From a virus (Duplodnaviria; Heunggongvirae; Uroviricota; Caudoviricetes): a stretch of 64,000 bases of DNA. A model generated the notes under the pieces. That model did no database searches. It was not told where the DNA came from and saw only the letters and a program-made list of their open reading frames with translations. Below are positions 1-64,000 of the stretch, in pieces. Numbering within the stretch: the stretch's first letter is position 1; each line of letters starts with the position of its first letter. The position numbers were made by a program, and so were the translations under genes. The stretch lies in IMG/VR virus record IMGVR_UViG_2574180019_000006; one strand, written 5' to 3'.

Positions 1-1
1 G

Positions 2-724
2 TGGAAGAGCTGGCAGTTTGTAACTGCCGATTCTCCGTTTGTGCCTACGGCGGAAATTGAAGCTGCTAAGAACGATATGGACCCCAAATCGTTCGCTCAG
101 GAGTACCTGGCCAGCTTTGAGAACATGTCCGGGCGCGTTTACTACCCGTTCGATCGTAACGTGCATGTAAAACCGCTTCAGTTCAACCCTCGGTTGCCTA
201 TATGGGTAGGGCAGGACTTCAACATTGACCCGATGTCTTCAGTAATTTTGCAACCTCAGCCAAATGGTGAGCTATGGGCAATTGATGAATTGGTGCTCTT
301 TTCCTCTAACACGGCAGAAGTTTGTGATGAGCTTGAGAGACGCTTCTGGCGCTGGAAATCACAGGTAACGGTATTTCCAGATCCGGCAGGTGCTTATCGC
401 CAACATGCTCGTGGGGAGTCTGACGTAGACATATTCAAAGAGAAGGGATTCTTACGTGTCGATTATTCGAAAAAGCACCCGCCAATTGCGGATCGTGTTA
501 ATGCTGTTAACCGAATGCTGATGTCCGCATCTGGAGATATCCGGCTGTATATCGATCCGAAGTGCAAGCATTTGATTGATTCACTGGAAAAAGTCATCTA
601 CAAGCCTGGAACACGAGATATGGATAAGACAGGTGGCATTGAGCATAGTGCAGACGCATTGGGCTATCCAGTACATCGTAGGTATCCAGTCAAAAACCGT
701 GTTATTCTTGGTGGTTCTCGATAG
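2..724 (+). CDS. Terminase large subunit, C-terminal part (5' end truncated by window start)
   Basis: Reading frame is open from position 2 with no stop before 724; sits immediately upstream of a portal-like gene, the usual terminase-portal order. Family call is by position and size only. Confidence 0.5.
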   Translation, partial: WKSWQFVTADSPFVPTAEIEAAKNDMDPKSFAQEYLASFENMSGRVYYPFDRNVHVKPLQFNPRLPIWVGQDFNIDPMSSVILQPQPNGELWAIDELVLFSSNTAEVCDELERRFWRWKSQVTVFPDPAGAYRQHARGESDVDIFKEKGFLRVDYSKKHPPIADRVNAVNRMLMSASGDIRLYIDPKCKHLIDSLEKVIYKPGTRDMDKTGGIEHSADALGYPVHRRYPVKNRVILGGSR

Positions 725-750
725 GTAAGTAGTTATCTAAGGTTATTCAA

Positions 751-2325
751 ATGGAATTGAACGACAAACAAATTAAGGATCTGGTGGCGCGACGCCACCC
801 GGAATACGAAAAGAAAAAAGAACATTGGGACTTCCTCGCCAGCACTTACGCTGGCGGGCGTGGTTGGTTTACAGACAATATCTTTCGTTACTTTAAAGAG
901 GGAGATCAGGAGTTTAAGGAGCGAGTTGAACGTGCTTATCGCTTCAACCACACTCGTGAGGTGGTAAACCTCATCAACAAATATCTCTTTAAAGAAGACA
1001 TTCATAGAAATATCGAAGAGGCACCAGAGCAGATCCGCAATTTCTGGAAACGTGCGACTCGCCAGAATGCCTCTATTGACTCATTTATGGCCGCTATTGA
1101 TTTGCAGTCGTCTATTTACGGTCGCATATGGGTTGTTGTCGATAGCACGATGAGTGGTGATGTTGAGTCAGTAGCTGACGAGAAAAAGAAAGATGCTCGC
1201 GCCTACGCCTACTGGATTTCACCTCAGCAAATGCTGGATGTGGCATGGGACGACGACGGGAATATGTTGTGGGCGTTAATTGTGGAAGTCGCTCGTGATG
1301 ACGCAGATCCTTTTACTTCTACAGGTCAGGAATACCAACGTTATCGTCTGTGGGCACAAAACGAGTGGTATCTGTTCCGTGAGGAAGTGAAGAAGGGCGC
1401 TGGTGGAGCAGGTCGCCGTCAGGCAAAAGTTATTTTAGAGGATAGCGGTGAGCATAATCTCGGCGTAGTTCCTGTGTTTCCTGTTGATTGTATTGGAGAA
1501 AGTGAATCACCGTATTTCAGCCCATCGTTGATCGATGATATCGCTTATCTTGATCGTGCGGTTGCAAACTATCTGTCAAACCTTGATGCCATTATTCAGG
1601 ATCAGACATTTAGCCAGTTGGCTATACCGGTACAGTCGCTTTTACCTGGTGATGAAAACCACACTAAAGTGCTTGAAATGGGCACAAAGCGAGTCTTCAC
1701 CTACGATTCTGAAGGTGGAAACCAGCCGTTTTATCTGTCACCAGACCCGAAACAAGCTCAGATGATCATCACTACGATTAAGACGGTGATTAACGAAATC
1801 TACCATTCAGTTGGTGTAGCTGGTGAGCGAACGAAGCAGGACAACGCACAGGGAATCGATAATTCATCTGGTGCCGCAAAAATGTATGACTTCCAGCGTG
1901 TAAATAGCTTGCTTGTCACAAAAGCAGAGCGTCTGGAAAGGGCTGAACGCCAAATCATGCTACTGGTTGCGAAATGGATGGGGGCAGATCTGGACGAAGA
2001 CCACTCTTTAATTGCGTATCCAGAAAGTTTCGATATTCGTGGCCTTACTGATGAATTTTCTGTTGCCGAGAAACTGTCATTACTTCAGGCACCGGACTCT
2101 GTACGTCGTCACCAGATGGAAATGCTTATTGAGAAGATTTTCCCGAACATTACTGAGGCGATGAAAAAGGAATTTGATAAAGATCTCTTGAATTTTCCTC
2201 CAAAAAATGATCTAAATACCCTTGAAAATAAGTCAGTACTTACTTATGATCGTGGTACAGCCCAAGAAAGCGGGCAAGATCAACCCCGAGGGAATGGGGA
2301 CTCATCTACTCAAGAGAACGAGTGA
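751..2325 (+). CDS. Portal protein (putative)
   Basis: 524-aa ORF directly after the terminase fragment and before scaffold and capsid genes; AAGG-type RBS before ATG 751. Confidence 0.55.
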   Translation: MELNDKQIKDLVARRHPEYEKKKEHWDFLASTYAGGRGWFTDNIFRYFKEGDQEFKERVERAYRFNHTREVVNLINKYLFKEDIHRNIEEAPEQIRNFWKRATRQNASIDSFMAAIDLQSSIYGRIWVVVDSTMSGDVESVADEKKKDARAYAYWISPQQMLDVAWDDDGNMLWALIVEVARDDADPFTSTGQEYQRYRLWAQNEWYLFREEVKKGAGGAGRRQAKVILEDSGEHNLGVVPVFPVDCIGESESPYFSPSLIDDIAYLDRAVANYLSNLDAIIQDQTFSQLAIPVQSLLPGDENHTKVLEMGTKRVFTYDSEGGNQPFYLSPDPKQAQMIITTIKTVINEIYHSVGVAGERTKQDNAQGIDNSSGAAKMYDFQRVNSLLVTKAERLERAERQIMLLVAKWMGADLDEDHSLIAYPESFDIRGLTDEFSVAEKLSLLQAPDSVRRHQMEMLIEKIFPNITEAMKKEFDKDLLNFPPKNDLNTLENKSVLTYDRGTAQESGQDQPRGNGDSSTQENE

Positions 2326-2346
2326 TAAGTAACAAAAGGAATTTTT

Positions 2347-3234
2347 ATGAATCTGTGGCAAATGCTTTTGGCCCGTCGTGGTCTGATGGATGTCGCTGAA
2401 GCGCATGAGCGTGGAGGCGCTGGCGGTGTAGCTGCTGATAATGAGCAGAGCACACAAGATCCTGACAAACAGGGTGAACAAAAAGAGCAGCCGAAGGGCG
2501 ATGACGAATACGCTGGCATGACTCAGGAAGAGTTACTGGCCGAACTTCGTAAAACCAAGAAAGCTGGTGCTGAACTGCTGAAGGAGAACATGAAGCGCAA
2601 AGAGAAAGAGCGCACATTGGCCGATCAGCTTGCTCAGTACGGTGATATCGACCCGGCGCGTGCTCGCCAGCTTTTAGAAGCTGAACAGGCCGCAGAAAAT
2701 GCACGTCGTGAGGCGGAGCAAGCTGAACTGGAGCGTCGTGGTGAGTTCGATGCTGTTAAAAAACAGATGATCGAAGCACACCAGGCAGAGCTGGCACAGC
2801 GTGACGAACGTTATACAGCACTGGAAAGTGAAAACGCATCACTGAAATCTCAATTAGTCGAGATGACCGTGGGCGCTTCCTTCAGTAACTCTCTCTTCCT
2901 ACGTGACAAAGTTCTGATGACCCCGGCAAAAGCCCGCGTGATCTACGGTTCTCATTTTGAAGTGGGTGAAGACGGTAGCGTAGTGGGTTATGACAAACCG
3001 GCAGGTCATAAAGAACGAGCTGTTCTGGTTGACGGTGAAGGTAAGCCGTTGCCGTTTGAATCCGCGATTGAACGCATTGTGCGGGCAGATCCGGAAGCTG
3101 ACGCATTGATGCGTAGCGAAGCCAAGCAGGGTGTAGGCTCACATTCCAAATCGACCTACACAATATCCCAACCGAAGAACAAGTCGACTATGGATAAGTT
3201 GGCCTCCGGTCTGGGGAAAATTGGACTTAAGTAA
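2347..3234 (+). CDS. Head scaffolding protein (putative)
   Basis: 295 aa, highly charged and predicted coiled coil (E/A/R/Q-rich), between portal and capsid genes; AAAGGA RBS. Confidence 0.45.
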   Translation: MNLWQMLLARRGLMDVAEAHERGGAGGVAADNEQSTQDPDKQGEQKEQPKGDDEYAGMTQEELLAELRKTKKAGAELLKENMKRKEKERTLADQLAQYGDIDPARARQLLEAEQAAENARREAEQAELERRGEFDAVKKQMIEAHQAELAQRDERYTALESENASLKSQLVEMTVGASFSNSLFLRDKVLMTPAKARVIYGSHFEVGEDGSVVGYDKPAGHKERAVLVDGEGKPLPFESAIERIVRADPEADALMRSEAKQGVGSHSKSTYTISQPKNKSTMDKLASGLGKIGLK

Positions 3235-3259
3235 CATCTAAATCAAAGGGAATTGATAG

Positions 3260-4135
3260 ATGCCATTACTGCGTGAAGAAGCTGAAAAGCTGTCTAACAA
3301 CGAACTCGAACAGGGTGTGATCGAAACCATCATTGATCGCGATGACCTGTTTGCCATCCTGCCTTTTATGAAAATTAATTCAAAGGCATATCTGTACAAC
3401 CGTGAAAAAACGCTGAGCGAAGCTACTTTCATTGATGTGAACGACACCATCACCGAAGGTGCAGCAACCTTCGAAGAGAAAGTTGCGAAGCTGCGCATTC
3501 TGGCTGGCGACGTTGACGTCGACAAATTCCTGGCTACCACTATGGCTGATACCAACAACCAGCTGGCTATCCAGGTTCGTCAGAAAGTCAAAGGTCTGGC
3601 TCGTGCCTTCCGTCGCAATCTGATTGTTGGCGACTCCACCACTAACAACAAAGCCTTCGACGGCATTCCACGCCTGATGCACGCAGATCAGAAGATCGAC
3701 ATTGCAGGTGCATCTATGACTTTCTCCATGTTCGACGAACTGGTCGATGCGGTGAAAGATCTTGGTGCTGACTGCATCATGATGCGTTCTGAGCATCTTC
3801 GCGCATATCGTGCGCTGCTGCGAACTGTAAACGTAGGCCCGTCCGAAATCATGATGGAAAACTTCGGTCGACCAATGCTGTGCCATAACGGCGTTCCGTT
3901 TATCGTAAACGACTTCATTCCGACCGATGCTGGCAAAGCAAGCATCTACTGCCTGCATCTGTCAGAAGAGAACGGCGTTACTGGTCTGTATGGCGGCGAC
4001 AACGCAGGTATCGTTGTTGAAAACATTGGTACTGTACAGAACAAAGATGCAGTACGTACCCGTGTGAAGTGGTACTGCTCTCTGGCGAATAAGCACGATA
4101 AGGCTATCGCTGCACTGACCAATGTAAAAATTTAA
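3260..4135 (+). CDS. Major capsid protein (putative)
   Basis: 291-aa ORF in canonical position after scaffold, followed by a strong rho-independent terminator as expected for a highly expressed capsid gene. Confidence 0.55.
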   Translation: MPLLREEAEKLSNNELEQGVIETIIDRDDLFAILPFMKINSKAYLYNREKTLSEATFIDVNDTITEGAATFEEKVAKLRILAGDVDVDKFLATTMADTNNQLAIQVRQKVKGLARAFRRNLIVGDSTTNNKAFDGIPRLMHADQKIDIAGASMTFSMFDELVDAVKDLGADCIMMRSEHLRAYRALLRTVNVGPSEIMMENFGRPMLCHNGVPFIVNDFIPTDAGKASIYCLHLSEENGVTGLYGGDNAGIVVENIGTVQNKDAVRTRVKWYCSLANKHDKAIAALTNVKI

Positions 4136-4168
4136 TCAGTGTTGTAGATAAGTAATTATCTATGTTTA

Positions 4169-4196
4169 AGGGTGGGCTATACGCCCACCCTTTTTG
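4169..4196 (+). terminator. Rho-independent terminator
   Basis: GC-rich hairpin AGGGTGGGC-tata-CGCCCACCCT followed by TTTTT. Confidence 0.6.
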
Positions 4197-4208
4197 TAGG
4201 AGCAAGAA

Positions 4209-5129
4209 ATGCCAGAACAAAAGATGAAGATTACGGAAGAGGCATTTTCGGATTTTACGGGGCATATGTGCCGCGCCGGATTTACCAATTCTATCTCCGA
4301 TGAACCTTTAACCGAGCGGCAACAAAGTCAGCTATCTGCTTGTTTGCAGGCGGTTCCCTTCTCCCAATCCGTAAACATAACTCCGGCTTCACCATCAGTT
4401 TTGGTTGGGAAAACTGTTCAACTTAGTGCAGGTATTAGTATGGGTAAGAGTGCCAGTTCATTTACCTGGAAGTCAGCCAATGATCAAATTGCAACCGTTA
4501 ACGGCACTGGATTAGTAACTGGCGTAGCCCCAGGCAAAGTAAAAATTACTGCAACTGATCAGGAAACCCAGCTTTCCGCTTCAGTGGAAGTCACCGTAAA
4601 TCCGGTAGCCGTTAAATCCGTAACGGTAACGCCAGACTCAACCTCTGTTGAGAAAGGGAAATCAGTCAGTCTGAAAGCGAATGTTCAGCCGTCAAATGCG
4701 ACGAATAAGGCAGTTACCTGGTCTTCCAAAAATGAAGACAAGGCAACGGTAGACCAGAGCGGGAACGTTACTGGTGTAGAAGTTGGCACTGCGACGATTG
4801 AGATCGTTTCCCAAGATGGCAGCAAAAAGGCAACTGCAACGGTGGAAGTAACTGCGCCTGTTGTGGCTGTTACCGGCGTCGAAATCGACCCAAATAGCAC
4901 AACCGTTGAGGCAAACAAAACTGTTCAGCTGACCGCAAATGTCGAGCCGGCAGGAGCCACAAATAAAACCGTTACTTGGGAATCCAAAAATACCGAGTTT
5001 GCAACGGTGGACAGCGAAACCGGTGTTGTAACTGGTGTTGCGGCTGGTACTGCCACAATCGAGGTTACTACCCAAGATGGTAGCCACAAAGCGACAGCGA
5101 CCGTAGAGGTCACTGCCGCACAGGAATAA
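4209..5129 (+). CDS. Ig-like (Big_2-type) domain protein, probable head decoration protein
   Basis: Three tandem ~80-aa repeats of the pattern TV..GKTVQL.A.V.P..ATNK.VTW.S.N...ATVD..G.VTGV..GTATI typical of bacterial Ig-like group 2 domains. Confidence 0.6.
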   Translation: MPEQKMKITEEAFSDFTGHMCRAGFTNSISDEPLTERQQSQLSACLQAVPFSQSVNITPASPSVLVGKTVQLSAGISMGKSASSFTWKSANDQIATVNGTGLVTGVAPGKVKITATDQETQLSASVEVTVNPVAVKSVTVTPDSTSVEKGKSVSLKANVQPSNATNKAVTWSSKNEDKATVDQSGNVTGVEVGTATIEIVSQDGSKKATATVEVTAPVVAVTGVEIDPNSTTVEANKTVQLTANVEPAGATNKTVTWESKNTEFATVDSETGVVTGVAAGTATIEVTTQDGSHKATATVEVTAAQE

Positions 5130-5173
5130 CCGATATTGGGCGGCGAAAGCCGCCCAAGAGGAGAGAAAGCGTT

Positions 5174-5608
5174 ATGAAACCAGCAAAAATTGTTTTATTA
5201 GAACCGCAATTTTCCGGTTATTCGGGAATGCTGTGTGGCGTTCAGTTCGAGAACGGGGTATCCGTAGCGGAGTTGCCTTTTATCGATCAGCAAAGGATTT
5301 GTGCCTCAATGCGAGCATCAACAGTCGAGGGCAAAAATGTTTCTCCGTCTGCCGCATACAGTGATCGTGGCGAGTTGACCGCAGACCTGATTACCGAGCC
5401 AGCAGCACCTGGCATTGTGCCAATGAAACGTGGGACACCAGATGAACCGGCCAAACAGATCCAGACTTTCACACGAGAAGAGTTGGAGTCAATTGCAGAC
5501 AATGAAGGCATTGCCGGTCTACGTGTGATTGGTAATCAGGTTGGTGTCAAAGCGAAAGGAATTGTCGAGATGATTGAAGGCATCCTGAAAGCACAAGGCG
5601 GTGAGTAA
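5174..5608 (+). CDS. Hypothetical head-module protein
   Basis: 144-aa ORF with RBS GAGGAGAG upstream, within the head gene block. Confidence 0.4.
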   Translation: MKPAKIVLLEPQFSGYSGMLCGVQFENGVSVAELPFIDQQRICASMRASTVEGKNVSPSAAYSDRGELTADLITEPAAPGIVPMKRGTPDEPAKQIQTFTREELESIADNEGIAGLRVIGNQVGVKAKGIVEMIEGILKAQGGE

Positions 5609-6441
5609 TGGCGCAGATCGACTCGTATCGTAGCGGTGAAGCTGTTTCCCTTTCATTTGCCTTCAACGTGCTGGATATCGAATCTGCTACCTACACAGTA
5701 AAGGACAGCACCGGGGCTATTCTCGTTGATGGCGAGCCGCTAGAAATTACCAGCGGTCAAATGTCGATTCCGGTTGTCGTGTCGGCTGAATATAACCAGC
5801 TCTCTGAGAAAGAGCGAGATCTGCGGTACGTCATTGTGAAGGCTGTTGCATCGGGTCTGACGCATGAAGAGCGGCAAATGTATGTTCTGCTGAATAGTTT
5901 TGAACTGTCGATACCAGAACAGTCGTTTGCAACTGTCGCTGATGCTCAAATGCAGGCGATCGATATGCTGAATGGGGACACTTTGCTGTCGGATGGTGAA
6001 GGCTTAATGCGCAAGCGTCTCATTGAGGCTACCAGACGAATTAAAACTTTACCGTTCTCAATCCGCAAAATTCTACGTATCGACTTTGACCGATACGATC
6101 GCCCTCAAAATATGCTGAATGTGTATGACATTCCGTGGGGAGCAGATGGAGCGTACCGGCATGATTTAGTCGATTGGGAAAAGATGACGCAGGAGAAGTT
6201 TGAAGAGTTCCCTGACTACTTCAAAGAAGCGTTGATGCTTGCCGTTGTCAACGAAGCGTGTGAGATCGCAAATGGCAATGATGTAGCCGCAGCACGAGAG
6301 GATGGCATTTTGTCAGAGTCCATCGGTGAAACAACCAACATGTACCGTACCGGTAAAGCTGCAAACGTGCATGTGGCTCGTAGTACCTGGCGCTTGCTGG
6401 TCAGTTACATCAACAACCGTATGATTGTTCGCCGTGCGTAA
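5608..6441 (+). CDS. Hypothetical head/connector-module protein
   Basis: 277-aa ORF whose start overlaps the stop of the previous gene (translational coupling). Confidence 0.4.
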   Translation: MAQIDSYRSGEAVSLSFAFNVLDIESATYTVKDSTGAILVDGEPLEITSGQMSIPVVVSAEYNQLSEKERDLRYVIVKAVASGLTHEERQMYVLLNSFELSIPEQSFATVADAQMQAIDMLNGDTLLSDGEGLMRKRLIEATRRIKTLPFSIRKILRIDFDRYDRPQNMLNVYDIPWGADGAYRHDLVDWEKMTQEKFEEFPDYFKEALMLAVVNEACEIANGNDVAAAREDGILSESIGETTNMYRTGKAANVHVARSTWRLLVSYINNRMIVRRA

Positions 6442-6520
6442 CGCCAGTCGCATTATTTACTTTTGGTCGAAAGGGTTTTTGGCCAGTAATGAGAGCGACC
6501 GACAACAACAGGGAGAGAGC

Positions 6521-6865
6521 ATGAATATTTCATGGCAAACAGAAATTGCGATCTACCGCTTTGGCGCAAAGAACGTTTACGGCGAGGCGCAATTACAATT
6601 CGTCAGGAAGACGAATGTCGGCGTGGTTAAGTTCGAACAGAGTAATGAGAAATCGTCAGTTCGTGCTGATAGCTCTGGTAGTCGTGGTAAGGCGAGTCTG
6701 GAGCTGTTTGATGCTGTGTTAGTTGTCCCTTTAGAAGCGGCTGTACAACTTGATGATGTGCTGATCCTTGAAGGTCAAAAATTAAAGGTGTCCAGTGTTC
6801 ATCGCCGCTGGGGGCTACGAGGAAGACCTGGGCATCTTGAAGTGGGGGCGAATATATGGGTCTGA
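6521..6865 (+). CDS. Hypothetical protein (head-tail joining region)
   Basis: ORF track gives 6425..6865; the internal ATG at 6521 is preceded by GGGAGAG RBS and is preferred as start. Confidence 0.35.
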   Translation: MNISWQTEIAIYRFGAKNVYGEAQLQFVRKTNVGVVKFEQSNEKSSVRADSSGSRGKASLELFDAVLVVPLEAAVQLDDVLILEGQKLKVSSVHRRWGLRGRPGHLEVGANIWV

Positions 6866-7329
6866 AATACGATGCGCATCAGTTCAAACGTGCGGGGAAT
6901 AGACTCAATAACAGCCAGAAAGCATTTAAGCGATATCTTATTCGGGACATGGAAAAGCTGGCGCGTTTGGTTGAGCGTCTCAGCCGTGCAATGGCCCCGC
7001 TGGAAACCGGATCTCTGGAGACAGCCATCTTTGCCAGGGTGATTAAAGAAGGTTATTCAGGGCTGCGCATTGAGCTTTCTGTGTCTGGAGCAAAACCACG
7101 TCAGGGGCATCCGGGCGTAGAAGTCGGTGACTATGCTAAGTACATGGAGCTGGGTAAATACCGACTCGGTTATCTTTCTCGAATGAAGAACGTGACAAAC
7201 CCACCAATTGCCGGTGTTAAACCTCGTGTTGGGCCACACTTTCTGGAAAGAGCGGTGGAAATTAGCGAGAAGCAGTTCTCAGAAGCGATTCTTGAGGCTG
7301 CAAGAAAAGCCGGTTTTACGAGAGGTTAA
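6856..7329 (+). CDS. Hypothetical protein (head-tail joining region)
   Basis: 157-aa ORF overlapping the previous stop. Confidence 0.4.
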   Translation: MGLKYDAHQFKRAGNRLNNSQKAFKRYLIRDMEKLARLVERLSRAMAPLETGSLETAIFARVIKEGYSGLRIELSVSGAKPRQGHPGVEVGDYAKYMELGKYRLGYLSRMKNVTNPPIAGVKPRVGPHFLERAVEISEKQFSEAILEAARKAGFTRG

Positions 7330-7330
7330 T

Positions 7331-7714
7331 GTGTTTATCGAAGCGTTTGCAAGTTTGATGCAGAAGGCAAAGATTGGCACGGTCGGGACTGACATTTTCT
7401 GTCACTACTTGCCTGCCAATGTGAAATCTGGCGTCCTGCTTATTAACCCAAATACCGGTATCAGCATCGATCATGAGCTACAGGGCTTTTATCACGAATC
7501 ATTCACAATCATTGTGCGTGGTTCGTCAATTACTACGACGGTTGAGAAAGCCAATAAAATCATTGAGATGTTTCCAGTAGAGGAAACGGAATCTGGTGGT
7601 GTTTATTTTCGACTTGTACGACCGATGGCGATGCCAATCATTTATCCCAAAAATGATGGGGCATTAATAGAAGCAGGCATTCCTGTTGAATTTGCTGGCT
7701 ATTTATTGAATTAA
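7331..7714 (+). CDS. Hypothetical tail-module protein
   Basis: In-frame GTG at 7331 overlaps the upstream stop and follows RBS GAGAGG; the longer ORF 7208..7714 overlaps the preceding gene. Confidence 0.4.
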   Translation: MFIEAFASLMQKAKIGTVGTDIFCHYLPANVKSGVLLINPNTGISIDHELQGFYHESFTIIVRGSSITTTVEKANKIIEMFPVEETESGGVYFRLVRPMAMPIIYPKNDGALIEAGIPVEFAGYLLN

Positions 7715-7788
7715 CTCAATTGGTAAGTATATACTTACTATTAGCGCAATGAATGCGTAGAATTAACGGAAAAAGGAGTTTTCCATCA

Positions 7789-8535
7789 ATGTCTAATACC
7801 CATGTAAAAAACATCAAACTTGGTGCCTGTAAGGTGTCGTTTGGTGGTGTGGATTTGGGTTACACCAAAGGTGGTGTTCAGGTTGAAATCGCAACCGAAA
7901 CGCTGAAAGTGACCGTAGACCAGCTGGGCCAGACCACGATCTCCGAGCTGATCCAGGGCCGCAACATCACCATTACTGCGCCGCTGGCTGAATCCGTGTT
8001 GAAAAACATGGTCGATCTGATGCCAGGTTCCACGCTGAGTTCTGGCGAAGATACCGTAACCATCACGTCTGCGCAGGGAGTGAACCTGATCGACGTTGCG
8101 AAAGAGTTGGTGCTGACCCCGCAGGATGCGACGGATTATATTCTGACCATCCCTAAAGCAGCAACCGCGGGTAACTTCACCATGACCTACCAGTCTGACG
8201 ACGTTCGCGTGTTCTCAGTTGAGTTTTCCGCTTACCCGGACGACGCTGGCGTGTTGGGGAAAATGAGCCTCCCAAAGCCGGTTGAGAGCGTCACGCTGAC
8301 CCCGTCTTCACCGACCGTAAAAGTGGGCACTAAAGTTCAATTGAGCGCAACCTTCACCCCGGCCGATGCAACCAATAAGACTGGCGTGTGGAGCTCTGAT
8401 GCGACTGATAAAGCGACCGTAGATCAGAACGGACTGGTAACTGGTAAAGCTGTCGGTTCAGCCAATATCACCTTCACAACTAATGACGGTGCCAAGAAGG
8501 CGACCAAAGCCGTCTCTGTAACTGCCGCAAGCTAA
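7789..8535 (+). CDS. Major tail protein with C-terminal Ig-like (Big_2-type) domain
   Basis: ATG 7789 after RBS AAAAGGAG; C-terminal 80 aa repeat the same Ig-like motif as the decoration protein (KVGTKVQLSATFTPADATNK..VWSS..ATVD..G.VTG...G.A.IT); position before chaperone and tape measure genes. Confidence 0.6.
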   Translation: MSNTHVKNIKLGACKVSFGGVDLGYTKGGVQVEIATETLKVTVDQLGQTTISELIQGRNITITAPLAESVLKNMVDLMPGSTLSSGEDTVTITSAQGVNLIDVAKELVLTPQDATDYILTIPKAATAGNFTMTYQSDDVRVFSVEFSAYPDDAGVLGKMSLPKPVESVTLTPSSPTVKVGTKVQLSATFTPADATNKTGVWSSDATDKATVDQNGLVTGKAVGSANITFTTNDGAKKATKAVSVTAAS

Positions 8536-8596
8536 ATTGTGATAACCCAAGAGGCCCATGGATGGGCCTCTGTATGAGTTTAAAAGGATTTAAACC

Positions 8597-8914
8597 ATGA
8601 CCAAATTACTCGATCTCGACTCCATTCTGCCGCCGAAAAAAAGCATCAAATTTGGTGGCAAAGAATATCCCATCGTTGAAATGACCGTCGGCCTCTTTGT
8701 TTCCATCAAGCAGATGGAAGGCAAAGATCTCATGAACATGTCTCCTGTTGAGCAAGTGACAGCTTATGCAGATCTGGTTCGTAAGGTTATCCCTTCAGTA
8801 CCTGACGAAGTTCTTGAAAAACTGACTGTTCCGCAACTCCAGCAGATCTTCACCTTCGCTATGGAAGTGATTGATGAAGAAAACGAAAAAGCGGCTGGCG
8901 AAGGGGCAAAGTAA
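8597..8914 (+). CDS. Tail assembly chaperone (lambda gpG-like)
   Basis: 105-aa acidic ORF between major tail and tape measure genes. Confidence 0.5.
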   Translation: MTKLLDLDSILPPKKSIKFGGKEYPIVEMTVGLFVSIKQMEGKDLMNMSPVEQVTAYADLVRKVIPSVPDEVLEKLTVPQLQQIFTFAMEVIDEENEKAAGEGAK

Positions 8915-9264
8915 TTTCCCGCGATGAATCCGGGACAAGGACCGTCTCAATAGATCTCGGATTCTATTTCAGTCGTGTAGTTGCTCACTACGCCGTGTCG
9001 CCATTAGAGCTACTGAACGTTCCTCTCACGATGTTCTGGATGCTCAGTCGCAATATAGACCGTCTGCGTGCGGAAGAGGATGTCCGCAACTTACAAGTCG
9101 CTCGTGCGTCCCAGGCGGATGGCGAGGCTGTGAAGGCGTTCATGGAGGGTTTGCAACTCAGGATTGGAAGACCAGTCGTAACAGATAAAGTCTACGATCC
9201 AAGCCAGGATAAGGCAGACCCTGACGCCAAAGAGCAACTGATGCAAATATTTGGCAGAGGATGA
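8875..9264 (+). CDS. Tail assembly chaperone -1 frameshift extension (lambda gpT-like ORF)
   Basis: The -1 frame is open from 8875 to 9264, overlapping the 3' end of the G-like ORF across an A-rich run (CGAAAAAG, 8884..8891); conserved G/GT arrangement upstream of tape measure genes. Confidence 0.4.
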
Positions 9265-9271
9265 CAAGGGA

Positions 9272-12200
9272 ATGTCACAAAACGTAGAGTTTATCCTGTC
9301 GCTGGAAGACAAACAGTTTACAGCGTCAATCGATCGTGCGGGGAAACTGCTTACTCGATTTGGTGAGCAGGTAACAAAGCCTGCTCAAAAAATCCAAACC
9401 TTTGAACGCTCTTTGGGTTCGGTCGCCCGTATCATTGGCGTTCTGGAAAGCAAGCTCGATTCTACGGCAGATAAACTACAGGATGTAGCTGCCGGTTTTG
9501 AGCTTGCTTCAGATGCTACGCGTAAAATGCGTGGCAACATCACCAGCCTCAATTCTGGTCTTAAAGCCCTGATTGAGCGCGTCGATACGACAACTTCTTC
9601 AGTAGATAAACTCACCGCGTCATTACGTAAAGTGCAATCAGAGCTAAATGATTTCTCTGATTGGGCGACCTATGCAAGCAAAAGCGCAAGCCGCTTTGGT
9701 ACGGAGGTCAAAGAAGCCTCTGCGTCCGTGAGTGGCATGAATACGCGCCTTAATACCACGACGAAGCGACTCAGTAATTGGGGTGTCACAACGAGTCAGG
9801 CTGCCGAGGGACTGAAAAAGGTTCGTGAGCAGATGGACGAAGTTATCGGACGTCAGCAACTGATTAGCAAGCCGGTACGCGTTCGTACATCTGGAAGTGG
9901 CGATGGTGGTAGCGGGCGGCGTAGCGGCGCTTCTGGCCATAGCGGTAAAAGTAACGAAGGAGGTATGTTCTCTGGCCTTCGTGGCAACATTTTCCTGCTT
10001 GGCGAGATCGGAGATGCAGCCAGAACGGTTACTGACATCATGTTTGGGTGGCAGAAGCCTATTGTTGAAGCTGCGGCCGAAATGGAACGTATGCGGGTGA
10101 TGCTTCGAGGGTTGAATAAGGAGAAGTCCAACCCTGGCCAGGCTGCCGCCGATGACATGAAGTACATCGTAGACATGGCTCAAAATGCGCCGTTCGCGAT
10201 GCAGGCGTTAACAGATTCCTTCGTGAAGTTTCGTTCTGCTGGCTTAGATCCAACCGATGGTTCTCTGAAGGCGCTGGTGGACTCCGTTGCTCGTTTTGGT
10301 GGTGATAGTGAGCTGTTGAAACGTGCGGCTGTGGCCGTTCAGCAGATGTCCGGTAAGGGCGTTGTGTCAATGGAAGAGCTACGTCAGCAATTAGGTGAAG
10401 CCGTTCCTAACGCGATGCAGGCAATGGCAGACGCCGCAGGCATCACTATGGGGGAACTGACTAAAGCCGTTGCCAGCGGTACGGTTGAGGCAAAACAGGC
10501 GTTGTCTCTGATGTTTGTTGGTCTGCGTGCGGAGAATGAGAACGCAGCGAAAGACATGATGCAAACCTACACAGGTGCGCTGGCGCAACTTCAGACGTCA
10601 TTCACGTTATTTGCTGATCGGGTTGGTCAGGCCGGATATCTGGATTCTCTATCGAAGGGGATGAAAGAACTGGCTTCAATCATGAATAGCGCCGAAGGGA
10701 TTTCGTTTGCCAATTCTTTAGGTTCGGGGTTAACAACGGCAATCGATGGGTTGCGTCAGCTTGCTCAATGGTTAGCAAAGAACCAAGAGCTGGTAATTAA
10801 TCTCGGTAAGATCGTGGCCGCGATGGTTGCGTTCAAACTGATGCGAGCAGGGATCATGGGGGTAGTTGGCGCTGGGAGCCAGATGGTTAGCACCTTTGCC
10901 ACGATGGCGACCGCCATACAGACTCCATTTAACCTCGGCGCTACAGCAGTAACTCGATTCAATCGTGCGGCACGTATGGGGCTGGCTCCGATCCCCTCTC
11001 TTATTTTCGCCATCCGTGGGGCGATTACGGGGCTTAAAGGCGCTTTTGCTGGATTAACGGCGTTCATTGCAGCAAACCCTATAGGGGCAGCATTTACAGT
11101 TGCCACAGTAGCTGTTGCTGGCCTAATCACGTACATGACCATGCTCCGCAGCGAAACTTCAAAGGTCGTTGACGAGATTAGGAAAATACCAGAGGCGATG
11201 ACGGCGGCCAAACGTGCACAGATGGCGGAGTATAAAGCGCGTCTTGAGCAACAAATCACGCAAAAGGAACAAGAGTTAAAATCTGGCGAAAAGGTGGTTT
11301 ATGGGCCGGGTATGGCCGGAACTACAGTAAAGATTAATCAGGATGAACGTAAGCGTATAGAAAATGAGCTAAATGACCTTCGTAAGAAACGCGATAAAAC
11401 TACTGGGGCAATTGAACGCGGAGACATTGCCGTAGCCAAACGTCTTGCAAAAGATGCGGCAGAATCACAGATAGAGAAAATACGGGAAGAGAATAGAGAC
11501 TTTGCGGCAACATTCGCTAAAGCTCGTCAAGAGGCTCTGGAGAAGATCCAAAAAATCAATGATGACGATTCACTTTCTGATGACGAAAAGAACAAGCTAT
11601 TGGCACCGTTACGTGAAACGGTAAACAAAAGCTATCTGGAGCCTGCGCAAAAACTGGTTGATTCACTTTCTTCTCGTAAGAATGCGACCGAGAAGCAAAT
11701 TGCGACTCTTAATGATCAGCTTGAAAAAGCCAAAAAGGATGGAAATACCGAGCAGATCCAGAAACTGCAAGGCAGTATTCGTGGTTATCAGGAGCATTTG
11801 GAAGCCGTTGCTCAGGAGCTGACTCAGGCAGAGTTCGAGAGAGATAACGCGGCCAAAACTGGTAAGGGCGTAATGTCAAACCAGGGGACTGTTCTTGGGT
11901 TAGGTACAACTGATAAAGCTGCTCAGAAGGCGTTGGCGCAATATATGCGAAACCAGATGGATTCTGCGACTTATCAGCGTACTTTGCCTGACGGCACTCC
12001 GATGATGGACTTCGAAGGTAAGCCGATTATTGGGCCTAAACAACTCAAGACGCAGCTTAATTTGCAGAAAGCATCCAGTGCCAGCTCTCTGGAGAAAATG
12101 AGCGATGAAGAGCGTGCCGCAGCCATTGCTGCACTGACTAAAGCTCGTGAACAGGATGCAGCAGCTGCCGAGAAAGCAGCCCAACGATCAGCTAACGCCT

Positions 12201-13849
12201 CGCAGCGTGCGGCCAAGAAGGAACAGGCAGCGCAACAGAAACTGGCAGCCGGATACCAGAAGGCTCTGGACAAAGCCGATCAGCTTATGGGGCAAATGGG
12301 TGAAAGCTCTAAGGCTACGGTATCGTTTGATCAGTCTCTTCGTGATACAACGAAATCGCTGACAGATTTGGCTAATGCGGTTCCTAACGAGTTCATCACT
12401 CAAGAGATGATCGACAAGGCGAAAAAACGTCTTGAAGACCTCAAAAATGCGACACCTGAATATCGCGAGATGTTTAATCGCCGCAATGTTGAGCAGATGA
12501 TCTCCACTTGGGCACCGGAGGCGGATTCCATTATTAGTGCTGGCTATACGCCGTCTCGCGAAGAGAAAGTTGCTGATTTCGAAGACACCTACAACCGCAA
12601 TCTCAAAGCGTTGATAGAACTTCGTGATAAGGCGTCTGATCCTAAAGTTGTGGCGCTTTATACAAAGAAAATCAATCAACTGATTGCTGCTGGCAATACC
12701 GCGCTTATTAAAGAGACGGGGACTGCGACGCAGAAGTTGGCACTGGAATACGAAAACCTGGCAGAGCAGATCGAAAGCACCTGGACTGATTTGTTTAGTG
12801 GCTTAACTGATGTCCTGACTGATTTCGTTATTAACGGGAAGATGAGCTTCTCCAGCCTATCTCAGTCCATTTTGAAAGATATCACCAATATGGTCGTGAA
12901 GTCGCAGATCACGCTGCCTCTAATGAACATGTTGGGGATGGGAACCACCGCAGCTGGTAGTTCACAGAGTGGTAATTTGCTGACCGGGGTTGCTTCCGCC
13001 GTTGCCAATCAAGGGGTACGAATGGGCAACACTGTTAACGGCGACAAGTCGGTAGGAGAAGCCACGAAGGAGACGTCCAGTTCGGTAACTGGATTGGGGC
13101 AAACAACACAGCAGACCACCAGCGCAATTGGCACAGCAACAAATGCGATTGGTAGCTGGGTATCGGGGCTATTTGATAGCACCGAAGCCAAAGATGCTGA
13201 GACAAAAGCCGTGAAGGACTCCATCTTCTCGATGCAGAACCTCAGCTCTGTTACCGGCGCGCTGTCTGCCGCGTTTGCAATGCTTGGAGCTAATGCTTCC
13301 GGCTCTGGTAATAAGTGGTTGAGTTTTGGAGCAACGGTTGCATCTGGTCTTGTTTCAGCTTGGGCTGGCGGTGGATTCGATGGATTGATGTCCGGTTCTT
13401 CTGGCTCAACTTCCGGGTTCAACAATCTGACCAGTTCTGCTGCCGATGGCACGAATGGTATTCCTGCAATTCCGAAGTTTGCAAATGGTGGCATATTCGG
13501 AAAAGACGGCGTGATCCCGCTCCGGGCATACCAGAAAGGCGGTATTGCTAACTCGCCTCAATTAGCGTTGTTTGGGGAAGGTTCTATGAATGAGGCGTAT
13601 GTTCCATTGCCTGATGGCCGAACAATCCCTGTAACGCTCAGTACCGATGGTATGAGTGGAGGCGGAAATGTTCTTTCTCCTGTATCAATTGAGATCAACG
13701 TCCATAGTGACGGTAGCACGACAGAATCCGGCGATACAGAAAGCATATGGAACAATGCCGCTCAACGGATGAAAGCAATCGCGCTTGAGACTATCGCTCA
13801 AGAGAAACGCCCTGGCGGATCACTCAACCCAAACACTCAACGTAACTAA
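9272..13849 (+). CDS. Tail tape measure protein
   Basis: About 1,525-aa ORF, coiled-coil rich with Gly/Ser-rich C-terminal part, in canonical position; ATG 9272 preceded by AGAGGA (ORF track start 9251 is a TTG). Confidence 0.8.
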   Translation: MSQNVEFILSLEDKQFTASIDRAGKLLTRFGEQVTKPAQKIQTFERSLGSVARIIGVLESKLDSTADKLQDVAAGFELASDATRKMRGNITSLNSGLKALIERVDTTTSSVDKLTASLRKVQSELNDFSDWATYASKSASRFGTEVKEASASVSGMNTRLNTTTKRLSNWGVTTSQAAEGLKKVREQMDEVIGRQQLISKPVRVRTSGSGDGGSGRRSGASGHSGKSNEGGMFSGLRGNIFLLGEIGDAARTVTDIMFGWQKPIVEAAAEMERMRVMLRGLNKEKSNPGQAAADDMKYIVDMAQNAPFAMQALTDSFVKFRSAGLDPTDGSLKALVDSVARFGGDSELLKRAAVAVQQMSGKGVVSMEELRQQLGEAVPNAMQAMADAAGITMGELTKAVASGTVEAKQALSLMFVGLRAENENAAKDMMQTYTGALAQLQTSFTLFADRVGQAGYLDSLSKGMKELASIMNSAEGISFANSLGSGLTTAIDGLRQLAQWLAKNQELVINLGKIVAAMVAFKLMRAGIMGVVGAGSQMVSTFATMATAIQTPFNLGATAVTRFNRAARMGLAPIPSLIFAIRGAITGLKGAFAGLTAFIAANPIGAAFTVATVAVAGLITYMTMLRSETSKVVDEIRKIPEAMTAAKRAQMAEYKARLEQQITQKEQELKSGEKVVYGPGMAGTTVKINQDERKRIENELNDLRKKRDKTTGAIERGDIAVAKRLAKDAAESQIEKIREENRDFAATFAKARQEALEKIQKINDDDSLSDDEKNKLLAPLRETVNKSYLEPAQKLVDSLSSRKNATEKQIATLNDQLEKAKKDGNTEQIQKLQGSIRGYQEHLEAVAQELTQAEFERDNAAKTGKGVMSNQGTVLGLGTTDKAAQKALAQYMRNQMDSATYQRTLPDGTPMMDFEGKPIIGPKQLKTQLNLQKASSASSLEKMSDEERAAAIAALTKAREQDAAAAEKAAQRSANASQRAAKKEQAAQQKLAAGYQKALDKADQLMGQMGESSKATVSFDQSLRDTTKSLTDLANAVPNEFITQEMIDKAKKRLEDLKNATPEYREMFNRRNVEQMISTWAPEADSIISAGYTPSREEKVADFEDTYNRNLKALIELRDKASDPKVVALYTKKINQLIAAGNTALIKETGTATQKLALEYENLAEQIESTWTDLFSGLTDVLTDFVINGKMSFSSLSQSILKDITNMVVKSQITLPLMNMLGMGTTAAGSSQSGNLLTGVASAVANQGVRMGNTVNGDKSVGEATKETSSSVTGLGQTTQQTTSAIGTATNAIGSWVSGLFDSTEAKDAETKAVKDSIFSMQNLSSVTGALSAAFAMLGANASGSGNKWLSFGATVASGLVSAWAGGGFDGLMSGSSGSTSGFNNLTSSAADGTNGIPAIPKFANGGIFGKDGVIPLRAYQKGGIANSPQLALFGEGSMNEAYVPLPDGRTIPVTLSTDGMSGGGNVLSPVSIEINVHSDGSTTESGDTESIWNNAAQRMKAIALETIAQEKRPGGSLNPNTQRN

Positions 13850-13891
13850 CTATCGACTGCCCCGACCGGGGCGGTCTCACAAGGATGTGAG

Positions 13892-14227
13892 ATGGAAAGA
13901 CAAACGTTTAATTGGTATCCAGATTACGAATCTGAAAAGAGCGTAAAACCGAATGTAACGGTACTTAATTTTGGTGATGACTACGAGCAGCGACAGGCTC
14001 AAGGTCTTAATCGTATTAAAGAAGAATGGTCGTTAACCTTTACCAGATCATACAACGAAATTAATGCAATCGATGACTTCCTGACTGAGCGAGCAGGCGT
14101 TGAGTCGTTCTATTGGGTTAATCCAAGAGGAAAACGGATTGTAGTTGTATGTGACAGTCATACGGTCAAGCGATATCAGGGGTACTGTGTCTTAACTGCT
14201 ACATTCAGACAAGTATTTGAGGCTTAA
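13892..14227 (+). CDS. Minor tail protein (lambda gpM-like)
   Basis: 111 aa, first gene after tape measure, size and position as for lambda M. Confidence 0.5.
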   Translation: MERQTFNWYPDYESEKSVKPNVTVLNFGDDYEQRQAQGLNRIKEEWSLTFTRSYNEINAIDDFLTERAGVESFYWVNPRGKRIVVVCDSHTVKRYQGYCVLTATFRQVFEA

Positions 14228-14309
14228 GCATCTGGATAAGTAAGTACTAATTTACTATCATTGTGGCGTTGACAGGATGTTAGCGCCTACTTATTTCAAG
14301 GATGAAACA

Positions 14310-15008
14310 ATGGGAATTAAAGCTGATATTCAGAGCTTATCTCCCTCTGCACTCATTGAGTTGTTCGTACTGGATATGTCGAACACAACTTCAGGGGGGA
14401 AGCTATTCTTCCACGCCGGAACAAACGAACTGATGCAACCGGTCGTCTGGCAAGGAGTGACATACGAGCCGTGGCCAATCAAAGCATCAGGCTTTGACAA
14501 AACTGGCCAGGGAACGTTGCCACGTCCAAAAATTCAGGTATCGAACTTTGCCGGAACCGTCTCTGCGGAAGTTCAGGCGAACGACGATCTTGTTGGCTGC
14601 CGCATTATTCGCAAGATGACGCTGGCTCGCTTCCTCGATGCCGTTAATTTTAAAGACGGTAATCCAACAGCAGATCCAAACCAACATTTCCCGGATGAAA
14701 TGTGGTTTATCGAACAGAAAACGCTCGAAACTCATCAGGTTGTCGAGTTTGAGTTGTCCAGTGTGTTCGATTTGATGGGGGTGCAACTGCCGTATCGTCA
14801 GATCATTAAAAACACCTGCCCGTGGAAATACCGAGGGCCAGAATGCGGCTATACCGGTCCATATTTCGACAAAAATAACCAGCAGACGTCTATGTCTGGT
14901 GCTGATTACTGCACAAAACGTTATGACGCCTGTAATGCGCGTCGGAATTATTTTGCCAACGGAGTGATCCATTTTGGCGGGTTTATTGGAGCTACGCGAT
15001 ATGGGTAA
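14310..15008 (+). CDS. Minor tail protein (lambda gpL-like)
   Basis: 232 aa from ATG 14310 (RBS AAGGA); Cys-rich C-terminal motif CPWKYRGPECGY...C...Y.AC characteristic of L-family tail tip proteins. Confidence 0.7.
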   Translation: MGIKADIQSLSPSALIELFVLDMSNTTSGGKLFFHAGTNELMQPVVWQGVTYEPWPIKASGFDKTGQGTLPRPKIQVSNFAGTVSAEVQANDDLVGCRIIRKMTLARFLDAVNFKDGNPTADPNQHFPDEMWFIEQKTLETHQVVEFELSSVFDLMGVQLPYRQIIKNTCPWKYRGPECGYTGPYFDKNNQQTSMSGADYCTKRYDACNARRNYFANGVIHFGGFIGATRYG

Positions 15009-15798
15009 TAAAGCAATCCCTGAGCTTGGCTCTGATGTTATGCAGCAAATCTATCTCTGCGCCATAAATCGCTACCCTAATGAAGCGTGTGGCTTTCTGG
15101 TGAGAACTAATGGCGACAAATATCGCTTTATGGAAGCGCGAAATGTTTCGGAGAACCCGCAGAACACTTTTGTAATGCACGTTGACGACATTATGGCGGC
15201 AGAGGATGCGGGTGATGTTATCGCAATCTGGCATTCACATACTGATGAATCAGCAGAAGCATCTGATGCCGATCGTGCAGGCTGTGAAGCGACGGAAGTT
15301 CCGTGGATGATTCTGGCTATTCGCAAGAATGTTGAGGGAGATGCCCCTTTCCATTTTAGCGAGATGAATGTGATCACACCTGATGGTTTCGAAATGCCAT
15401 ACCTGGGTAGACCGTATGTATTTGGCGTATTCGATTGCTGGATGTTGTGTCGGGACTATTTGAAGCGTGAGTTTAACGTCGAACTGAACCCGAACGCACA
15501 CCTGCATATTCCATCGTGGTACACCGGCGATAACGACATTCTCGACCAGAACTACCGAAACGAAGGATTGGTACGGCTTGCGCCTGGAACAGAACCTCAA
15601 CGTGGGGACGTCTTCTTTATCCAATACGGAAAAATGCCTGACCACTGTGCGGTTTATATCGGCGATGGAATGATTCTTCATCACCAGATCGACCGCCTTA
15701 GTTGTCGTGCTTATTACGGCGGGATGTATCAGAAACATACGACGCATCACTTGCGTCACAGAGACTTGCTCAAGGGAGATGAGACGTGTCTGAGTTAG
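15001..15798 (+). CDS. Tail assembly protein (lambda gpK-like; MPN/JAB plus NlpC/P60-like regions)
   Basis: HSHTD...SDAD motif (JAB/MPN-type) followed by Cys...His region (FDCWMLCRDY ... HCAVYIGDGMILHH) typical of K-family proteins; position after L. Confidence 0.7.
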   Translation: MGNKAIPELGSDVMQQIYLCAINRYPNEACGFLVRTNGDKYRFMEARNVSENPQNTFVMHVDDIMAAEDAGDVIAIWHSHTDESAEASDADRAGCEATEVPWMILAIRKNVEGDAPFHFSEMNVITPDGFEMPYLGRPYVFGVFDCWMLCRDYLKREFNVELNPNAHLHIPSWYTGDNDILDQNYRNEGLVRLAPGTEPQRGDVFFIQYGKMPDHCAVYIGDGMILHHQIDRLSCRAYYGGMYQKHTTHHLRHRDLLKGDETCLS

Positions 15799-16379
15799 TT
15801 CATGTGCAGCTTGGCGGCCCTATGGCCAAACATTTTGGCCGCCACTGGCATCTAAAGGTGCGCAATACAAAACAGGCTCTGGATTTAATTGAGGCCAACA
15901 AGCCTGGGTTTAAAGCATGGATGAAGCGCAACATCAAAACCTATGACAGATACCACATCCAGATCACCAATAAACAGGGCCACAAGTGGTCTGTGGACGA
16001 GAGTGAATATCAGATGATGGGGCAGTCTGACAACATAGCCAAAATCCGCATTACCCCTGTTCCGCGAGGAAGCGGCGGTTCTGCTTTTGGGTGGTTTCAG
16101 ACGGTAGTAGGAGCCGCTTTGTTGGTTGTATCGGCGGTAATGATGCCCGCTCTTGCGCCTCTCGGTTTGTCACTGATGATGGGCGGTATAGCGCAAATCA
16201 TATCTCCGCAAGCCACTAACGAAAGTGTGAGGCAGGCGGATAACTCGAACTCTTATTACTTTGATGGACCTCAAAACACAACAAACCAGGGGAACCCTGT
16301 ACAGCTTATCTATGGCGAGGAAATTTTAGTTGGCTCACAGGTCGTGAGTTCTTCTATCACCATCGACCAGCTTATGTAA
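15786..16379 (+). CDS. Tail assembly protein (lambda gpI-like)
   Basis: 197-aa ORF with hydrophobic C-terminal segment, between K-like and J-like genes; GTG start. Confidence 0.6.
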   Translation: MSELVHVQLGGPMAKHFGRHWHLKVRNTKQALDLIEANKPGFKAWMKRNIKTYDRYHIQITNKQGHKWSVDESEYQMMGQSDNIAKIRITPVPRGSGGSAFGWFQTVVGAALLVVSAVMMPALAPLGLSLMMGGIAQIISPQATNESVRQADNSNSYYFDGPQNTTNQGNPVQLIYGEEILVGSQVVSSSITIDQLM

Positions 16380-16396
16380 TCAAGGATTTTTTGGAC

Positions 16397-19300
16397 ATGG
16401 AACAGTTCAAGAAGAAAAAATTACCGCTTCTTATTGCCGGTGCTGGAGGCAAGAAAAGTAAAAGCTCCAGCCGTACCCCGGTTGAAGCTGATGATACTGT
16501 CAATTCTCGTGCTATGGCAGCCATCCTCGACCTTCTTGGCGAGGGGGTTATCGGTGGCCTGGTAAATGGCGCAAAGTCGATCTTCATCGACGATTTACCG
16601 ATCTTGAATGAAGATGGCTCTTCCAACTTCAGCGGTATTACATGGGATTTTCGTGACGGCTCACAAGACCAGACGCCAATGGCTGGTTTTGATTTTGTCG
16701 AAACGCCTAAGTCCGTAAATATTCAGCTTAAAAAAACACACGACGTTACGGTTTCAATCGATAACGATGAAGCTGATCGCGTTCGTGTCATCATGAAATT
16801 CCCCTCTTTACGTAGCGTTGATAAAAGCTCTGGCGATACAAATGGCACTACGGTGAAGTACAAATTCCAGATCGCCAACGGAGACGCAACATTTTCTGAT
16901 GTAGTGGCAGAAGGTGAGAAAAGCGTTGATATCACGCTAACGGCAAAGAAAACCGGCGTGTATTACCGTAGCTATGAGCTGAAACTGCCTAAACCTGGCC
17001 GTGCATACAAGGTTCGGGTGATTCGTCTTACGGATGATAACAGTAGCCAGTACCTCTACAACGATACCTGGGTTGATTCCATCGGTGAGATTGTAGATAC
17101 CCCCATGAACTACCCTAACTCTGCACTTGTTGGCTTAAAGGTCAATTCAGAGCAGTTTGGTAGCACAATGCCTTCCCGTTCGTATTTGGTGCGCGGTATC
17201 AAAATTCGAGTGCCGTCAAACTACAACGAATACACCAATACTTATGTCGGCGTATGGGACGGTACTTTTAAGCTGTTGTCTTCTTCAAACCCTGCGTGGA
17301 TTCTCTACGATTTGCTTACCAATACTCGGTATGGTCTTGGGCAATTTGTGTCGGAATCCATGATTGACCTCGGCCAGCTCTACCAGATTGGTCGATATTG
17401 TGACGAAGAGGTCGATGATGGCTTTGGGGGTAAAGAGAAACGCTTTGCAATCAATACGCAGATCACCAGTCGACAAGACGCATACCGATTAATTCAGGAT
17501 ATTGCCGGTGCATTCCGCGGCATGGTGTTTTGGGCTGGTGGCATGGTTAACATCATGCAGGATAGCCCATCAGATCCGGTAATGATGTTTACCAACTCCA
17601 ACGTCAAAGATGGACTGTTTACCTATAAAGGTTCTGCGCGTAAAGATCGCCCATCCGTTGCGCTCGTAACCTACAACAACAAGGAGGACGGTTATAAGCA
17701 AAACATCGAGTACGTTGAAGATCAGGACGCAATGCGCCGTTATGGTGAGCGTAAAACAGAAGTCGTAGCATTTGGATGTACAAGCCGAGGCCAGGCTCAC
17801 CGAGTTGGTTTGTGGCTTTTGTATACCGCCAGAATGGAGTCGGATGTAATTACATTTACTGCCGGCTTAGACGCCTCATTTCTGATGCCCGGTGAAACCG
17901 TTCTGATTCAGAACAAATATCGTGCAGGTAAACGTAACTCCGGTCGAATTGTGGAGTTTACCAAAAACAGCATCACTCTCGATGCGCCTGTGTCGTTAGC
18001 TAAAAGCGGCAGCTTTATTCGGATATTGAATCAGGAAGGCAAAATCGTTGAACGCGATGTTCTTGAAACTGGCGAAAACATAACAAAGGTTACGTTTTCA
18101 AAAGCCCTGTCGTCAGCGGAAACGCCTGTTTTGAACGGTGTCTGGACAATTACAGAACCAGATCTCGAACCTATGCGCGTTCGCATCGTTAACATCGCAC
18201 AGGGGGAAACGTCGGGTAGCTTTGACATCACCGCTGTTGAGAACAATCCGTCTAAATATGAGGCAATCGACAATGGTGCAACGCTGATCCCGCAGAATAC
18301 GACGGTATTGGACCCAACTTACTCCAAGCCATCTAATCTGCAAATCACTGAAGGGACTTATCTCTCAAGCCCGGGCAACCTGTCAGTAAAACTGACTGCA
18401 ACATGGGAAGGGAAATCTCCAGAGTATTGGATCAGTTGGCGACGTTCTGATGAAAACAATGTATCGAACTGGCAATCGGCGCGTGTAACCGAAGAGCAAT
18501 ACGAAATCGTTAATGTCGCGGAGAATGGACGCTACGACTTCCAGCTGTATGCGGTTTCATTCAACGGTAAAAAAACAGAGATTATCAGTACCGTTTATCA
18601 GGTGTTGGGCACAATGACACCGCCTGATGCCCCAACGTCATTAACGGCCGTTGGAGACTATCGTAATGTGATACTGAATTGGGTTAATCCAGATTCGGTA
18701 GACCTTGATCACATTAATGTTTACGCATCCCAGACCAACAATCTGGATACGGCGAAACTGATCGCAGAGTCTGCAAGCACCACCTTTACACATGCTGGTC
18801 TTGGGGATAGCGAAACGTGGTATTACTGGGTTCGAGCATCGAACAAGCGAGGTATGTTAAGTCCTCCGAACTCAAACTTGGGTACAGAGGCGACAACTCG
18901 CGATGTACTGTCGTTCCTGACTGGCAAAATTACATCTTCCGAGCTTGGTCAGGCTCTGCTTGAAGACATCAACAGCAAAGTCTCTCAAGAAGCAGTTGAC
19001 GAGTTAAATGAGCATATCAACCAGAGCGTCGAATCTTTAGAGGGGGCGGTAAACGACGTTAAGGAAGATATAGCTGAATTAGATAAGCAGTTCAGCGATA
19101 ACCTCGCGGGTTTTGAAATAAAATTCAACGAGCGTAGCGATGCTTTGGAGAACGCACAAACCGAGCTTAAAGGTGAGGTTTCGGCAACGATTGACAAGGT
19201 CAATGAAGCGTTTGAAAAAATTGATGCTACTGATGCTGCAATTGTTGAAATCGAAAACACCGTATCTGAACACGATAAAGCTCTCGCTAATACAGTCGAG

Positions 19301-21121
19301 GCAATAAAGGCTGCAAGAGATGAAGCGGCGGCTCTTATTGCTAAGGAAAGCGAGGCTCGTGTTGAAGGCGATGCTGCAAACGCTAAACAACTGGAAGTGT
19401 TGCAGTCAACGGTAGAGGAAAGTTCCGCAGCCGTTGAAGAAATGAAAAAGACGGTTGCAGAGGTCGATCGTGCCAGTGCAGAACTGACTACGAACATTGA
19501 AGCGTTAGCTAAAACAAATATTGACCTGGCTCTTCGTCAAGATGAAGACCAGCACAAGCAGATGGTCAATAACGCGAAGATCGCAACAACACAGAAAACC
19601 TTTGCTGATGATATGTCTGCAATGGCCACGAAGGTTGAGGAAATTCGCGTAGAAATTGGCGAAGACATTAAGGCCAGTATTCTGGAAGAGTCCACCGCTC
19701 GTGCCGATGGCGATGAAGCGTTGGCAAAGCGTGTCACTCAGCTGCAATCTAAGTTTGAAGGAGATATCAGCGCGGCGATTAGTACAGAACAGGAGGCTCG
19801 TACATCTGCCGATGAAGCTTTGACGAAACAAATAACTCAGCTTGAGTCGAAAGTAAGCAACGATATTGTCGCAGCCATTAAGGAAGAGCAAGAAGCCCGA
19901 GCAACGGAAGATTCGGCTCTGGCAAGCCAGATCACCCAACTTCAGGCAAAAGTTGATGATGATATTTCTGCTGCAATACGCAGTGAGCAGGAGGCCCGAG
20001 CAAGCGGGGACTCTGCGTTAGCCAAACAAATAAACCAGCTTCAGTCAAAGGTTGACGGTGATATATCCGCTGCCATCACTCAGGAGCAGGAGGCCAGAGC
20101 AAGTGCTGACCAGGCGCTCTCACGAGAAATTAACAGCCTGCGAGCACAAACCGGAACTGATATTGCCGCAGCGGTTGCTGTAGAGACAAAAGCAAGGACT
20201 GATGCCGATAGTGCATTGTCTACCCAGATTACGTCTCTTACAGCAAAAGCTAATGATCTCAAGGCGTCTCTTGCCAGAGAAACAACGGCTCGTGCAGATG
20301 GTGATACCGCTTTAACAAAAGAGGTTTCAAGTTTAAAAGCACAGACAGCGAAAGATATTAGTGCGGCCGTTGCAGTTGAAACGCAGGCTCGAACTGATGC
20401 TGACTCGGCGTTGTCGTCTCAGATCACCAAGCTGACCTCTCAATACAAAGAGGATATTAAAGCGGCTGTAGTAACCGAAACGAAAACGCGTACAGAGCAA
20501 GATGCTGCATTGGCGACTCAAATCACAAACTTAGAGTCTCAAACGGCAGCCAACATTTCCGCGGCGGTCACAACTGAAACGACAGCGAGAACGCGGGCAG
20601 ATAATGCTCTGAGTGGGCGAATCGATACTCTGAAAGCAGAGGTGAATGGAAATACCGCGACAATTCAACAGCAGGCAACAGCTATTGCTGATACCAACAA
20701 AAAAGTGTCAACCGCGTGGACGTTGAAAATGGAGACTTCAACGAGCGGAGGGCAGAAGTATGTTGCCGGTATTGCGCTTGGTATTGACACCACTGGGCTA
20801 TCTCAGTTTTTGGTTCAGGCGGACAGGTTTGGTTTGGTCAACTCTGTTAACGGGAAGATCACAACGCCATTTGTTATCGAAAACAGTATCGCCTATATGA
20901 ATGGAGCGTATATCAAGGATGGCACAATCACCAATGCAAAAGTAGGCGATCTGCAATCTACCAATTTTGTTAGCGGTAGATCTGGATGGCGATTCGGCAA
21001 AAATGGAACGCTTGAGATCAACGGTAATAGCGGCGGCAATGGGCGATTGGTTATAAATGGTCAGCGGATTGACGTTTATGACGATAACAACGTCCTACGA
21101 GTAAGAATTGGCCGTCTGTGA
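16397..21121 (+). CDS. Central tail fibre / host specificity protein (lambda gpJ-like)
   Basis: About 1,574 aa; N-terminal region typical of J-family; central part contains ten tandem 33-aa coiled-coil repeats; follows I-like gene. Confidence 0.75.
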   Translation: MEQFKKKKLPLLIAGAGGKKSKSSSRTPVEADDTVNSRAMAAILDLLGEGVIGGLVNGAKSIFIDDLPILNEDGSSNFSGITWDFRDGSQDQTPMAGFDFVETPKSVNIQLKKTHDVTVSIDNDEADRVRVIMKFPSLRSVDKSSGDTNGTTVKYKFQIANGDATFSDVVAEGEKSVDITLTAKKTGVYYRSYELKLPKPGRAYKVRVIRLTDDNSSQYLYNDTWVDSIGEIVDTPMNYPNSALVGLKVNSEQFGSTMPSRSYLVRGIKIRVPSNYNEYTNTYVGVWDGTFKLLSSSNPAWILYDLLTNTRYGLGQFVSESMIDLGQLYQIGRYCDEEVDDGFGGKEKRFAINTQITSRQDAYRLIQDIAGAFRGMVFWAGGMVNIMQDSPSDPVMMFTNSNVKDGLFTYKGSARKDRPSVALVTYNNKEDGYKQNIEYVEDQDAMRRYGERKTEVVAFGCTSRGQAHRVGLWLLYTARMESDVITFTAGLDASFLMPGETVLIQNKYRAGKRNSGRIVEFTKNSITLDAPVSLAKSGSFIRILNQEGKIVERDVLETGENITKVTFSKALSSAETPVLNGVWTITEPDLEPMRVRIVNIAQGETSGSFDITAVENNPSKYEAIDNGATLIPQNTTVLDPTYSKPSNLQITEGTYLSSPGNLSVKLTATWEGKSPEYWISWRRSDENNVSNWQSARVTEEQYEIVNVAENGRYDFQLYAVSFNGKKTEIISTVYQVLGTMTPPDAPTSLTAVGDYRNVILNWVNPDSVDLDHINVYASQTNNLDTAKLIAESASTTFTHAGLGDSETWYYWVRASNKRGMLSPPNSNLGTEATTRDVLSFLTGKITSSELGQALLEDINSKVSQEAVDELNEHINQSVESLEGAVNDVKEDIAELDKQFSDNLAGFEIKFNERSDALENAQTELKGEVSATIDKVNEAFEKIDATDAAIVEIENTVSEHDKALANTVEAIKAARDEAAALIAKESEARVEGDAANAKQLEVLQSTVEESSAAVEEMKKTVAEVDRASAELTTNIEALAKTNIDLALRQDEDQHKQMVNNAKIATTQKTFADDMSAMATKVEEIRVEIGEDIKASILEESTARADGDEALAKRVTQLQSKFEGDISAAISTEQEARTSADEALTKQITQLESKVSNDIVAAIKEEQEARATEDSALASQITQLQAKVDDDISAAIRSEQEARASGDSALAKQINQLQSKVDGDISAAITQEQEARASADQALSREINSLRAQTGTDIAAAVAVETKARTDADSALSTQITSLTAKANDLKASLARETTARADGDTALTKEVSSLKAQTAKDISAAVAVETQARTDADSALSSQITKLTSQYKEDIKAAVVTETKTRTEQDAALATQITNLESQTAANISAAVTTETTARTRADNALSGRIDTLKAEVNGNTATIQQQATAIADTNKKVSTAWTLKMETSTSGGQKYVAGIALGIDTTGLSQFLVQADRFGLVNSVNGKITTPFVIENSIAYMNGAYIKDGTITNAKVGDLQSTNFVSGRSGWRFGKNGTLEINGNSGGNGRLVINGQRIDVYDDNNVLRVRIGRL
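19661..20650 (+). repeat. Ten tandem 99-bp (33-aa) repeats inside the J-like gene
   Basis: Protein repeat DI.AAI..EQEAR...D.AL..QITQL.SKV.. recurs ten times in register; DNA copies are diverged. Confidence 0.6.
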
Positions 21122-21214
21122 TGGTGGAAAAAAAATTTTATATCGGTAAAAATAGGTAGGTATATACTTAATGGCGGGCAAGGATAGCCCGCCAAATCAA
21201 GGAGCATATTCAAC

Positions 21215-24200
21215 ATGTGGTACAGGGAAGGTACTATCACATTTACACAGGGCAGCAATACTCTGGTTGGGGCAGGGACAGCCTGGAACGTAACAGCTAA
21301 TGGTGTGTTGCCGGGGATGATCGTCATTGGCCCCGACAATAAGCTGTATGAGATCAAGCGCGTAACCAGTGATACGAACATTGTTCTCTCAGAACCTTAT
21401 ACCGGCGAAACTCAGTCTGAAGTTCCGTGCCGAATCATTACGACCTATGAAGGCGACTTAACACAGTTTAGCGCGCGCTTTACTGCGCTAATGTCGCGTA
21501 TGTCGGCTGATTCCAAGTCCATACGCAGTTGGTTGACTGCGCTGGATGAGGTGACAATCGAGCGTGAAGACGGTACAGAAGTGACCGTTAAGCCGCTAAT
21601 GCAGATCGTCAACGAGCACAACGAAAACGTTGAGTGGTATAAAAATAACACTGACGCGATTGATGCTGCTGGCGACAAAGCTCGTGAGGCGGCGGCCAGT
21701 GCTGCCGCAGCAGCAAAAAGCGCCAATGCCGCTGGAGAAAAAGCCTCTCAAGCGTCTCAAAGTGCATCCGCTGCGGCATCCTCACAAAGTGCCGCAAGTG
21801 CGAGTGCAACTGCTGCGAAAAAATCTGAAACGAATGCCGCAGCATCACAAAAATCTGCGGCCACTTCTGCATCCACCGCGACCACGAAAGCGTCAGAAGC
21901 TGCCACCTCAGCCCGGGATGCGTCGGCTTCAAAAGTGGCGGCAAAATCATCAGAAACGAGCGCAGCCTCGAGCGCCGGCAGTGCAGCTTCCTCGGCAACG
22001 GCGGCAGGAAATTCCGCGAAGGCCGCAAAAACGTCTGAGACGAATGCGGATAACAGCGCACAGGCGGCAGCAGACTCACAAACTGCATCGGCAAATTCCG
22101 CGACAGCAGCCAAAAAATCAGAAACCAACGCGAAAAATAGTGAGTCAGCAGCAAAGGTCAGCGAAACCAACGCTAAAGCGTCAGAGAACAAGGCGAAAGA
22201 ATATCTCGACAAGGTCGGGGGACTCGTCAGCCCGATGACGCAATACGATTGGCCCGTTGTTACTGGTAATGAGTCTTTTTACATCAAGATCGCGAAACTT
22301 TCCGATCCCGGAAGCAACAATTGCCATGTAACGCTAATGGTTACTAATGCCGGTAACTACGGCTCCACTTACGGAAACATTGACTTTATCGAGATCTCGG
22401 CGCGCGGTCTACCTTCTTCGCTTACTGCTGATAATGTATCCCGTTACCTGAGTATACGCCGTTTAGGGGCAACCGGGCTGACCGATGACAACCAGATGCG
22501 TTACGGCCTGGTTAAAGGTGATGGCTTTATTGAGGTTTGGGCCCTCCAGCGTGCATTTATCAACGGCGCAAAGGTTGCGGTACTGGCGCAGACGGCACGC
22601 ACGGAATTATACATTCCAGACGGATTTGTTAAGCAAACCGCCGCGCCTTCTGGATATGTTGAAGGCAACGTTGTAAGGATTTACGACCAGGTAAACAAGC
22701 CGACTAAAGCAGATTTGGGTCTTTCTAATGCTATGCTTACAGGCGCTTTCGGTCTTGGCGGTAGCGGGATAGCAACAACCGGCAAGATGAGCGATGTAGA
22801 GATCTTAAAAGCTCTGCGTGACAAAGGTGGTCATTTCTGGCGCGGTGATAAGCCGACCGGAAGTACGGCGACCATTTATAGCCACGGTTCTGGTATATTC
22901 TCGCGGTGCGGCGATACGTGGTCAGCGATCAATATCGACTACTCAAGCGGGAATGTTAAGGTATACGCTGGAAATGATAGAGGTCTTGACGGCGGGACTT
23001 TTAAAGTTAATCAGCTATACGGCTCGGCAAACAAGCCGTCGAAATCGGATGTTGGACTTGGCAACGTAACGAACGATGCGCAGGTAAAAAAAACCGGCGA
23101 TACAATGACCGGTGGGCTTACTTTTGCAAACGACTCAATCCTTGCCTGGATTCGGAATACTGACTGGGCGAAGATTGGATTTAAAAATGATGCCGATGGT
23201 GACACTGATTCATACATGTGGTTTGAAACAGGCGACAACGGCAATGAATATTTCAAATGGAGAAGCCGCCAGAGCACCACAACAAAAGACCTGATGAATC
23301 TTAAATGGGATGCTTTGTCTGTTCTTGTTAAAGCCCTTTTCAGCAGTGAAGTAAAAATATCGACAGTCAATGCACTGAGGATTTTTAATTCATCCTTTGG
23401 TGCTATTTTTCGCCGTTCTGAAGAAAGCCTGTATATCATCCCTACACGAGAAAATGAGGGTGAAAATGGAGATATTGGGCCATTAAGGCCATTCAACATC
23501 AACTTAAGAACAGGAGTTGTGTCTGTTGGTCATGGACTAAATGTTACTGGTGGCGTTAATGGTAGTTTGAACGGTAATGCTTCAACAGCTACGAAGTTGC
23601 AGACTGCGCGTACTATTAATGGGGTGTCGTTTGACGGTTCTAAAAACATTGAGCTAACTCCAAGGTCTATAGGAACGATCAACTCAGCAACAATGTCTTT
23701 TAGTGGTGGTGCCGGATGGTTCAAGCTGGCAACTGTAACCATGCCACAGGCCAGTTCCGTGGTTTACATAAGCCTGATTGGTGGTGCAGGGTATAACGTT
23801 GGCTCCCCGCAGCAAGCAGGCATCTCTGAGCTGGTTCTGCGTGCCGGAAATGGAAATCCAAAGGGTATTACTGGTGCATTATGGCGACGGACATCGGTTG
23901 GATTTACTAATTTTGCATGGGTGAATACATCCGGTGATACCTATGACATTTATGTAGAAATAGGTAATTACGCCACAGGTGTTAATATCCAGTGGGATTA
24001 TACAAAGGATGCAACTGTACAAATTCATACATCACCAACTTATACAGCGAATAAACCAACTGGTCTTACTGATGGAACGGTATATGTCATTTACAGTTCG
24101 CACATTAAACCGACCGCCACGGATGTCGGCGCATTACCAATAACCGGAGGAAATCTCAACGGCGGTTTAACGGCTACTGGTGAGATCATTTCAAAATCGG

Positions 24201-25573
24201 CGAATGGTCTGCGCATTGCCTACGGAAACTACGGATTCTTTATCCGAAACGATGGTTCAAACACATACTTCATGTTGACCGATTCGGGTAACAGCCTGGG
24301 AACCTATAATAGGTTAAGGCCGCTTATCATTAACAATGCCAATGGTGCTGTTACGATCGGTAATGGACTCAATGTTACTGGCGGCATCAATGGTAGTTTG
24401 AACGGTAATGCTGCAACTGCAACAAAACTGCAAACAGCACGCACAATAGGCGGCGTGTCATTCGATGGCTCCGCCAATATCAACCTGCCGGGTGTAAACA
24501 TTGCTGGTAACCAGAACACAACCGGTAATGCAGCGACAGCGACCAAGTTACAAACTGCTAGAACTATAAATGGGGTGTCGTTTGATGGTTCTAAAAATAT
24601 TGAGCTAACGGCGGAAGATTTAAATCTTGAGCAAACTGTAGAATTAGCCGCAGGAGCATTGCAGAAAAACCAGAACGGCGCAGATATACCGGGAAAAGAT
24701 ACCTTCACAAAAAATATTGGTGCATGTCGCGCTTTTCACAGTGCTATTAGTACAGGGGCAGGGAACTGGACAACGGCACAATTGATTGAATGGCTGGATT
24801 CTCAAGGGGCATTCAATCACCCATACTGGATGTGCAAATGTTCATGGTCATACGGCAATAATAAAATTATTACCGATACTGGCTGTGGAACTATTCATCT
24901 TGCAGGTTGCGTTATTGAGGTTATGGGTAATAAAGGTGCCATGACCATCCGTGTAACCACCCCGAGCACTTCCAGCGGTGGCGGAACTACTAATGCACAA
25001 TTCACTTATATTAATCATGGTGATGCTTATGCTCCTGGCTGGCGACGAGACTACAACACGAAAAACCAGCAGCCTGCATTTGCTTTAGGGAAAACAGGAG
25101 GCACTGTCGGAAATGATAAAGCTGTTGGCTGGAACTGGAATAGCGGGGTCTATAACGCAAATATTGGTGGCGCAACGACATTAATCCTCCATTTCAATAT
25201 GAGCGAGGGGAGTTGCCCTGCCGTACAGTTCCGTGTGAATTATAAGAACGGCGGTATTTTTTATCGTTCAGCACGTGATGGTTATGGCTTTGAAGCTAAC
25301 TGGTCAGAGTTTTACACCACAACACGCAAACCCTCTGCGGGAGATGTTGGTGCATATACGCAGGCAGAATGTAACTCAAGGTTTATTACAGGTATTCGCC
25401 TTGGCGGTCTGTCATCTGTTCAGACATGGAATGGTCCTGGCTGGTCTGACAGGTCAGGTTATGTCGTTACAGGTTCAGTTAACGGAAACCGTGATGAATT
25501 AATTGATACAACTCAGGCAAGGCCAATTCAGTATTGCATTAATGGAACGTGGTATAACGCGGGGAGTATTTAA
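21215..25573 (+). CDS. Side tail fibre protein
   Basis: 1,452 aa; Ala/Ser/Thr/Lys-rich low-complexity N-terminal region (SETNA quasi-repeats); three copies of the tail-fibre repeat [33 protein letters not shown]; followed by a fibre assembly gene. Confidence 0.7.
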
Positions 25574-25575
25574 TT

Positions 25576-26103
25576 ATGATGCACTTAAAAAATATTACTG
25601 CTGGCAACCCTAAAACAAAAGAGCAATACCAGCTAACGAAACGATTTAACATCAAATGGCTTTATACAGAGGATGGGAAGAACTGGTATGAGGAACAAAA
25701 GAACTTTCAGCCTGATACGTTGAAAATGGTATATGACCACAACGACGTTATTATTTGTATTGAAAAGGATGTTTCAGCAATTAATCCAGAAGGCGCAAGC
25801 GTCGTTGAATTACCTGATATTACAGCAAATCGCCGGGCTGATATTTCGGGTAAATGGATGTTCAAGGACGGAGCTGTGGTTAAACGGATTTATACGGCAG
25901 ACGAGCAACAACAACAGGCCGAATCACAAAAGGCCGCGTTGCTTTCTGAAGCTGAAAGCGTTATTCAGCCACTGGAACGCGCTGTCAGGCTGAATATGGC
26001 GACGGATGAGGAGCGTACACGACTGGAGTCATGGGAACGCTACAGCGTTCTGGTCAACCGTGTGGATACAGCAAAGCCCGAATGGCCACAAAAGCCTGAA
26101 TAA
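25576..26103 (+). CDS. Tail fibre assembly protein (Tfa-like)
   Basis: 175 aa immediately downstream of the tail fibre gene; N-terminal region typical of Tfa chaperones. Confidence 0.7.
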
Positions 26104-26108
26104 AAATT

Positions 26109-26135
26109 AAGGCCCGCTATCGGGCCTTGTCTCAT
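26109..26135 (+). terminator. Probable terminator after tail module
   Basis: Hairpin AAGGCCCG-ctat-CGGGCCTT followed by a weak T-rich tract. Confidence 0.45.
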
Positions 26136-26265
26136 TCATCATATTCAGCAATTGACCAAAAGGGTTGAGGAGCTTGAAACGAAGTTAAATTCACCTAAAG
26201 AATAAACAACTTCAATCGGGGCTGGAGCTAAACCAGCCCCTGCTTAAAAGTATAAGGATATATTT

Positions 26266-26520
26266 ATGAGCTATGGTGCACAGGTTTGGTCGCCATCAAG
26301 ACAGGAGATGGTCAATGCGTTGGCCCCTGTTTATTACCTCGATTATTTTACTCCCTCTGGTTCAGGAAGTAGAACATATGAGGTTGAGGCGGGATTGGGA
26401 ATCGACTATTACATAATGGACGTAACCAATGGAAAATACACAAGTCTTACGGTTTCTGGAAATACCATTTCGTGGTCTGGAGCTAGTGGCAATTTAAACA
26501 TATTGGTTTTTCAAAAATAA
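26266..26520 (+). CDS. Hypothetical protein
   Basis: 84-aa ORF after the tail module. Confidence 0.35.
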   Translation: MSYGAQVWSPSRQEMVNALAPVYYLDYFTPSGSGSRTYEVEAGLGIDYYIMDVTNGKYTSLTVSGNTISWSGASGNLNILVFQK

Positions 26521-27128
26521 TGTACGGAAGCAAGATATATCGATCTGACGGGAAGGTCTGGATGTCTCCTTCTTTGTCTCCTATCGTTTTTCAGAGAAAG
26601 CAGGTTGTTTCTTTGTCTGGCGGGACAGAGTTTAACACCCAAATATCTCCAGATCGTTCACCGATGATTTTTGTTGCCTATTCGAAAGCTGTTTCATTAA
26701 TAGCCAACAGAATAGTGCGTAATAACCAGGTGATTTACAGTTTCGGAGGTCGGGGTAGCGACTCTAGTGCCACGATATACGTATTTTCGAAAGGTATAGC
26801 CAAAAAAGAAACTTGGGGCATGAGTTTTTTCAATGCACAAGGGGAGGAAATCTATAATACGGCAAATATCCCACTTTCATTTACCTTTCTTAATAATACG
26901 GAGTGGAACAGCTCTGGAGGGCATGTTTTTGATTACCCTCCAGCGATAATCCCAACATATGCGAATGTGTCCGCTGTTCCAGTACCGGGCGGAGCCATGA
27001 CAATGGTTTATGGATATGCGGCATATGGAAATACTGTTAGCTCGATATTCGTAAACCAACTTAATGGCGGCCATAGTTTTAGCGTAAATGGCAGAGTACC
27101 GGTAATAAATAGAAATCTGTATAACTGA
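26520..27128 (+). CDS. Hypothetical protein
   Basis: 202-aa ORF whose start overlaps the previous stop. Confidence 0.35.
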   Translation: MYGSKIYRSDGKVWMSPSLSPIVFQRKQVVSLSGGTEFNTQISPDRSPMIFVAYSKAVSLIANRIVRNNQVIYSFGGRGSDSSATIYVFSKGIAKKETWGMSFFNAQGEEIYNTANIPLSFTFLNNTEWNSSGGHVFDYPPAIIPTYANVSAVPVPGGAMTMVYGYAAYGNTVSSIFVNQLNGGHSFSVNGRVPVINRNLYN

Positions 27129-27135
27129 TGAGTAA

Positions 27136-27369
27136 ATGATGAAAAGATTATTTCTAACAATAGCTGTTGTTCTCTCTCTTACTGGCTGCCAGAAATTGCC
27201 GACACCTATATGTTACGGTGAGGCTATCATTGGTGGACAGGAGACAGTCATACCCATATATGCTGTTAAAAAAGTGAACAACTATACCTTATACAAAGCG
27301 GGTAGCATCTATAACTGGCGATGGGTAGGAGTAGGTGCTTTCTCATCAGTCCGTTGCAATGCTGAATGA
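27136..27369 (+). CDS. Small lipoprotein (possible Cor-like superinfection exclusion protein)
   Basis: 77 aa with signal peptide and lipobox LSLTGC; small lipoprotein downstream of tail fibre genes, as for Cor-type proteins (inference from position and size). Confidence 0.4.
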   Translation: MMKRLFLTIAVVLSLTGCQKLPTPICYGEAIIGGQETVIPIYAVKKVNNYTLYKAGSIYNWRWVGVGAFSSVRCNAE

Positions 27370-27438
27370 TAGGTAAGTACACACCTACAACAAAAGGGTG
27401 AAATGTGATATAAATCCGCCATCCCGATTTGACTTTTC

Positions 27439-27774
27439 ATGGAGGAAAACATGTCGAACGAGATGGCGGGCGTTACAACAGAGCAAGTTGAGCGTATTGC
27501 CGCGATCGTTGCTCGGGAGGTTGTTGGCAAATTAGGTAAAGAGCTACGTGAAGAAATTGGCCAGGAGGTCAACGATCAGCTGAAAACCTACTTTGGTGAT
27601 ATGACCCCGGCGCAACATAGTATTCAACACTCCAACCTGGACAAACTCCTTAACCGGTTAGATTCCATCTCAAGTGGGTTCTTTGGCGGCATTGTTTCTA
27701 AAATAACGTCGTTCATTATTACCGCACTGCTTTTGGGGTTAGCCGCGTATGGCGTAAAAAATGGACTGCAATAA
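27439..27774 (+). CDS. Membrane protein, possible holin-like
   Basis: 111 aa with one C-terminal hydrophobic segment (ITSFIITALLLGLAAYGV); first gene of the putative lysis region. Confidence 0.3.
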   Translation: MEENMSNEMAGVTTEQVERIAAIVAREVVGKLGKELREEIGQEVNDQLKTYFGDMTPAQHSIQHSNLDKLLNRLDSISSGFFGGIVSKITSFIITALLLGLAAYGVKNGLQ

Positions 27775-27787
27775 CAGGAGATCAAGG

Positions 27788-28480
27788 ATGAAGACTCCGA
27801 GAGGTATTCGTAATAATAACCCCGGTAATCTTGATAAAGGATCACCGTGGCAAGGTCTGGTTGCGAATCCAGACGAACCGCGCTTTTGCACGTTTAAAGA
27901 CCCTGTTTGGGGGATTCGTGCACTGGCGGTGACTCTAATTACCTACCACGACAAGCGTCGCGCAAAAGACGGCTCAAGTATCGATACCATTCGTGAAGTT
28001 ATTGAACGTTGGGCACCGCCGAATGAAAACAATACTGACGCCTACATTAATGAGGTGTCTAAAGCCGTTGGTGTAACCGCAGACATGATTATCGATCTGC
28101 ATGATTACGACATTCTTCGACCTTTGGTTGAGGCAATCATTCGCCATGAGAATGGGCGAGGTCCGCTAAAAACGCTGAACACCTGGTATGCGGCAGAAGT
28201 TATTGAGGAAGGTCTGCGTCGAGCTGGCGTTGTTAAGCCGGTGAAAACCGTGAAGGCTGTTCCTGTAACTAAAGAAACCGCAGGCGCAACTGTTACAGCA
28301 GGTATTGGTCTGGCGCAGCTGGCCGATGTTATGCCGCAGGTTTCCGCTGCTATGGATAAAGCACAAGGTCATATCTCTAGCGGGGATACAGTACGCATCA
28401 TCTTCGGTATTGCCACTATTGTTGTGGCAGGATTCATTGCCTGGTCGCAGGTAAGAAAACACCAGAAAGGGATGGTCTAA
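27788..28480 (+). CDS. Lysis-region protein, possible cell-wall hydrolase with C-terminal membrane anchor
   Basis: ATG 27788 after RBS CAGGAG; conserved-looking N-terminal motif GIRNNNPGNL; C-terminal TM segment; lies between the holin-like gene and the spanin pair. Enzymatic fold not recognised by eye. Confidence 0.3.
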   Translation: MKTPRGIRNNNPGNLDKGSPWQGLVANPDEPRFCTFKDPVWGIRALAVTLITYHDKRRAKDGSSIDTIREVIERWAPPNENNTDAYINEVSKAVGVTADMIIDLHDYDILRPLVEAIIRHENGRGPLKTLNTWYAAEVIEEGLRRAGVVKPVKTVKAVPVTKETAGATVTAGIGLAQLADVMPQVSAAMDKAQGHISSGDTVRIIFGIATIVVAGFIAWSQVRKHQKGMV

Positions 28481-28481
28481 T

Positions 28482-28733
28482 ATGCTAGGCAGCCTGATGA
28501 CAAAGCTAAAAGTTGCTTTGATTACGCTGGCTGCCGTTCTTTTCGTTCTTGTCGGCGCTTACACGATGGGCGGGAATGCGGCGCGACGAGCAATGGAAGA
28601 GAAGGCAAAACAGGAAGACAGAAAACGACTTCAAAGCACAGTGGAAGTGGTGAATGAGACGAGCAATAAAATACGTCAGAAAGATGCTTCTGCCGTTCAT
28701 CGTGAGTTGTATGATAAGTGGGTGCGTCATTAA
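28482..28733 (+). CDS. Inner-membrane spanin (Rz-like)
   Basis: 83 aa with N-terminal TM helix then charged coiled-coil segment; a lipoprotein ORF overlaps in another frame. Confidence 0.5.
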   Translation: MLGSLMTKLKVALITLAAVLFVLVGAYTMGGNAARRAMEEKAKQEDRKRLQSTVEVVNETSNKIRQKDASAVHRELYDKWVRH

Positions 28734-28869
28734 ACCACAAACCGCCAGCGTATTGTTCTGCGATGGAGCTGGGCCTATCTATATCAGCAATAATGATGTG
28801 ATGACCGAAGAAACCGAACGCCAAATCCTTTTTCACAATACGATGGGAGAGAGAGTTTGCGGTTGGTGA
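28684..28869 (+). CDS. Outer-membrane lipoprotein spanin (Rz1-like)
   Basis: Starts inside the Rz-like gene in a different frame; signal peptide plus lipobox ISGC; 61 aa. Confidence 0.5.
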   Translation: MLLPFIVSCMISGCVIKPQTASVLFCDGAGPIYISNNDVMTEETERQILFHNTMGERVCGW

Positions 28870-28900
28870 TGCGAAGTTCCCCTCACTTGAGGGGAGTACA

Positions 28901-29422
28901 TTATTCTTCGAACAATTTTTCGATAGATTTTGTAGGATAGAACAAAGAACGCTCGTTGTTACCAACCAGCTGGATAAAGTCTAAACTTTTATAAAACGCC
29001 TTGGCTTTGTCATTTAACGCCTCAACGAAAAGTCCATGAATGCCTACAGCAAGAGATGCATTGTACACAACGCGCATTGCATGTGTTACAAGCATTGAGC
29101 CAAATCCTTGACCTTGAAGGGACTTGTCCAAAGCCAGCCTACCCAAAGTAACACTTGGAACATTCCGATAAGGTACCTTCTTTTGCTGGCTTCTTGAAGG
29201 TAAGGACTCCTTTTCAAAGCAGCTACCTGACAAAGTGTAATACCCTAACACTTTTGGTCTGCCTTCTTTCGTGCAAAGCACATAAGCGCGAAGAATTTTT
29301 CCCTCATGCTGCCTTTTTAAGTGGTTGGTTAAAAAGGCATTTAGTGATTCTTCACCGCAATCAAAACCATTCAAATCATAATGTTTCTCTCCAGAGAAAA
29401 TTTCTATCTTTATATTATCCAC
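28901..29422 (-). CDS. GNAT-family acetyltransferase toxin (TacT/KacT-like)
   Basis: 173 aa with GNAT acetyl-CoA-binding motif (LGRLALDKSLQGQGFGSMLV); directly downstream of a DUF1778-type antitoxin on the same strand. Confidence 0.7.
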   Translation of the reverse strand: MDNIKIEIFSGEKHYDLNGFDCGEESLNAFLTNHLKRQHEGKILRAYVLCTKEGRPKVLGYYTLSGSCFEKESLPSRSQQKKVPYRNVPSVTLGRLALDKSLQGQGFGSMLVTHAMRVVYNASLAVGIHGLFVEALNDKAKAFYKSLDFIQLVGNNERSLFYPTKSIEKLFEE

Positions 29423-29429
29423 GAGTAAA

Positions 29430-29699
29430 CTACTCCATGCTTTTCAGACGATCAGCAGCTCGTTTCAGCTTGTCGTTCGGTGCCGGAGGATTGCTTATAG
29501 CGTCCATAACCAGATTCCAGGATTCTTCATTCAGAACTAGTCTACGGTGTTGCTCTATAACTTTCACGGCACGTTCAGATGCACTGCTAACCATAAACTG
29601 AGTAATGCTCTGGTTAGACATTGCGGCAGCTTCCTCGATGATGCTTTTATCGTCATCGGTTAATCTCAAATCGATGCGCTGCTTTTTTAGTGCTGACAT
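29430..29699 (-). CDS. DUF1778-type (RHH) antitoxin (TacA/KacA-like)
   Basis: About 90 aa from the ATG preceded by AGGAGG; sequence MSALKKQRIDLRLTDDDKSIIEEAAA is typical of DUF1778 antitoxins paired with GNAT toxins. Confidence 0.65.
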   Translation of the reverse strand: MSALKKQRIDLRLTDDDKSIIEEAAAMSNQSITQFMVSSASERAVKVIEQHRRLVLNEESWNLVMDAISNPPAPNDKLKRAADRLKSME

Positions 29700-30017
29700 G
29701 TATTCCTCCTGATGGCCGTGATGTAGGAAGGCCATCAATCTCCTCTGTTCAAACTGAGTTTTCGACTCAAAAATTACTTTAAAAGGCTATAGCCCATTAC
29801 GTGTGCATTATCAAATTGTGTACGGCATATCACCGTACTTGTAATATAGATGTCATTGTTACTTTTTTCAACAGACAAATACAAGCTATGTTTGCCAATT
29901 GTTAATCACAACCTACCATTTAACCTTTACACCGCAGCCGTAGGCATTTAGGCTATATCACATATAAGAAAACAAGTTGTTTCAGACGATAATTATATAC
30001 GCAAAGGGAACTCTCCA

Positions 30018-30686
30018 ATGACCAAGATCTTTGTGGTTGGCGGCACAAAGGGCGGGCCTGGCAAATCCACCGTTGCCCAGCAAATTGCCGTTTGCCTGAA
30101 AGTCAAAAAGAAGAAGAAGGTTTATATTACCGATATAGATATTCAGCGCACGACAACGAGCTGGTGTGAAGACCGTCGACAGAACGAAGACCTTGAGCTG
30201 ATTCCTTTTGCATACGTTCAGGATGACATCATTAAGCATCTAAAATCGCTTCAGGGTAGAGCTGAGTTTGTAGTGGTAGATGCTGGTGGCTTCGACTCCG
30301 AAATTCAGCGACAAGCGATGCTGATGGCTGACGTTATCATTATCCCGCTGCGTCCTAAGCGTCGTGATTTGAAATCTTTACGTGACATCGATCCTATTAT
30401 CGACAATGTTCGCAATGTAAACGATAAAGTGAAGGTCCGCGCGGTCATGAACCAGTGCCCGGCTTTGCCATCACAAGTGTCTCGCATTCTGGCGGCTAAA
30501 GAGATTGTTGAGACGTTTGGAATCGAGTCTGCGCCAGTCAATCTATATAACCGCAACGTCTATGATGATGCGGAAGAGTCTGGTCGTTCTATCTTTGAAA
30601 TGACCGGTAGCGAGCGCGACAAAAAGGCGGAAGCCGAGTTTGAAGAATTTGTAGATTATCTGTTGAGTCTGGAGGAAGAAGAATAA
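30018..30686 (+). CDS. parA: ParA-family partition ATPase
   Basis: Deviant Walker A motif GGTKGGPGKST near the N-terminus; 222 aa; followed by a small basic protein. Confidence 0.8.
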   Translation: MTKIFVVGGTKGGPGKSTVAQQIAVCLKVKKKKKVYITDIDIQRTTTSWCEDRRQNEDLELIPFAYVQDDIIKHLKSLQGRAEFVVVDAGGFDSEIQRQAMLMADVIIIPLRPKRRDLKSLRDIDPIIDNVRNVNDKVKVRAVMNQCPALPSQVSRILAAKEIVETFGIESAPVNLYNRNVYDDAEESGRSIFEMTGSERDKKAEAEFEEFVDYLLSLEEEE

Positions 30687-31045
30687 TGTCCATGAAAATG
30701 GGTGACCTAGCAAAGCGCAAAGAGCCTGATGCACCGGCTAAGAACACAACTCCTTTGCGCCAACCAGTCAGACCACAGGGACGCCCGACTCGTGGCAAAG
30801 AGAAAATTAAAAGCCGCACAATGTCACTGGAGGACGAATACTTCGAACTGCTGGAGATGATGAAGTTCATCCCTCGCTTCGAGAAGTTCACTCGTTCTGA
30901 CGTGATTCGAGCAGCCATTTTCCATCTGGCAGAGAAGTCACCGCAGGAAATCGAGGACATCGTGAAATTGAATGAGGCGATCACCGCTGCCGATGTCACG
31001 ATGCGTACCGATGAAATCAAACGAGAGTTGATGAAGAAAGGTTAA
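30686..31045 (+). CDS. Partition protein (ParB/ParG-like centromere-binding protein)
   Basis: 119 aa, basic N-terminus, start overlaps the parA stop; typical small partner of a short ParA. Confidence 0.5.
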   Translation: MSMKMGDLAKRKEPDAPAKNTTPLRQPVRPQGRPTRGKEKIKSRTMSLEDEYFELLEMMKFIPRFEKFTRSDVIRAAIFHLAEKSPQEIEDIVKLNEAITAADVTMRTDEIKRELMKKG

Positions 31046-31050
31046 AAATC

Positions 31051-31081
31051 ATGCATTGGCGCGTACATTGCGCCAATGCAT
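31051..31081 (+). promoter_or_regulatory. Perfect 31-bp palindrome downstream of the partition operon
   Basis: ATGCATTGGCGC-GTACAT-TGCGCCAATGCAT; candidate terminator hairpin or protein-binding site. Confidence 0.35.
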
Positions 31082-31361
31082 AACTACAGTGTCAGCTTTA
31101 TGCCGCGCTAACACTATGTTCAGTCCTAACCACCCCAACCTTCACAAAAGGGCTACCGTAGCTTGGTGGCTTCTTCCTAGATTCTACGTCAGTACTTCAA
31201 AAAGCATAATCAAAGCCTTGATAAATATGCATTCCTTCGAAATTCAGCTTTCACCCATTGGGTGAAAGAAAAGTGCTCAAAAATATGTTAAATTATCAGC
31301 TTTTATGACTCGATATATGGTAAAATAATAGTAAGAAAAGTAGTAAAAAGGGGTTCTAATT

Positions 31362-32624
31362 ATGATTAATAAAATTGATTTCAAAGCTAAGAATCTAACA
31401 TCAAATGCAGGTCTTTTTCTGCTCCTTGAGAATGCAAAAAGCAATGGGATTTTTGATTTTATTGAAAATGACCTCGTATTTGATAATGACTCAACAAATA
31501 AAATCAAGATGAATCATATAAAGACCATGCTCTGCGGTCACTTCATTGGCATTGATAAGTTAGAACGTCTAAAGCTACTTCAAAATGATCCCCTCGTCAA
31601 CGAGTTTGATATTTCCGTAAAAGAACCTGAAACAGTGTCACGGTTTCTAGGAAACTTCAACTTCAAGACAACCCAAATGTTTAGAGACATTAATTTTAAA
31701 GTCTTTAAAAAACTGCTCACTAAAAGTAAATTGACATCCATTACGATTGATATTGATAGTAGTGTAATTAACGTAGAAGGTCATCAAGAAGGTGCGTCAA
31801 AAGGATATAATCCTAAGAAACTGGGAAACCGATGCTACAATATCCAATTTGCATTTTGCGACGAATTAAAAGCATATGTTACCGGATTTGTAAGAAGTGG
31901 CAATACTTACACTGCAAACGGTGCTGCGGAAATGATCAAAGAAATTGTTGCTAACATCAAATCAGACGATTTAGAAATTTTATTTCGAATGGATAGTGGC
32001 TACTTTGATGAAAAAATTATCGAAACGATAGAATCTCTTGGATGCAAATATTTAATTAAAGCCAAAAGTTATTCTACACTCACCTCACAAGCAACGAATT
32101 CATCAATTGTATTCGTTAAAGGAGAAGAAGGTAGAGAAACTACAGAACTGTATACAAAATTAGTTAAATGGGAAAAAGACAGAAGATTTGTCGTATCTCG
32201 CGTACTGAAACCAGAAAAAGAAAGAGCACAATTATCACTTTTAGAAGGTTCCGAATACGACTACTTTTTCTTTGTAACAAATACTACCTTGCTTTCTGAA
32301 AAAGTAGTTATATACTATGAAAAGCGTGGTAATGCTGAAAACTATATCAAAGAAGCCAAATACGACATGGCGGTGGGTCATCTCTTGCTAAAGTCATTTT
32401 GGGCGAATGAAGCCGTGTTTCAAATGATGATGCTTTCATATAACCTATTTTTGTTGTTCAAGTTTGATTCCTTGGACTCTTCAGAATACAGACAGCAAAT
32501 AAAGACCTTTCGTTTGAAGTATGTATTTCTTGCAGCAAAAATAATCAAAACCGCAAGATATGTAATCATGAAGTTGTCGGAAAACTATCCGTACAAGGGA
32601 GTGTATGAAAAATGTCTGGTATAA
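31362..32624 (+). CDS. tnpA: ISEcp1 transposase
   Basis: 420-aa ORF between the ISEcp1 inverted repeats; AT-rich codon usage unlike the backbone. Confidence 0.9.
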   Translation: MINKIDFKAKNLTSNAGLFLLLENAKSNGIFDFIENDLVFDNDSTNKIKMNHIKTMLCGHFIGIDKLERLKLLQNDPLVNEFDISVKEPETVSRFLGNFNFKTTQMFRDINFKVFKKLLTKSKLTSITIDIDSSVINVEGHQEGASKGYNPKKLGNRCYNIQFAFCDELKAYVTGFVRSGNTYTANGAAEMIKEIVANIKSDDLEILFRMDSGYFDEKIIETIESLGCKYLIKAKSYSTLTSQATNSSIVFVKGEEGRETTELYTKLVKWEKDRRFVVSRVLKPEKERAQLSLLEGSEYDYFFFVTNTTLLSEKVVIYYEKRGNAENYIKEAKYDMAVGHLLLKSFWANEAVFQMMMLSYNLFLLFKFDSLDSSEYRQQIKTFRLKYVFLAAKIIKTARYVIMKLSENYPYKGVYEKCLV

Positions 32625-32727
32625 TAAGAATATCATCAATAAAATTGAGTGTTGCTCTGTGGATAACTTGCAGAGTTTATTAAGTATCATTGCAGCAAAG
32701 ATGAAATCAATGATTTATCAAAAATGA

Positions 32728-32757
32728 TTGAAAGGTGGTTGTAAATAATGTTACAAT
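32728..32757 (+). promoter_or_regulatory. ISEcp1 outward promoter driving blaCTX-M
   Basis: TTGAAA (32728..32733), 18-bp spacer, TACAAT (32752..32757) near the right end of ISEcp1, upstream of the 48-bp spacer and the bla start. Confidence 0.6.
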
Positions 32758-32810
32758 GTGTGAGAAGCAGTCTAAATTCTTCGTGAAATAGTGATTTTTG
32801 AAGCTAATAA

Positions 32811-33755
<945 letters not shown>

Positions 33756-33801
33756 TAGCGGAAACGGAATGGGGAAACTCATTCCGTTTTTGTTTATCGC
33801 C

Positions 33802-34134
33802 TTAGACGGCAAAAGTGCTGTCGCCCACCTGCGCTTGCGCATACCAGGCCATAAGCTCCGTGGTTCCTGGTTCTCCTTCCGCTGGAGCCCAGTGCGCATA
33901 GTCATCGGCAGCCACGGGTTGATAGCCACCGTGTTTTACTTCAAAAATTATGCCACCGGTATCCAGCGACAGCACGGCATGCCAGGTTCCTGCGGCCATC
34001 TCCAGCACCGTACAGGTTTCCCCCAATATCGCCCGATGGGTGACGGTACCCCGATCGTCAAAATTCAGCACCACGAAACGACCCCTTAATGGCAACAGTA
34101 GCTCGAAGGTGTGAGGGTGTCGGTGCGGGCGCAC
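33802..34134 (-). pseudogene. Truncated orf477 (WbuC-family cupin) remnant
   Basis: 110-aa minus-strand ORF immediately downstream of blaCTX-M, cut by the end of the transposition unit; standard companion of blaCTX-M-15. Confidence 0.6.
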
Positions 34135-34557
34135 GTAGGTCCCAGGTCATATTCCTTCCGGCGTCCGGCATTTTACCGCCAGACAGCTCGGGATTCGTGA
34201 TATCACCGTTCTTGCAGAATACGGTTAGTATTTAGCCTTATCCAATGATCTCGCGTATACCGATAAATCGTCCATTATTGCATCTCTTTGCTACTGACTA
34301 ATGCGTTCTATTTTACACATAAGTTTTTAATCAATTTAACAGGCTCAAAGTGTAGAGCTTCTGGGCGTCTAAGACGACAAGTTATGCCTGTTTCTGTATA
34401 TATAAATAATAAGTAACTTATTAAATATATACGGAAGCAGGTCTTTTAAAAGACACCACCAGAACAACTCCCTTCCGTTTCCACTTCCAAAAACTGCCAC
34501 CAGTCGCTATCATCCGCTCATTGTGATAAGTAAGTAACTACCTACCAGGTGAGCCAC

Positions 34558-35298
34558 ATGAGCCAAATCTTTTTCGATACCATCGACAACGACCAGTACG
34601 ACTTCATGACAGAGTGGAATACCGCTGTTATGGACAAGTGGGTCGCTGAAAACATTGGTTTGTCGCGCTGTAAAGACGAGGCTGAACTCTTCGAGACGAA
34701 GTGGTTTGATTACCGCGACATGCATCCTCTCATGGCCACCTGTCTTTTTACGGAGGCATACAAACGTCAGTACTCAAATATCATGCTGACGCACGGTCGC
34801 GAACACTTTGAAACAGCTCCGTTCACCACCGGGTTAAAACGCCTGCCTTATCAGGAGTTGTCGACTGCCAATAAAACGTCGCTATGGAAAGCACGCCAGT
34901 TTGCGGATCGCTATTGCTGCTCATACGACTACTTTATCTCCACCGTTCTTTCCGCAGCTGCACGACGGCTGTGGGACAAGCTGCCGCGCCCACAGCATTT
35001 GTGGCAGCCAGAACTGATTGAGATATTTGAAGAGAAATTAGCCAGACGCGCAACAACCCGTCTGGATGACTCTCTGGTTAGCTTTAAGCATATGGGAGAC
35101 ATGCAGTTCAACCCGATTCAGGAAAGCTATTTTGAGTGGATTCTGGAGCGTTTGCGCACCATCCCTCGCAGCAAGCGCATACGCGCAATTTTCTCCGCTA
35201 TCTGGCTAATGGAAATCGTTCCAGAGCGCCTTATTTCCGCCCACTTTCCAGAAGAACTGGAAGAAGCACGGCGGTTTATTGATCCCCTATCTAATTAA
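34558..35298 (+). CDS. Hypothetical protein (first gene of replication block)
   Basis: ATG 34558 preceded by AGGTGAG; ORF track start 34549 is a GTG. Confidence 0.4.
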   Translation: MSQIFFDTIDNDQYDFMTEWNTAVMDKWVAENIGLSRCKDEAELFETKWFDYRDMHPLMATCLFTEAYKRQYSNIMLTHGREHFETAPFTTGLKRLPYQELSTANKTSLWKARQFADRYCCSYDYFISTVLSAAARRLWDKLPRPQHLWQPELIEIFEEKLARRATTRLDDSLVSFKHMGDMQFNPIQESYFEWILERLRTIPRSKRIRAIFSAIWLMEIVPERLISAHFPEELEEARRFIDPLSN

Positions 35299-35341
35299 CT
35301 AATACTAGAAAACAATTTGTTTAAAAAACAAAGGAAAGCAC

Positions 35342-36682
35342 ATGACCGAACTTTGCCATACAGGACGCGGGCTGTCCGAAGAGTTTGATGAAGATTTCCA
35401 GAACAGACTGACGGCATATTTTTGTCGTGATCACGAGTTTCTTACTCGTGCGGGAGATCTGGTTGTGCCTAGCCAGTTTGCCAATGCGGCCAATGCCATA
35501 TTGGTTAATATGGTTTCGGGCTATTACCGTATGTACAAGAGCGCGCCCTCTTCATCTGCAATTCTGGATATGCTTAAGCGTGCGAAACGCGATAAGACTA
35601 TCCGTGAGGAACTATTCGCCGATGTTGTTGCTGCGTTTAAGCGCATTCTTGCAGAAAAATTGTCTGATACCTCGTACATGGTTGACCAGGTATCCACATT
35701 CGCAAAAAGTGTAGCGTTTGATGATGCTCTGATTAAAGCTGCTGAACTGAAAGAGAAGGGCGACTTTCAGGGGGCGATGGCAATCATGGCCAAGGTTCAG
35801 CAGATAGGCTCGAACGAAGCGACCGGAATCTATGACTACTACACCTCCGCAAGTGAGCGATTGAAAGCGCGTGAATATGAGGCTTCAGAGGAGTATGTAC
35901 CAAACAGTATTACAACTGGACTCCCTCTTCTCGATAGGTTGCTGTACCAAAAAGGCTGGGCAAAGCGCGAAATGGTGCTCTTCATGGGGTTCGCTAAATC
36001 CGGTAAATCGACCGCAATGGGTGAGTTTTCCATAAACGCAACGCTTGCTGGCTACAATGTTCTGTATCTCTCGCTGGAGGTTCACACCACCATTTTATCC
36101 GACCGTTTTGATGCAAGATTGTCGGAGACAGAAATGTCCAAGCTGGTGGAACGGCGCGATGAGGTTCATCGTAAGTTGGCAGAGTTGGGAGCCACGAAGG
36201 GGATTGGTAGTTTGTGGGTGGTTGAGCGTCCGTCAGGAAGTATGTCACCGGCAGATCTGGACCGTATGCTTAACAGCATGAAAGCCAACGGCATGGTACC
36301 TGACATGGTTGTTGTCGACTACGCAGATTTGATGCGTGCCAGTTATGACCTTCGTGATGATCGCGCCAACATTCGTAGTATCTACACCGATTTACGTGCT
36401 CTTTATGACAAGCATAACGTTGCTGGGATCACGGCATCGCAGACAAACCGTGAAGGTGGCGCGTCAGAAGTTGCCACAATGATGCACGCTGCCGACAACA
36501 TCGAAAAAGTACGTATTGCTGACCTGGTAATAACGATCAACAAAACCGAAGAAGAAGAAGCGAAAGGAGAGGCTCGTCTCTACTTTGCCGGTTCACGTAA
36601 CCAGCAGGGAGGGATCAGCATTCGCGTTAAACAAAACCTCGAACAAATGCGCTTCATTGAGCGAATCTTAGACGTTACCTAA
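35342..36682 (+). CDS. DnaB-like replicative helicase
   Basis: Walker A GFAKSGKST and RecA-like core (VVVDYADLM ... ITASQTNREG) in the C-terminal half; 446 aa. Confidence 0.65.
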   Translation: MTELCHTGRGLSEEFDEDFQNRLTAYFCRDHEFLTRAGDLVVPSQFANAANAILVNMVSGYYRMYKSAPSSSAILDMLKRAKRDKTIREELFADVVAAFKRILAEKLSDTSYMVDQVSTFAKSVAFDDALIKAAELKEKGDFQGAMAIMAKVQQIGSNEATGIYDYYTSASERLKAREYEASEEYVPNSITTGLPLLDRLLYQKGWAKREMVLFMGFAKSGKSTAMGEFSINATLAGYNVLYLSLEVHTTILSDRFDARLSETEMSKLVERRDEVHRKLAELGATKGIGSLWVVERPSGSMSPADLDRMLNSMKANGMVPDMVVVDYADLMRASYDLRDDRANIRSIYTDLRALYDKHNVAGITASQTNREGGASEVATMMHAADNIEKVRIADLVITINKTEEEEAKGEARLYFAGSRNQQGGISIRVKQNLEQMRFIERILDVT

Positions 36683-36763
36683 AAAATAAGCGTGGAGAAC
36701 ACCTCCACGCTTGATTCATTGGTGAAACAACTTTTCTTTTGCCAAACCACAAAAGAAAAACAC

Positions 36764-37942
36764 ATGAGCCTTTATGTTATATCAACATTTAGGTTGGTCA
36801 CAATATTGCCTGTTAAAAGTGGAATTATCGTGAGCGAGCTGAAAGAGCTAATTACCGAATTAGATTTTGAACAATGGTTGGATACTGAAGGTATCGTTTA
36901 TCGACGTGGAGGCGTGAGTACTCGCGGTCGTGAAGTGAATATCAAGGAGTGTCCGGTATGTGGCAGCTCCAACTGGAAGGTATATTTCAATCTGACCAGT
37001 GGCGTCGGTAAATGCTTCGCTGGTGATCATCCCGAAGAGATTCAGTTCAATAAGCTGGTCTTCCTCAAGCACTACAGCGGCAAATCACGACGACAGTTCG
37101 AGGAATATGTGCAGAACGCCCTTCTTTCCCAGGGGTGGGCACCAAAGAAAGAAGAGCTAGTGCTTGCAAGCACAGTCGAGTTAGAGGGGCCAGTTGCACT
37201 CCCTCGTCATTACGAGCTTCCTATAGATGGTCGTCTTCCAGACTATCTGGTTGAACGAAACATATCGCCTGAAATGGCAAAGTATTTTGACCTACGATAC
37301 TGCGTCGAAGGCAAGCACGCCTATGTAGATCCGTATACAGATCAGGTTAAAGGACAGATATTCGATATGCGAATACTGATACCGGTTTACGATCTGGATG
37401 GGGTAATGAAGACATTTCAGGGACGAGACATTACCGGTACAGCAGAACGCCGCTACCTCTTTCCTATGCAACTTCCAGCTTCAGGTAAGTTTCTCTACAA
37501 CGGCCATAATGCAGTCGGCAAACAGACTGTAGTTGTCTGTGAGGGGGCGTTCGATGTTATGGGGGTTAAACGAGCTATTTTTGACGAAGAAACATTACGT
37601 GATTACGTGGAACCAATAGGAACGTTCGGGATGCATCTATCTGGTAACACCACTCAGGATGCAGAAGATCAGTTAGGCGCGTTCCTGACGCTCAAGGCGC
37701 GTGGATTACGTAATGTGATCATGATGTGGGATAGTGAAAAGCAAGCTATACGCAACACGATGGCCGCAGCCAGGCGACTGACCAGTATTGGTCTTAATGT
37801 CAAAGTGGCGTGTTTGGGCGAGGAAGGACTCGACCCGGGCGATGCAACGCCAGAGCAAATCATCAAAGCCTATTATCGGGCAAAACCGTATACCAAGCAG
37901 TTGGAGTTACAAAGCAAGGTTTTGGGCATTAAGGCTCTATGA
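36764..37942 (+). CDS. DNA primase (zinc-ribbon plus TOPRIM-like)
   Basis: Zinc-binding motif CPVCGSSNW...CFAGDH followed by TOPRIM-like acidic motifs (VVCEGAFD, MWDSE); ATG 36764 carries the conserved leader AAAGAAAAACACATG, preferred over the upstream GTG at 36692. Confidence 0.6.
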   Translation: MSLYVISTFRLVTILPVKSGIIVSELKELITELDFEQWLDTEGIVYRRGGVSTRGREVNIKECPVCGSSNWKVYFNLTSGVGKCFAGDHPEEIQFNKLVFLKHYSGKSRRQFEEYVQNALLSQGWAPKKEELVLASTVELEGPVALPRHYELPIDGRLPDYLVERNISPEMAKYFDLRYCVEGKHAYVDPYTDQVKGQIFDMRILIPVYDLDGVMKTFQGRDITGTAERRYLFPMQLPASGKFLYNGHNAVGKQTVVVCEGAFDVMGVKRAIFDEETLRDYVEPIGTFGMHLSGNTTQDAEDQLGAFLTLKARGLRNVIMMWDSEKQAIRNTMAAARRLTSIGLNVKVACLGEEGLDPGDATPEQIIKAYYRAKPYTKQLELQSKVLGIKAL

Positions 37943-38020
37943 TAACTATCACCTTTAAAATAAGTAGATGATTACTTATCTTTCTGTGAGAATACTTTCA
38001 TCTGTTAGCTAGGAGTTGGT

Positions 38021-38797
38021 ATGAAAGACGAAATTCAGAAATTAGCCTGCGACATCATTGATAAAACTGGTTTAGAAATCAGCGAGAGCAATCGGCTAGA
38101 CATCATTGAAAAAGCCGTAAAAACAGCAATGGATCATATCGCCACTCGTTTGGTCGAGATCCCGCTACCGGGGCTACCTTATCTGAAGGTTAAGTTACAC
38201 GTATGGGGTGAACCTTCTTGTGCACGACGTTCTGCATTAGTTGTTTTTATTAGCAAAGAAAACCCGCTCAGTCTTAAAGTGCAGGTTGGAGCATGGCTTG
38301 ATGGCAGAGTGATCTACACAAATACCGTTTTTTGTCTTTCAAACGACGAAACTATTGAAGCGGCCATTCAAGAAGCAGTTCTAGCAATGCGCAGCAGCGG
38401 TTTGATGAAGAATAACTACGAAGAGTACTTGCGTTCGATAAGTGGTGAAAAGACATTATCTCTGAAAGCAGATTTCGTTACCCCGAAAAATCTGTTGGAA
38501 GTCTTGCTTAATAAAGGGGCTAATGATGCCGTAAATGTAATCAGAGAGAGTGAGTATGCGTCTCTTTGCGACATGTGCAAAAGCCAGTTGGATCTGGTGC
38601 ATATCGTTATTGATGCTGGGAAGGCATGTGATGGCGTAATGGCGGAGTTTGCTGGGAAGATGGTCAGGATTGCTAATGAATTACCGATGATAGAGCAAGA
38701 GGCTAAATCATACGCCACCAATCATGTCACAGAGCTTCTTGTCCCCTATCGCTTAGAAAGCGATCAGCGCAAGATGATTAGCTGGGGAAGTTGGTAA
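38021..38797 (+). CDS. Hypothetical protein
   Basis: 258-aa ORF with AGGAG RBS. Confidence 0.4.
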   Translation: MKDEIQKLACDIIDKTGLEISESNRLDIIEKAVKTAMDHIATRLVEIPLPGLPYLKVKLHVWGEPSCARRSALVVFISKENPLSLKVQVGAWLDGRVIYTNTVFCLSNDETIEAAIQEAVLAMRSSGLMKNNYEEYLRSISGEKTLSLKADFVTPKNLLEVLLNKGANDAVNVIRESEYASLCDMCKSQLDLVHIVIDAGKACDGVMAEFAGKMVRIANELPMIEQEAKSYATNHVTELLVPYRLESDQRKMISWGSW

Positions 38798-38852
38798 GCT
38801 CTCAGTGTGTCGTTTTTTACGCAAATAATGATAGGTAAGCACAAGATTATTT

Positions 38853-39335
38853 TTGGCGGTAATTGTGAAAGCTGATTTGTCAAAAATCCCCTCTATTTCA
38901 GGAAATAATGGTTATTCACTTCGTTGTGAGGAAGTAAAGATAAACGGTGAGTCGGCATATTGCAGCTACTCCGTTTGCCAGCACACCATTCTTGCCTTCA
39001 AAGAAAACCGTCTTCCTCGAACTTCATTCCAGTCGTGCGCAACCGCTATCAAAGCAGGCAAATGCAAGGCGTTAAAAATGATGGTTGAAGAGATTCGTAA
39101 AGGAGAATCTCTGTATTTCGAAGATATGACCGCGCTCATTAAGGAGGTTGAAGAACGGAATAAACAAGCCAGAACTTTAAAACGAAAACGTGACAGTGTA
39201 ACGATTAATAGCATGGTTAAGAAGAGCACCACATCACAAACAGCGATCACTGACGTGTATGCGGCGTTGCTTGAAGAAACAACAAAAGAAACACATGGGC
39301 AAATCGATCAACATATGGAGGTAAAACAACAATGA
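38853..39335 (+). CDS. Hypothetical protein
   Basis: 160-aa ORF with TTG start in the ORF track; true start uncertain. Confidence 0.3.
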   Translation: MAVIVKADLSKIPSISGNNGYSLRCEEVKINGESAYCSYSVCQHTILAFKENRLPRTSFQSCATAIKAGKCKALKMMVEEIRKGESLYFEDMTALIKEVEERNKQARTLKRKRDSVTINSMVKKSTTSQTAITDVYAALLEETTKETHGQIDQHMEVKQQ

Positions 39336-40654
39336 AAAAGTTGATCGCACTTAAACATAAGCTGGACGAAATGAAAGCTATGGGAACCAATGCAAAAAAA
39401 GAGGCATTGGCCAACATGGATGACTTTGAACAAAGCATGGTTTCATTGATGCTCAACCCTTTCATCCGTTTTGGGGTAAAGAAATACAAAGTGGCAGAGC
39501 CGCTTAGTGAGTCCATCCCAAGTGACGAAAAAGCCATTGATGTACTGAATAAGCTGGCCTCTCGCGAGCTAACGGGGAACGCAGCAATAACAGCTGTTGA
39601 GTCTATCGTGGCGTCAATGTGCGCCGATGGGCAGGACGTGTTCCGTCGTTTCCTCTTAAAAGACCCGAAAGCAGGTGTTGGGATTAGCCTATGCAACAAG
39701 GTTTTTGAAAATCCCATTCCGAAATTCGAGGTGCAGCTGGCGTCACCGTATAAAGAAAAAGGCGACAAATACCCCTTCAAGCCAAATCCTAAAGCAAAAT
39801 GGCCGATGATTGGCAGTCTTAAGCTCGATGGTTTGCGAGTAATTTGCGAGGTTATTGTTGACGAGGAAGAGGTTAACTTCCTTTCTCGTACTGGTAATCC
39901 AATCACGTCTCTCGATCACCTAAAGCCAGCAATGCTCGAATTAGGCAAACTTTCAGGCCACAAACACATCTTCTTCGATGGTGAAGGAACTGCCGGTTCA
40001 TTTAACCAGTCCGTATCTGCATTGCGCAAAAAGAACGTGCAGGCAATTGGCGCTATTTATCATGTTTTCGACTTCTTCCTACCGGAATGGCGAGCACAGG
40101 CTAAATCCAAAGAGTATGCAAAGACAGGTATGAAGCTGAAAGAGCGCCTGGCTATTCTCGTGGCGTTGTTCAAAAACGATCGCAGTGAAGGCTACACACA
40201 AGACATTCACCTGCATCCGTTCTATATCATCCATAGCCACGAAGACTTCATCGAACGCTTCATGAAACGCCTGGACGATAACGAAGAAGGGGAGATGGGC
40301 AAAGATCCGAACTCTGTTTACGAGTTTAAACGTACCCGCAGCTGGTGGAAGTTAAAAGACGAAGATTCAGAAGATGGTGAAATTATCGACTTTGAGCCGG
40401 GCGACCCGGACTCTGGTTTTGCCAACACACTTGGAAAAATTGTTATTCGTCTTGAAAACGGCGTCATCGTTCGTGCGAGCGGCATTAAGCATAAATATCT
40501 GGATGAGATCTGGAACAACAAAGAGAAGTACCGTGGTCGTATTGTCGAGGTTCATTGTCACGAGAAAACACCGGACGGCAGCTTACGCCACCCACGACTG
40601 AAATGGCCGCGTTGCTTACGCGATACAGAAGATCGAATCGGAGATAAAGAATGA
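39332..40654 (+). CDS. ATP-dependent DNA ligase
   Basis: Adenylation motif I KLDGLRV (lysine nucleophile) plus downstream nucleotidyltransferase motifs (FDGE, EGEMGK-like); 440 aa. Confidence 0.7.
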   Translation: MKKLIALKHKLDEMKAMGTNAKKEALANMDDFEQSMVSLMLNPFIRFGVKKYKVAEPLSESIPSDEKAIDVLNKLASRELTGNAAITAVESIVASMCADGQDVFRRFLLKDPKAGVGISLCNKVFENPIPKFEVQLASPYKEKGDKYPFKPNPKAKWPMIGSLKLDGLRVICEVIVDEEEVNFLSRTGNPITSLDHLKPAMLELGKLSGHKHIFFDGEGTAGSFNQSVSALRKKNVQAIGAIYHVFDFFLPEWRAQAKSKEYAKTGMKLKERLAILVALFKNDRSEGYTQDIHLHPFYIIHSHEDFIERFMKRLDDNEEGEMGKDPNSVYEFKRTRSWWKLKDEDSEDGEIIDFEPGDPDSGFANTLGKIVIRLENGVIVRASGIKHKYLDEIWNNKEKYRGRIVEVHCHEKTPDGSLRHPRLKWPRCLRDTEDRIGDKE

Positions 40655-40830
40655 TGCTCGGCTGGATGATTGCATTTTTAGCAGTTGGTTTTTTCATAGG
40701 TATTGTGGTGATGTCCAGTTGCATCAATGACTACATTAAAAGCGGTGTTATAGAAAGACGCGGTCGTATTTATCGCATTGTAGAAATAACCAACACCCTG
40801 AAGGAGATTAAGGATGATCGTATTAAGTAA
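40651..40830 (+). CDS. Small membrane protein (59 aa), paralog A
   Basis: Not in the ORF track (below size cut-off); translated by hand: MMLGWMIAFLAVGFFIGIVVMSSC...GRIYRIVEITN; start overlaps ligase stop (ATGA). Confidence 0.35.
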   Translation: MMLGWMIAFLAVGFFIGIVVMSSCINDYIKSGVIERRGRIYRIVEITNTLKEIKDDRIK

Positions 40831-41029
40831 ACGGGAGAAGGAAACGCTTCATGAAATCAGTAAGTGGCCGGAGTTCCCTGAGTACTGGAAGCCTAAAACG
40901 CGAGCTAAGTTAGAGCGTTTAGGGTTGGTTGCAAACGTTTCTGAAACGTGGTGTTCGGCCAACTACCAGTTAACTGATAAAGGGAAAGTATTGCTACAGC
41001 AATTAGTAGAATCAGGAGCGTTAAAATGA
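40814..41029 (+). CDS. Hypothetical protein
   Basis: 71-aa ORF overlapping its neighbours on both sides. Confidence 0.35.
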   Translation: MIVLSKREKETLHEISKWPEFPEYWKPKTRAKLERLGLVANVSETWCSANYQLTDKGKVLLQQLVESGALK

Positions 41030-41178
41030 TTCCATACATCTCATTAGCTTTTATGGGTGGCTTCCTTATCGGCTTCGGCATCTGTCGTGATTTAATTAAG
41101 CAGGAACTTAAAACCAAAACACTGTGCATCGGAAAGCGTGTGTATCGGGTAGTTCATGAAACAAAGGTGAAAAAATGA
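41026..41178 (+). CDS. Small membrane protein (50 aa), paralog B
   Basis: Translated by hand: MIPYISLAFMGGFLIGFGICRD...GKRVYRVVHETK; RBS AGGAG; shares a TM segment and basic GRR.YR.VE.T tail with paralog A. Confidence 0.35.
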   Translation: MIPYISLAFMGGFLIGFGICRDLIKQELKTKTLCIGKRVYRVVHETKVKK

Positions 41179-41465
41179 GCAATTTAACTTCTTGGGAATG
41201 GTGGTTGGCCACCTATTTCTTAGCGGCCGGAGTCGCATTCGCCTTTTACGTAGGTCAGTTAGTCGTAAAACTGTTGCTGATTAAATTTGCTAGTCATAAA
41301 CGTATCGATGATGGTCTGTGGCGTCTTGGCACCCTGGTGGAAACTCGCTACGGGCAACTTAAGGAGAACGAAACCATTACTATCCAAGCGAAACGATTCA
41401 CTGCCACCATTACAAGAACACCTAGTCGTAGAGTGGCCTTGATCAAAAAAGTCACAACCGAATAA
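41175..41465 (+). CDS. Membrane protein, hypothetical
   Basis: 96 aa with N-terminal TM helix; start overlaps previous stop. Confidence 0.4.
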   Translation: MSNLTSWEWWLATYFLAAGVAFAFYVGQLVVKLLLIKFASHKRIDDGLWRLGTLVETRYGQLKENETITIQAKRFTATITRTPSRRVALIKKVTTE

Positions 41466-42241
41466 AAACATATTGATAAGTATTTACTTACTTATCTTTT
41501 GTGTATAAGATGACTTTGTTTTCGTTGAGACGCGACTGTTTGAACTTAAATACAAGTGCAAACGAAGAAGTCTATCTGGCAGTAGCCTAATAAGCCAAAC
41601 ACCAGCGAGGTCAGTTTCCAGCCTCGTTACCGAAATGGGACACACTGAGCGAGTGTGATTGCAGAACGCAGGAGGGAACATGAATGTTCCCTCCGATGAA
41701 GTAACAGAATGGGCGGTTGGTATATTTTCAACTCCATATGACTCCCGGATTCTTAGCCACTGACCGCCCATCCTGTTACGTCATTTTGTTCAATTATGTC
41801 GTTTATACTGGGTTAAAAAGCGGCGACGTAGCCCGGCTGGTATGGTTAGCCAGCACACAACGTTGAGGCCATTACATTTTTATCAATTCTAAGGTTCTAT
41901 TCACAGAGATACCGGCGAGCGTTGATATGTAACATGTTGGGCAAACATTCAATCGGAGTAGTGGCCTCAACGTTGTGAAGACAGGATTGTTGTGTAGGTT
42001 TAACCACTGTTGCCATTGGTGCCTGTTTTCACAACAAATGATTCCATACATCACATTGTATAAATTACAAAGTAGGTGCTGTCCTCAGAAACATCATCTA
42101 CTTAAAGATTTAGCCTTCTATTGAGCGAAGTCGAAAACGTCTGGCACTAACGAAAAGTGCAAGTAGCGGTGCGTTTCCTGGCAGAAACTAACACCGCCGC
42201 GATTGGCACTGTTGAGTAATAAATACTGTCAGTGCTGAATT

Positions 42242-42316
42242 GATGGTGTAGCTCAGCGGTAGAGCAGTTGGCTGTTAACCAACTGGTCGGTGGTTCGAAT
42301 CCACCCACCATCGCCA
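42242..42316 (+). tRNA. tRNA-Asn (anticodon GTT)
   Basis: Complete cloverleaf folded by hand: 7-bp acceptor GATGGTG/CACCATC, D-stem GCTC/GAGC, anticodon stem GTTGG/CCAAC with loop CTGTTAA, T-arm GGTGG-TTCGAAT-CCACC, encoded CCA. Confidence 0.85.
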
Positions 42317-42318
42317 AT

Positions 42319-42394
42319 GCCGGTTTAGCTCAGTTGGTAGAGCGCCTGCCTTGTAAGCAGGATGTCAGCGGTTCGATCCCGTTAACCGGCACCA
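42319..42394 (+). tRNA. tRNA-Thr (anticodon TGT)
   Basis: Cloverleaf: acceptor GCCGGTT/AACCGGC, D-arm GCTC-AGTTGGTA-GAGC, anticodon stem CCTGC/GCAGG with loop CTTGTAA, T-loop TTCGATC, encoded CCA; 2 nt after tRNA-Asn. Confidence 0.85.
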
Positions 42395-42714
42395 ACACAA
42401 CAGGTAAGAGCATTGGGCGAATCGGCGATACTGACCCACAAGGCCGTAAATCGATAGAGTCAGACCAGTGCTCTTACCGTTGTGAGGAAGTGCAGCTCTT
42501 TGAAGCAACCAGAAGATAAGCATCTGGCTTCACAACACAACGATAAGATCATTACGGTTAATCGTCGTTCATGTGCACAATGACTGGTCGAAAGGTAGTG
42601 ATCTTACCGTTGTGATGAATGCACAGGCTGATGTGCCGCAACTACAGTAGTGCGCGCTTTGCGGGGCTTGCTACAACCCTGTGTCGGAGTTCAGCACCGA
42701 CCATCACAATAGCT

Positions 42715-42801
42715 GGAGAGTAGGGAGCATGGTGCTCAAGCGGTCTTGAAAACCGTCCCATTGCGCAAGCGATGATGGTTCGATTCCATTACTCTCCGCC
42801 A
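42715..42801 (+). tRNA. Probable type II tRNA-Ser (anticodon TGA) with long variable arm
   Basis: Acceptor GGAGAGT/ACTCTCC, anticodon stem GCGGT/ACCGT with loop CTTGAAA, long variable region, T-loop TTCGATT, encoded CCA; D-arm is atypical so the call is tentative. Confidence 0.45.
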
Positions 42802-42956
42802 GACACAGCGTTGAGCGGTTTGGCCTTTTAATCAACTCGATTAAGACTCCGCTAACATAAACCAGACCGCTCAACGCTGTGATAGACAATTACGGCAGAC
42901 GTTCTTAACCATAGCTTGCTAACATCCTAGCAACACTTTTTTCAGCGCAAAATCCA

Positions 42957-42978
42957 AAGGGGCTTCGGCCCCTTTTTT
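42957..42978 (+). terminator. Rho-independent terminator closing the tRNA island
   Basis: GGGGC-ttcg-GCCCC followed by TTTTTT; lies 3 bp from the stop of the convergent minus-strand gene. Confidence 0.7.
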
Positions 42979-42980
42979 GG

Positions 42981-43871
42981 TTACTGATTATCTAGGTATG
43001 CTGTTAACTCATTTTTAATGATCAGTGAATATTCTAAAATCTCACCTAGTAAATACTCTGCTTTTTTAAAATGCCACCCCATAGAGCCTAATTTTTCTGA
43101 AGGTCTTTCTAACAACATTATAATATCGCTGTCTTGCTCTTTGGCAATGTATTGTCTTATTTCTCTCTCCCAATTATTTCTTGTCTTTCCACTTATTGAT
43201 GATTCATCCAAAACTTTGTTTATAAACTTTTCCGTGTCGGCGAACTTTCCTGCATTATGCACAATTGTATGTCTTAGCAACTCAATTAGAGTGATCTCGA
43301 AACGATAGTTTTTACCTATCTTGTTATTTATTTCTACGTCTCTGAAATTGGGTAATTTTCTTCTAAATACTTTCAGGAATGTTTTTAGTGATTTATTTTT
43401 TATCGCCTCGTAATAGGTTTCCATAGCTCCATTTTTATCAATCTGAACCTTTGGAAATTCACTAGGTGACCAAAAATGGTAATGTATGCTCACTGTATGG
43501 GCATATATTTTCTTAATATAATCTTCAAACAATTCAAAAGCTTCAGTTATAACCCATTGATATTGTTTGTTTTTTAACGCTTCGCATAATTTTATCTTCT
43601 CTGAGATATCTATTGTGCTATGCCCAATTCCAAATGTTGAACCTGTATATGGATTTGAGCATGTATGGTTTGTTAACGTTGTCCCGCATGTTATTGGGGG
43701 GGTATTATTAGCATCTAGAGTTTGTGCGTTTTCAAGTGTATGCTTAAATCGCTTTATGTTGTCTTTCGTTGTAACATTTATATGACCTAACAAGTCACAA
43801 CGCAAAATTATTTCGTTTCTTAATTCAGTGAATATGTTTTCAACAAAAGAACCTAGCGGGTTTTCAATCAT
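42981..43871 (-). CDS. Low-GC orphan protein, HEPN-like (possible abortive-infection/defence protein)
   Basis: 296-aa minus-strand ORF, markedly AT-rich versus neighbours; contains an Rx4H motif (LLRHTIVHNAG) of the kind found in HEPN/Abi-type RNases. Family assignment is tentative. Confidence 0.4.
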   Translation of the reverse strand: MIENPLGSFVENIFTELRNEIILRCDLLGHINVTTKDNIKRFKHTLENAQTLDANNTPPITCGTTLTNHTCSNPYTGSTFGIGHSTIDISEKIKLCEALKNKQYQWVITEAFELFEDYIKKIYAHTVSIHYHFWSPSEFPKVQIDKNGAMETYYEAIKNKSLKTFLKVFRRKLPNFRDVEINNKIGKNYRFEITLIELLRHTIVHNAGKFADTEKFINKVLDESSISGKTRNNWEREIRQYIAKEQDSDIIMLLERPSEKLGSMGWHFKKAEYLLGEILEYSLIIKNELTAYLDNQ

Positions 43872-44046
43872 CTAAACCTCAACGAAAATCTTACCTATAA
43901 GACAGTCCTTAATGTAATCTATTTTCTCCACTACTTCAAATTACCTCACAATCTACCGATAGGTGACTACCTACTTACATACAAAGTTGATTTATAGTAT
44001 AGTCCCTCTGTTGCGTATTAGTATTTTTAAAGGCATTTGTTAAGTT

Positions 44047-44292
44047 ATGACGATCACTATCTACGGACGAGATAACTGCTCATACTGCAAACGTGCGGTC
44101 GAGCTGGCGAAGCAACTAAAGGGACATGGCTACGGTGATTATGAGTACATCGACATCACCACTGCCGGTATCGACAAGGAAAAACTAAGTGAAATTGTTG
44201 GTAAACCGGTAGAGACTATCCCCCAGGTGCTGATCGATGGCCAGCCGATTGGCGGATACACAGAACTGGCTGCATACGTCAGCACCCTCTGA
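44047..44292 (+). CDS. Glutaredoxin/NrdH-like redoxin
   Basis: 81 aa with active site CSYC in a thioredoxin-fold context (TIYGRDNCSYCKRA ... IPQVLIDGQPIGGY). Confidence 0.8.
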   Translation: MTITIYGRDNCSYCKRAVELAKQLKGHGYGDYEYIDITTAGIDKEKLSEIVGKPVETIPQVLIDGQPIGGYTELAAYVSTL

Positions 44293-44298
44293 TTTTAA

Positions 44299-44321
44299 CG
44301 GCTCACAGGAGCCGTTTTTAT
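44299..44321 (+). terminator. Rho-independent terminator
   Basis: ACGGCTC-acag-GAGCCGT followed by TTTTT. Confidence 0.6.
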
Positions 44322-44502
44322 TCCCACCAAACTCACTCCCATTTCCCTTAAAATTCAAAAAACAACGTCAAAATGATTCCATACCTACTATGTATGGAAT
44401 CATTGCTGAAAATGAGTTACTTTTACTCTTGATCCTATAAGAATCTATGCCTAATATACTGTTTACTTATACAGTACATCGGCGTAACTCGGTGATTGTC
44501 AT

Positions 44503-45606
44503 ATGAAAAATAGCTTTGACAGAGCACGCGCTGCGGAGAACACCTCAAAAGAGGCGATAGAGTATCTCGAAAGAGCATCTCAAATGCAGGCCGTTATGAT
44601 CTCGCAGGTTAGCAATGACATGAGATTCTCGGACGCATTCATGTTATTCACTCGCTTATCTCTGCTGATAACCAGACGTCGGCCAGAGATCGCTGTTCAT
44701 TGTATTTTGATACATGTTTTGCCGCACATTGCCGATGTAAAAGTAAGTGACATTAATAGGTTCATGGTGAACCAACTGGTCAACCCACTAATACTGGATG
44801 GCAAAATTGTTATGGGCCGCCGCGTTTTCTCTCTGATGAAGCAGTTCCTTAGCTGGTGCGCCTTCCAGGGGATGATAGACGTGTCACCGTTAAACGATAT
44901 GTCACTTAACAAAGTTGCCGGTGGCGCAAAGCCCACACCTCGCGAGCGGAAGCTGACCGACGCAGAGGTATGGGTGTTCTGGAATATATGGGACTACTTC
45001 AATGTGTGCGCTGGTACAAAATGGGCGGCCAGGCTGTGTCTTGTATCAGCAAGACGACCTGACGAAGTACTGCGGGCTAAAAAAAGTGAGTTCAATCTTA
45101 AGCGTGGAGTTTGGAATCAAGGCAAGAGAAACAAGTCAGCACGTGAGCATTCGCTGCCTTTAAGCACATTAATGCGCACATGTATTGAAGAGTTGTTCGA
45201 ATACGGTAAAGGCAGCCAGTGGCTCGTGCCTTCGAATAAAAAAATCGGGAAAGACCTTCCTATGTCTAAAGTGGCAATAGCCCAGGCATTACGTCGTATT
45301 CTGGAACGACCAGAACTGATGGAGCTTGAGCCATTTACACCCCGAGACTTGCGCCGTACTGCGCGTAGTTACTTCCCAGCTTTAGGCATAAGCCAGGAGG
45401 TATCACGCAAAATCATGAACCACAGTCTTGAGGGGATAGATCGAGTCTACGACCGGCACGATTATATGGACGAGATGCGAGACGCCTTAGAAAGTTTCTC
45501 GACGTACATCGCATCAATCGTAGAGCAACCGGATTTAGACGAAATTGACCACAAATTCAAGGGAGATCGTCTATCAACAGAGCTTATTCGTGTAAATTTT
45601 TCATAG
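44503..45606 (+). CDS. Tyrosine recombinase/integrase
   Basis: C-terminal catalytic-domain signatures of phage integrases (ARRPDEV, PRDLRRTARS, VYDRHDY); true start codon uncertain. Confidence 0.7.
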   Translation: MKNSFDRARAAENTSKEAIEYLERASQMQAVMISQVSNDMRFSDAFMLFTRLSLLITRRRPEIAVHCILIHVLPHIADVKVSDINRFMVNQLVNPLILDGKIVMGRRVFSLMKQFLSWCAFQGMIDVSPLNDMSLNKVAGGAKPTPRERKLTDAEVWVFWNIWDYFNVCAGTKWAARLCLVSARRPDEVLRAKKSEFNLKRGVWNQGKRNKSAREHSLPLSTLMRTCIEELFEYGKGSQWLVPSNKKIGKDLPMSKVAIAQALRRILERPELMELEPFTPRDLRRTARSYFPALGISQEVSRKIMNHSLEGIDRVYDRHDYMDEMRDALESFSTYIASIVEQPDLDEIDHKFKGDRLSTELIRVNFS

Positions 45607-45987
45607 AGACTTTATGGCCTCAACAACCTTTTGTGATGCGCCTTTCTCTTTACCGAATCGCTCGTTATATGCAGCAAGAACCTGTTTTTCGTCCTCGTTA
45701 AGAGGAGCGGTGCCTTCTTTGTATAAAAATGCTGCGAGTTCAGGTTGGCGTTCTTCCAGCACCATCATCATAAGACGACTTGGCTCAATACCCAGCGCCA
45801 GCGCCAACGGACGAACCTTATCGATAGGCAAAGGAATTTTGCCACTTTTAATTAAAGAAAGGTTGTTGGCATTTTTATAACCAATAAGTCTGGCTATTTG
45901 GGCCTGACTCATAGGTGAGGATTCAATCAGCCCTGCGATAAAAGCAGCATAGCGACTTTCTATAAATTCAATCTTGTTGTCAGACAT
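45601..45987 (-). CDS. XRE-family helix-turn-helix transcriptional regulator (candidate phage repressor)
   Basis: 128 aa; HTH segment SQAQIARLIGYKNANNLSLIKSGK; divergent from downstream genes; an imperfect palindrome GGTAAGTGCTTACC lies in its upstream region. Confidence 0.6.
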   Translation of the reverse strand: MSDNKIEFIESRYAAFIAGLIESSPMSQAQIARLIGYKNANNLSLIKSGKIPLPIDKVRPLALALGIEPSRLMMMVLEERQPELAAFLYKEGTAPLNEDEKQVLAAYNERFGKEKGASQKVVEAIKSL

Positions 45988-46237
45988 TGTTACAACCTTT
46001 GCGCGTTCAATTCTCTCTGGTAAGTGCTTACCGATATTACATCAAAGGTTAGGGTTGTAAAGCTATTATCATTTTTTCGATAGGCACTTAAAAGACCGGT
46101 TAAAGGCCATTGCACGGAGAAAAATTAGCCCAAAACAGGTAAGAAAATTAACTTGCATATGATATGAATGTATTCAGTATTGATATAAATTTTAGTAGTA
46201 TTCCTTACCATAGTATAAGTTAGAATGGATTGATTGA

Positions 46238-46450
46238 ATGAACACCACTATTTCCAGCCTAATCGCTCTTGAGATCGGACACGTACAGAAATTAGCTGAT
46301 GAGTGTGTAGCTGACATCCTCACCGATCTACCGAATGAGCAGATTCAGGTTGGTGTGAATGACACAACTGGCTTTATATTCGAACTTAACAACAAACGCT
46401 TCACGCTTCTCAATATCGGCTCCGGGTCTTTAGCCGTCAGAATCTGTTAA
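46238..46450 (+). CDS. Hypothetical protein
   Basis: 70-aa ORF followed by an inverted repeat CTGCGCGAA...TTCGCGCAG. Confidence 0.3.
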   Translation: MNTTISSLIALEIGHVQKLADECVADILTDLPNEQIQVGVNDTTGFIFELNNKRFTLLNIGSGSLAVRIC

Positions 46451-46548
46451 CCCCTCTTCTCCCTGCGCGAATGGCTTAGTTCCCTGTTCGCGCAGTGCTA
46501 CATTAAACACACTAGTAAATAATTTGTTTTCATAACAAAGGATTAGCC

Positions 46549-48657
46549 ATGTCTAAAAAACGTTCCATCAAAGAGGTTCAGGACTTCCGTGACAGTGTAA
46601 AACGAGTAGTCGCTCTCCTTTCAGGTAAAAACATCCCTGTTGCAGAACGAGGGGACGACGCTTATGTACGCTATAACGATGATGGAGAGCCAATTCTCGT
46701 AAACATCCCATCAATCCCGGATAACGCAACACCGGCATTGATGAATGCTGTGCGCGGATTTCTCGATCATGAGGTTGCTCACATTTTGTTTACCGATATT
46801 CGTGTGTCCAACAAAATGAGAGAAAAAGGACGCGTTCCTTCCTGGTCGCTATGGAATGCCTTAGAAGACGTGTTCATCGAGCGAAAAATGGGTCAGGTCT
46901 TTAACGGAACAAGACGTAATCTGATGGCAACTCAGCGCCTTATAATCGAAAAAGTCTTTAAACCAAAGGCTTCAGAGGCTATTGCTTATTGTGGCAAAGA
47001 TCAGCGCGCGCTTTTTCTAAACTTCTTTCTCTGTCCGGTTGTAAGAGCCTGGGATGGCCAAGCACCGTTCGTAGATTTCATGGATGAACATTGGCCTGTC
47101 ATTGAGAAACCAATTTCATTATTAAAAGAACATGGTATCGATGTGGCCGTGCGTAACATGTCTTGCACCGAGGATTGTGTAAAGGTGGCTGCGACCATAG
47201 CTAAGATCCTCAAAGACACTGAAAGTGAAAGCAAAGGTAAGGAGTCAGCTCCGGGAAAAACTTCCGATCCTTCAGACGCTGACCAGACGGATGCCTCTGG
47301 AGAAAACAATGAAGACAACGAAGATCATGAGACTCCCTCAGTGTTAGATAATCACAAATCTATCAAATCAGAATCACATAGTAAGTACAAACATGATAAT
47401 AACAACAGTGATGATTCAGATAATTCTGAATCATCAGAAACAATATTCGATGATACAGAAAATGATAAAGAGGTATCAGATTCTGATGCTTCTGATAACG
47501 CGGCGTCAGAATCATTAACCGCTGACCACGAAAAAAGAAAAACGACAGAAGACGGCTCTTCAGATATCCCAACTCCGTCAAAAATGAGTCTGGAAGAGGC
47601 TTTAGAGGAGCTGGATAGCATAGAAGATGAAGTCGGAGGCATGACAGAAGATGCTCTATCCGAAACGATTAAAAGCGAGTTAACAGAAAGCTCGAAAAGC
47701 GAATACAGGCCATACAATCGCTCATACGACTTCATCGGCTCGATTGATCAGGCAGAAGCCCATATCAAACGGCTTATTAAAACATTCTCCGATATTGATT
47801 TGGGAGGATATCCAATCAGCCGCTATCGCATCGTTCCTGAAGGCAACCAGCTCTTCGACAAATATATTGAAAAGCATCTTTCGTCAGGTGTTTCGTCGAC
47901 GCTGGCAAAAGACCTGGAGCGAGCAATAGCAAGCAGAAACAGAGTTCAGTTTATACCGGGCCAGCGTCGGGGGCGCATTCATGGTTCTAGTATCTACAGA
48001 TTAGCAATGAATGATGCTCGCGTGTTTCGTAAAAAAGAAGAATCTAAAGCCGTTAACGCCTGTGTTCAACAAGTGATTGATTTATCAGGTTCAATGAGTG
48101 GTATAACGATTAAACTGGCTCTTGCAAGTGCATATACCATCGCCGATGCCCTTGATCGAATAAATGTTCCCAACATTATCACCGGCTTCACTACATTTGG
48201 TAGTCATATGGCGGCAGGAGAACTTAAGGCTGTCAAGTATGAGTTCTCTCGCTTTGAATCTTTAATGCTACCTATCATCAAAAATTGGAATGAAAAGGTA
48301 AATTCTCGCGAAGTTCGCTCACGTATGGGGTGCGTAGGCTACACATTCCCACTTCTTAATAACGTGGATGGTGAAAGCATAGCCAGCCTTGCATCGTTAT
48401 TTTCCGGTCGCATGGAGGACAGGAAGATCATGCTTGTTCTGAGTGATGGCGCGCCGTGGGCTGTTGGGAGAGGTTTTGACGCTCATTTGCGTTCAGTTGC
48501 GAAGCAAATTGAAACGCAGACTGATATTGATTTGCTGGCAATTGGCATCATGACTGACGCACCGGAGAGATTTTACTCAAATCATGCCCTGGTAACGAGC
48601 GTTGATAGTCTTGGTTCATCTGTAGTTACTGAACTATCTCGTATCATTTTAAAGTGA
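46549..48657 (+). CDS. vWA-domain protein (CobT-like) with acidic disordered linker
   Basis: C-terminal von Willebrand A domain with MIDAS-like DLSGSMSG; central 250-aa Asp/Glu/Ser-rich low-complexity segment; partner AAA+ ATPase gene follows. Confidence 0.6.
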   Translation: MSKKRSIKEVQDFRDSVKRVVALLSGKNIPVAERGDDAYVRYNDDGEPILVNIPSIPDNATPALMNAVRGFLDHEVAHILFTDIRVSNKMREKGRVPSWSLWNALEDVFIERKMGQVFNGTRRNLMATQRLIIEKVFKPKASEAIAYCGKDQRALFLNFFLCPVVRAWDGQAPFVDFMDEHWPVIEKPISLLKEHGIDVAVRNMSCTEDCVKVAATIAKILKDTESESKGKESAPGKTSDPSDADQTDASGENNEDNEDHETPSVLDNHKSIKSESHSKYKHDNNNSDDSDNSESSETIFDDTENDKEVSDSDASDNAASESLTADHEKRKTTEDGSSDIPTPSKMSLEEALEELDSIEDEVGGMTEDALSETIKSELTESSKSEYRPYNRSYDFIGSIDQAEAHIKRLIKTFSDIDLGGYPISRYRIVPEGNQLFDKYIEKHLSSGVSSTLAKDLERAIASRNRVQFIPGQRRGRIHGSSIYRLAMNDARVFRKKEESKAVNACVQQVIDLSGSMSGITIKLALASAYTIADALDRINVPNIITGFTTFGSHMAAGELKAVKYEFSRFESLMLPIIKNWNEKVNSREVRSRMGCVGYTFPLLNNVDGESIASLASLFSGRMEDRKIMLVLSDGAPWAVGRGFDAHLRSVAKQIETQTDIDLLAIGIMTDAPERFYSNHALVTSVDSLGSSVVTELSRIILK

Positions 48658-48752
48658 ACAAAACAGCCTTTACGATAAGTAACCACTTACGATATATAAT
48701 GATATATTTATATAAGAAGTTGAACGCTCATTAGAGAACAAAGGAAAAACGC

Positions 48753-49988
48753 ATGACGACTACTGCACTGCAAAATGAAAAAAATCCTTCTGATTACCTT
48801 GTTTGCAAGTGGTGCGGCAAATCATTTCACTATTTTAAGTCCCATGTAGCCAATGGTAATTGCGAGGGCATTCCTGAGTCAGTAAAAGATGCCGATCCTG
48901 ACACCGTACTGAAAATGTACACAACGCAGTTTCCAGATGAACCAACGCTATCGAAAAAGGCACTTGATGCAATTCAAGCTAAACGTGCCGAGCAAAAAAG
49001 CGAAATGGCCAAATCTTCTGGCTTGACCAGTAGCCCTGGCTACACAGGCACAGTTGAGTACAAGACAGATCTGGTCGCAGCTCACGAACTGCTAAACGTA
49101 ACAGTGGAAGAACTCGGAACAAAACGTGGGACGCCGCTCATGGTTAGCGTTAACGTCAATACGCCGTATCCAGAGTTCGTTCCAGAAGTGAAGAAGGGCT
49201 ACGTATATGGCGACTTCGAACTGATCAAAGATATTTTCATGATGCTTGAACTTGGCATACCTGGCTATTTGTGGGGTCATGCAGGAACAGGCAAATCGTC
49301 ATTGCCTACACAGCTATGTGCTTTGCTCAATCGTCCGTTGATCCGTGCCCAACATACAGCATCAATGGAAGAGGCACATGTTACGGGGCAAATTCTGGCG
49401 CGTGATGGCTCTACGTATTTCGAACCTGGCTTGCTTGCGCTCGCAATGAAGCATGGCTGGGTTTACCTCGCGGATGAATACGACTTTGCGTTTCCACAAA
49501 TTCTTGGCGTGTATCAGCCAGTGCTGGAAGGTGAAGCGTTGGTCATCAAAGAGGCAACTCCAGAATGGCGTCGCATTACTCCGCATGAACGGTTTGCTTT
49601 CATTGGCACTGGCAACACGAACGGATCTGGTGATGAAACCGGCTTGTACCAGGGTACAAACATCCAGAACGCCGCGAACTTTTCGCGTTTTGGCATCGTT
49701 TCGAATGTGAAATACATGAGCAAAGACGCAGAGATCAACATGTTGACAAATGCAGGCATCGTGGATGAATACGCTGAAAAGATGGTTAAGTTTGCCGGTA
49801 TCGTTCGCGATGGATACGAAGAACACCTCATTAGTCAGCCAATTGGCCCTCGTGAACTTTTGTTGTCGGCCAAGATTGGAATGATGCGAGGCGACTTTGT
49901 GACAGGTATTGAGCGTTCTTTCATTAACAAACTCCCTTCAGCTTCTGCACAAGCGGCTCGTGAAGTTGTTCAAAAAATATTTGGTTAA
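48753..49988 (+). CDS. AAA+ ATPase (MoxR/CobS-like) with N-terminal Cys-rich segment
   Basis: Walker A GHAGTGKSS, Walker B VYLADEYDF; N-terminal CKWCG...C motif; paired with the upstream vWA protein. Confidence 0.65.
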   Translation: MTTTALQNEKNPSDYLVCKWCGKSFHYFKSHVANGNCEGIPESVKDADPDTVLKMYTTQFPDEPTLSKKALDAIQAKRAEQKSEMAKSSGLTSSPGYTGTVEYKTDLVAAHELLNVTVEELGTKRGTPLMVSVNVNTPYPEFVPEVKKGYVYGDFELIKDIFMMLELGIPGYLWGHAGTGKSSLPTQLCALLNRPLIRAQHTASMEEAHVTGQILARDGSTYFEPGLLALAMKHGWVYLADEYDFAFPQILGVYQPVLEGEALVIKEATPEWRRITPHERFAFIGTGNTNGSGDETGLYQGTNIQNAANFSRFGIVSNVKYMSKDAEINMLTNAGIVDEYAEKMVKFAGIVRDGYEEHLISQPIGPRELLLSAKIGMMRGDFVTGIERSFINKLPSASAQAAREVVQKIFG

Positions 49989-49990
49989 TC

Positions 49991-50194
49991 GTGCGTAAAG
50001 GATGTTTCGGCTCTCTTATCGCTGCTTCTGAAACTGGTAAGGCTTGTCTGGTGTGTCCAGACAAGCCCGATTGTCACCAATCAGCAAAAGAAGTTGCGAT
50101 TTCGATGCATGGGAAGTTCGTAGGCTTCCCCAATGACAAAATCAAAAAAACCAGAAAGGTAAAAACACATGAAGGCACTGATGGTTCGAACTGA
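49991..50194 (+). CDS. Small Cys-rich hypothetical protein
   Basis: 67-aa ORF with C..C...C..C-like spacing; overlaps the start of the downstream polymerase gene. Confidence 0.25.
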   Translation: MRKGCFGSLIAASETGKACLVCPDKPDCHQSAKEVAISMHGKFVGFPNDKIKKTRKVKTHEGTDGSN

Positions 50195-52532
50195 CTTCTC
50201 ACTTGGGGAGTCGGCTCTAAAAGCAGAAAACGCGGTGAAGATTGCCAGAGAAGCTGGCTACACCGCTGTAATTTCAGCAGATAGCATGAATATTGCGAGC
50301 GTTATTCCACTACAACGTGCCGCTGGTGACGACATGGCGGTTATTTGTGGTGTGAAACTAAACATTGTTGATGATCCCACATACGAGCACCGGGCTAAAC
50401 TTGCTAAAGAATCTATGAGATGTATGGAATCATTAGAGCGAGGACGTAACTACTCGTTTACCGCTCTAATTAAAAATGAGAAAGGATATCGCGACATCTG
50501 CGAACTAATGACGGCGGCCAACACACGAGAACAGTTCTACTTTGTACCGCGTCTCTCGCTCGAACAGTTGGTTTCTACATATGCCAAAGGCAACATCATC
50601 CTGCTTACTTCCGACATCGGTAGCGTGTTCCAACGCAACGATTTTGCAAAAATCATAAGCACACTGATTACAGCGGGTGGAAAAGACAACTTCTATAGTG
50701 TGGTTTATCCGCACCCTACCCCATTCTACGACCAGATTAACGTCCGGGCGATGAAAGTCGCCAGCGCATTGAAAATAGAGCCAGTGGCGTTCTATCCCGC
50801 TTATTACGAATCGATCGACGATGCAGACATTAAAGACATTGCGCACATGGTTACGAACAACATCAAAATCGACCAGCCGCATCGTCTGCGTATCCCCCAC
50901 CAGCGAGATAACGCCGTCAATGGTCGCCGCCATCTCCTTGAGGCGCTTAAAGCCTTCTCCGTTCGCATGGATGTGCCGGTAACAGCTGCAATGGCCTCAA
51001 CAACGCAGGATACCATTATCGATGCCTGCACATGGCGCTGGCATGAATTGCCGCCAGCACTGCCAAAGATGGCAGACGACGAGCCTGCAACGCTGATGAA
51101 ACTGGCTGTTGCAGGGCTGCGTAAACGTCTTACCACAAAAGAGTTTGGCTACACACCACCTGCTTCTGAGAACAGGGTTTATGTTGAGCGGCTAAAGTAC
51201 GAAATGGACACGCTGACTCGCCTGGGATTCTGTGGTTACTTCCTGATGGTGCGCGATCTGATGAATCATAGTCGTGAAACTGGCATTCCCGTTGGGCCTG
51301 GTCGTGGTTCCTCTGCCGGTTCTCTGGTGGCGTGGTGCATAGGCATAACCAACGTCGACCCAATCCGTCACGGTCTTCTGTTTGAGCGTTTCATCAACCC
51401 TGAGCGTCTCGACTTGCCGGATGCGGACTTGGACTTCAGCCAGGCACGTCGCCATGAGGTGATCGAGTATCTGAATGAACGCTACGGCGAAGATTACGTT
51501 GCAGGCATTCCGAACTTCACCTACCTGGGCGCAGCCTCTGCACTACGTGATACCGCTCGTATTTATGGTGTGGAGTCCGCAGATATGGCGGTATCAAAAG
51601 AACTGAAGAACGTCGAGGATGATAGCCTTCCATTGGAAGAGCTGCGCGAACAACTGGCAAGTCTCGACAAATACGCAACAAAATATCCTGATGCATTCAA
51701 TGCAGCCTGCAAGTTACAAAGCCTTATGCGTGGCTTTGGTAGACATGCGGCAGGGATGATCGTAGCAGGTGTTCCTCTGACAGAACGTACACCGGTTGAG
51801 CGCCGTGGTGACGCGCGTTGTATCGCATTTGACAAGCGTTACTGCGAGGCTATGGGCCTAATTAAGCTGGACGTGCTTGGCCTGGCAACTCTCGATTTGC
51901 TCGATAGTGCAAAACGCTACATAAAAGAGAACACAGGTGAAGATATCAATCTCGACGCTATCCCACTGGACGATCGCAAGGTTCTGGATGGGTTCGCTGC
52001 AGGGTACACGCAGGGCGTATTCCAGCTGGAGTCCGGCCCCATGCGTAAGTTGCTTAAAGATCTGGGCGGTGGCATCGAGCCAATGAGCTTCAAGACCGTT
52101 GTCGCCACGACCGCACTCTTCCGACCAGGCCCGATTCAATCCGGCATGTTGGACGACTATGTCTCCGTGGCCAAAGGCTTCATGGCTCCACATTCCTTAC
52201 ACCCTATGCTGGACGACATCTCTCGCGACACAAACGGTGTTCTGATTTATCAGGAACAGATCATGGCTGCTACGCGAATCTTGGCGGGGTTCTCAATGGC
52301 GGAAGCAGACTCGGTCAGGAAAGCGATCGGGAAAAAAGATATGGAGAAAATGAAATCCATTGGCGGCGACTTCATTAAGCGAGCGGAGGAAGGCTGTGTG
52401 ACAGTGTCACTGGATGACGGTTCTACGAGAAAAATCCATAAAGCAGCACGCCTACTTTGTGCTGATGGTGAGCGTCGCACTTATGCCGAAGCAATGGCAA
52501 TAAATGCCGACATAACGAGCTTCGATATTTGA
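50169..52532 (+). CDS. DNA polymerase III alpha-like (DnaE family), N-terminal fragment
   Basis: 787 aa; polymerase core motifs (GPGRGSSAGSLVAWCIGIT, LDVLGL, FRPGPIQSG, IYQEQIM); ends with a 45-aa non-homologous tail before the stop. Confidence 0.75.
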   Translation: MKALMVRTDFSLGESALKAENAVKIAREAGYTAVISADSMNIASVIPLQRAAGDDMAVICGVKLNIVDDPTYEHRAKLAKESMRCMESLERGRNYSFTALIKNEKGYRDICELMTAANTREQFYFVPRLSLEQLVSTYAKGNIILLTSDIGSVFQRNDFAKIISTLITAGGKDNFYSVVYPHPTPFYDQINVRAMKVASALKIEPVAFYPAYYESIDDADIKDIAHMVTNNIKIDQPHRLRIPHQRDNAVNGRRHLLEALKAFSVRMDVPVTAAMASTTQDTIIDACTWRWHELPPALPKMADDEPATLMKLAVAGLRKRLTTKEFGYTPPASENRVYVERLKYEMDTLTRLGFCGYFLMVRDLMNHSRETGIPVGPGRGSSAGSLVAWCIGITNVDPIRHGLLFERFINPERLDLPDADLDFSQARRHEVIEYLNERYGEDYVAGIPNFTYLGAASALRDTARIYGVESADMAVSKELKNVEDDSLPLEELREQLASLDKYATKYPDAFNAACKLQSLMRGFGRHAAGMIVAGVPLTERTPVERRGDARCIAFDKRYCEAMGLIKLDVLGLATLDLLDSAKRYIKENTGEDINLDAIPLDDRKVLDGFAAGYTQGVFQLESGPMRKLLKDLGGGIEPMSFKTVVATTALFRPGPIQSGMLDDYVSVAKGFMAPHSLHPMLDDISRDTNGVLIYQEQIMAATRILAGFSMAEADSVRKAIGKKDMEKMKSIGGDFIKRAEEGCVTVSLDDGSTRKIHKAARLLCADGERRTYAEAMAINADITSFDI

Positions 52533-52580
52533 GAATTAATTTATAAGATAAGAAAACAATTTGTTTAGTGAGTCTTAGAA

Positions 52581-53315
52581 ATGCCGAGTACGAAGTACAA
52601 AATCACAGAAGAATGGTTACGTCAGCGTTACATGGTTGACCTGATGAGAAAAGAAGACATTGCCGCCGAAGCTGGTTGCAGCAAGGCAAATATTGACCGC
52701 TTATTAGCCAAATGGGGGATCAGGCGCGGAAACGCGCGGATCTCCGCTACCCCAGCCTGGAATCGTGGCAAAAACAAAAATAATGACGAACGTATGAAGC
52801 GACTCTCCGAAGCCCGGACTGGCACTGGCAACCCTATGTATGGGAAAACCTCGTGGAATGCCGGTCTGCGTGCTGATATCGATGAGCGAGTGGCCACCGT
52901 TTCGAAAAAGCTAACCGGCAGAACAATCCGCGCGGAGACGAAGGAAAAGCTGGCGGCTGCCAAACGCGGAAAGATCGGAGAAGAAGCGAACAACTACAAA
53001 GGTGGCATCATCGTAAAAACCAACGGCTACATGATGCAGCTGGTTGGTAACAATGGAGTTTCGCAATACGAATACGTTCATCGGTTGATAGCGAAAGAAC
53101 GTCTCGGTCGGGAGCTACGTGACGATGAACATGTCCACCATATTAACCGCGATACGGTAGATAACGCCCCTGGGAATCTGGTGGCACTTCCAGAAGACGC
53201 CCACATTCGCCTGCATAGCGAAATGCGTGAAAAGGTATGGAGCTGGGAGCGCCAGCGGGACTGGCTGGCCTCCAATGGGTATGAGTTCGTGAAGATTGAT
53301 GAGGTGACTGAATGA
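52581..53315 (+). CDS. HNH homing endonuclease
   Basis: 244 aa; HNH motif EHVHHINRDTVDNAPGNLVALPEDAHIRLH and NUMOD-like repeats; inserted between the two halves of the polymerase gene. Confidence 0.7.
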   Translation: MPSTKYKITEEWLRQRYMVDLMRKEDIAAEAGCSKANIDRLLAKWGIRRGNARISATPAWNRGKNKNNDERMKRLSEARTGTGNPMYGKTSWNAGLRADIDERVATVSKKLTGRTIRAETKEKLAAAKRGKIGEEANNYKGGIIVKTNGYMMQLVGNNGVSQYEYVHRLIAKERLGRELRDDEHVHHINRDTVDNAPGNLVALPEDAHIRLHSEMREKVWSWERQRDWLASNGYEFVKIDEVTE

Positions 53316-54481
53316 AAATTACCAGTGTAGTTGAAGAGAGCAATGGCCTGACGCACGAACGAGCCGAAGAAATCTGGAATATGTTTGAGAAATCCGGCGC
53401 GTATGCCTTCAACAAATCACACTCTGTTGCTTACTCCTTAATCAGTTATCAATCTATGTGGTTGAAAACTCATTATCCCGCGGAGTTCTTCGCTGCTGCT
53501 CTCACTATTCTTGGCGAAGATAAACACCAGGGGCTGGTTAAAGATGCGCTGACCTATGGTATTCGCGTATTGCCACCAGACGTTAACGTGTCATCTAACC
53601 GAATCGAGATCCGCACGCTTGAAGATGGCAGCCAGGTGCTGTATGCGCCCTTCTCTGCTGTGAAAGGGTGTTCTGAGAATGGCTGCCAAGCCATCATGAG
53701 AGCGCGAGAAAAAGTTGGCGGCAAATTCGAGTCACTGGCGCAATTCGAAGAAGCTGTCGAGAAACGTGCCTGTAATAGTCGAGTGCACGAATCACTGCAA
53801 AAAGTAGGTGCGTTTGCATCCATCGAGCCAGGTAGTCTGCCAGCAACTGATCCAGAGCGTCTCCGCGACCAGGCTGAATTGATGGGAAACCTTGTCATAG
53901 ACGCAGTTAAAGCCTCACGTCCGTTTGAGATGAACCCCAAACGTTCGGCTGAGATTAACGTGCTCATGACACGGATGGCGGCTGAAATGGGATTAGGTGA
54001 TGAACTAATCCGCCCTAGCATTGGCATTAAGCCGAAAATCATGATCATTATGGACAATGCAAACGGCAATGATGCTCGAACCGGTTACTTTATGGAGAAC
54101 GGATACGACGATTTTAAGGCCAAGCTGTTGACGGCTGGGGATTTGCGCATGGGCGATCTCTATGTCACAGGCGTTTGCAAAAAGGTGAAAGACAAAGAAA
54201 AGGACTACACCAAAGACGAGATCGGCCAGTTCACCGACTTTATGCGTGAAGAGATCAATCTGGTGCGCCCGACCTATGTGCTGACGTGTGGTAGCCGGGC
54301 AACGGCATTGTTTAACAACAAAAACAAGCCATCCGATTTGGTCGGCAGGAAGGAGTATCTTCCAGACCTTGACGTTACTGTCTTTTACGGGTTTAACCCC
54401 AACATTCTTTACTTCAGACCTGAAGAGGGAGAACGACTAGAAGCGATATTAGCCGACGTAGCAGAAACTATTAAGTCGTGA
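53312..54481 (+). CDS. DNA polymerase III alpha-like (DnaE family), C-terminal fragment
   Basis: 389 aa; begins near the conserved AYAFNKSHS...YQ..WLK.HYPAEF motif that directly follows the region where the N-terminal fragment stops. Confidence 0.7.
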   Translation: MKITSVVEESNGLTHERAEEIWNMFEKSGAYAFNKSHSVAYSLISYQSMWLKTHYPAEFFAAALTILGEDKHQGLVKDALTYGIRVLPPDVNVSSNRIEIRTLEDGSQVLYAPFSAVKGCSENGCQAIMRAREKVGGKFESLAQFEEAVEKRACNSRVHESLQKVGAFASIEPGSLPATDPERLRDQAELMGNLVIDAVKASRPFEMNPKRSAEINVLMTRMAAEMGLGDELIRPSIGIKPKIMIIMDNANGNDARTGYFMENGYDDFKAKLLTAGDLRMGDLYVTGVCKKVKDKEKDYTKDEIGQFTDFMREEINLVRPTYVLTCGSRATALFNNKNKPSDLVGRKEYLPDLDVTVFYGFNPNILYFRPEEGERLEAILADVAETIKS

Positions 54482-54606
54482 TCCAATAAACATGGCCTCT
54501 ATGGCCATGTTTTCTCTTATCCCCTCATATCCCCTATCCTCGAACTCCTTGCCTTATCATCACAATGATATAATCAATATAAGATGATAAGTAAAAAGGA
54601 AAGCAC

Positions 54607-55038
54607 ATGATCACCGATATTTACGAGAAAATAATGTCTGATCTCGAGTTTGACCGAGACAATCTGGAGGAAGTCTGGCGTAGACAACCCCGCCTTTTAA
54701 TGGAGTATGGCTCAAAACTCGCTCATGCAGAAAGAAGTGTCGCAGAGGCAAAACTTAACCTTGAAGCTGTTGAAGCAAAGCTATACGACACAGAGCGTAA
54801 GAACTTGAGTATGAACGGCATTAAGTTCAACGAATCTGTACTGGACGCTAAGGTTAAAACAAACCCACAGTATCTGTCTAAAAGGCAGAAGTTGGATGAA
54901 GCACGGCACATCGCAGACATATACAAACATGCTGTCGCCGCCTTTTCGCATCGCCGAGACATGATCGTTCAGGCGTCAAAGATGGCCATCGTTGAATTAG
55001 AGCGATTAGGCTCTGAACGCTTTATTACTCCCCGTTGA
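54607..55038 (+). CDS. Hypothetical coiled-coil protein
   Basis: 143-aa ORF carrying the conserved leader AAAGGAAAGCACATG. Confidence 0.4.
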   Translation: MITDIYEKIMSDLEFDRDNLEEVWRRQPRLLMEYGSKLAHAERSVAEAKLNLEAVEAKLYDTERKNLSMNGIKFNESVLDAKVKTNPQYLSKRQKLDEARHIADIYKHAVAAFSHRRDMIVQASKMAIVELERLGSERFITPR

Positions 55039-55155
55039 TTTTTGATAGATAATAAGTAAGTACTGATCTATCATTTAACAGCTCGAAAGAGCCACGAATG
55101 AACGAAAGCCCAACGCGCATAGCGCCATCGGCCAAATCACAACAAGGAGAAACAC

Positions 55156-56184
55156 ATGTCTAAGACATTACTTGATTTGCTTAACAAAACTCGTGAAGAC
55201 ATTGCCGCCAAACGTGGTAACAACGTTGATCTGACTCGCTTAAAAGACGGCGTCAACTATATCCGCATCTTCCCGAATAAAGACGACCCAAACGGTAAGT
55301 TCTTCCAGACTTTCGGTATGCACTACGTTAAGTATCAGAACGAGGAAGGTAAAGAAGCAACCAACGCTTATATTTGTGAGCAACATACTCACGGTCGCGC
55401 TTGTCAGCTATGCGAAATGGTGATGGAAGGTCGCGCTCGTCACAAGGGTAACAAAGCAATGGAAGAACGCATCGGTCAAATGCGTGCCACTCCTCGCTAC
55501 CTGGTCAACGGCATTCTTTCTGCTCGTGAGGATTTCGCAGATGCTGAGAAATGCCAGTTAATCGAGCTGCCGTCTACTGTATTCGATGATATCTGCAAAG
55601 CAATCACCGAAGACATCGCTGATGATATCGGCAATCCACTGAGCAAAGAGGAAGGCTACGCATTCCTGATTAAACGTACTGGCTCTGGTCGCGATACCAA
55701 ATATGACGTCTCGCCTAAGCGTAAAGTCTACAAAGGCGATATCGAAGATAAATTCTGGAATACCCAGCATGATCTGATCGCATACGCAAATCAGGCTGAT
55801 GAAACTCGTCTTCTGTCGACAGTTCGCACTATGGGTCGTCTGATTGGCATCGCTGCACCAACTGCCGCAGCATCTGCACCAGCAATTTCCTCAACCGCGA
55901 AAACATCGGCTGCGGCACTACCTGGATTTGGCTCTGTCACTGGTCATACGGAGGGTGCGACTGCTGTAGCTACCGCTCATACCCCAGCTTCTGAACCAAC
56001 CAGTCTGGTTGATGAAGAAATCCTCCGTGCCGTTGAAACTGAATTTAAACCAGAAGCAAGTCCCGCTGCCGTTGCAGTATCAGTCAAAGAGTCTGAAGCA
56101 GTCGCAGCGACATCTGTAGCAGCCGCATCTGCGACGGAAGATGAAGGTCTGGATGACCTACTGAGAGAGCTGGACTCTCTGTAA
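55156..56184 (+). CDS. Single-stranded DNA-binding protein-like (gp32-type, putative)
   Basis: Cys/His cluster CEQHTHGRACQLC, Ala/Ser-rich linker and acidic C-terminal tail EDEGLDDLLRELDSL; in replication module. Family call tentative. Confidence 0.4.
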   Translation: MSKTLLDLLNKTREDIAAKRGNNVDLTRLKDGVNYIRIFPNKDDPNGKFFQTFGMHYVKYQNEEGKEATNAYICEQHTHGRACQLCEMVMEGRARHKGNKAMEERIGQMRATPRYLVNGILSAREDFADAEKCQLIELPSTVFDDICKAITEDIADDIGNPLSKEEGYAFLIKRTGSGRDTKYDVSPKRKVYKGDIEDKFWNTQHDLIAYANQADETRLLSTVRTMGRLIGIAAPTAAASAPAISSTAKTSAAALPGFGSVTGHTEGATAVATAHTPASEPTSLVDEEILRAVETEFKPEASPAAVAVSVKESEAVAATSVAAASATEDEGLDDLLRELDSL

Positions 56185-56200
56185 TCCCATTACGTGACCA

Positions 56201-56230
56201 GTAAGGCGTCTACGGACGCCTTACTTTTTG
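56201..56230 (+). terminator. Rho-independent terminator
   Basis: GTAAGGCGTC-tacg-GACGCCTTAC followed by TTTTT. Confidence 0.7.
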
Positions 56231-56244
56231 GAAGGAATGTACCG

Positions 56245-57189
56245 GTGAATTATCTCTTCGTAGATGGCAATAGCCTGGGTTATTACCACCAGCAATCTGA
56301 CAAATTGCACAACGGCGAAATGGAAGTACAGGCTGCTTTCGGCTTTGTTAAGAACGTCCGTCGTTATGCCTCCATCCTCCATGCCCGACCTATGATTCTT
56401 TGGGATGGATTTAGTGACAAGCGTCGCGACTTTTACCCGGACTACAAAGCAAATCGCGACGACGATCCTGATATGAAAAAGATGAAGGAAGGCTTTGCTA
56501 TCCAGAAGCCATACATCCTCAAAATGATGACCGCGCTTGGAGTTACCCAACTCATTGCAAAAGATGCAGAAGCGGATGATCTGGCCGGGCTGCTGGTAGC
56601 CAGCATTGCACCGCAGCCAATCGTTGAACACATCTATCTGTTAACAGGCGATAGCGACTGGCTTCAGTTAGTTCGCGAAAACGTAAGCTGGGTAAGCCTG
56701 CGCGAAGACGCCAAAAACAAGCAGGTTAATTTTGAGCAATTTGCGGAACTGACAGGATTCGCTACTCCTCGCGCATTTTTGGAAGCAAAAGCATTACAAG
56801 GCGATAAATCGGACAACATTAGCGGTGTTGGTGGCATTGGTGCTGGCGGTGCGAAAGAGCTGCTGCATGAATGGGGAAGTGTCGCAACGATGGTACGCGG
56901 CATCAACGACGGCTCAATCGTGGTTGACAAAGGACGCCATAAGACCGCCTTCAACAAACTAGCGAAGAATGCCTTCAACGAGAAAACAGGCTGTCGAATG
57001 CTCGAAGCGTTCAAGAGAAACATCACGCTAATGAACCTGATTGAGACGAAGTTTCCGCCTACCGAAATCGAAACAATCAAAGGCAATCGTGACGTGAAAG
57101 CATTCGAGCAACTGTGCTACGAGCTGAATTTCCGTTCGTTCCTTGAAGACCTTGAAGTGTTTGTTCTTCCATTCGAAAGGTATTGCTAA
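56245..57189 (+). CDS. 5'-3' exonuclease / flap endonuclease (FEN family)
   Basis: GTG 56245 after RBS GGAAGGA and downstream of the terminator; motifs LFVDGNSL, TGDSDWLQL and H3TH-like region GDKSDNISGVGGIG. Confidence 0.7.
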   Translation: MNYLFVDGNSLGYYHQQSDKLHNGEMEVQAAFGFVKNVRRYASILHARPMILWDGFSDKRRDFYPDYKANRDDDPDMKKMKEGFAIQKPYILKMMTALGVTQLIAKDAEADDLAGLLVASIAPQPIVEHIYLLTGDSDWLQLVRENVSWVSLREDAKNKQVNFEQFAELTGFATPRAFLEAKALQGDKSDNISGVGGIGAGGAKELLHEWGSVATMVRGINDGSIVVDKGRHKTAFNKLAKNAFNEKTGCRMLEAFKRNITLMNLIETKFPPTEIETIKGNRDVKAFEQLCYELNFRSFLEDLEVFVLPFERYC

Positions 57190-57455
57190 TGCTTAAATCG
57201 ATTATTAATGGCGCTACAACCACCCCTGCCCAACTGGCAAAAGAGATTGTCTTTTATCACGGTGAGTACGCTGTCATCGCACTGCCGTCAATTCTAGGCG
57301 CTGCCGGAATGAAAGCGACAGATCGCGAGTTTGGATTAGTCAGCGAGCAGGTCGTAAAAATCCTCGCTCGTGTATCCAGACTCCTTAACCACGATGCGAT
57401 TGTATTCGACGAATCCGCCGCTTTAAAACGAATCAACGAAACAAAAGGAGCCTGA
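57183..57455 (+). CDS. Hypothetical protein
   Basis: 90-aa ORF overlapping the FEN stop. Confidence 0.35.
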   Translation: MLMLKSIINGATTTPAQLAKEIVFYHGEYAVIALPSILGAAGMKATDREFGLVSEQVVKILARVSRLLNHDAIVFDESAALKRINETKGA

Positions 57456-57457
57456 TC

Positions 57458-58531
57458 ATGGCAAAAGGAAAATCCGCACTGGCACTTGCTCTGAAAAAGA
57501 AAATCGGTAGCAACGACGAAATTCAGAAAGTAACTCATTGGATTGATACAGGCTTTCCACCGTTAAACAAAGCTATTTCTGGTCGTTACGATGGCGGCTT
57601 CCCATGTGGTCGTATCGTCGAAGTATTCGGTCCTCCAAGTGCAGGGAAAACGTTCCTTGCAACAGCAGCGATGATCTCCGCTCAAAAACAAGATGGTCTG
57701 GCGGTATTCCTCGATCATGAAAACAGTTTTGACGTTGGCCTGGCTGTAGCCAATGGCCTGAACGCAGATGAGGATGACGGTCAGTGGGTATACAAGCAGC
57801 CTGATACCTTCGAAGACTCTGTAGAGTTGATCGGCACAATTCTTAAATTGGTACGTGATGAAGAGCTTATTCCTGAATCAGCACCTATCTGTATCGTGGC
57901 TGACTCACTTGCGTCTATGGTTCCGAACTCCAAAGCCGAGAAGTTCGAAAAGATGGCTGAAGGCACTGCCAAAGACAAAGATCAGCTAAACATGAACGAC
58001 AATACGGCACTGGCTCGTGCGACAAGTGCGAACTTCCCTACTCTGGCTTTGTGGGCACGCAAATACAACGCCTGCATCATCTTCTTGAATCAGGTTCGCA
58101 CAAAAATCGGTGTAATGTTTGGCGACCCTACTACGTCGCCAGGTGGAGATTCACCGAAGTTCTACGCTTCTGTACGTATCCGTCTTGGTGCATCGGTGAT
58201 GAAGGATGGTAAAGAGAAGATCGGCCAGGACGTAGGCGCAGAATGCATCAAAAACAAAGTTGCACCACCGTATGGCAAATGCACCTGGAAATTCTACTTC
58301 GATCCTACTCGTGGCCTCGACGTTATCGAATCGCTCGTCGAGTACATGCTGGAAGAAGGATACCTGCCAAAGAACGCCAGCGGGCGAGTTGAAATTGGTG
58401 ACAAGAAATACACCAAATCGCAGATCGTCGAGATGTATCGGGAGAAGCCACTGGCTGAAATCATTGCGGCTTTGCAGGCAATCGACGACCGAAGAGCAAA
58501 AGACAACCCCACCGAGTCAGTAGAAGAGTAA
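57458..58531 (+). CDS. RecA-family recombination ATPase
   Basis: Walker A GPPSAGKTF and RecA-like core (VFLDHENSFD, IVADSLASM); 357 aa; RBS AAAGGAG. Confidence 0.65.
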   Translation: MAKGKSALALALKKKIGSNDEIQKVTHWIDTGFPPLNKAISGRYDGGFPCGRIVEVFGPPSAGKTFLATAAMISAQKQDGLAVFLDHENSFDVGLAVANGLNADEDDGQWVYKQPDTFEDSVELIGTILKLVRDEELIPESAPICIVADSLASMVPNSKAEKFEKMAEGTAKDKDQLNMNDNTALARATSANFPTLALWARKYNACIIFLNQVRTKIGVMFGDPTTSPGGDSPKFYASVRIRLGASVMKDGKEKIGQDVGAECIKNKVAPPYGKCTWKFYFDPTRGLDVIESLVEYMLEEGYLPKNASGRVEIGDKKYTKSQIVEMYREKPLAEIIAALQAIDDRRAKDNPTESVEE

Positions 58532-58535
58532 ACAC

Positions 58536-58561
58536 AAGGCGTCCACAGGACGCCTTTTTTA
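58536..58561 (+). terminator. Rho-independent terminator
   Basis: AAGGCGTCC-aca-GGACGCCTT followed by TTTTTT. Confidence 0.7.
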
Positions 58562-58623
58562 TCTCTTGAAAATATATAAGTACTTACTTATTATTTTCGC
58601 ATAACAACCACATAGGAAAACAC

Positions 58624-58824
58624 ATGATCAAAATCTATCTATTGGCAGTAGCCACAGGCGTTTCAGTGGCTCTCATCTACGGTTTACTGGTTCCGTCGCT
58701 GATTTCTACCAAGAGTGATTTAGCCGTCATGTTTGGAGTTATCGTTGGTTTTGGTGCTCCTGTAATCGGTCTTATTGCTGGTCGTAAGTTTATCAACTCA
58801 TTAATCAAAGCAAAGGGGAAATAA
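58624..58824 (+). CDS. Small membrane protein
   Basis: 66 aa with two hydrophobic segments; immediately upstream of the SPFH gene. Confidence 0.4.
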   Translation: MIKIYLLAVATGVSVALIYGLLVPSLISTKSDLAVMFGVIVGFGAPVIGLIAGRKFINSLIKAKGK

Positions 58825-58827
58825 GTA

Positions 58828-59658
58828 ATGAAGAAAGGTTTACTTGCAGTTGCTCTGGCGGCTATTTGCACAATGGGTCTTACTGGCTGTGATCGCGTGG
58901 AGCCTGGATACGTTGGCATCAAAGTAAACAAATTAGGTGAAGACAAAGGGATCGGTGAAGTGGTTGGCGTTGGTCGCCAATGGACAGGTCTTAACACCGA
59001 ACTTTACGTATTCCCGACCTTCAAACAAATGAAGACCTACGACGAACCGTTCACATTCCAGATGAGTGACGGTACTGCTATTGGTCACAAAATTGGCGTT
59101 GCGTATCTGGTTAATCGTGACAAGGTAACGACGGTGTTCCAGACCTATCGCAAAGGCGTAGACGATATCACCGAATCAGATCTGCGTCAGAAAATTGCCG
59201 ACTCTCTAAACCGTTTGGCCAGCCGTATGACCACTGACTCATTTATCGACGGTGGTAAGGCGCAATTGCTGGACAACGCACTGAAAGATATTCAGAAAGA
59301 GATGTCTCCGGTTGGTATTGAGGTACTGAGCCTGTCATGGGTTGGAAAGCCTGATTACCCAAAAACCGTCATTGAATCTATCAACGCCAAAGTAACGGCT
59401 AACCAGCGTACTCTGCAACGTCAGCAGGAAGTTGAACAACGTAAAGCTGAGGCGAATATGCTACGTGAACAGGCTAATGGTGAAGCTGATGCTATCCGTG
59501 CTCGTGCGCAAGCAGAAGCAGACGCCATTCGTCTGCGCGGTGAAGCTCTGCGTCAAAACCCGAACGTTATGGAACTGGAAGCCATCAATAAATGGAATGG
59601 CCAGTTACCGCAGTACATGACTCAAGGGGCTAACACTCCTTTCATTACAGTGAAATAA
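58828..59658 (+). CDS. SPFH/band-7 domain lipoprotein
   Basis: Signal peptide with lipobox LTGC; central SPFH-like region and C-terminal charged coiled coil (QRKAEANMLREQANGEADAIRARAQAEADAIRLRGEA). Confidence 0.6.
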   Translation: MKKGLLAVALAAICTMGLTGCDRVEPGYVGIKVNKLGEDKGIGEVVGVGRQWTGLNTELYVFPTFKQMKTYDEPFTFQMSDGTAIGHKIGVAYLVNRDKVTTVFQTYRKGVDDITESDLRQKIADSLNRLASRMTTDSFIDGGKAQLLDNALKDIQKEMSPVGIEVLSLSWVGKPDYPKTVIESINAKVTANQRTLQRQQEVEQRKAEANMLREQANGEADAIRARAQAEADAIRLRGEALRQNPNVMELEAINKWNGQLPQYMTQGANTPFITVK

Positions 59659-59674
59659 CTCCCCTAAAAAGTTC

Positions 59675-59700
59675 AGGCGTCCAGTTGGACGCCTTTTTTA
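59675..59700 (+). terminator. Rho-independent terminator
   Basis: AGGCGTCC-agtt-GGACGCCT followed by TTTTTT. Confidence 0.7.
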
Positions 59701-59749
59701 TCGCAATTATCTTATTAAGAAAATAATTTGTTTAAAAGGATAAGAAAAC

Positions 59750-60175
59750 ATGACAGCTATTAAGAAACTCTACGATGCCGCAAACGTGGCTCTGGATGTT
59801 ATTGATGATGAAGCAGCAAAAGGCTTTCCTGAACCTGATTGGGCGCATCAGCTACGAAACGCTATCGCAGAAATGACCCCACCAGATCCAACCCCCGAGG
59901 AGACAGACTGGCAGCGATTCATCCGTATGTACGCTCAGGAAATAGGTCCAACGCCAACGGCAGAGCAGGCAATGCTGCTGAAATACTTCAAAGAGGCGGG
60001 AGAGGATTTACCAATTGATGACTCAGCATATTGGTTCCACTGCGCATGGCGTAAGTATGACGTGATATTCACACAAGGCATGGGAAGCAAAGATATGGTT
60101 GTGTGGCATCTACTCCATATAGACACAGCCGTTGACAGAGTTATTGAACAGTTTTTCCCTAAACAAGAAGATTGA
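59750..60175 (+). CDS. Hypothetical protein
   Basis: 141-aa ORF preceded by the AGAAAATAATTTGTTTA motif. Confidence 0.4.
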   Translation: MTAIKKLYDAANVALDVIDDEAAKGFPEPDWAHQLRNAIAEMTPPDPTPEETDWQRFIRMYAQEIGPTPTAEQAMLLKYFKEAGEDLPIDDSAYWFHCAWRKYDVIFTQGMGSKDMVVWHLLHIDTAVDRVIEQFFPKQED

Positions 60176-60230
60176 TCGCCTATTCATAACTAACAAAATA
60201 AGTAAACACTAACCACAAAAGGAAAAACAC

Positions 60231-60506
60231 ATGAGAGTTTTAGTTCGAATCGTTACCAGCACTGTCTATGACGTGTTTCCGCTTTTTATGGTCAAAGTCG
60301 ATGGCCTTAACGATGAAGAAACTGACGCGCTGATCCAGCGTACTCTTGTTGAATATACAGGTCATGACGCTGATTCAGTGATGGTTGATGACGATGGTGT
60401 TTGTTGGCATAACGGCAACTGTTGGTACGTAGAAGAGACTCAACAAATCAGTAATGAAGATGCTGAACATCTTGAGCGTATTTTAAGCATCAGCACTTTT
60501 GAGTGA
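60231..60506 (+). CDS. Hypothetical protein
   Basis: 91-aa ORF with conserved leader AAAGGAAAAACACATG. Confidence 0.4.
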   Translation: MRVLVRIVTSTVYDVFPLFMVKVDGLNDEETDALIQRTLVEYTGHDADSVMVDDDGVCWHNGNCWYVEETQQISNEDAEHLERILSISTFE

Positions 60507-60545
60507 GTTTACAGTAAAGTTTATATAAGTTAGTATCTACCTATC

Positions 60546-60725
60546 ATGAAGATTTTTATTGAATACTTGTTACTCATCGTTTCAATAGCTTTTGTCATCG
60601 ACTGCATTTTCACTGGTGTCATTCGTAAAGTCTTTTCCCCGGTGCACGACGTAGTCATAAACGCTTTGGCTATCGTGCTCGTATTTAATTCAGCATTTGA
60701 TGTAATCAAAGAGGTGGCAGCATGA
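60546..60725 (+). CDS. Small membrane protein (59 aa)
   Basis: Not in the ORF track; translated by hand (MKIFIEYLLLIVSIAFVIDCIFTGV...); two hydrophobic segments. Confidence 0.3.
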   Translation: MKIFIEYLLLIVSIAFVIDCIFTGVIRKVFSPVHDVVINALAIVLVFNSAFDVIKEVAA

Positions 60726-61057
60726 AGACCATTCCATTCGCGCTGTTGTTTCTTTCTTCGATCGTTGTGGCCGACACCACTGTTTATCAGTGTGAAATGT
60801 CTGTAGCCGACGTTAAGAATGGCGCTCTTACCGACGTCATAAAAGCACCATATGGAGCGATGGTCGTAGACAGCGGCGACCAGTTCTATGTTGTGCGTGA
60901 CGATCGAGTGTTGTCATCCCCATATCTCACAAATCGTAATGGCAAATTAACCGGCGTCGGAGAAGACCACTTCGTATACAACAAATACAAGGGCTTCTAT
61001 GGCGTTCACGCTTCTCAGCAAAGCTACCTTTTCGATGACTGCAAGGAGGTTGGGTAA
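60722..61057 (+). CDS. Secreted hypothetical protein
   Basis: 111 aa with N-terminal signal peptide (MKTIPFALLFLSSIVVA). Confidence 0.4.
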   Translation: MKTIPFALLFLSSIVVADTTVYQCEMSVADVKNGALTDVIKAPYGAMVVDSGDQFYVVRDDRVLSSPYLTNRNGKLTGVGEDHFVYNKYKGFYGVHASQQSYLFDDCKEVG

Positions 61058-61269
61058 TGGCATTAACACTGGCAGGTCTGGAAATCGAGAAAACAAGCGG
61101 CTACTGGCGTGCTAAGGGTTTCAAGCAGCCTGGCATTCTTGAGCGTCTGGAACGTGAAGATGGGTATATCGTCCACCAGCGGCGTGAATGGCGTATGTAC
61201 GATCCAGAAACAGGAAAACTGACTACAAAAGCCGGAACACTTTGGGGTCTGTTAAAGAAAATACACTAA
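61057..61269 (+). CDS. Hypothetical protein
   Basis: 70-aa ORF overlapping the previous stop. Confidence 0.35.
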   Translation: MALTLAGLEIEKTSGYWRAKGFKQPGILERLEREDGYIVHQRREWRMYDPETGKLTTKAGTLWGLLKKIH

Positions 61270-61315
61270 ATGCAAACTGACTGCGGCACGTTCCGCAGTC
61301 ATATTTCATAGTCGT

Positions 61316-61851
61316 CACCGCTGACAGCATACACAATCAACTACCGCTGATAGCATATCGAGAGTCTATCTCACCGCTCACAGCATACTTTACTCGATTT
61401 TTTACCGCTGACAGCATACTTAAGAAATTGCATGAATAATGTGTCCCGGTATGGGTATAACCAGAACAAAATTACCGCTGGCAGCATACGAATGTCTGAC
61501 ATATACCATTAATTACCGCTGATAGCATATCCAAACAAAAATTCCTCAATAAAACACCGCTGACAGCATACGTTCTATCAGGGAGTAGCAGGCAATAAAT
61601 GCCTTTCACTACAAGCAATCAGCGCAATAGCAATAGAATGTTAGTGAGCGCAAACCTATATGGAATGCACTCTTCGAGGTTAGTAACCACTGGGGAGGTA
61701 TGACAGAGCATTGAGTGGTGATAGATGATTTACCGCTCACAGCATACGTTCATCTCACTATACCGCTGGTAGCATATCTTTAACCGTTCACAGCATACTT
61801 TTCAGAAAAATAGCCGCTGATAGCATACATTTCACCGCTGACAGCATATCA
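61316..61851 (+). repeat. Iteron array downstream of repA (12 copies of a 19-bp repeat, consensus TTACCGCTGACAGCATAC)
   Basis: Twelve direct repeats in two blocks (61316..61572 and 61730..61851) at 22-41 bp centre-to-centre spacing with variable spacers. Confidence 0.8.
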
Positions 61852-62943
61852 AAGCAGTTTGAGACTATTGGAAAGGATCTCAATCATCTTGATATTTTCA
61901 GGCGTCAAATTCTGCGAAAGTTCGGTTATCTTGTTGATAATGTTCTGTTTGGCATCAATTTCCCCAGCTTTCTCATCTGGTTTTTTGGGTTCGATGTCTT
62001 CAGGTTTTGGCGGTGCGACTTTGAGTTTTGGATTGCGGCTGTGAATCTGGATATAGATCGACCGCCCACGCTTAATCTCGCTGTATTCGAGATAGCCCAA
62101 ATCTTGGAGAGCTTTTAAGCCGTTACGTATAGTCTGATTCTGCGAGCTGACATTCCTGCTACTCAAATTGAGTCGCGCACGCAATCGAGCAAGCGATACC
62201 GGCGCAGGCTTGGTTGGAAGACTTTCGATGAAGGTGTACAGAGCCTGTGCTGTTTCTTTGCGTGGTAGCTTATTGATAACCTTTAACTGCAAAAGAACCT
62301 TATGGTCAAAGCGATATAGTTCGGCCAGCTTCGGTTCTGCATAGAACACCACCGTATCTTTCTGCTCGTTGTAGTCCACGCTATTGATGAGGTGCACCAT
62401 CAGAAGCGAGATCTTGTTAGAGCCGTCGACGTTCTTTTCTTCATACGTTCTCTGGAAAGACAGAGTTGTACGCATGATCTTCAAAAGACTGTTTGTAAGC
62501 CGGTCGCGGAGTGTTTTGCGGATCTGTGACGATGGATAGCCACAAAACTTAGCAAATTTCGTGATGCTTAACTCGACACGACCGTTAGGTTCGCCGTATT
62601 CTGCCAGCGAACGCACAACGCCCACCCACGTTTTGAAATCATGATCCATGTCGAGACGAGGACCGGTTATCTTGATATCGGAATAGCCTTCAGAACGGGC
62701 TACTTCGAGCTGGACAAGCTCCTTTGAAGCATCGATCTCATTTGGCTTGTTACGTTTACTGTATTTTGTTCCCTTAAGCGTGGGGACGAACAACCCCAGT
62801 CGCATCAACGCAATTGGTTGGACTGTATTGTTGCTATTAGGGACAAGTTCCCCTGTGTACAATTCAAGGGAACCTTCTTCAAAGTTGTCGATGTTATCTT
62901 CTACTTCTTTGTTATTTTTACCTTTTTTATTTTTTGTGGACAT
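61849..62943 (-). CDS. repA: Iteron-binding replication initiator (RepA-like)
   Basis: Minus-strand ORF flanked on both sides by the same iterons; start set at the ATG at 62943 (MSTKNKKGKNN...), giving 364 aa; the ORF-track start at 63063 would run into the upstream iterons. Confidence 0.65.
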   Translation of the reverse strand: MSTKNKKGKNNKEVEDNIDNFEEGSLELYTGELVPNSNNTVQPIALMRLGLFVPTLKGTKYSKRNKPNEIDASKELVQLEVARSEGYSDIKITGPRLDMDHDFKTWVGVVRSLAEYGEPNGRVELSITKFAKFCGYPSSQIRKTLRDRLTNSLLKIMRTTLSFQRTYEEKNVDGSNKISLLMVHLINSVDYNEQKDTVVFYAEPKLAELYRFDHKVLLQLKVINKLPRKETAQALYTFIESLPTKPAPVSLARLRARLNLSSRNVSSQNQTIRNGLKALQDLGYLEYSEIKRGRSIYIQIHSRNPKLKVAPPKPEDIEPKKPDEKAGEIDAKQNIINKITELSQNLTPENIKMIEILSNSLKLL

Positions 62944-62961
62944 GTGGACACCTTTGTCATT

Positions 62962-63066
62962 CAACCGCTGACAGCATACTTGATTTGCCGCTGACAGAAT
63001 ACCAAAAACAGTTGGCAGCATACGGTGAACCGCTGACAGACTATCAATTACCGCTGACAGCATACA
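62962..63066 (+). repeat. Origin iterons upstream of repA (about five copies)
   Basis: CAACCGCTGACAGCATACT, TGCCGCTGACAGAATACC, partial GTTGGCAGCATACGG, GAACCGCTGACAGACTATC, TTACCGCTGACAGCATACA. Confidence 0.75.
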
Positions 63067-63105
63067 TGAACATGACTTCAGACCAGTCGTGGCGCGGGTT
63101 ACAGC

Positions 63106-63178
63106 GATCGGGGATCTTATTTGATCTATATAAGGATCTATCTATGGATCTCTTTATTAGGATCTATCCTGTGGATAT
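63106..63178 (+). promoter_or_regulatory. Replication origin core: GATC cluster plus DnaA box
   Basis: Six GATC sites within 60 bp of AT-rich sequence, followed by TGTGGATAT (8 of 9 match to the DnaA box consensus, reverse orientation), adjacent to the origin iterons. Confidence 0.55.
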
Positions 63179-63264
63179 GTGAATAATTAAAACAGGCATT
63201 TACTACCTTCGGCGCACCTGGTGGGTTATCGTTGCCTCGGCTAACAATCACAGAAAAATGACAT

Positions 63265-63909
63265 ATGGATCTAAAACGCACGCGCTGGGTTCGTCGTCTT
63301 GAAGACGGCTCCTACACTATCGAATCAAATTCCAACCTGAATAAGCAGAAGTTGCTTTGTGACATCTGCGGTATAGCGGCGAAGTGCCCGATCTACGAAA
63401 CCAGAATTAAACTTGATAAGGCTGGTGTGAATTTTCATTTAAACAGTTGCATCAGGTACGTTCCATTACTCGCATTTCGTAAACCGATCATCGGATTGGA
63501 TGCCCCCTACTTCAACACACTCCGTTCAGGTGTGACGTGGCGAGATCGTTTATCACCAGACAAGCTGATTTGCCTCGTATCCGCAGACACAGGGAAAATC
63601 ATCCGTTTTGGGAAAGTAGACAAGGTTTACTCAGGCCCAGTAGACGAAATGTTGCGGAAACACAGCCGGTTTAATCATCTCTGTATGGGTGGTGAGAAAA
63701 TCGAGAAGGTAGAAGAAGTGATCCGCAAATCCTACGGACACTTTCTGACCAAAGATAGCCTGCTCACCGCAATCTACATCAGACATGTAAAACGTGAGTT
63801 CGACCTCGAATACCACAGCGAAGAAGAGCTTAACCTTGTTGACCCACGTCCAAAAGCTGGCGTCATAAGCATAAACGCAGCGCGTAAAAAGCCCACTGAC
63901 GCGCTGTAA
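63265..63909 (+). CDS. Hypothetical protein
   Basis: 214-aa ORF downstream of the origin region. Confidence 0.4.
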   Translation: MDLKRTRWVRRLEDGSYTIESNSNLNKQKLLCDICGIAAKCPIYETRIKLDKAGVNFHLNSCIRYVPLLAFRKPIIGLDAPYFNTLRSGVTWRDRLSPDKLICLVSADTGKIIRFGKVDKVYSGPVDEMLRKHSRFNHLCMGGEKIEKVEEVIRKSYGHFLTKDSLLTAIYIRHVKREFDLEYHSEEELNLVDPRPKAGVISINAARKKPTDAL

Positions 63910-64000
63910 CCCTCCAGATCGTATATTGGCGTAGATAGAATCTACGCCTCCTCAAAATAGCTCTCATAGCGTTCTACAGTGATCCTGTCTTATTTTTAGT

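What the first reader, a model, noticed from the sequence alone, without database searches (positions are those of the whole stretch)
61290..63180. Iteron-controlled replicon with origin and copy-control arrays flanking repA
About five iterons lie upstream of the minus-strand repA and twelve downstream, all sharing the 19-bp consensus TTACCGCTGACAGCATAC. The upstream array sits beside a GATC cluster and a DnaA box. This architecture resembles the well-characterised P1-type plasmid replicon (origin iterons plus a downstream copy-control array), although the repeat sequence is different. It supports plasmid-like maintenance of this phage.
Basis: partly seen in the sequence, partly recalled or inferred. 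Interest (0 to 1): 0.5.

Follow-up and report, generated by a model that had tools for sequence, protein, structure and literature searches.

The report
P1/RepFIB-type iteron replicon of phage-plasmid
This is the plasmid-maintenance replicon of an SSU5-like E. coli phage-plasmid, a true relative of the textbook P1/RepFIB iteron replicons that is already catalogued for plasmid typing; it is real and correctly interpreted, but ordinary.

Summary
Seventeen copies of the core ACCGCTGACAGCATAC lie at 61317-63065, against 0.42 expected by chance. Five sit upstream of a minus-strand rep gene and twelve downstream. Six GATC sites and two tandem DnaA boxes flank the upstream array.

The 364-aa Rep is 46% identical to P1 RepA (E 3e-86) and 51% identical to classical RepFIB RepA. 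Its predicted fold matches the winged-helix initiators RepE and RctB. The DnaA-box, GATC and GC-spacer core aligns base by base with P1 oriR. As in P1, the first downstream iteron overlaps the rep stop codon.

The window is 99.8% identical to p09EL50, to phage PhiR41_1 and to more than 120 circular plasmids of about 110 kb. Its Rep is identical to that of p09EL50 and pECOH89, the IncFIB-type replicon of SSU5-like phage-plasmids. The replicon is therefore already known.

It differs from P1 in iteron sequence, in having 12 co-oriented control iterons split 5+7, and in having no adjacent par operon. The one unexplained item is a conserved 60-bp dyad element (61635-61694) inside the control array.

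The parts
63170..63186 (-). Two tandem DnaA boxes at the outer edge of the origin: TTATTCACA (63186-63178) and ATATCCACA (63178-63170), overlapping by 1 nt
   Evidence: Each is 1 mismatch from TTATCCACA. They align with the annotated tandem DnaA site of P1 oriR, 62891-62908.
63106..63164 (.). A+T-rich GATC cluster with six GATC sites. Five lie in (A/T)AGATC(C/A) heptamers spaced 10-14 bp apart, plus one CGATCG. This is the presumed Dam/SeqA-controlled unwinding region.
   Evidence: It is the densest GATC stretch in the window, with A+T of 62-72%. It aligns column by column with the five Dam sites of P1 oriR and with the Klebsiella and SSU5 origins. Function is inferred from P1.
63066..63105 (.). 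G+C-rich spacer between the GATC region and the iterons (…CCGATCGCTGTAACCCGCGCCACGACTGG…)
   Evidence: Alignable with the P1 sequence CTGATCGTTGCAGGCCGCGCCACGTCTGG and with the Klebsiella origin.
62964..63065 (-). Origin iteron array, the counterpart of P1 incC. Five 16-bp cores start at 62964, 62987, 63008, 63029 and 63050 (spacing 23, 21, 21, 21). The third is the most degenerate.
   Evidence: The number, phasing and degenerate third copy are conserved in Klebsiella and Cronobacter relatives. In the Salmonella relative the third copy falls below the 4-mismatch threshold, so only four are detected. P1 incC has 5 copies spaced 22, 21, 21, 21.
62976..63005 (-). Candidate rep promoter inside iterons 4-5: TTGGTA, 18 nt, AAGTAT. 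It is the positional counterpart of P1 PrepA (TTGCTA, 18 nt, TAGGAT).
   Evidence: Inferred from the alignment to P1. It is weak and was not picked up by the consensus promoter scan.
62935..62951 (-). Tandem TGTCCACA x2 straddling the rep start codon. These are weak DnaA-box-like sequences (2 mismatches each).
   Evidence: The Klebsiella relative has GTATCCAC and P1 has CTATCCACA at the aligned position. Significance is uncertain.
61849..62943 (-). rep (repA), 364 aa, with start ATG at 62943 preceded by AAGGTG. It is an iteron-binding initiator of the P1 RepA / RepFIB family.
   Evidence: Pfam Rep3_N and PHROG 775. 46% identity to P1 RepA, 51% to RepFIB RepA, 48% to SSU5 RepA. AlphaFold model mean pLDDT 70.8, with block means of 79-92 over residues ~70-210; Foldseek matches RctB domains 2-3, RepE, the pPS10 RepA WH1 domain and TrfA. 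Many plasmid assemblies are rotated to begin at this ATG.
61732..61849 (-). Proximal control iterons: five copies starting at 61732, 61762, 61783, 61813 and 61834 (spacing 30, 21, 30, 21). The last overlaps the rep stop codon by 1 nt.
   Evidence: The same 'starts on the stop codon' arrangement is seen in P1 incA and in all relatives examined.
61635..61694 (-). Conserved 60-bp non-iteron dyad element: CCCAGTGGTTACTAACC, then 19 nt, then AGGTTTGCGCTCACTAACATTCT. Function unknown.
   Evidence: Unique in the window. It is conserved downstream of rep in 83 IMG/VR loci that span two iteron specificities, and it is inverted in the SSU5 type. There is no Rfam hit and only weak RNA-structure support.
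61317..61571 (-). Distal control iterons: seven copies starting at 61317, 61343, 61373, 61404, 61474, 61515 and 61556 (spacing 26-70 bp)
   Evidence: The copy number varies among relatives (8-12 downstream in total). Phage PhiR41_1 lacks the three outermost copies.
61278..61301 (.). G+C-rich hairpin (9-bp stem). It looks like a bidirectional terminator and marks the boundary between the replicon and the convergent plus-strand operon that ends at 61269.
   Evidence: The stem is conserved and the loop differs in the Salmonella relative. DNA homology with SSU5 stops at 61267.

Best explanation
Window 61278-63186 is the low-copy plasmid-prophage replicon of an SSU5-like E. coli phage-plasmid. It belongs to the P1 oriR-repA-incA / RepFIB family and is the type catalogued as IncFIB of pECOH89/p09EL50.

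Shown here: the anatomy and the homology.

Inferred from P1 and RepFIB biology (established knowledge, not tested here):
- RepA monomers bind the five phased origin iterons at 62964-63065.
- The rep promoter lies within the origin iterons, so RepA represses its own synthesis.
- The twelve downstream iterons (61317-61849) titrate RepA and pair with origin iterons, both in cis by looping and in trans by 'handcuffing'. This holds the copy number near one to two per chromosome and determines incompatibility.

RepA and its iterons form a specificity cassette (61268-63104). It differs from the SSU5/pHCM2 allele at the same genomic position, whereas the host-factor half of the origin and the flanks are shared.
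For: - Iterons: 17 copies against 0.42 expected, with phasing and layout.
- Rep family: Rep3_N; 46% identity and E 3e-86 to P1 RepA across nearly its full length; 51% to RepFIB RepA; tandem winged-helix fold matching RepE, RctB and TrfA.
- Origin core: nucleotide-level alignment with annotated P1 oriR and with a classical RepFIB locus, which has the same order of DnaA box, 5 GATC, spacer and iterons.
- Conservation: iteron cores are conserved while spacers diverge in Klebsiella, Salmonella and Cronobacter relatives at 78-85% DNA identity. All have five origin iterons, except that one degenerate copy goes undetected in Salmonella. All have 8-12 downstream iterons starting on the stop codon.
- Plasmid state: 204 plasmid records match, 198 of them non-mobilizable, typically 100-115 kb and circular. 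The Rep of p09EL50 is 100% identical, and p09EL50 was seen as a ~110-kb plasmid by PFGE and called IncF (PMC3486847). pECOH89 RepA is identical to that of p09EL50 (PMC3999498). SSU5-group phage-plasmids are typed IncFIB (PMC7969092; bioRxiv 10.1101/2025.09.12.675607).
- Other maintenance genes in the window: a ParA-like ATPase with a 119-aa partner at 30018-31045, and a TacA/GNAT toxin-antitoxin pair at 28901-29738.
- Cassette boundaries against SSU5.
Against: - No functional test was possible. Replication, RepA-iteron binding, autorepression, copy control, and Dam, SeqA or DnaA dependence are all transferred from P1 and RepFIB.
- No consensus sigma-70 promoter was detected on the rep strand within the iterons. 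The proposed promoter is only a weak positional counterpart of P1 PrepA.
- All twelve control iterons are co-oriented with the origin iterons, unlike P1, where six of nine are inverted. Looping geometry may therefore differ.
- The element encodes its own DnaE, DnaB-like helicase and ligase, so the division of labour between this replicon and lytic replication is unknown.
- The 60-bp element inside the array is not accounted for by the P1 model.
Confidence: 0.9

Rival explanations
1. The replicon is real, but the downstream array is not mainly a copy-control (incA-like) locus. It could be a second origin, a partition or centromere-like site, or a landing pad for another protein.
For: The array is split by a conserved non-iteron element. 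It has no adjacent par operon, unlike P1. Its copy number drifts from 8 to 12 among relatives.
Against: The repeats share their core with the origin iterons, so they should bind the same RepA. There are no DnaA boxes or GATC cluster next to them. Their placement from the rep stop codon onward is the same as P1 incA and is conserved. A ParA-like system lies about 31 kb away.
Confidence: 0.05
2. RepA and the iterons serve chiefly as the phage's lytic (vegetative) origin rather than for plasmid-prophage maintenance.
For: The element carries a full set of replisome genes: dnaE, a DnaB-like helicase and a ligase. No separate lytic origin was identified here.
Against: The characterised members of this family that I know of (P1 oriR, RepFIB) are low-copy plasmid replicons with negative control by extra iterons, a design that opposes runaway lytic replication (established knowledge; P1 annotation). 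The same replicon sits in more than 120 stably carried plasmids, including shortened derivatives of about 62-76 kb.
Confidence: 0.05
3. The repeats flanking rep are recombination sites or prophage ends (attL/attR), as one public record annotates them.
For: The Klebsiella phage pJN2-26 record labels two 20-bp repeats flanking rep as attR and attL.
Against: Those 'att' sites are two of 13 iterons in that locus. There are 17 phased copies here, homologous in position to P1 RepA-binding sites. The elements are circular plasmids rather than integrated prophages.
Confidence: 0.01

Closest known systems
Bacteriophage P1 plasmid replicon (oriR / incC - repA - incA)
   Same: The order of parts is the same: tandem DnaA boxes, GATC heptamers in A+T-rich DNA, G+C-rich spacer, five 21-bp-phased iterons, repA, then a second iteron array starting on the repA stop codon. 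RepA is 46% identical over the whole P1 protein. The origin core is alignable at nucleotide level.
   Different: - Iteron core is GTATGCTGTCAGCGGT here against GATGTGTGCTGGAGGGAAA in P1.
- There are 12 control iterons against 9, all co-oriented, whereas P1 has 6 inverted and 3 direct.
- The array is split by 160 bp that carries a conserved 60-bp element absent from P1.
- RepA has about 30 extra N-terminal and about 55 extra C-terminal residues.
- parAB-parS is not adjacent; a ParA-like gene lies about 31 kb away.
- There are six GATC sites against five.
RepFIB replicon of IncF plasmids (P307/F type RepA, 325 aa)
   Same: This is the closest characterised Rep by sequence: 51% identity, E 1e-109. 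The match includes the Pro/Glu/Lys linker, and both proteins have a C-terminal helical tail that P1 RepA lacks. A RepFIB locus shows the same origin core of DnaA box, five GATC sites, spacer and iterons. PlasmidFinder's 'IncFIB' label for SSU5-like phage-plasmids reflects this relationship (PMC7969092).
   Different: The iteron sequence differs (ATAAnCTGT-type in RepFIB). The genomic context is a phage-plasmid backbone rather than a conjugative F plasmid. The RepFIB downstream region was only partly available (246 bp), so the arrays could not be compared fully.
SSU5 / pHCM2 / pLF82 (Cyrano) replicon allele at the same locus
   Same: The flanking genes and position are the same, and the DnaA/GATC origin half is shared at 77% DNA identity. 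RepA is 48% identical. The 60-bp element is present in both.
   Different: - The iterons differ (AACCACTGTAGAGAG type), and the SSU5 downstream array contains both orientations.
- The SSU5 origin module is duplicated.
- The 60-bp element is inverted in SSU5.
- DNA homology is lost across 61268-63104 apart from patches within rep, so the two alleles should be compatible. This is an inference.
Other iteron initiators: mini-F RepE (ori2, incB/incC), pPS10 RepA, RK2 TrfA, Vibrio chromosome 2 RctB
   Same: They share the predicted tandem winged-helix fold: Foldseek E 1e-7 to RctB domains 2-3, 2e-5 to RepE, and hits to the pPS10 WH1 domain and TrfA. They also share the general logic of origin iterons plus extra control iterons.
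   Different: There is no detectable sequence similarity to any solved structure. The origin architecture and the iterons are unrelated.

Membership tests
P1 oriR-RepA / RepFIB replicon family | Initiator homologous to P1 RepA / RepFIB RepA | tested here: met
   BLASTP gives 46% identity and E 3e-86 to P1 RepA over residues 20-284 of 286, and 51% identity and E 1e-109 to a 325-aa RepFIB-type RepA. tblastn hits P1, P7 and RepFIB-annotated genes.
P1 oriR-RepA / RepFIB replicon family | About five direct iterons in helical phase immediately upstream of rep | tested here: met
   Five copies spaced 23, 21, 21, 21 at 62964-63065, against P1 incC spacing of 22, 21, 21, 21.
P1 oriR-RepA / RepFIB replicon family | Origin core with tandem DnaA boxes, GATC-containing heptamers in A+T-rich DNA and a G+C-rich spacer, alignable to P1 oriR | tested here: met
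   compared with the P1 annotation. The same core is present in a classical RepFIB locus.
P1 oriR-RepA / RepFIB replicon family | Second array of the same iterons downstream of rep (incA-like), starting at the stop codon | tested here: met
   Twelve copies at 61317-61849, the first overlapping the stop codon. P1 incA copy 9 ends at the first base of the repA stop. This is conserved in relatives.
P1 oriR-RepA / RepFIB replicon family | rep promoter embedded in the origin iterons (autorepression) | tested here: inconclusive
   There is only a weak positional counterpart of P1 PrepA at 62976-63005. The consensus scan found no minus-strand promoter.
P1 oriR-RepA / RepFIB replicon family | Autonomous RepA-, DnaA- and Dam-dependent replication, and copy control or incompatibility exerted by the downstream array | not testable with these tools
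   This needs mini-replicon, host-mutant, copy-number and incompatibility experiments.
Rep3 / winged-helix (WH1-WH2) iteron initiators (Pfam PF01051 and relatives) | WH1 domain detectable by profile | tested here: met
   Rep3_N E 3.9e-9, 37.5 bits against a gathering score of 22.4, residues 118-239. All 120 listed homologues carry PF01051.
Rep3 / winged-helix (WH1-WH2) iteron initiators (Pfam PF01051 and relatives) | Two tandem winged-helix domains as in RepE | tested here: met
   The AlphaFold model has mean pLDDT 70.8 and a confident core. Foldseek against the PDB matches RctB domains 2-3 at E 1e-7, the RepE dimer and monomer at 2e-5 to 2e-3 over about 215-225 columns, and TrfA. No Pfam hit was obtained for a C-terminal (WH2) domain, and no PDB hit by sequence, so this rests on the predicted fold.
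IncFIB replicon type of SSU5-like phage-plasmids (pECOH89 / p09EL50 allele) | Rep identical or nearly identical to the reference plasmid's Rep | tested here: met
   100% identity over 404/404 aa to the p09EL50 Rep. pECOH89 RepA is reported as identical to that of p09EL50 (PMC3999498). The PlasmidFinder name 'IncFIB(H89-PhagePlasmid)' is from my own knowledge and could not be checked against the PlasmidFinder database here. MOB-suite types p09EL50 as rep_cluster_488.
Prophage attachment sites (attL/attR), as annotated in record MZ779062 | A single pair of identical direct repeats at prophage-host junctions | tested here: not met
   There are 17 phased copies here and 13 in that Klebsiella locus. 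They flank rep inside a circular replicon.

The most novel reading that the evidence does not exclude
The conserved 60-bp dyad element at 61635-61694 may be a previously undescribed cis-regulatory site of SSU5-like replicons. It sits within or beside the copy-control iterons. It stays constant while RepA and the iterons change specificity (85-100% against 48% Rep identity). Its position and orientation are rearranged between replicon types.

Because it does not co-vary with the iterons, it is more likely read by a factor common to the phage-plasmid backbone or the host than by RepA's specificity determinants. One example would be a switch coupling plasmid copy control to the lysis-lysogeny state. 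Alternatively, it could be a second class of initiator site bound through a conserved surface of RepA, in the manner of the RctB 39-mers or the RepE operator.
Probability: 0.2. Interest if true: 0.45.

Novelty: already known. Interest (0 to 1): 0.18.

Why it matters
The practical value lies in annotation. The replicon explains how this roughly 108-kb phage persists as a plasmid in E. coli and Shigella, including lineages that carry CTX-M-15 (pECOH89). It also gives a base-level map that public records lack. In every record inspected the iterons are unannotated. In one record they are mislabelled as att sites. RefSeq starts Rep inside an iteron.

The map predicts that this allele is compatible with the SSU5/pHCM2 allele, and it predicts which sequences determine incompatibility. 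Natural variants with 8-12 control iterons, such as PhiR41_1 with 9, offer a ready-made copy-number series. None of this changes what is understood about iteron replicons.

Tried and rejected
- Tandem Repeats Finder misses the iteron arrays because their spacing is irregular.
- NCBIfam gives no hit for Rep.
- Sequence searches of the PDB, by single sequence and by profile, find nothing relevant. Only the fold search links Rep to RepE and RctB.
- The consensus promoter scan finds no minus-strand promoter in the origin iterons.
- Rfam in E-value mode finds nothing in 61000-63400.
- RNAalifold on seven variants of the 60-bp element gives only -6 kcal/mol and one compensatory pair, so an RNA reading is not supported. 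A batch strand folding failed on a length limit and was not repeated.
- I compared the 60-bp element by eye with Tus-Ter (GTTGTAAC core), XerCD dif/cer and IHF consensus sequences recalled from memory. None fits, and all were dropped.
- An early impression that SSU5 origin iterons are inverted relative to rep came from the partly palindromic core (GCTGACAGC). The multiple alignment puts P1, SSU5 and window iterons in the same orientation.
- The 14-base pattern scan of viral contigs returned 37 of 120 loci without a Rep homologue. These are chance matches or truncated loci.
- blastn of the 91-bp element against plasmids only reaches close relatives.
- The 2026 bioRxiv preprint on phage-plasmid heteroresistance could not be opened.
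- Literature searches pairing 'iteron' with SSU5, phage-plasmid or pHCM2 found no description of these arrays in the held library. That library lacks most subscription journals.
Full report
**What is there**

Window 61317-63065 holds 17 co-oriented copies of a 16-bp core. On the plus strand it reads ACCGCTGACAGCATAC; in the sense of the gene it reads (G/A)TATGCTGTCAGCGGT. A search allowing 3 mismatches finds 18 matches in the 64-kb window against 0.42 expected, and none of 100 shuffles reaches that number.

- Five copies (starting at 62964, 62987, 63008, 63029, 63050; spacing 23, 21, 21, 21) lie just upstream of a minus-strand ORF.
- Twelve lie downstream. A tight cluster of five (61732-61849; spacing 30, 21, 30, 21) has its last copy overlapping the stop codon by one base. 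A looser cluster of seven (61317-61571) is separated from it by 160 bp.
- Outside the upstream array come a G+C-rich spacer, then six GATC sites within 59 bp (63106-63164). This is the densest GATC stretch in a window whose overall GATC count is at the random expectation.
- Beyond those lie two tandem DnaA boxes at 63186-63170, each one mismatch from consensus.

The corrections are minor: the quoted consensus has 18 letters rather than 19; there are two DnaA boxes rather than one; and the downstream array is bipartite.

**The gene**

The ORF is best read as 61849-62943 (364 aa). That ATG is preceded by AAGGTG at a suitable distance. Homologues called at 364-366 aa start there, and many assemblies have been rotated to begin at that base.

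RefSeq's 404-aa model starts at 63063, inside the outermost iteron. Its first 40 residues are translated iterons.

The evidence on the protein is as follows:
- It hits Pfam Rep3_N (WH1) above the gathering score and PHROG 775 at 5e-133.
- It is 46% identical to P1 RepA across essentially the whole P1 protein (E 3e-86).
- It is 51% identical to a classical 325-aa RepFIB RepA and 48% identical to SSU5/Cyrano RepA.
- Most family members, including this one, carry a Pro/Glu/Lys-rich linker and a short C-terminal helical tail. P1 RepA is the short outlier.
- No solved structure is detectable by sequence.
- An AlphaFold model built from 33 homologues has mean pLDDT 70.8 with a confident core. It matches RctB domains 2-3, RepE (dimer and monomer), the pPS10 RepA WH1 domain and TrfA. 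These are the tandem winged-helix iteron initiators.

**Comparison with P1**

The richly annotated P1 record reads, in the repA direction: a tandem DnaA site; five Dam sites; five incC iterons spaced 22, 21, 21, 21 with PrepA inside them; repA; and nine incA iterons, the last ending on the repA stop codon. The window has the same parts in the same order.

The resemblance is more than architectural. The DnaA-box, GATC-heptamer and GC-spacer half of the origin aligns base by base with P1 oriR, with the Klebsiella relative and with SSU5. A classical RepFIB locus shows the same core. Only the iterons differ, as expected if they co-evolve with RepA's DNA-reading surfaces.

The differences from P1 are:
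- The iteron sequence.
- Twelve control iterons rather than nine.
- All control iterons co-oriented with the origin iterons, whereas in P1 six of nine are inverted.
- The 160-bp interruption of the array.
- No par operon next to the array. In the window a ParA-like ATPase with a 119-aa partner lies at 30018-31045, and a TacA/GNAT toxin-antitoxin pair lies at 28901-29738.

**What the element is**

The 2.1-kb region is 99.1-99.9% identical to Escherichia phages PhiR41_1 and CMS-2020a. It matches 204 plasmid records; 121 cover at least 80% of it and 198 are non-mobilizable, typically circular and 100-115 kb, from E. coli, Shigella and E. albertii.

One of these is p09EL50 of E. coli O104:H4, whose Rep is 100% identical. 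It was seen as a plasmid of about 110 kb by PFGE and described as IncF and related to pLF82 and pHCM2 (PMC3486847). pECOH89, the CTX-M-15 phage-like plasmid, has a RepA identical to that of p09EL50 and 48% identical to that of pLF82 (PMC3999498).

SSU5-supergroup phage-plasmids are typed IncFIB by PlasmidFinder (PMC7969092), and typing tools include their replication genes (bioRxiv 10.1101/2025.09.12.675607). From my own knowledge, the pECOH89 allele is PlasmidFinder's 'IncFIB(H89-PhagePlasmid)'. I could not run that tool.

The rest of the window carries terminase, portal, capsid and tail genes, dnaE, a DnaB-like helicase, a ligase and an integrase. This is consistent with an SSU5-like phage-plasmid.

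**Evidence of constraint**

Relatives at 78-85% DNA identity (Klebsiella pJN2-26, a Salmonella Newport plasmid, a Cronobacter plasmid) keep the same 16-bp core while the spacers diverge. They keep five origin iterons with the same 21/21/21/23 phasing and the same degenerate third copy. In the Salmonella relative that third copy falls below the detection threshold, so four are counted. All start the downstream array on the stop codon.

Across 47 IMG/VR loci with full flanks:
- The origin array is five in all but one locus.
- The downstream array is 12 in all 22 near-identical loci, and 8-11 in the Klebsiella, Cronobacter and Salmonella types.
- Phage PhiR41_1 lacks the three outermost copies through an 87-bp deletion between iterons.

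Compared with SSU5, DNA homology runs up to 61267 on one side and resumes at 63105, the edge of the GATC cluster, on the other. Only patches remain inside rep. RepA, both iteron arrays and the G+C-rich spacer therefore form a divergent specificity cassette at a conserved locus.

**Mechanism**

The anatomy is shown here. The function is inferred from P1 and RepFIB.
- RepA monomers bind the five origin iterons. Host DnaA binds the tandem boxes. The methylated GATC-rich A+T region opens, and after firing it is sequestered by SeqA.
- RepA bound to iterons 4-5 should repress its own promoter. A weak counterpart of P1 PrepA (TTGGTA, 18 nt, AAGTAT; 63005-62976) occupies the homologous position, but no consensus promoter was detected.
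- The twelve downstream iterons titrate RepA and pair with origin iterons (handcuffing) to hold copy number low and determine incompatibility.

I give this reading about 0.9 for identity and general mechanism. The individual steps are untested for this allele.

**Rivals**
- The downstream array might have another main role (0.05).
- The replicon might serve mainly for lytic replication (0.05).
- The repeats might be att sites, as one record annotates them (0.01). The copy number and phasing refute this.

**The unexplained piece**

The 160-bp gap contains a 60-bp element at 61635-61694. In the rep sense it reads CCCAGTGGTTACTAACCTCGAAGAGTGCATTCCATATAGGTTTGCGCTCACTAACATTCT. It is an imperfect dyad, with a second ACTAAC 43 bp after the first, and it is unique in the window.

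A 14-base pattern from it recovered 120 viral contigs, 83 of which carry a Rep homologue. In these the element lies a few hundred bp downstream of rep, where both fall within the fetched stretch.
- It is on the rep strand in the H89, Klebsiella, Cronobacter and Salmonella types.
- It is on the opposite strand in the SSU5/pHCM2 type, whose iterons are different.
- In Klebsiella it follows the last iteron instead of splitting the array.

It is the only recognisably conserved non-coding stretch inside the divergent cassette. It was not found in the P1 replicon region examined. It has no Rfam match, gets weak support as RNA, and lies under no annotation in any plasmid record.

Because it does not co-vary with the iterons, I think it is more likely a site for a backbone-encoded or host protein than a RepA specificity site. 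This is conjecture.

**Verdict**

The replicon is a catalogued member of a textbook family, so novelty is 'already known' and interest is low. What this analysis adds is a base-level map, several annotation corrections and one small unexplained conserved element.

Noticed in passing
window 61635-61694: A conserved 60-bp dyad element sits inside the copy-control iteron array. It is shared by replicon alleles with different iterons, inverted in the SSU5 type and relocated in the Klebsiella type. Its function is unknown.
   Followed up: partly
window 62944-63063 (RefSeq WP_001348683.1 start): The RefSeq/PGAP Rep model (404 aa) starts inside the outermost origin iteron, so its first 40 residues are translated iterons. 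The 364-aa start at 62943, with an AAGGTG ribosome-binding site, is far more plausible. The 404-aa cluster holds 667 member sequences, so the mis-start is widespread.
   Followed up: partly
L005 (MZ779062, Klebsiella phage pJN2-26) 2378-2397 and 3648-3667: Two iterons flanking rep are annotated as phage attachment sites attR and attL. They are two of 13 RepA-type iterons in that locus.
   Followed up: yes
L004 (Salmonella phage SSU5) 1760-2010 and 2130-2460: SSU5 carries two copies of the origin module (DnaA box, GATC cluster, iterons) upstream of repA. Flank homology with the window continues into the distal copy.
   Followed up: partly
L001 (phage PhiR41_1) compared with window 61317-61403: PhiR41_1 lacks the three outermost control iterons (9 instead of 12) through an 87-bp deletion between iterons. 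It is a natural copy-control variant.
   Followed up: yes
window 62935-62951: Tandem TGTCCACA x2 straddles the rep start codon and resembles weak DnaA boxes. P1 (CTATCCACA) and Klebsiella (GTATCCAC) have a box at the aligned position.
   Followed up: partly
window 62594-62609: A single inverted iteron-like sequence (GTATTCTGCCAGCGAA, 4 mismatches) lies inside the rep coding region. It is not detected in the more distant relatives, and about 0.2 such matches are expected by chance. It is probably fortuitous.
   Followed up: partly
window 61849-62943; PHROG 775; RefSeq P1, P7 and SSU5 records: This RepA family is labelled 'replication helicase' in PHROGs and in several RefSeq phage records. It is a winged-helix origin-binding initiator, not a helicase.
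   Followed up: partly
window 28901-31045: Other plasmid-maintenance genes lie about 31 kb from the replicon: a TacA-like antitoxin and GNAT toxin (28901-29738, minus strand), and a ParA-like ATPase with a 119-aa partner (30018-31045, plus strand). No centromere was sought.
   Followed up: partly
window ~59660-59750 compared with L002 2467-4489: p09EL50 has three extra ORFs (about 2 kb) between the SPFH-domain gene and the 141-aa ORF that are absent from the window.
   Followed up: no
window 61278-61301: A 9-bp-stem G+C-rich hairpin sits between the convergent plus-strand operon and the replicon. The stem is conserved and the loop differs in the Salmonella relative. It is a likely bidirectional terminator or insulator.
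   Followed up: partly
window 61268-63104 compared with L004: DNA homology with SSU5 stops at 61267 and resumes at 63105. RepA, both iteron arrays and the G+C-rich spacer behave as an exchangeable specificity cassette, whereas the DnaA/GATC half of the origin belongs to the conserved backbone.
   Followed up: yes
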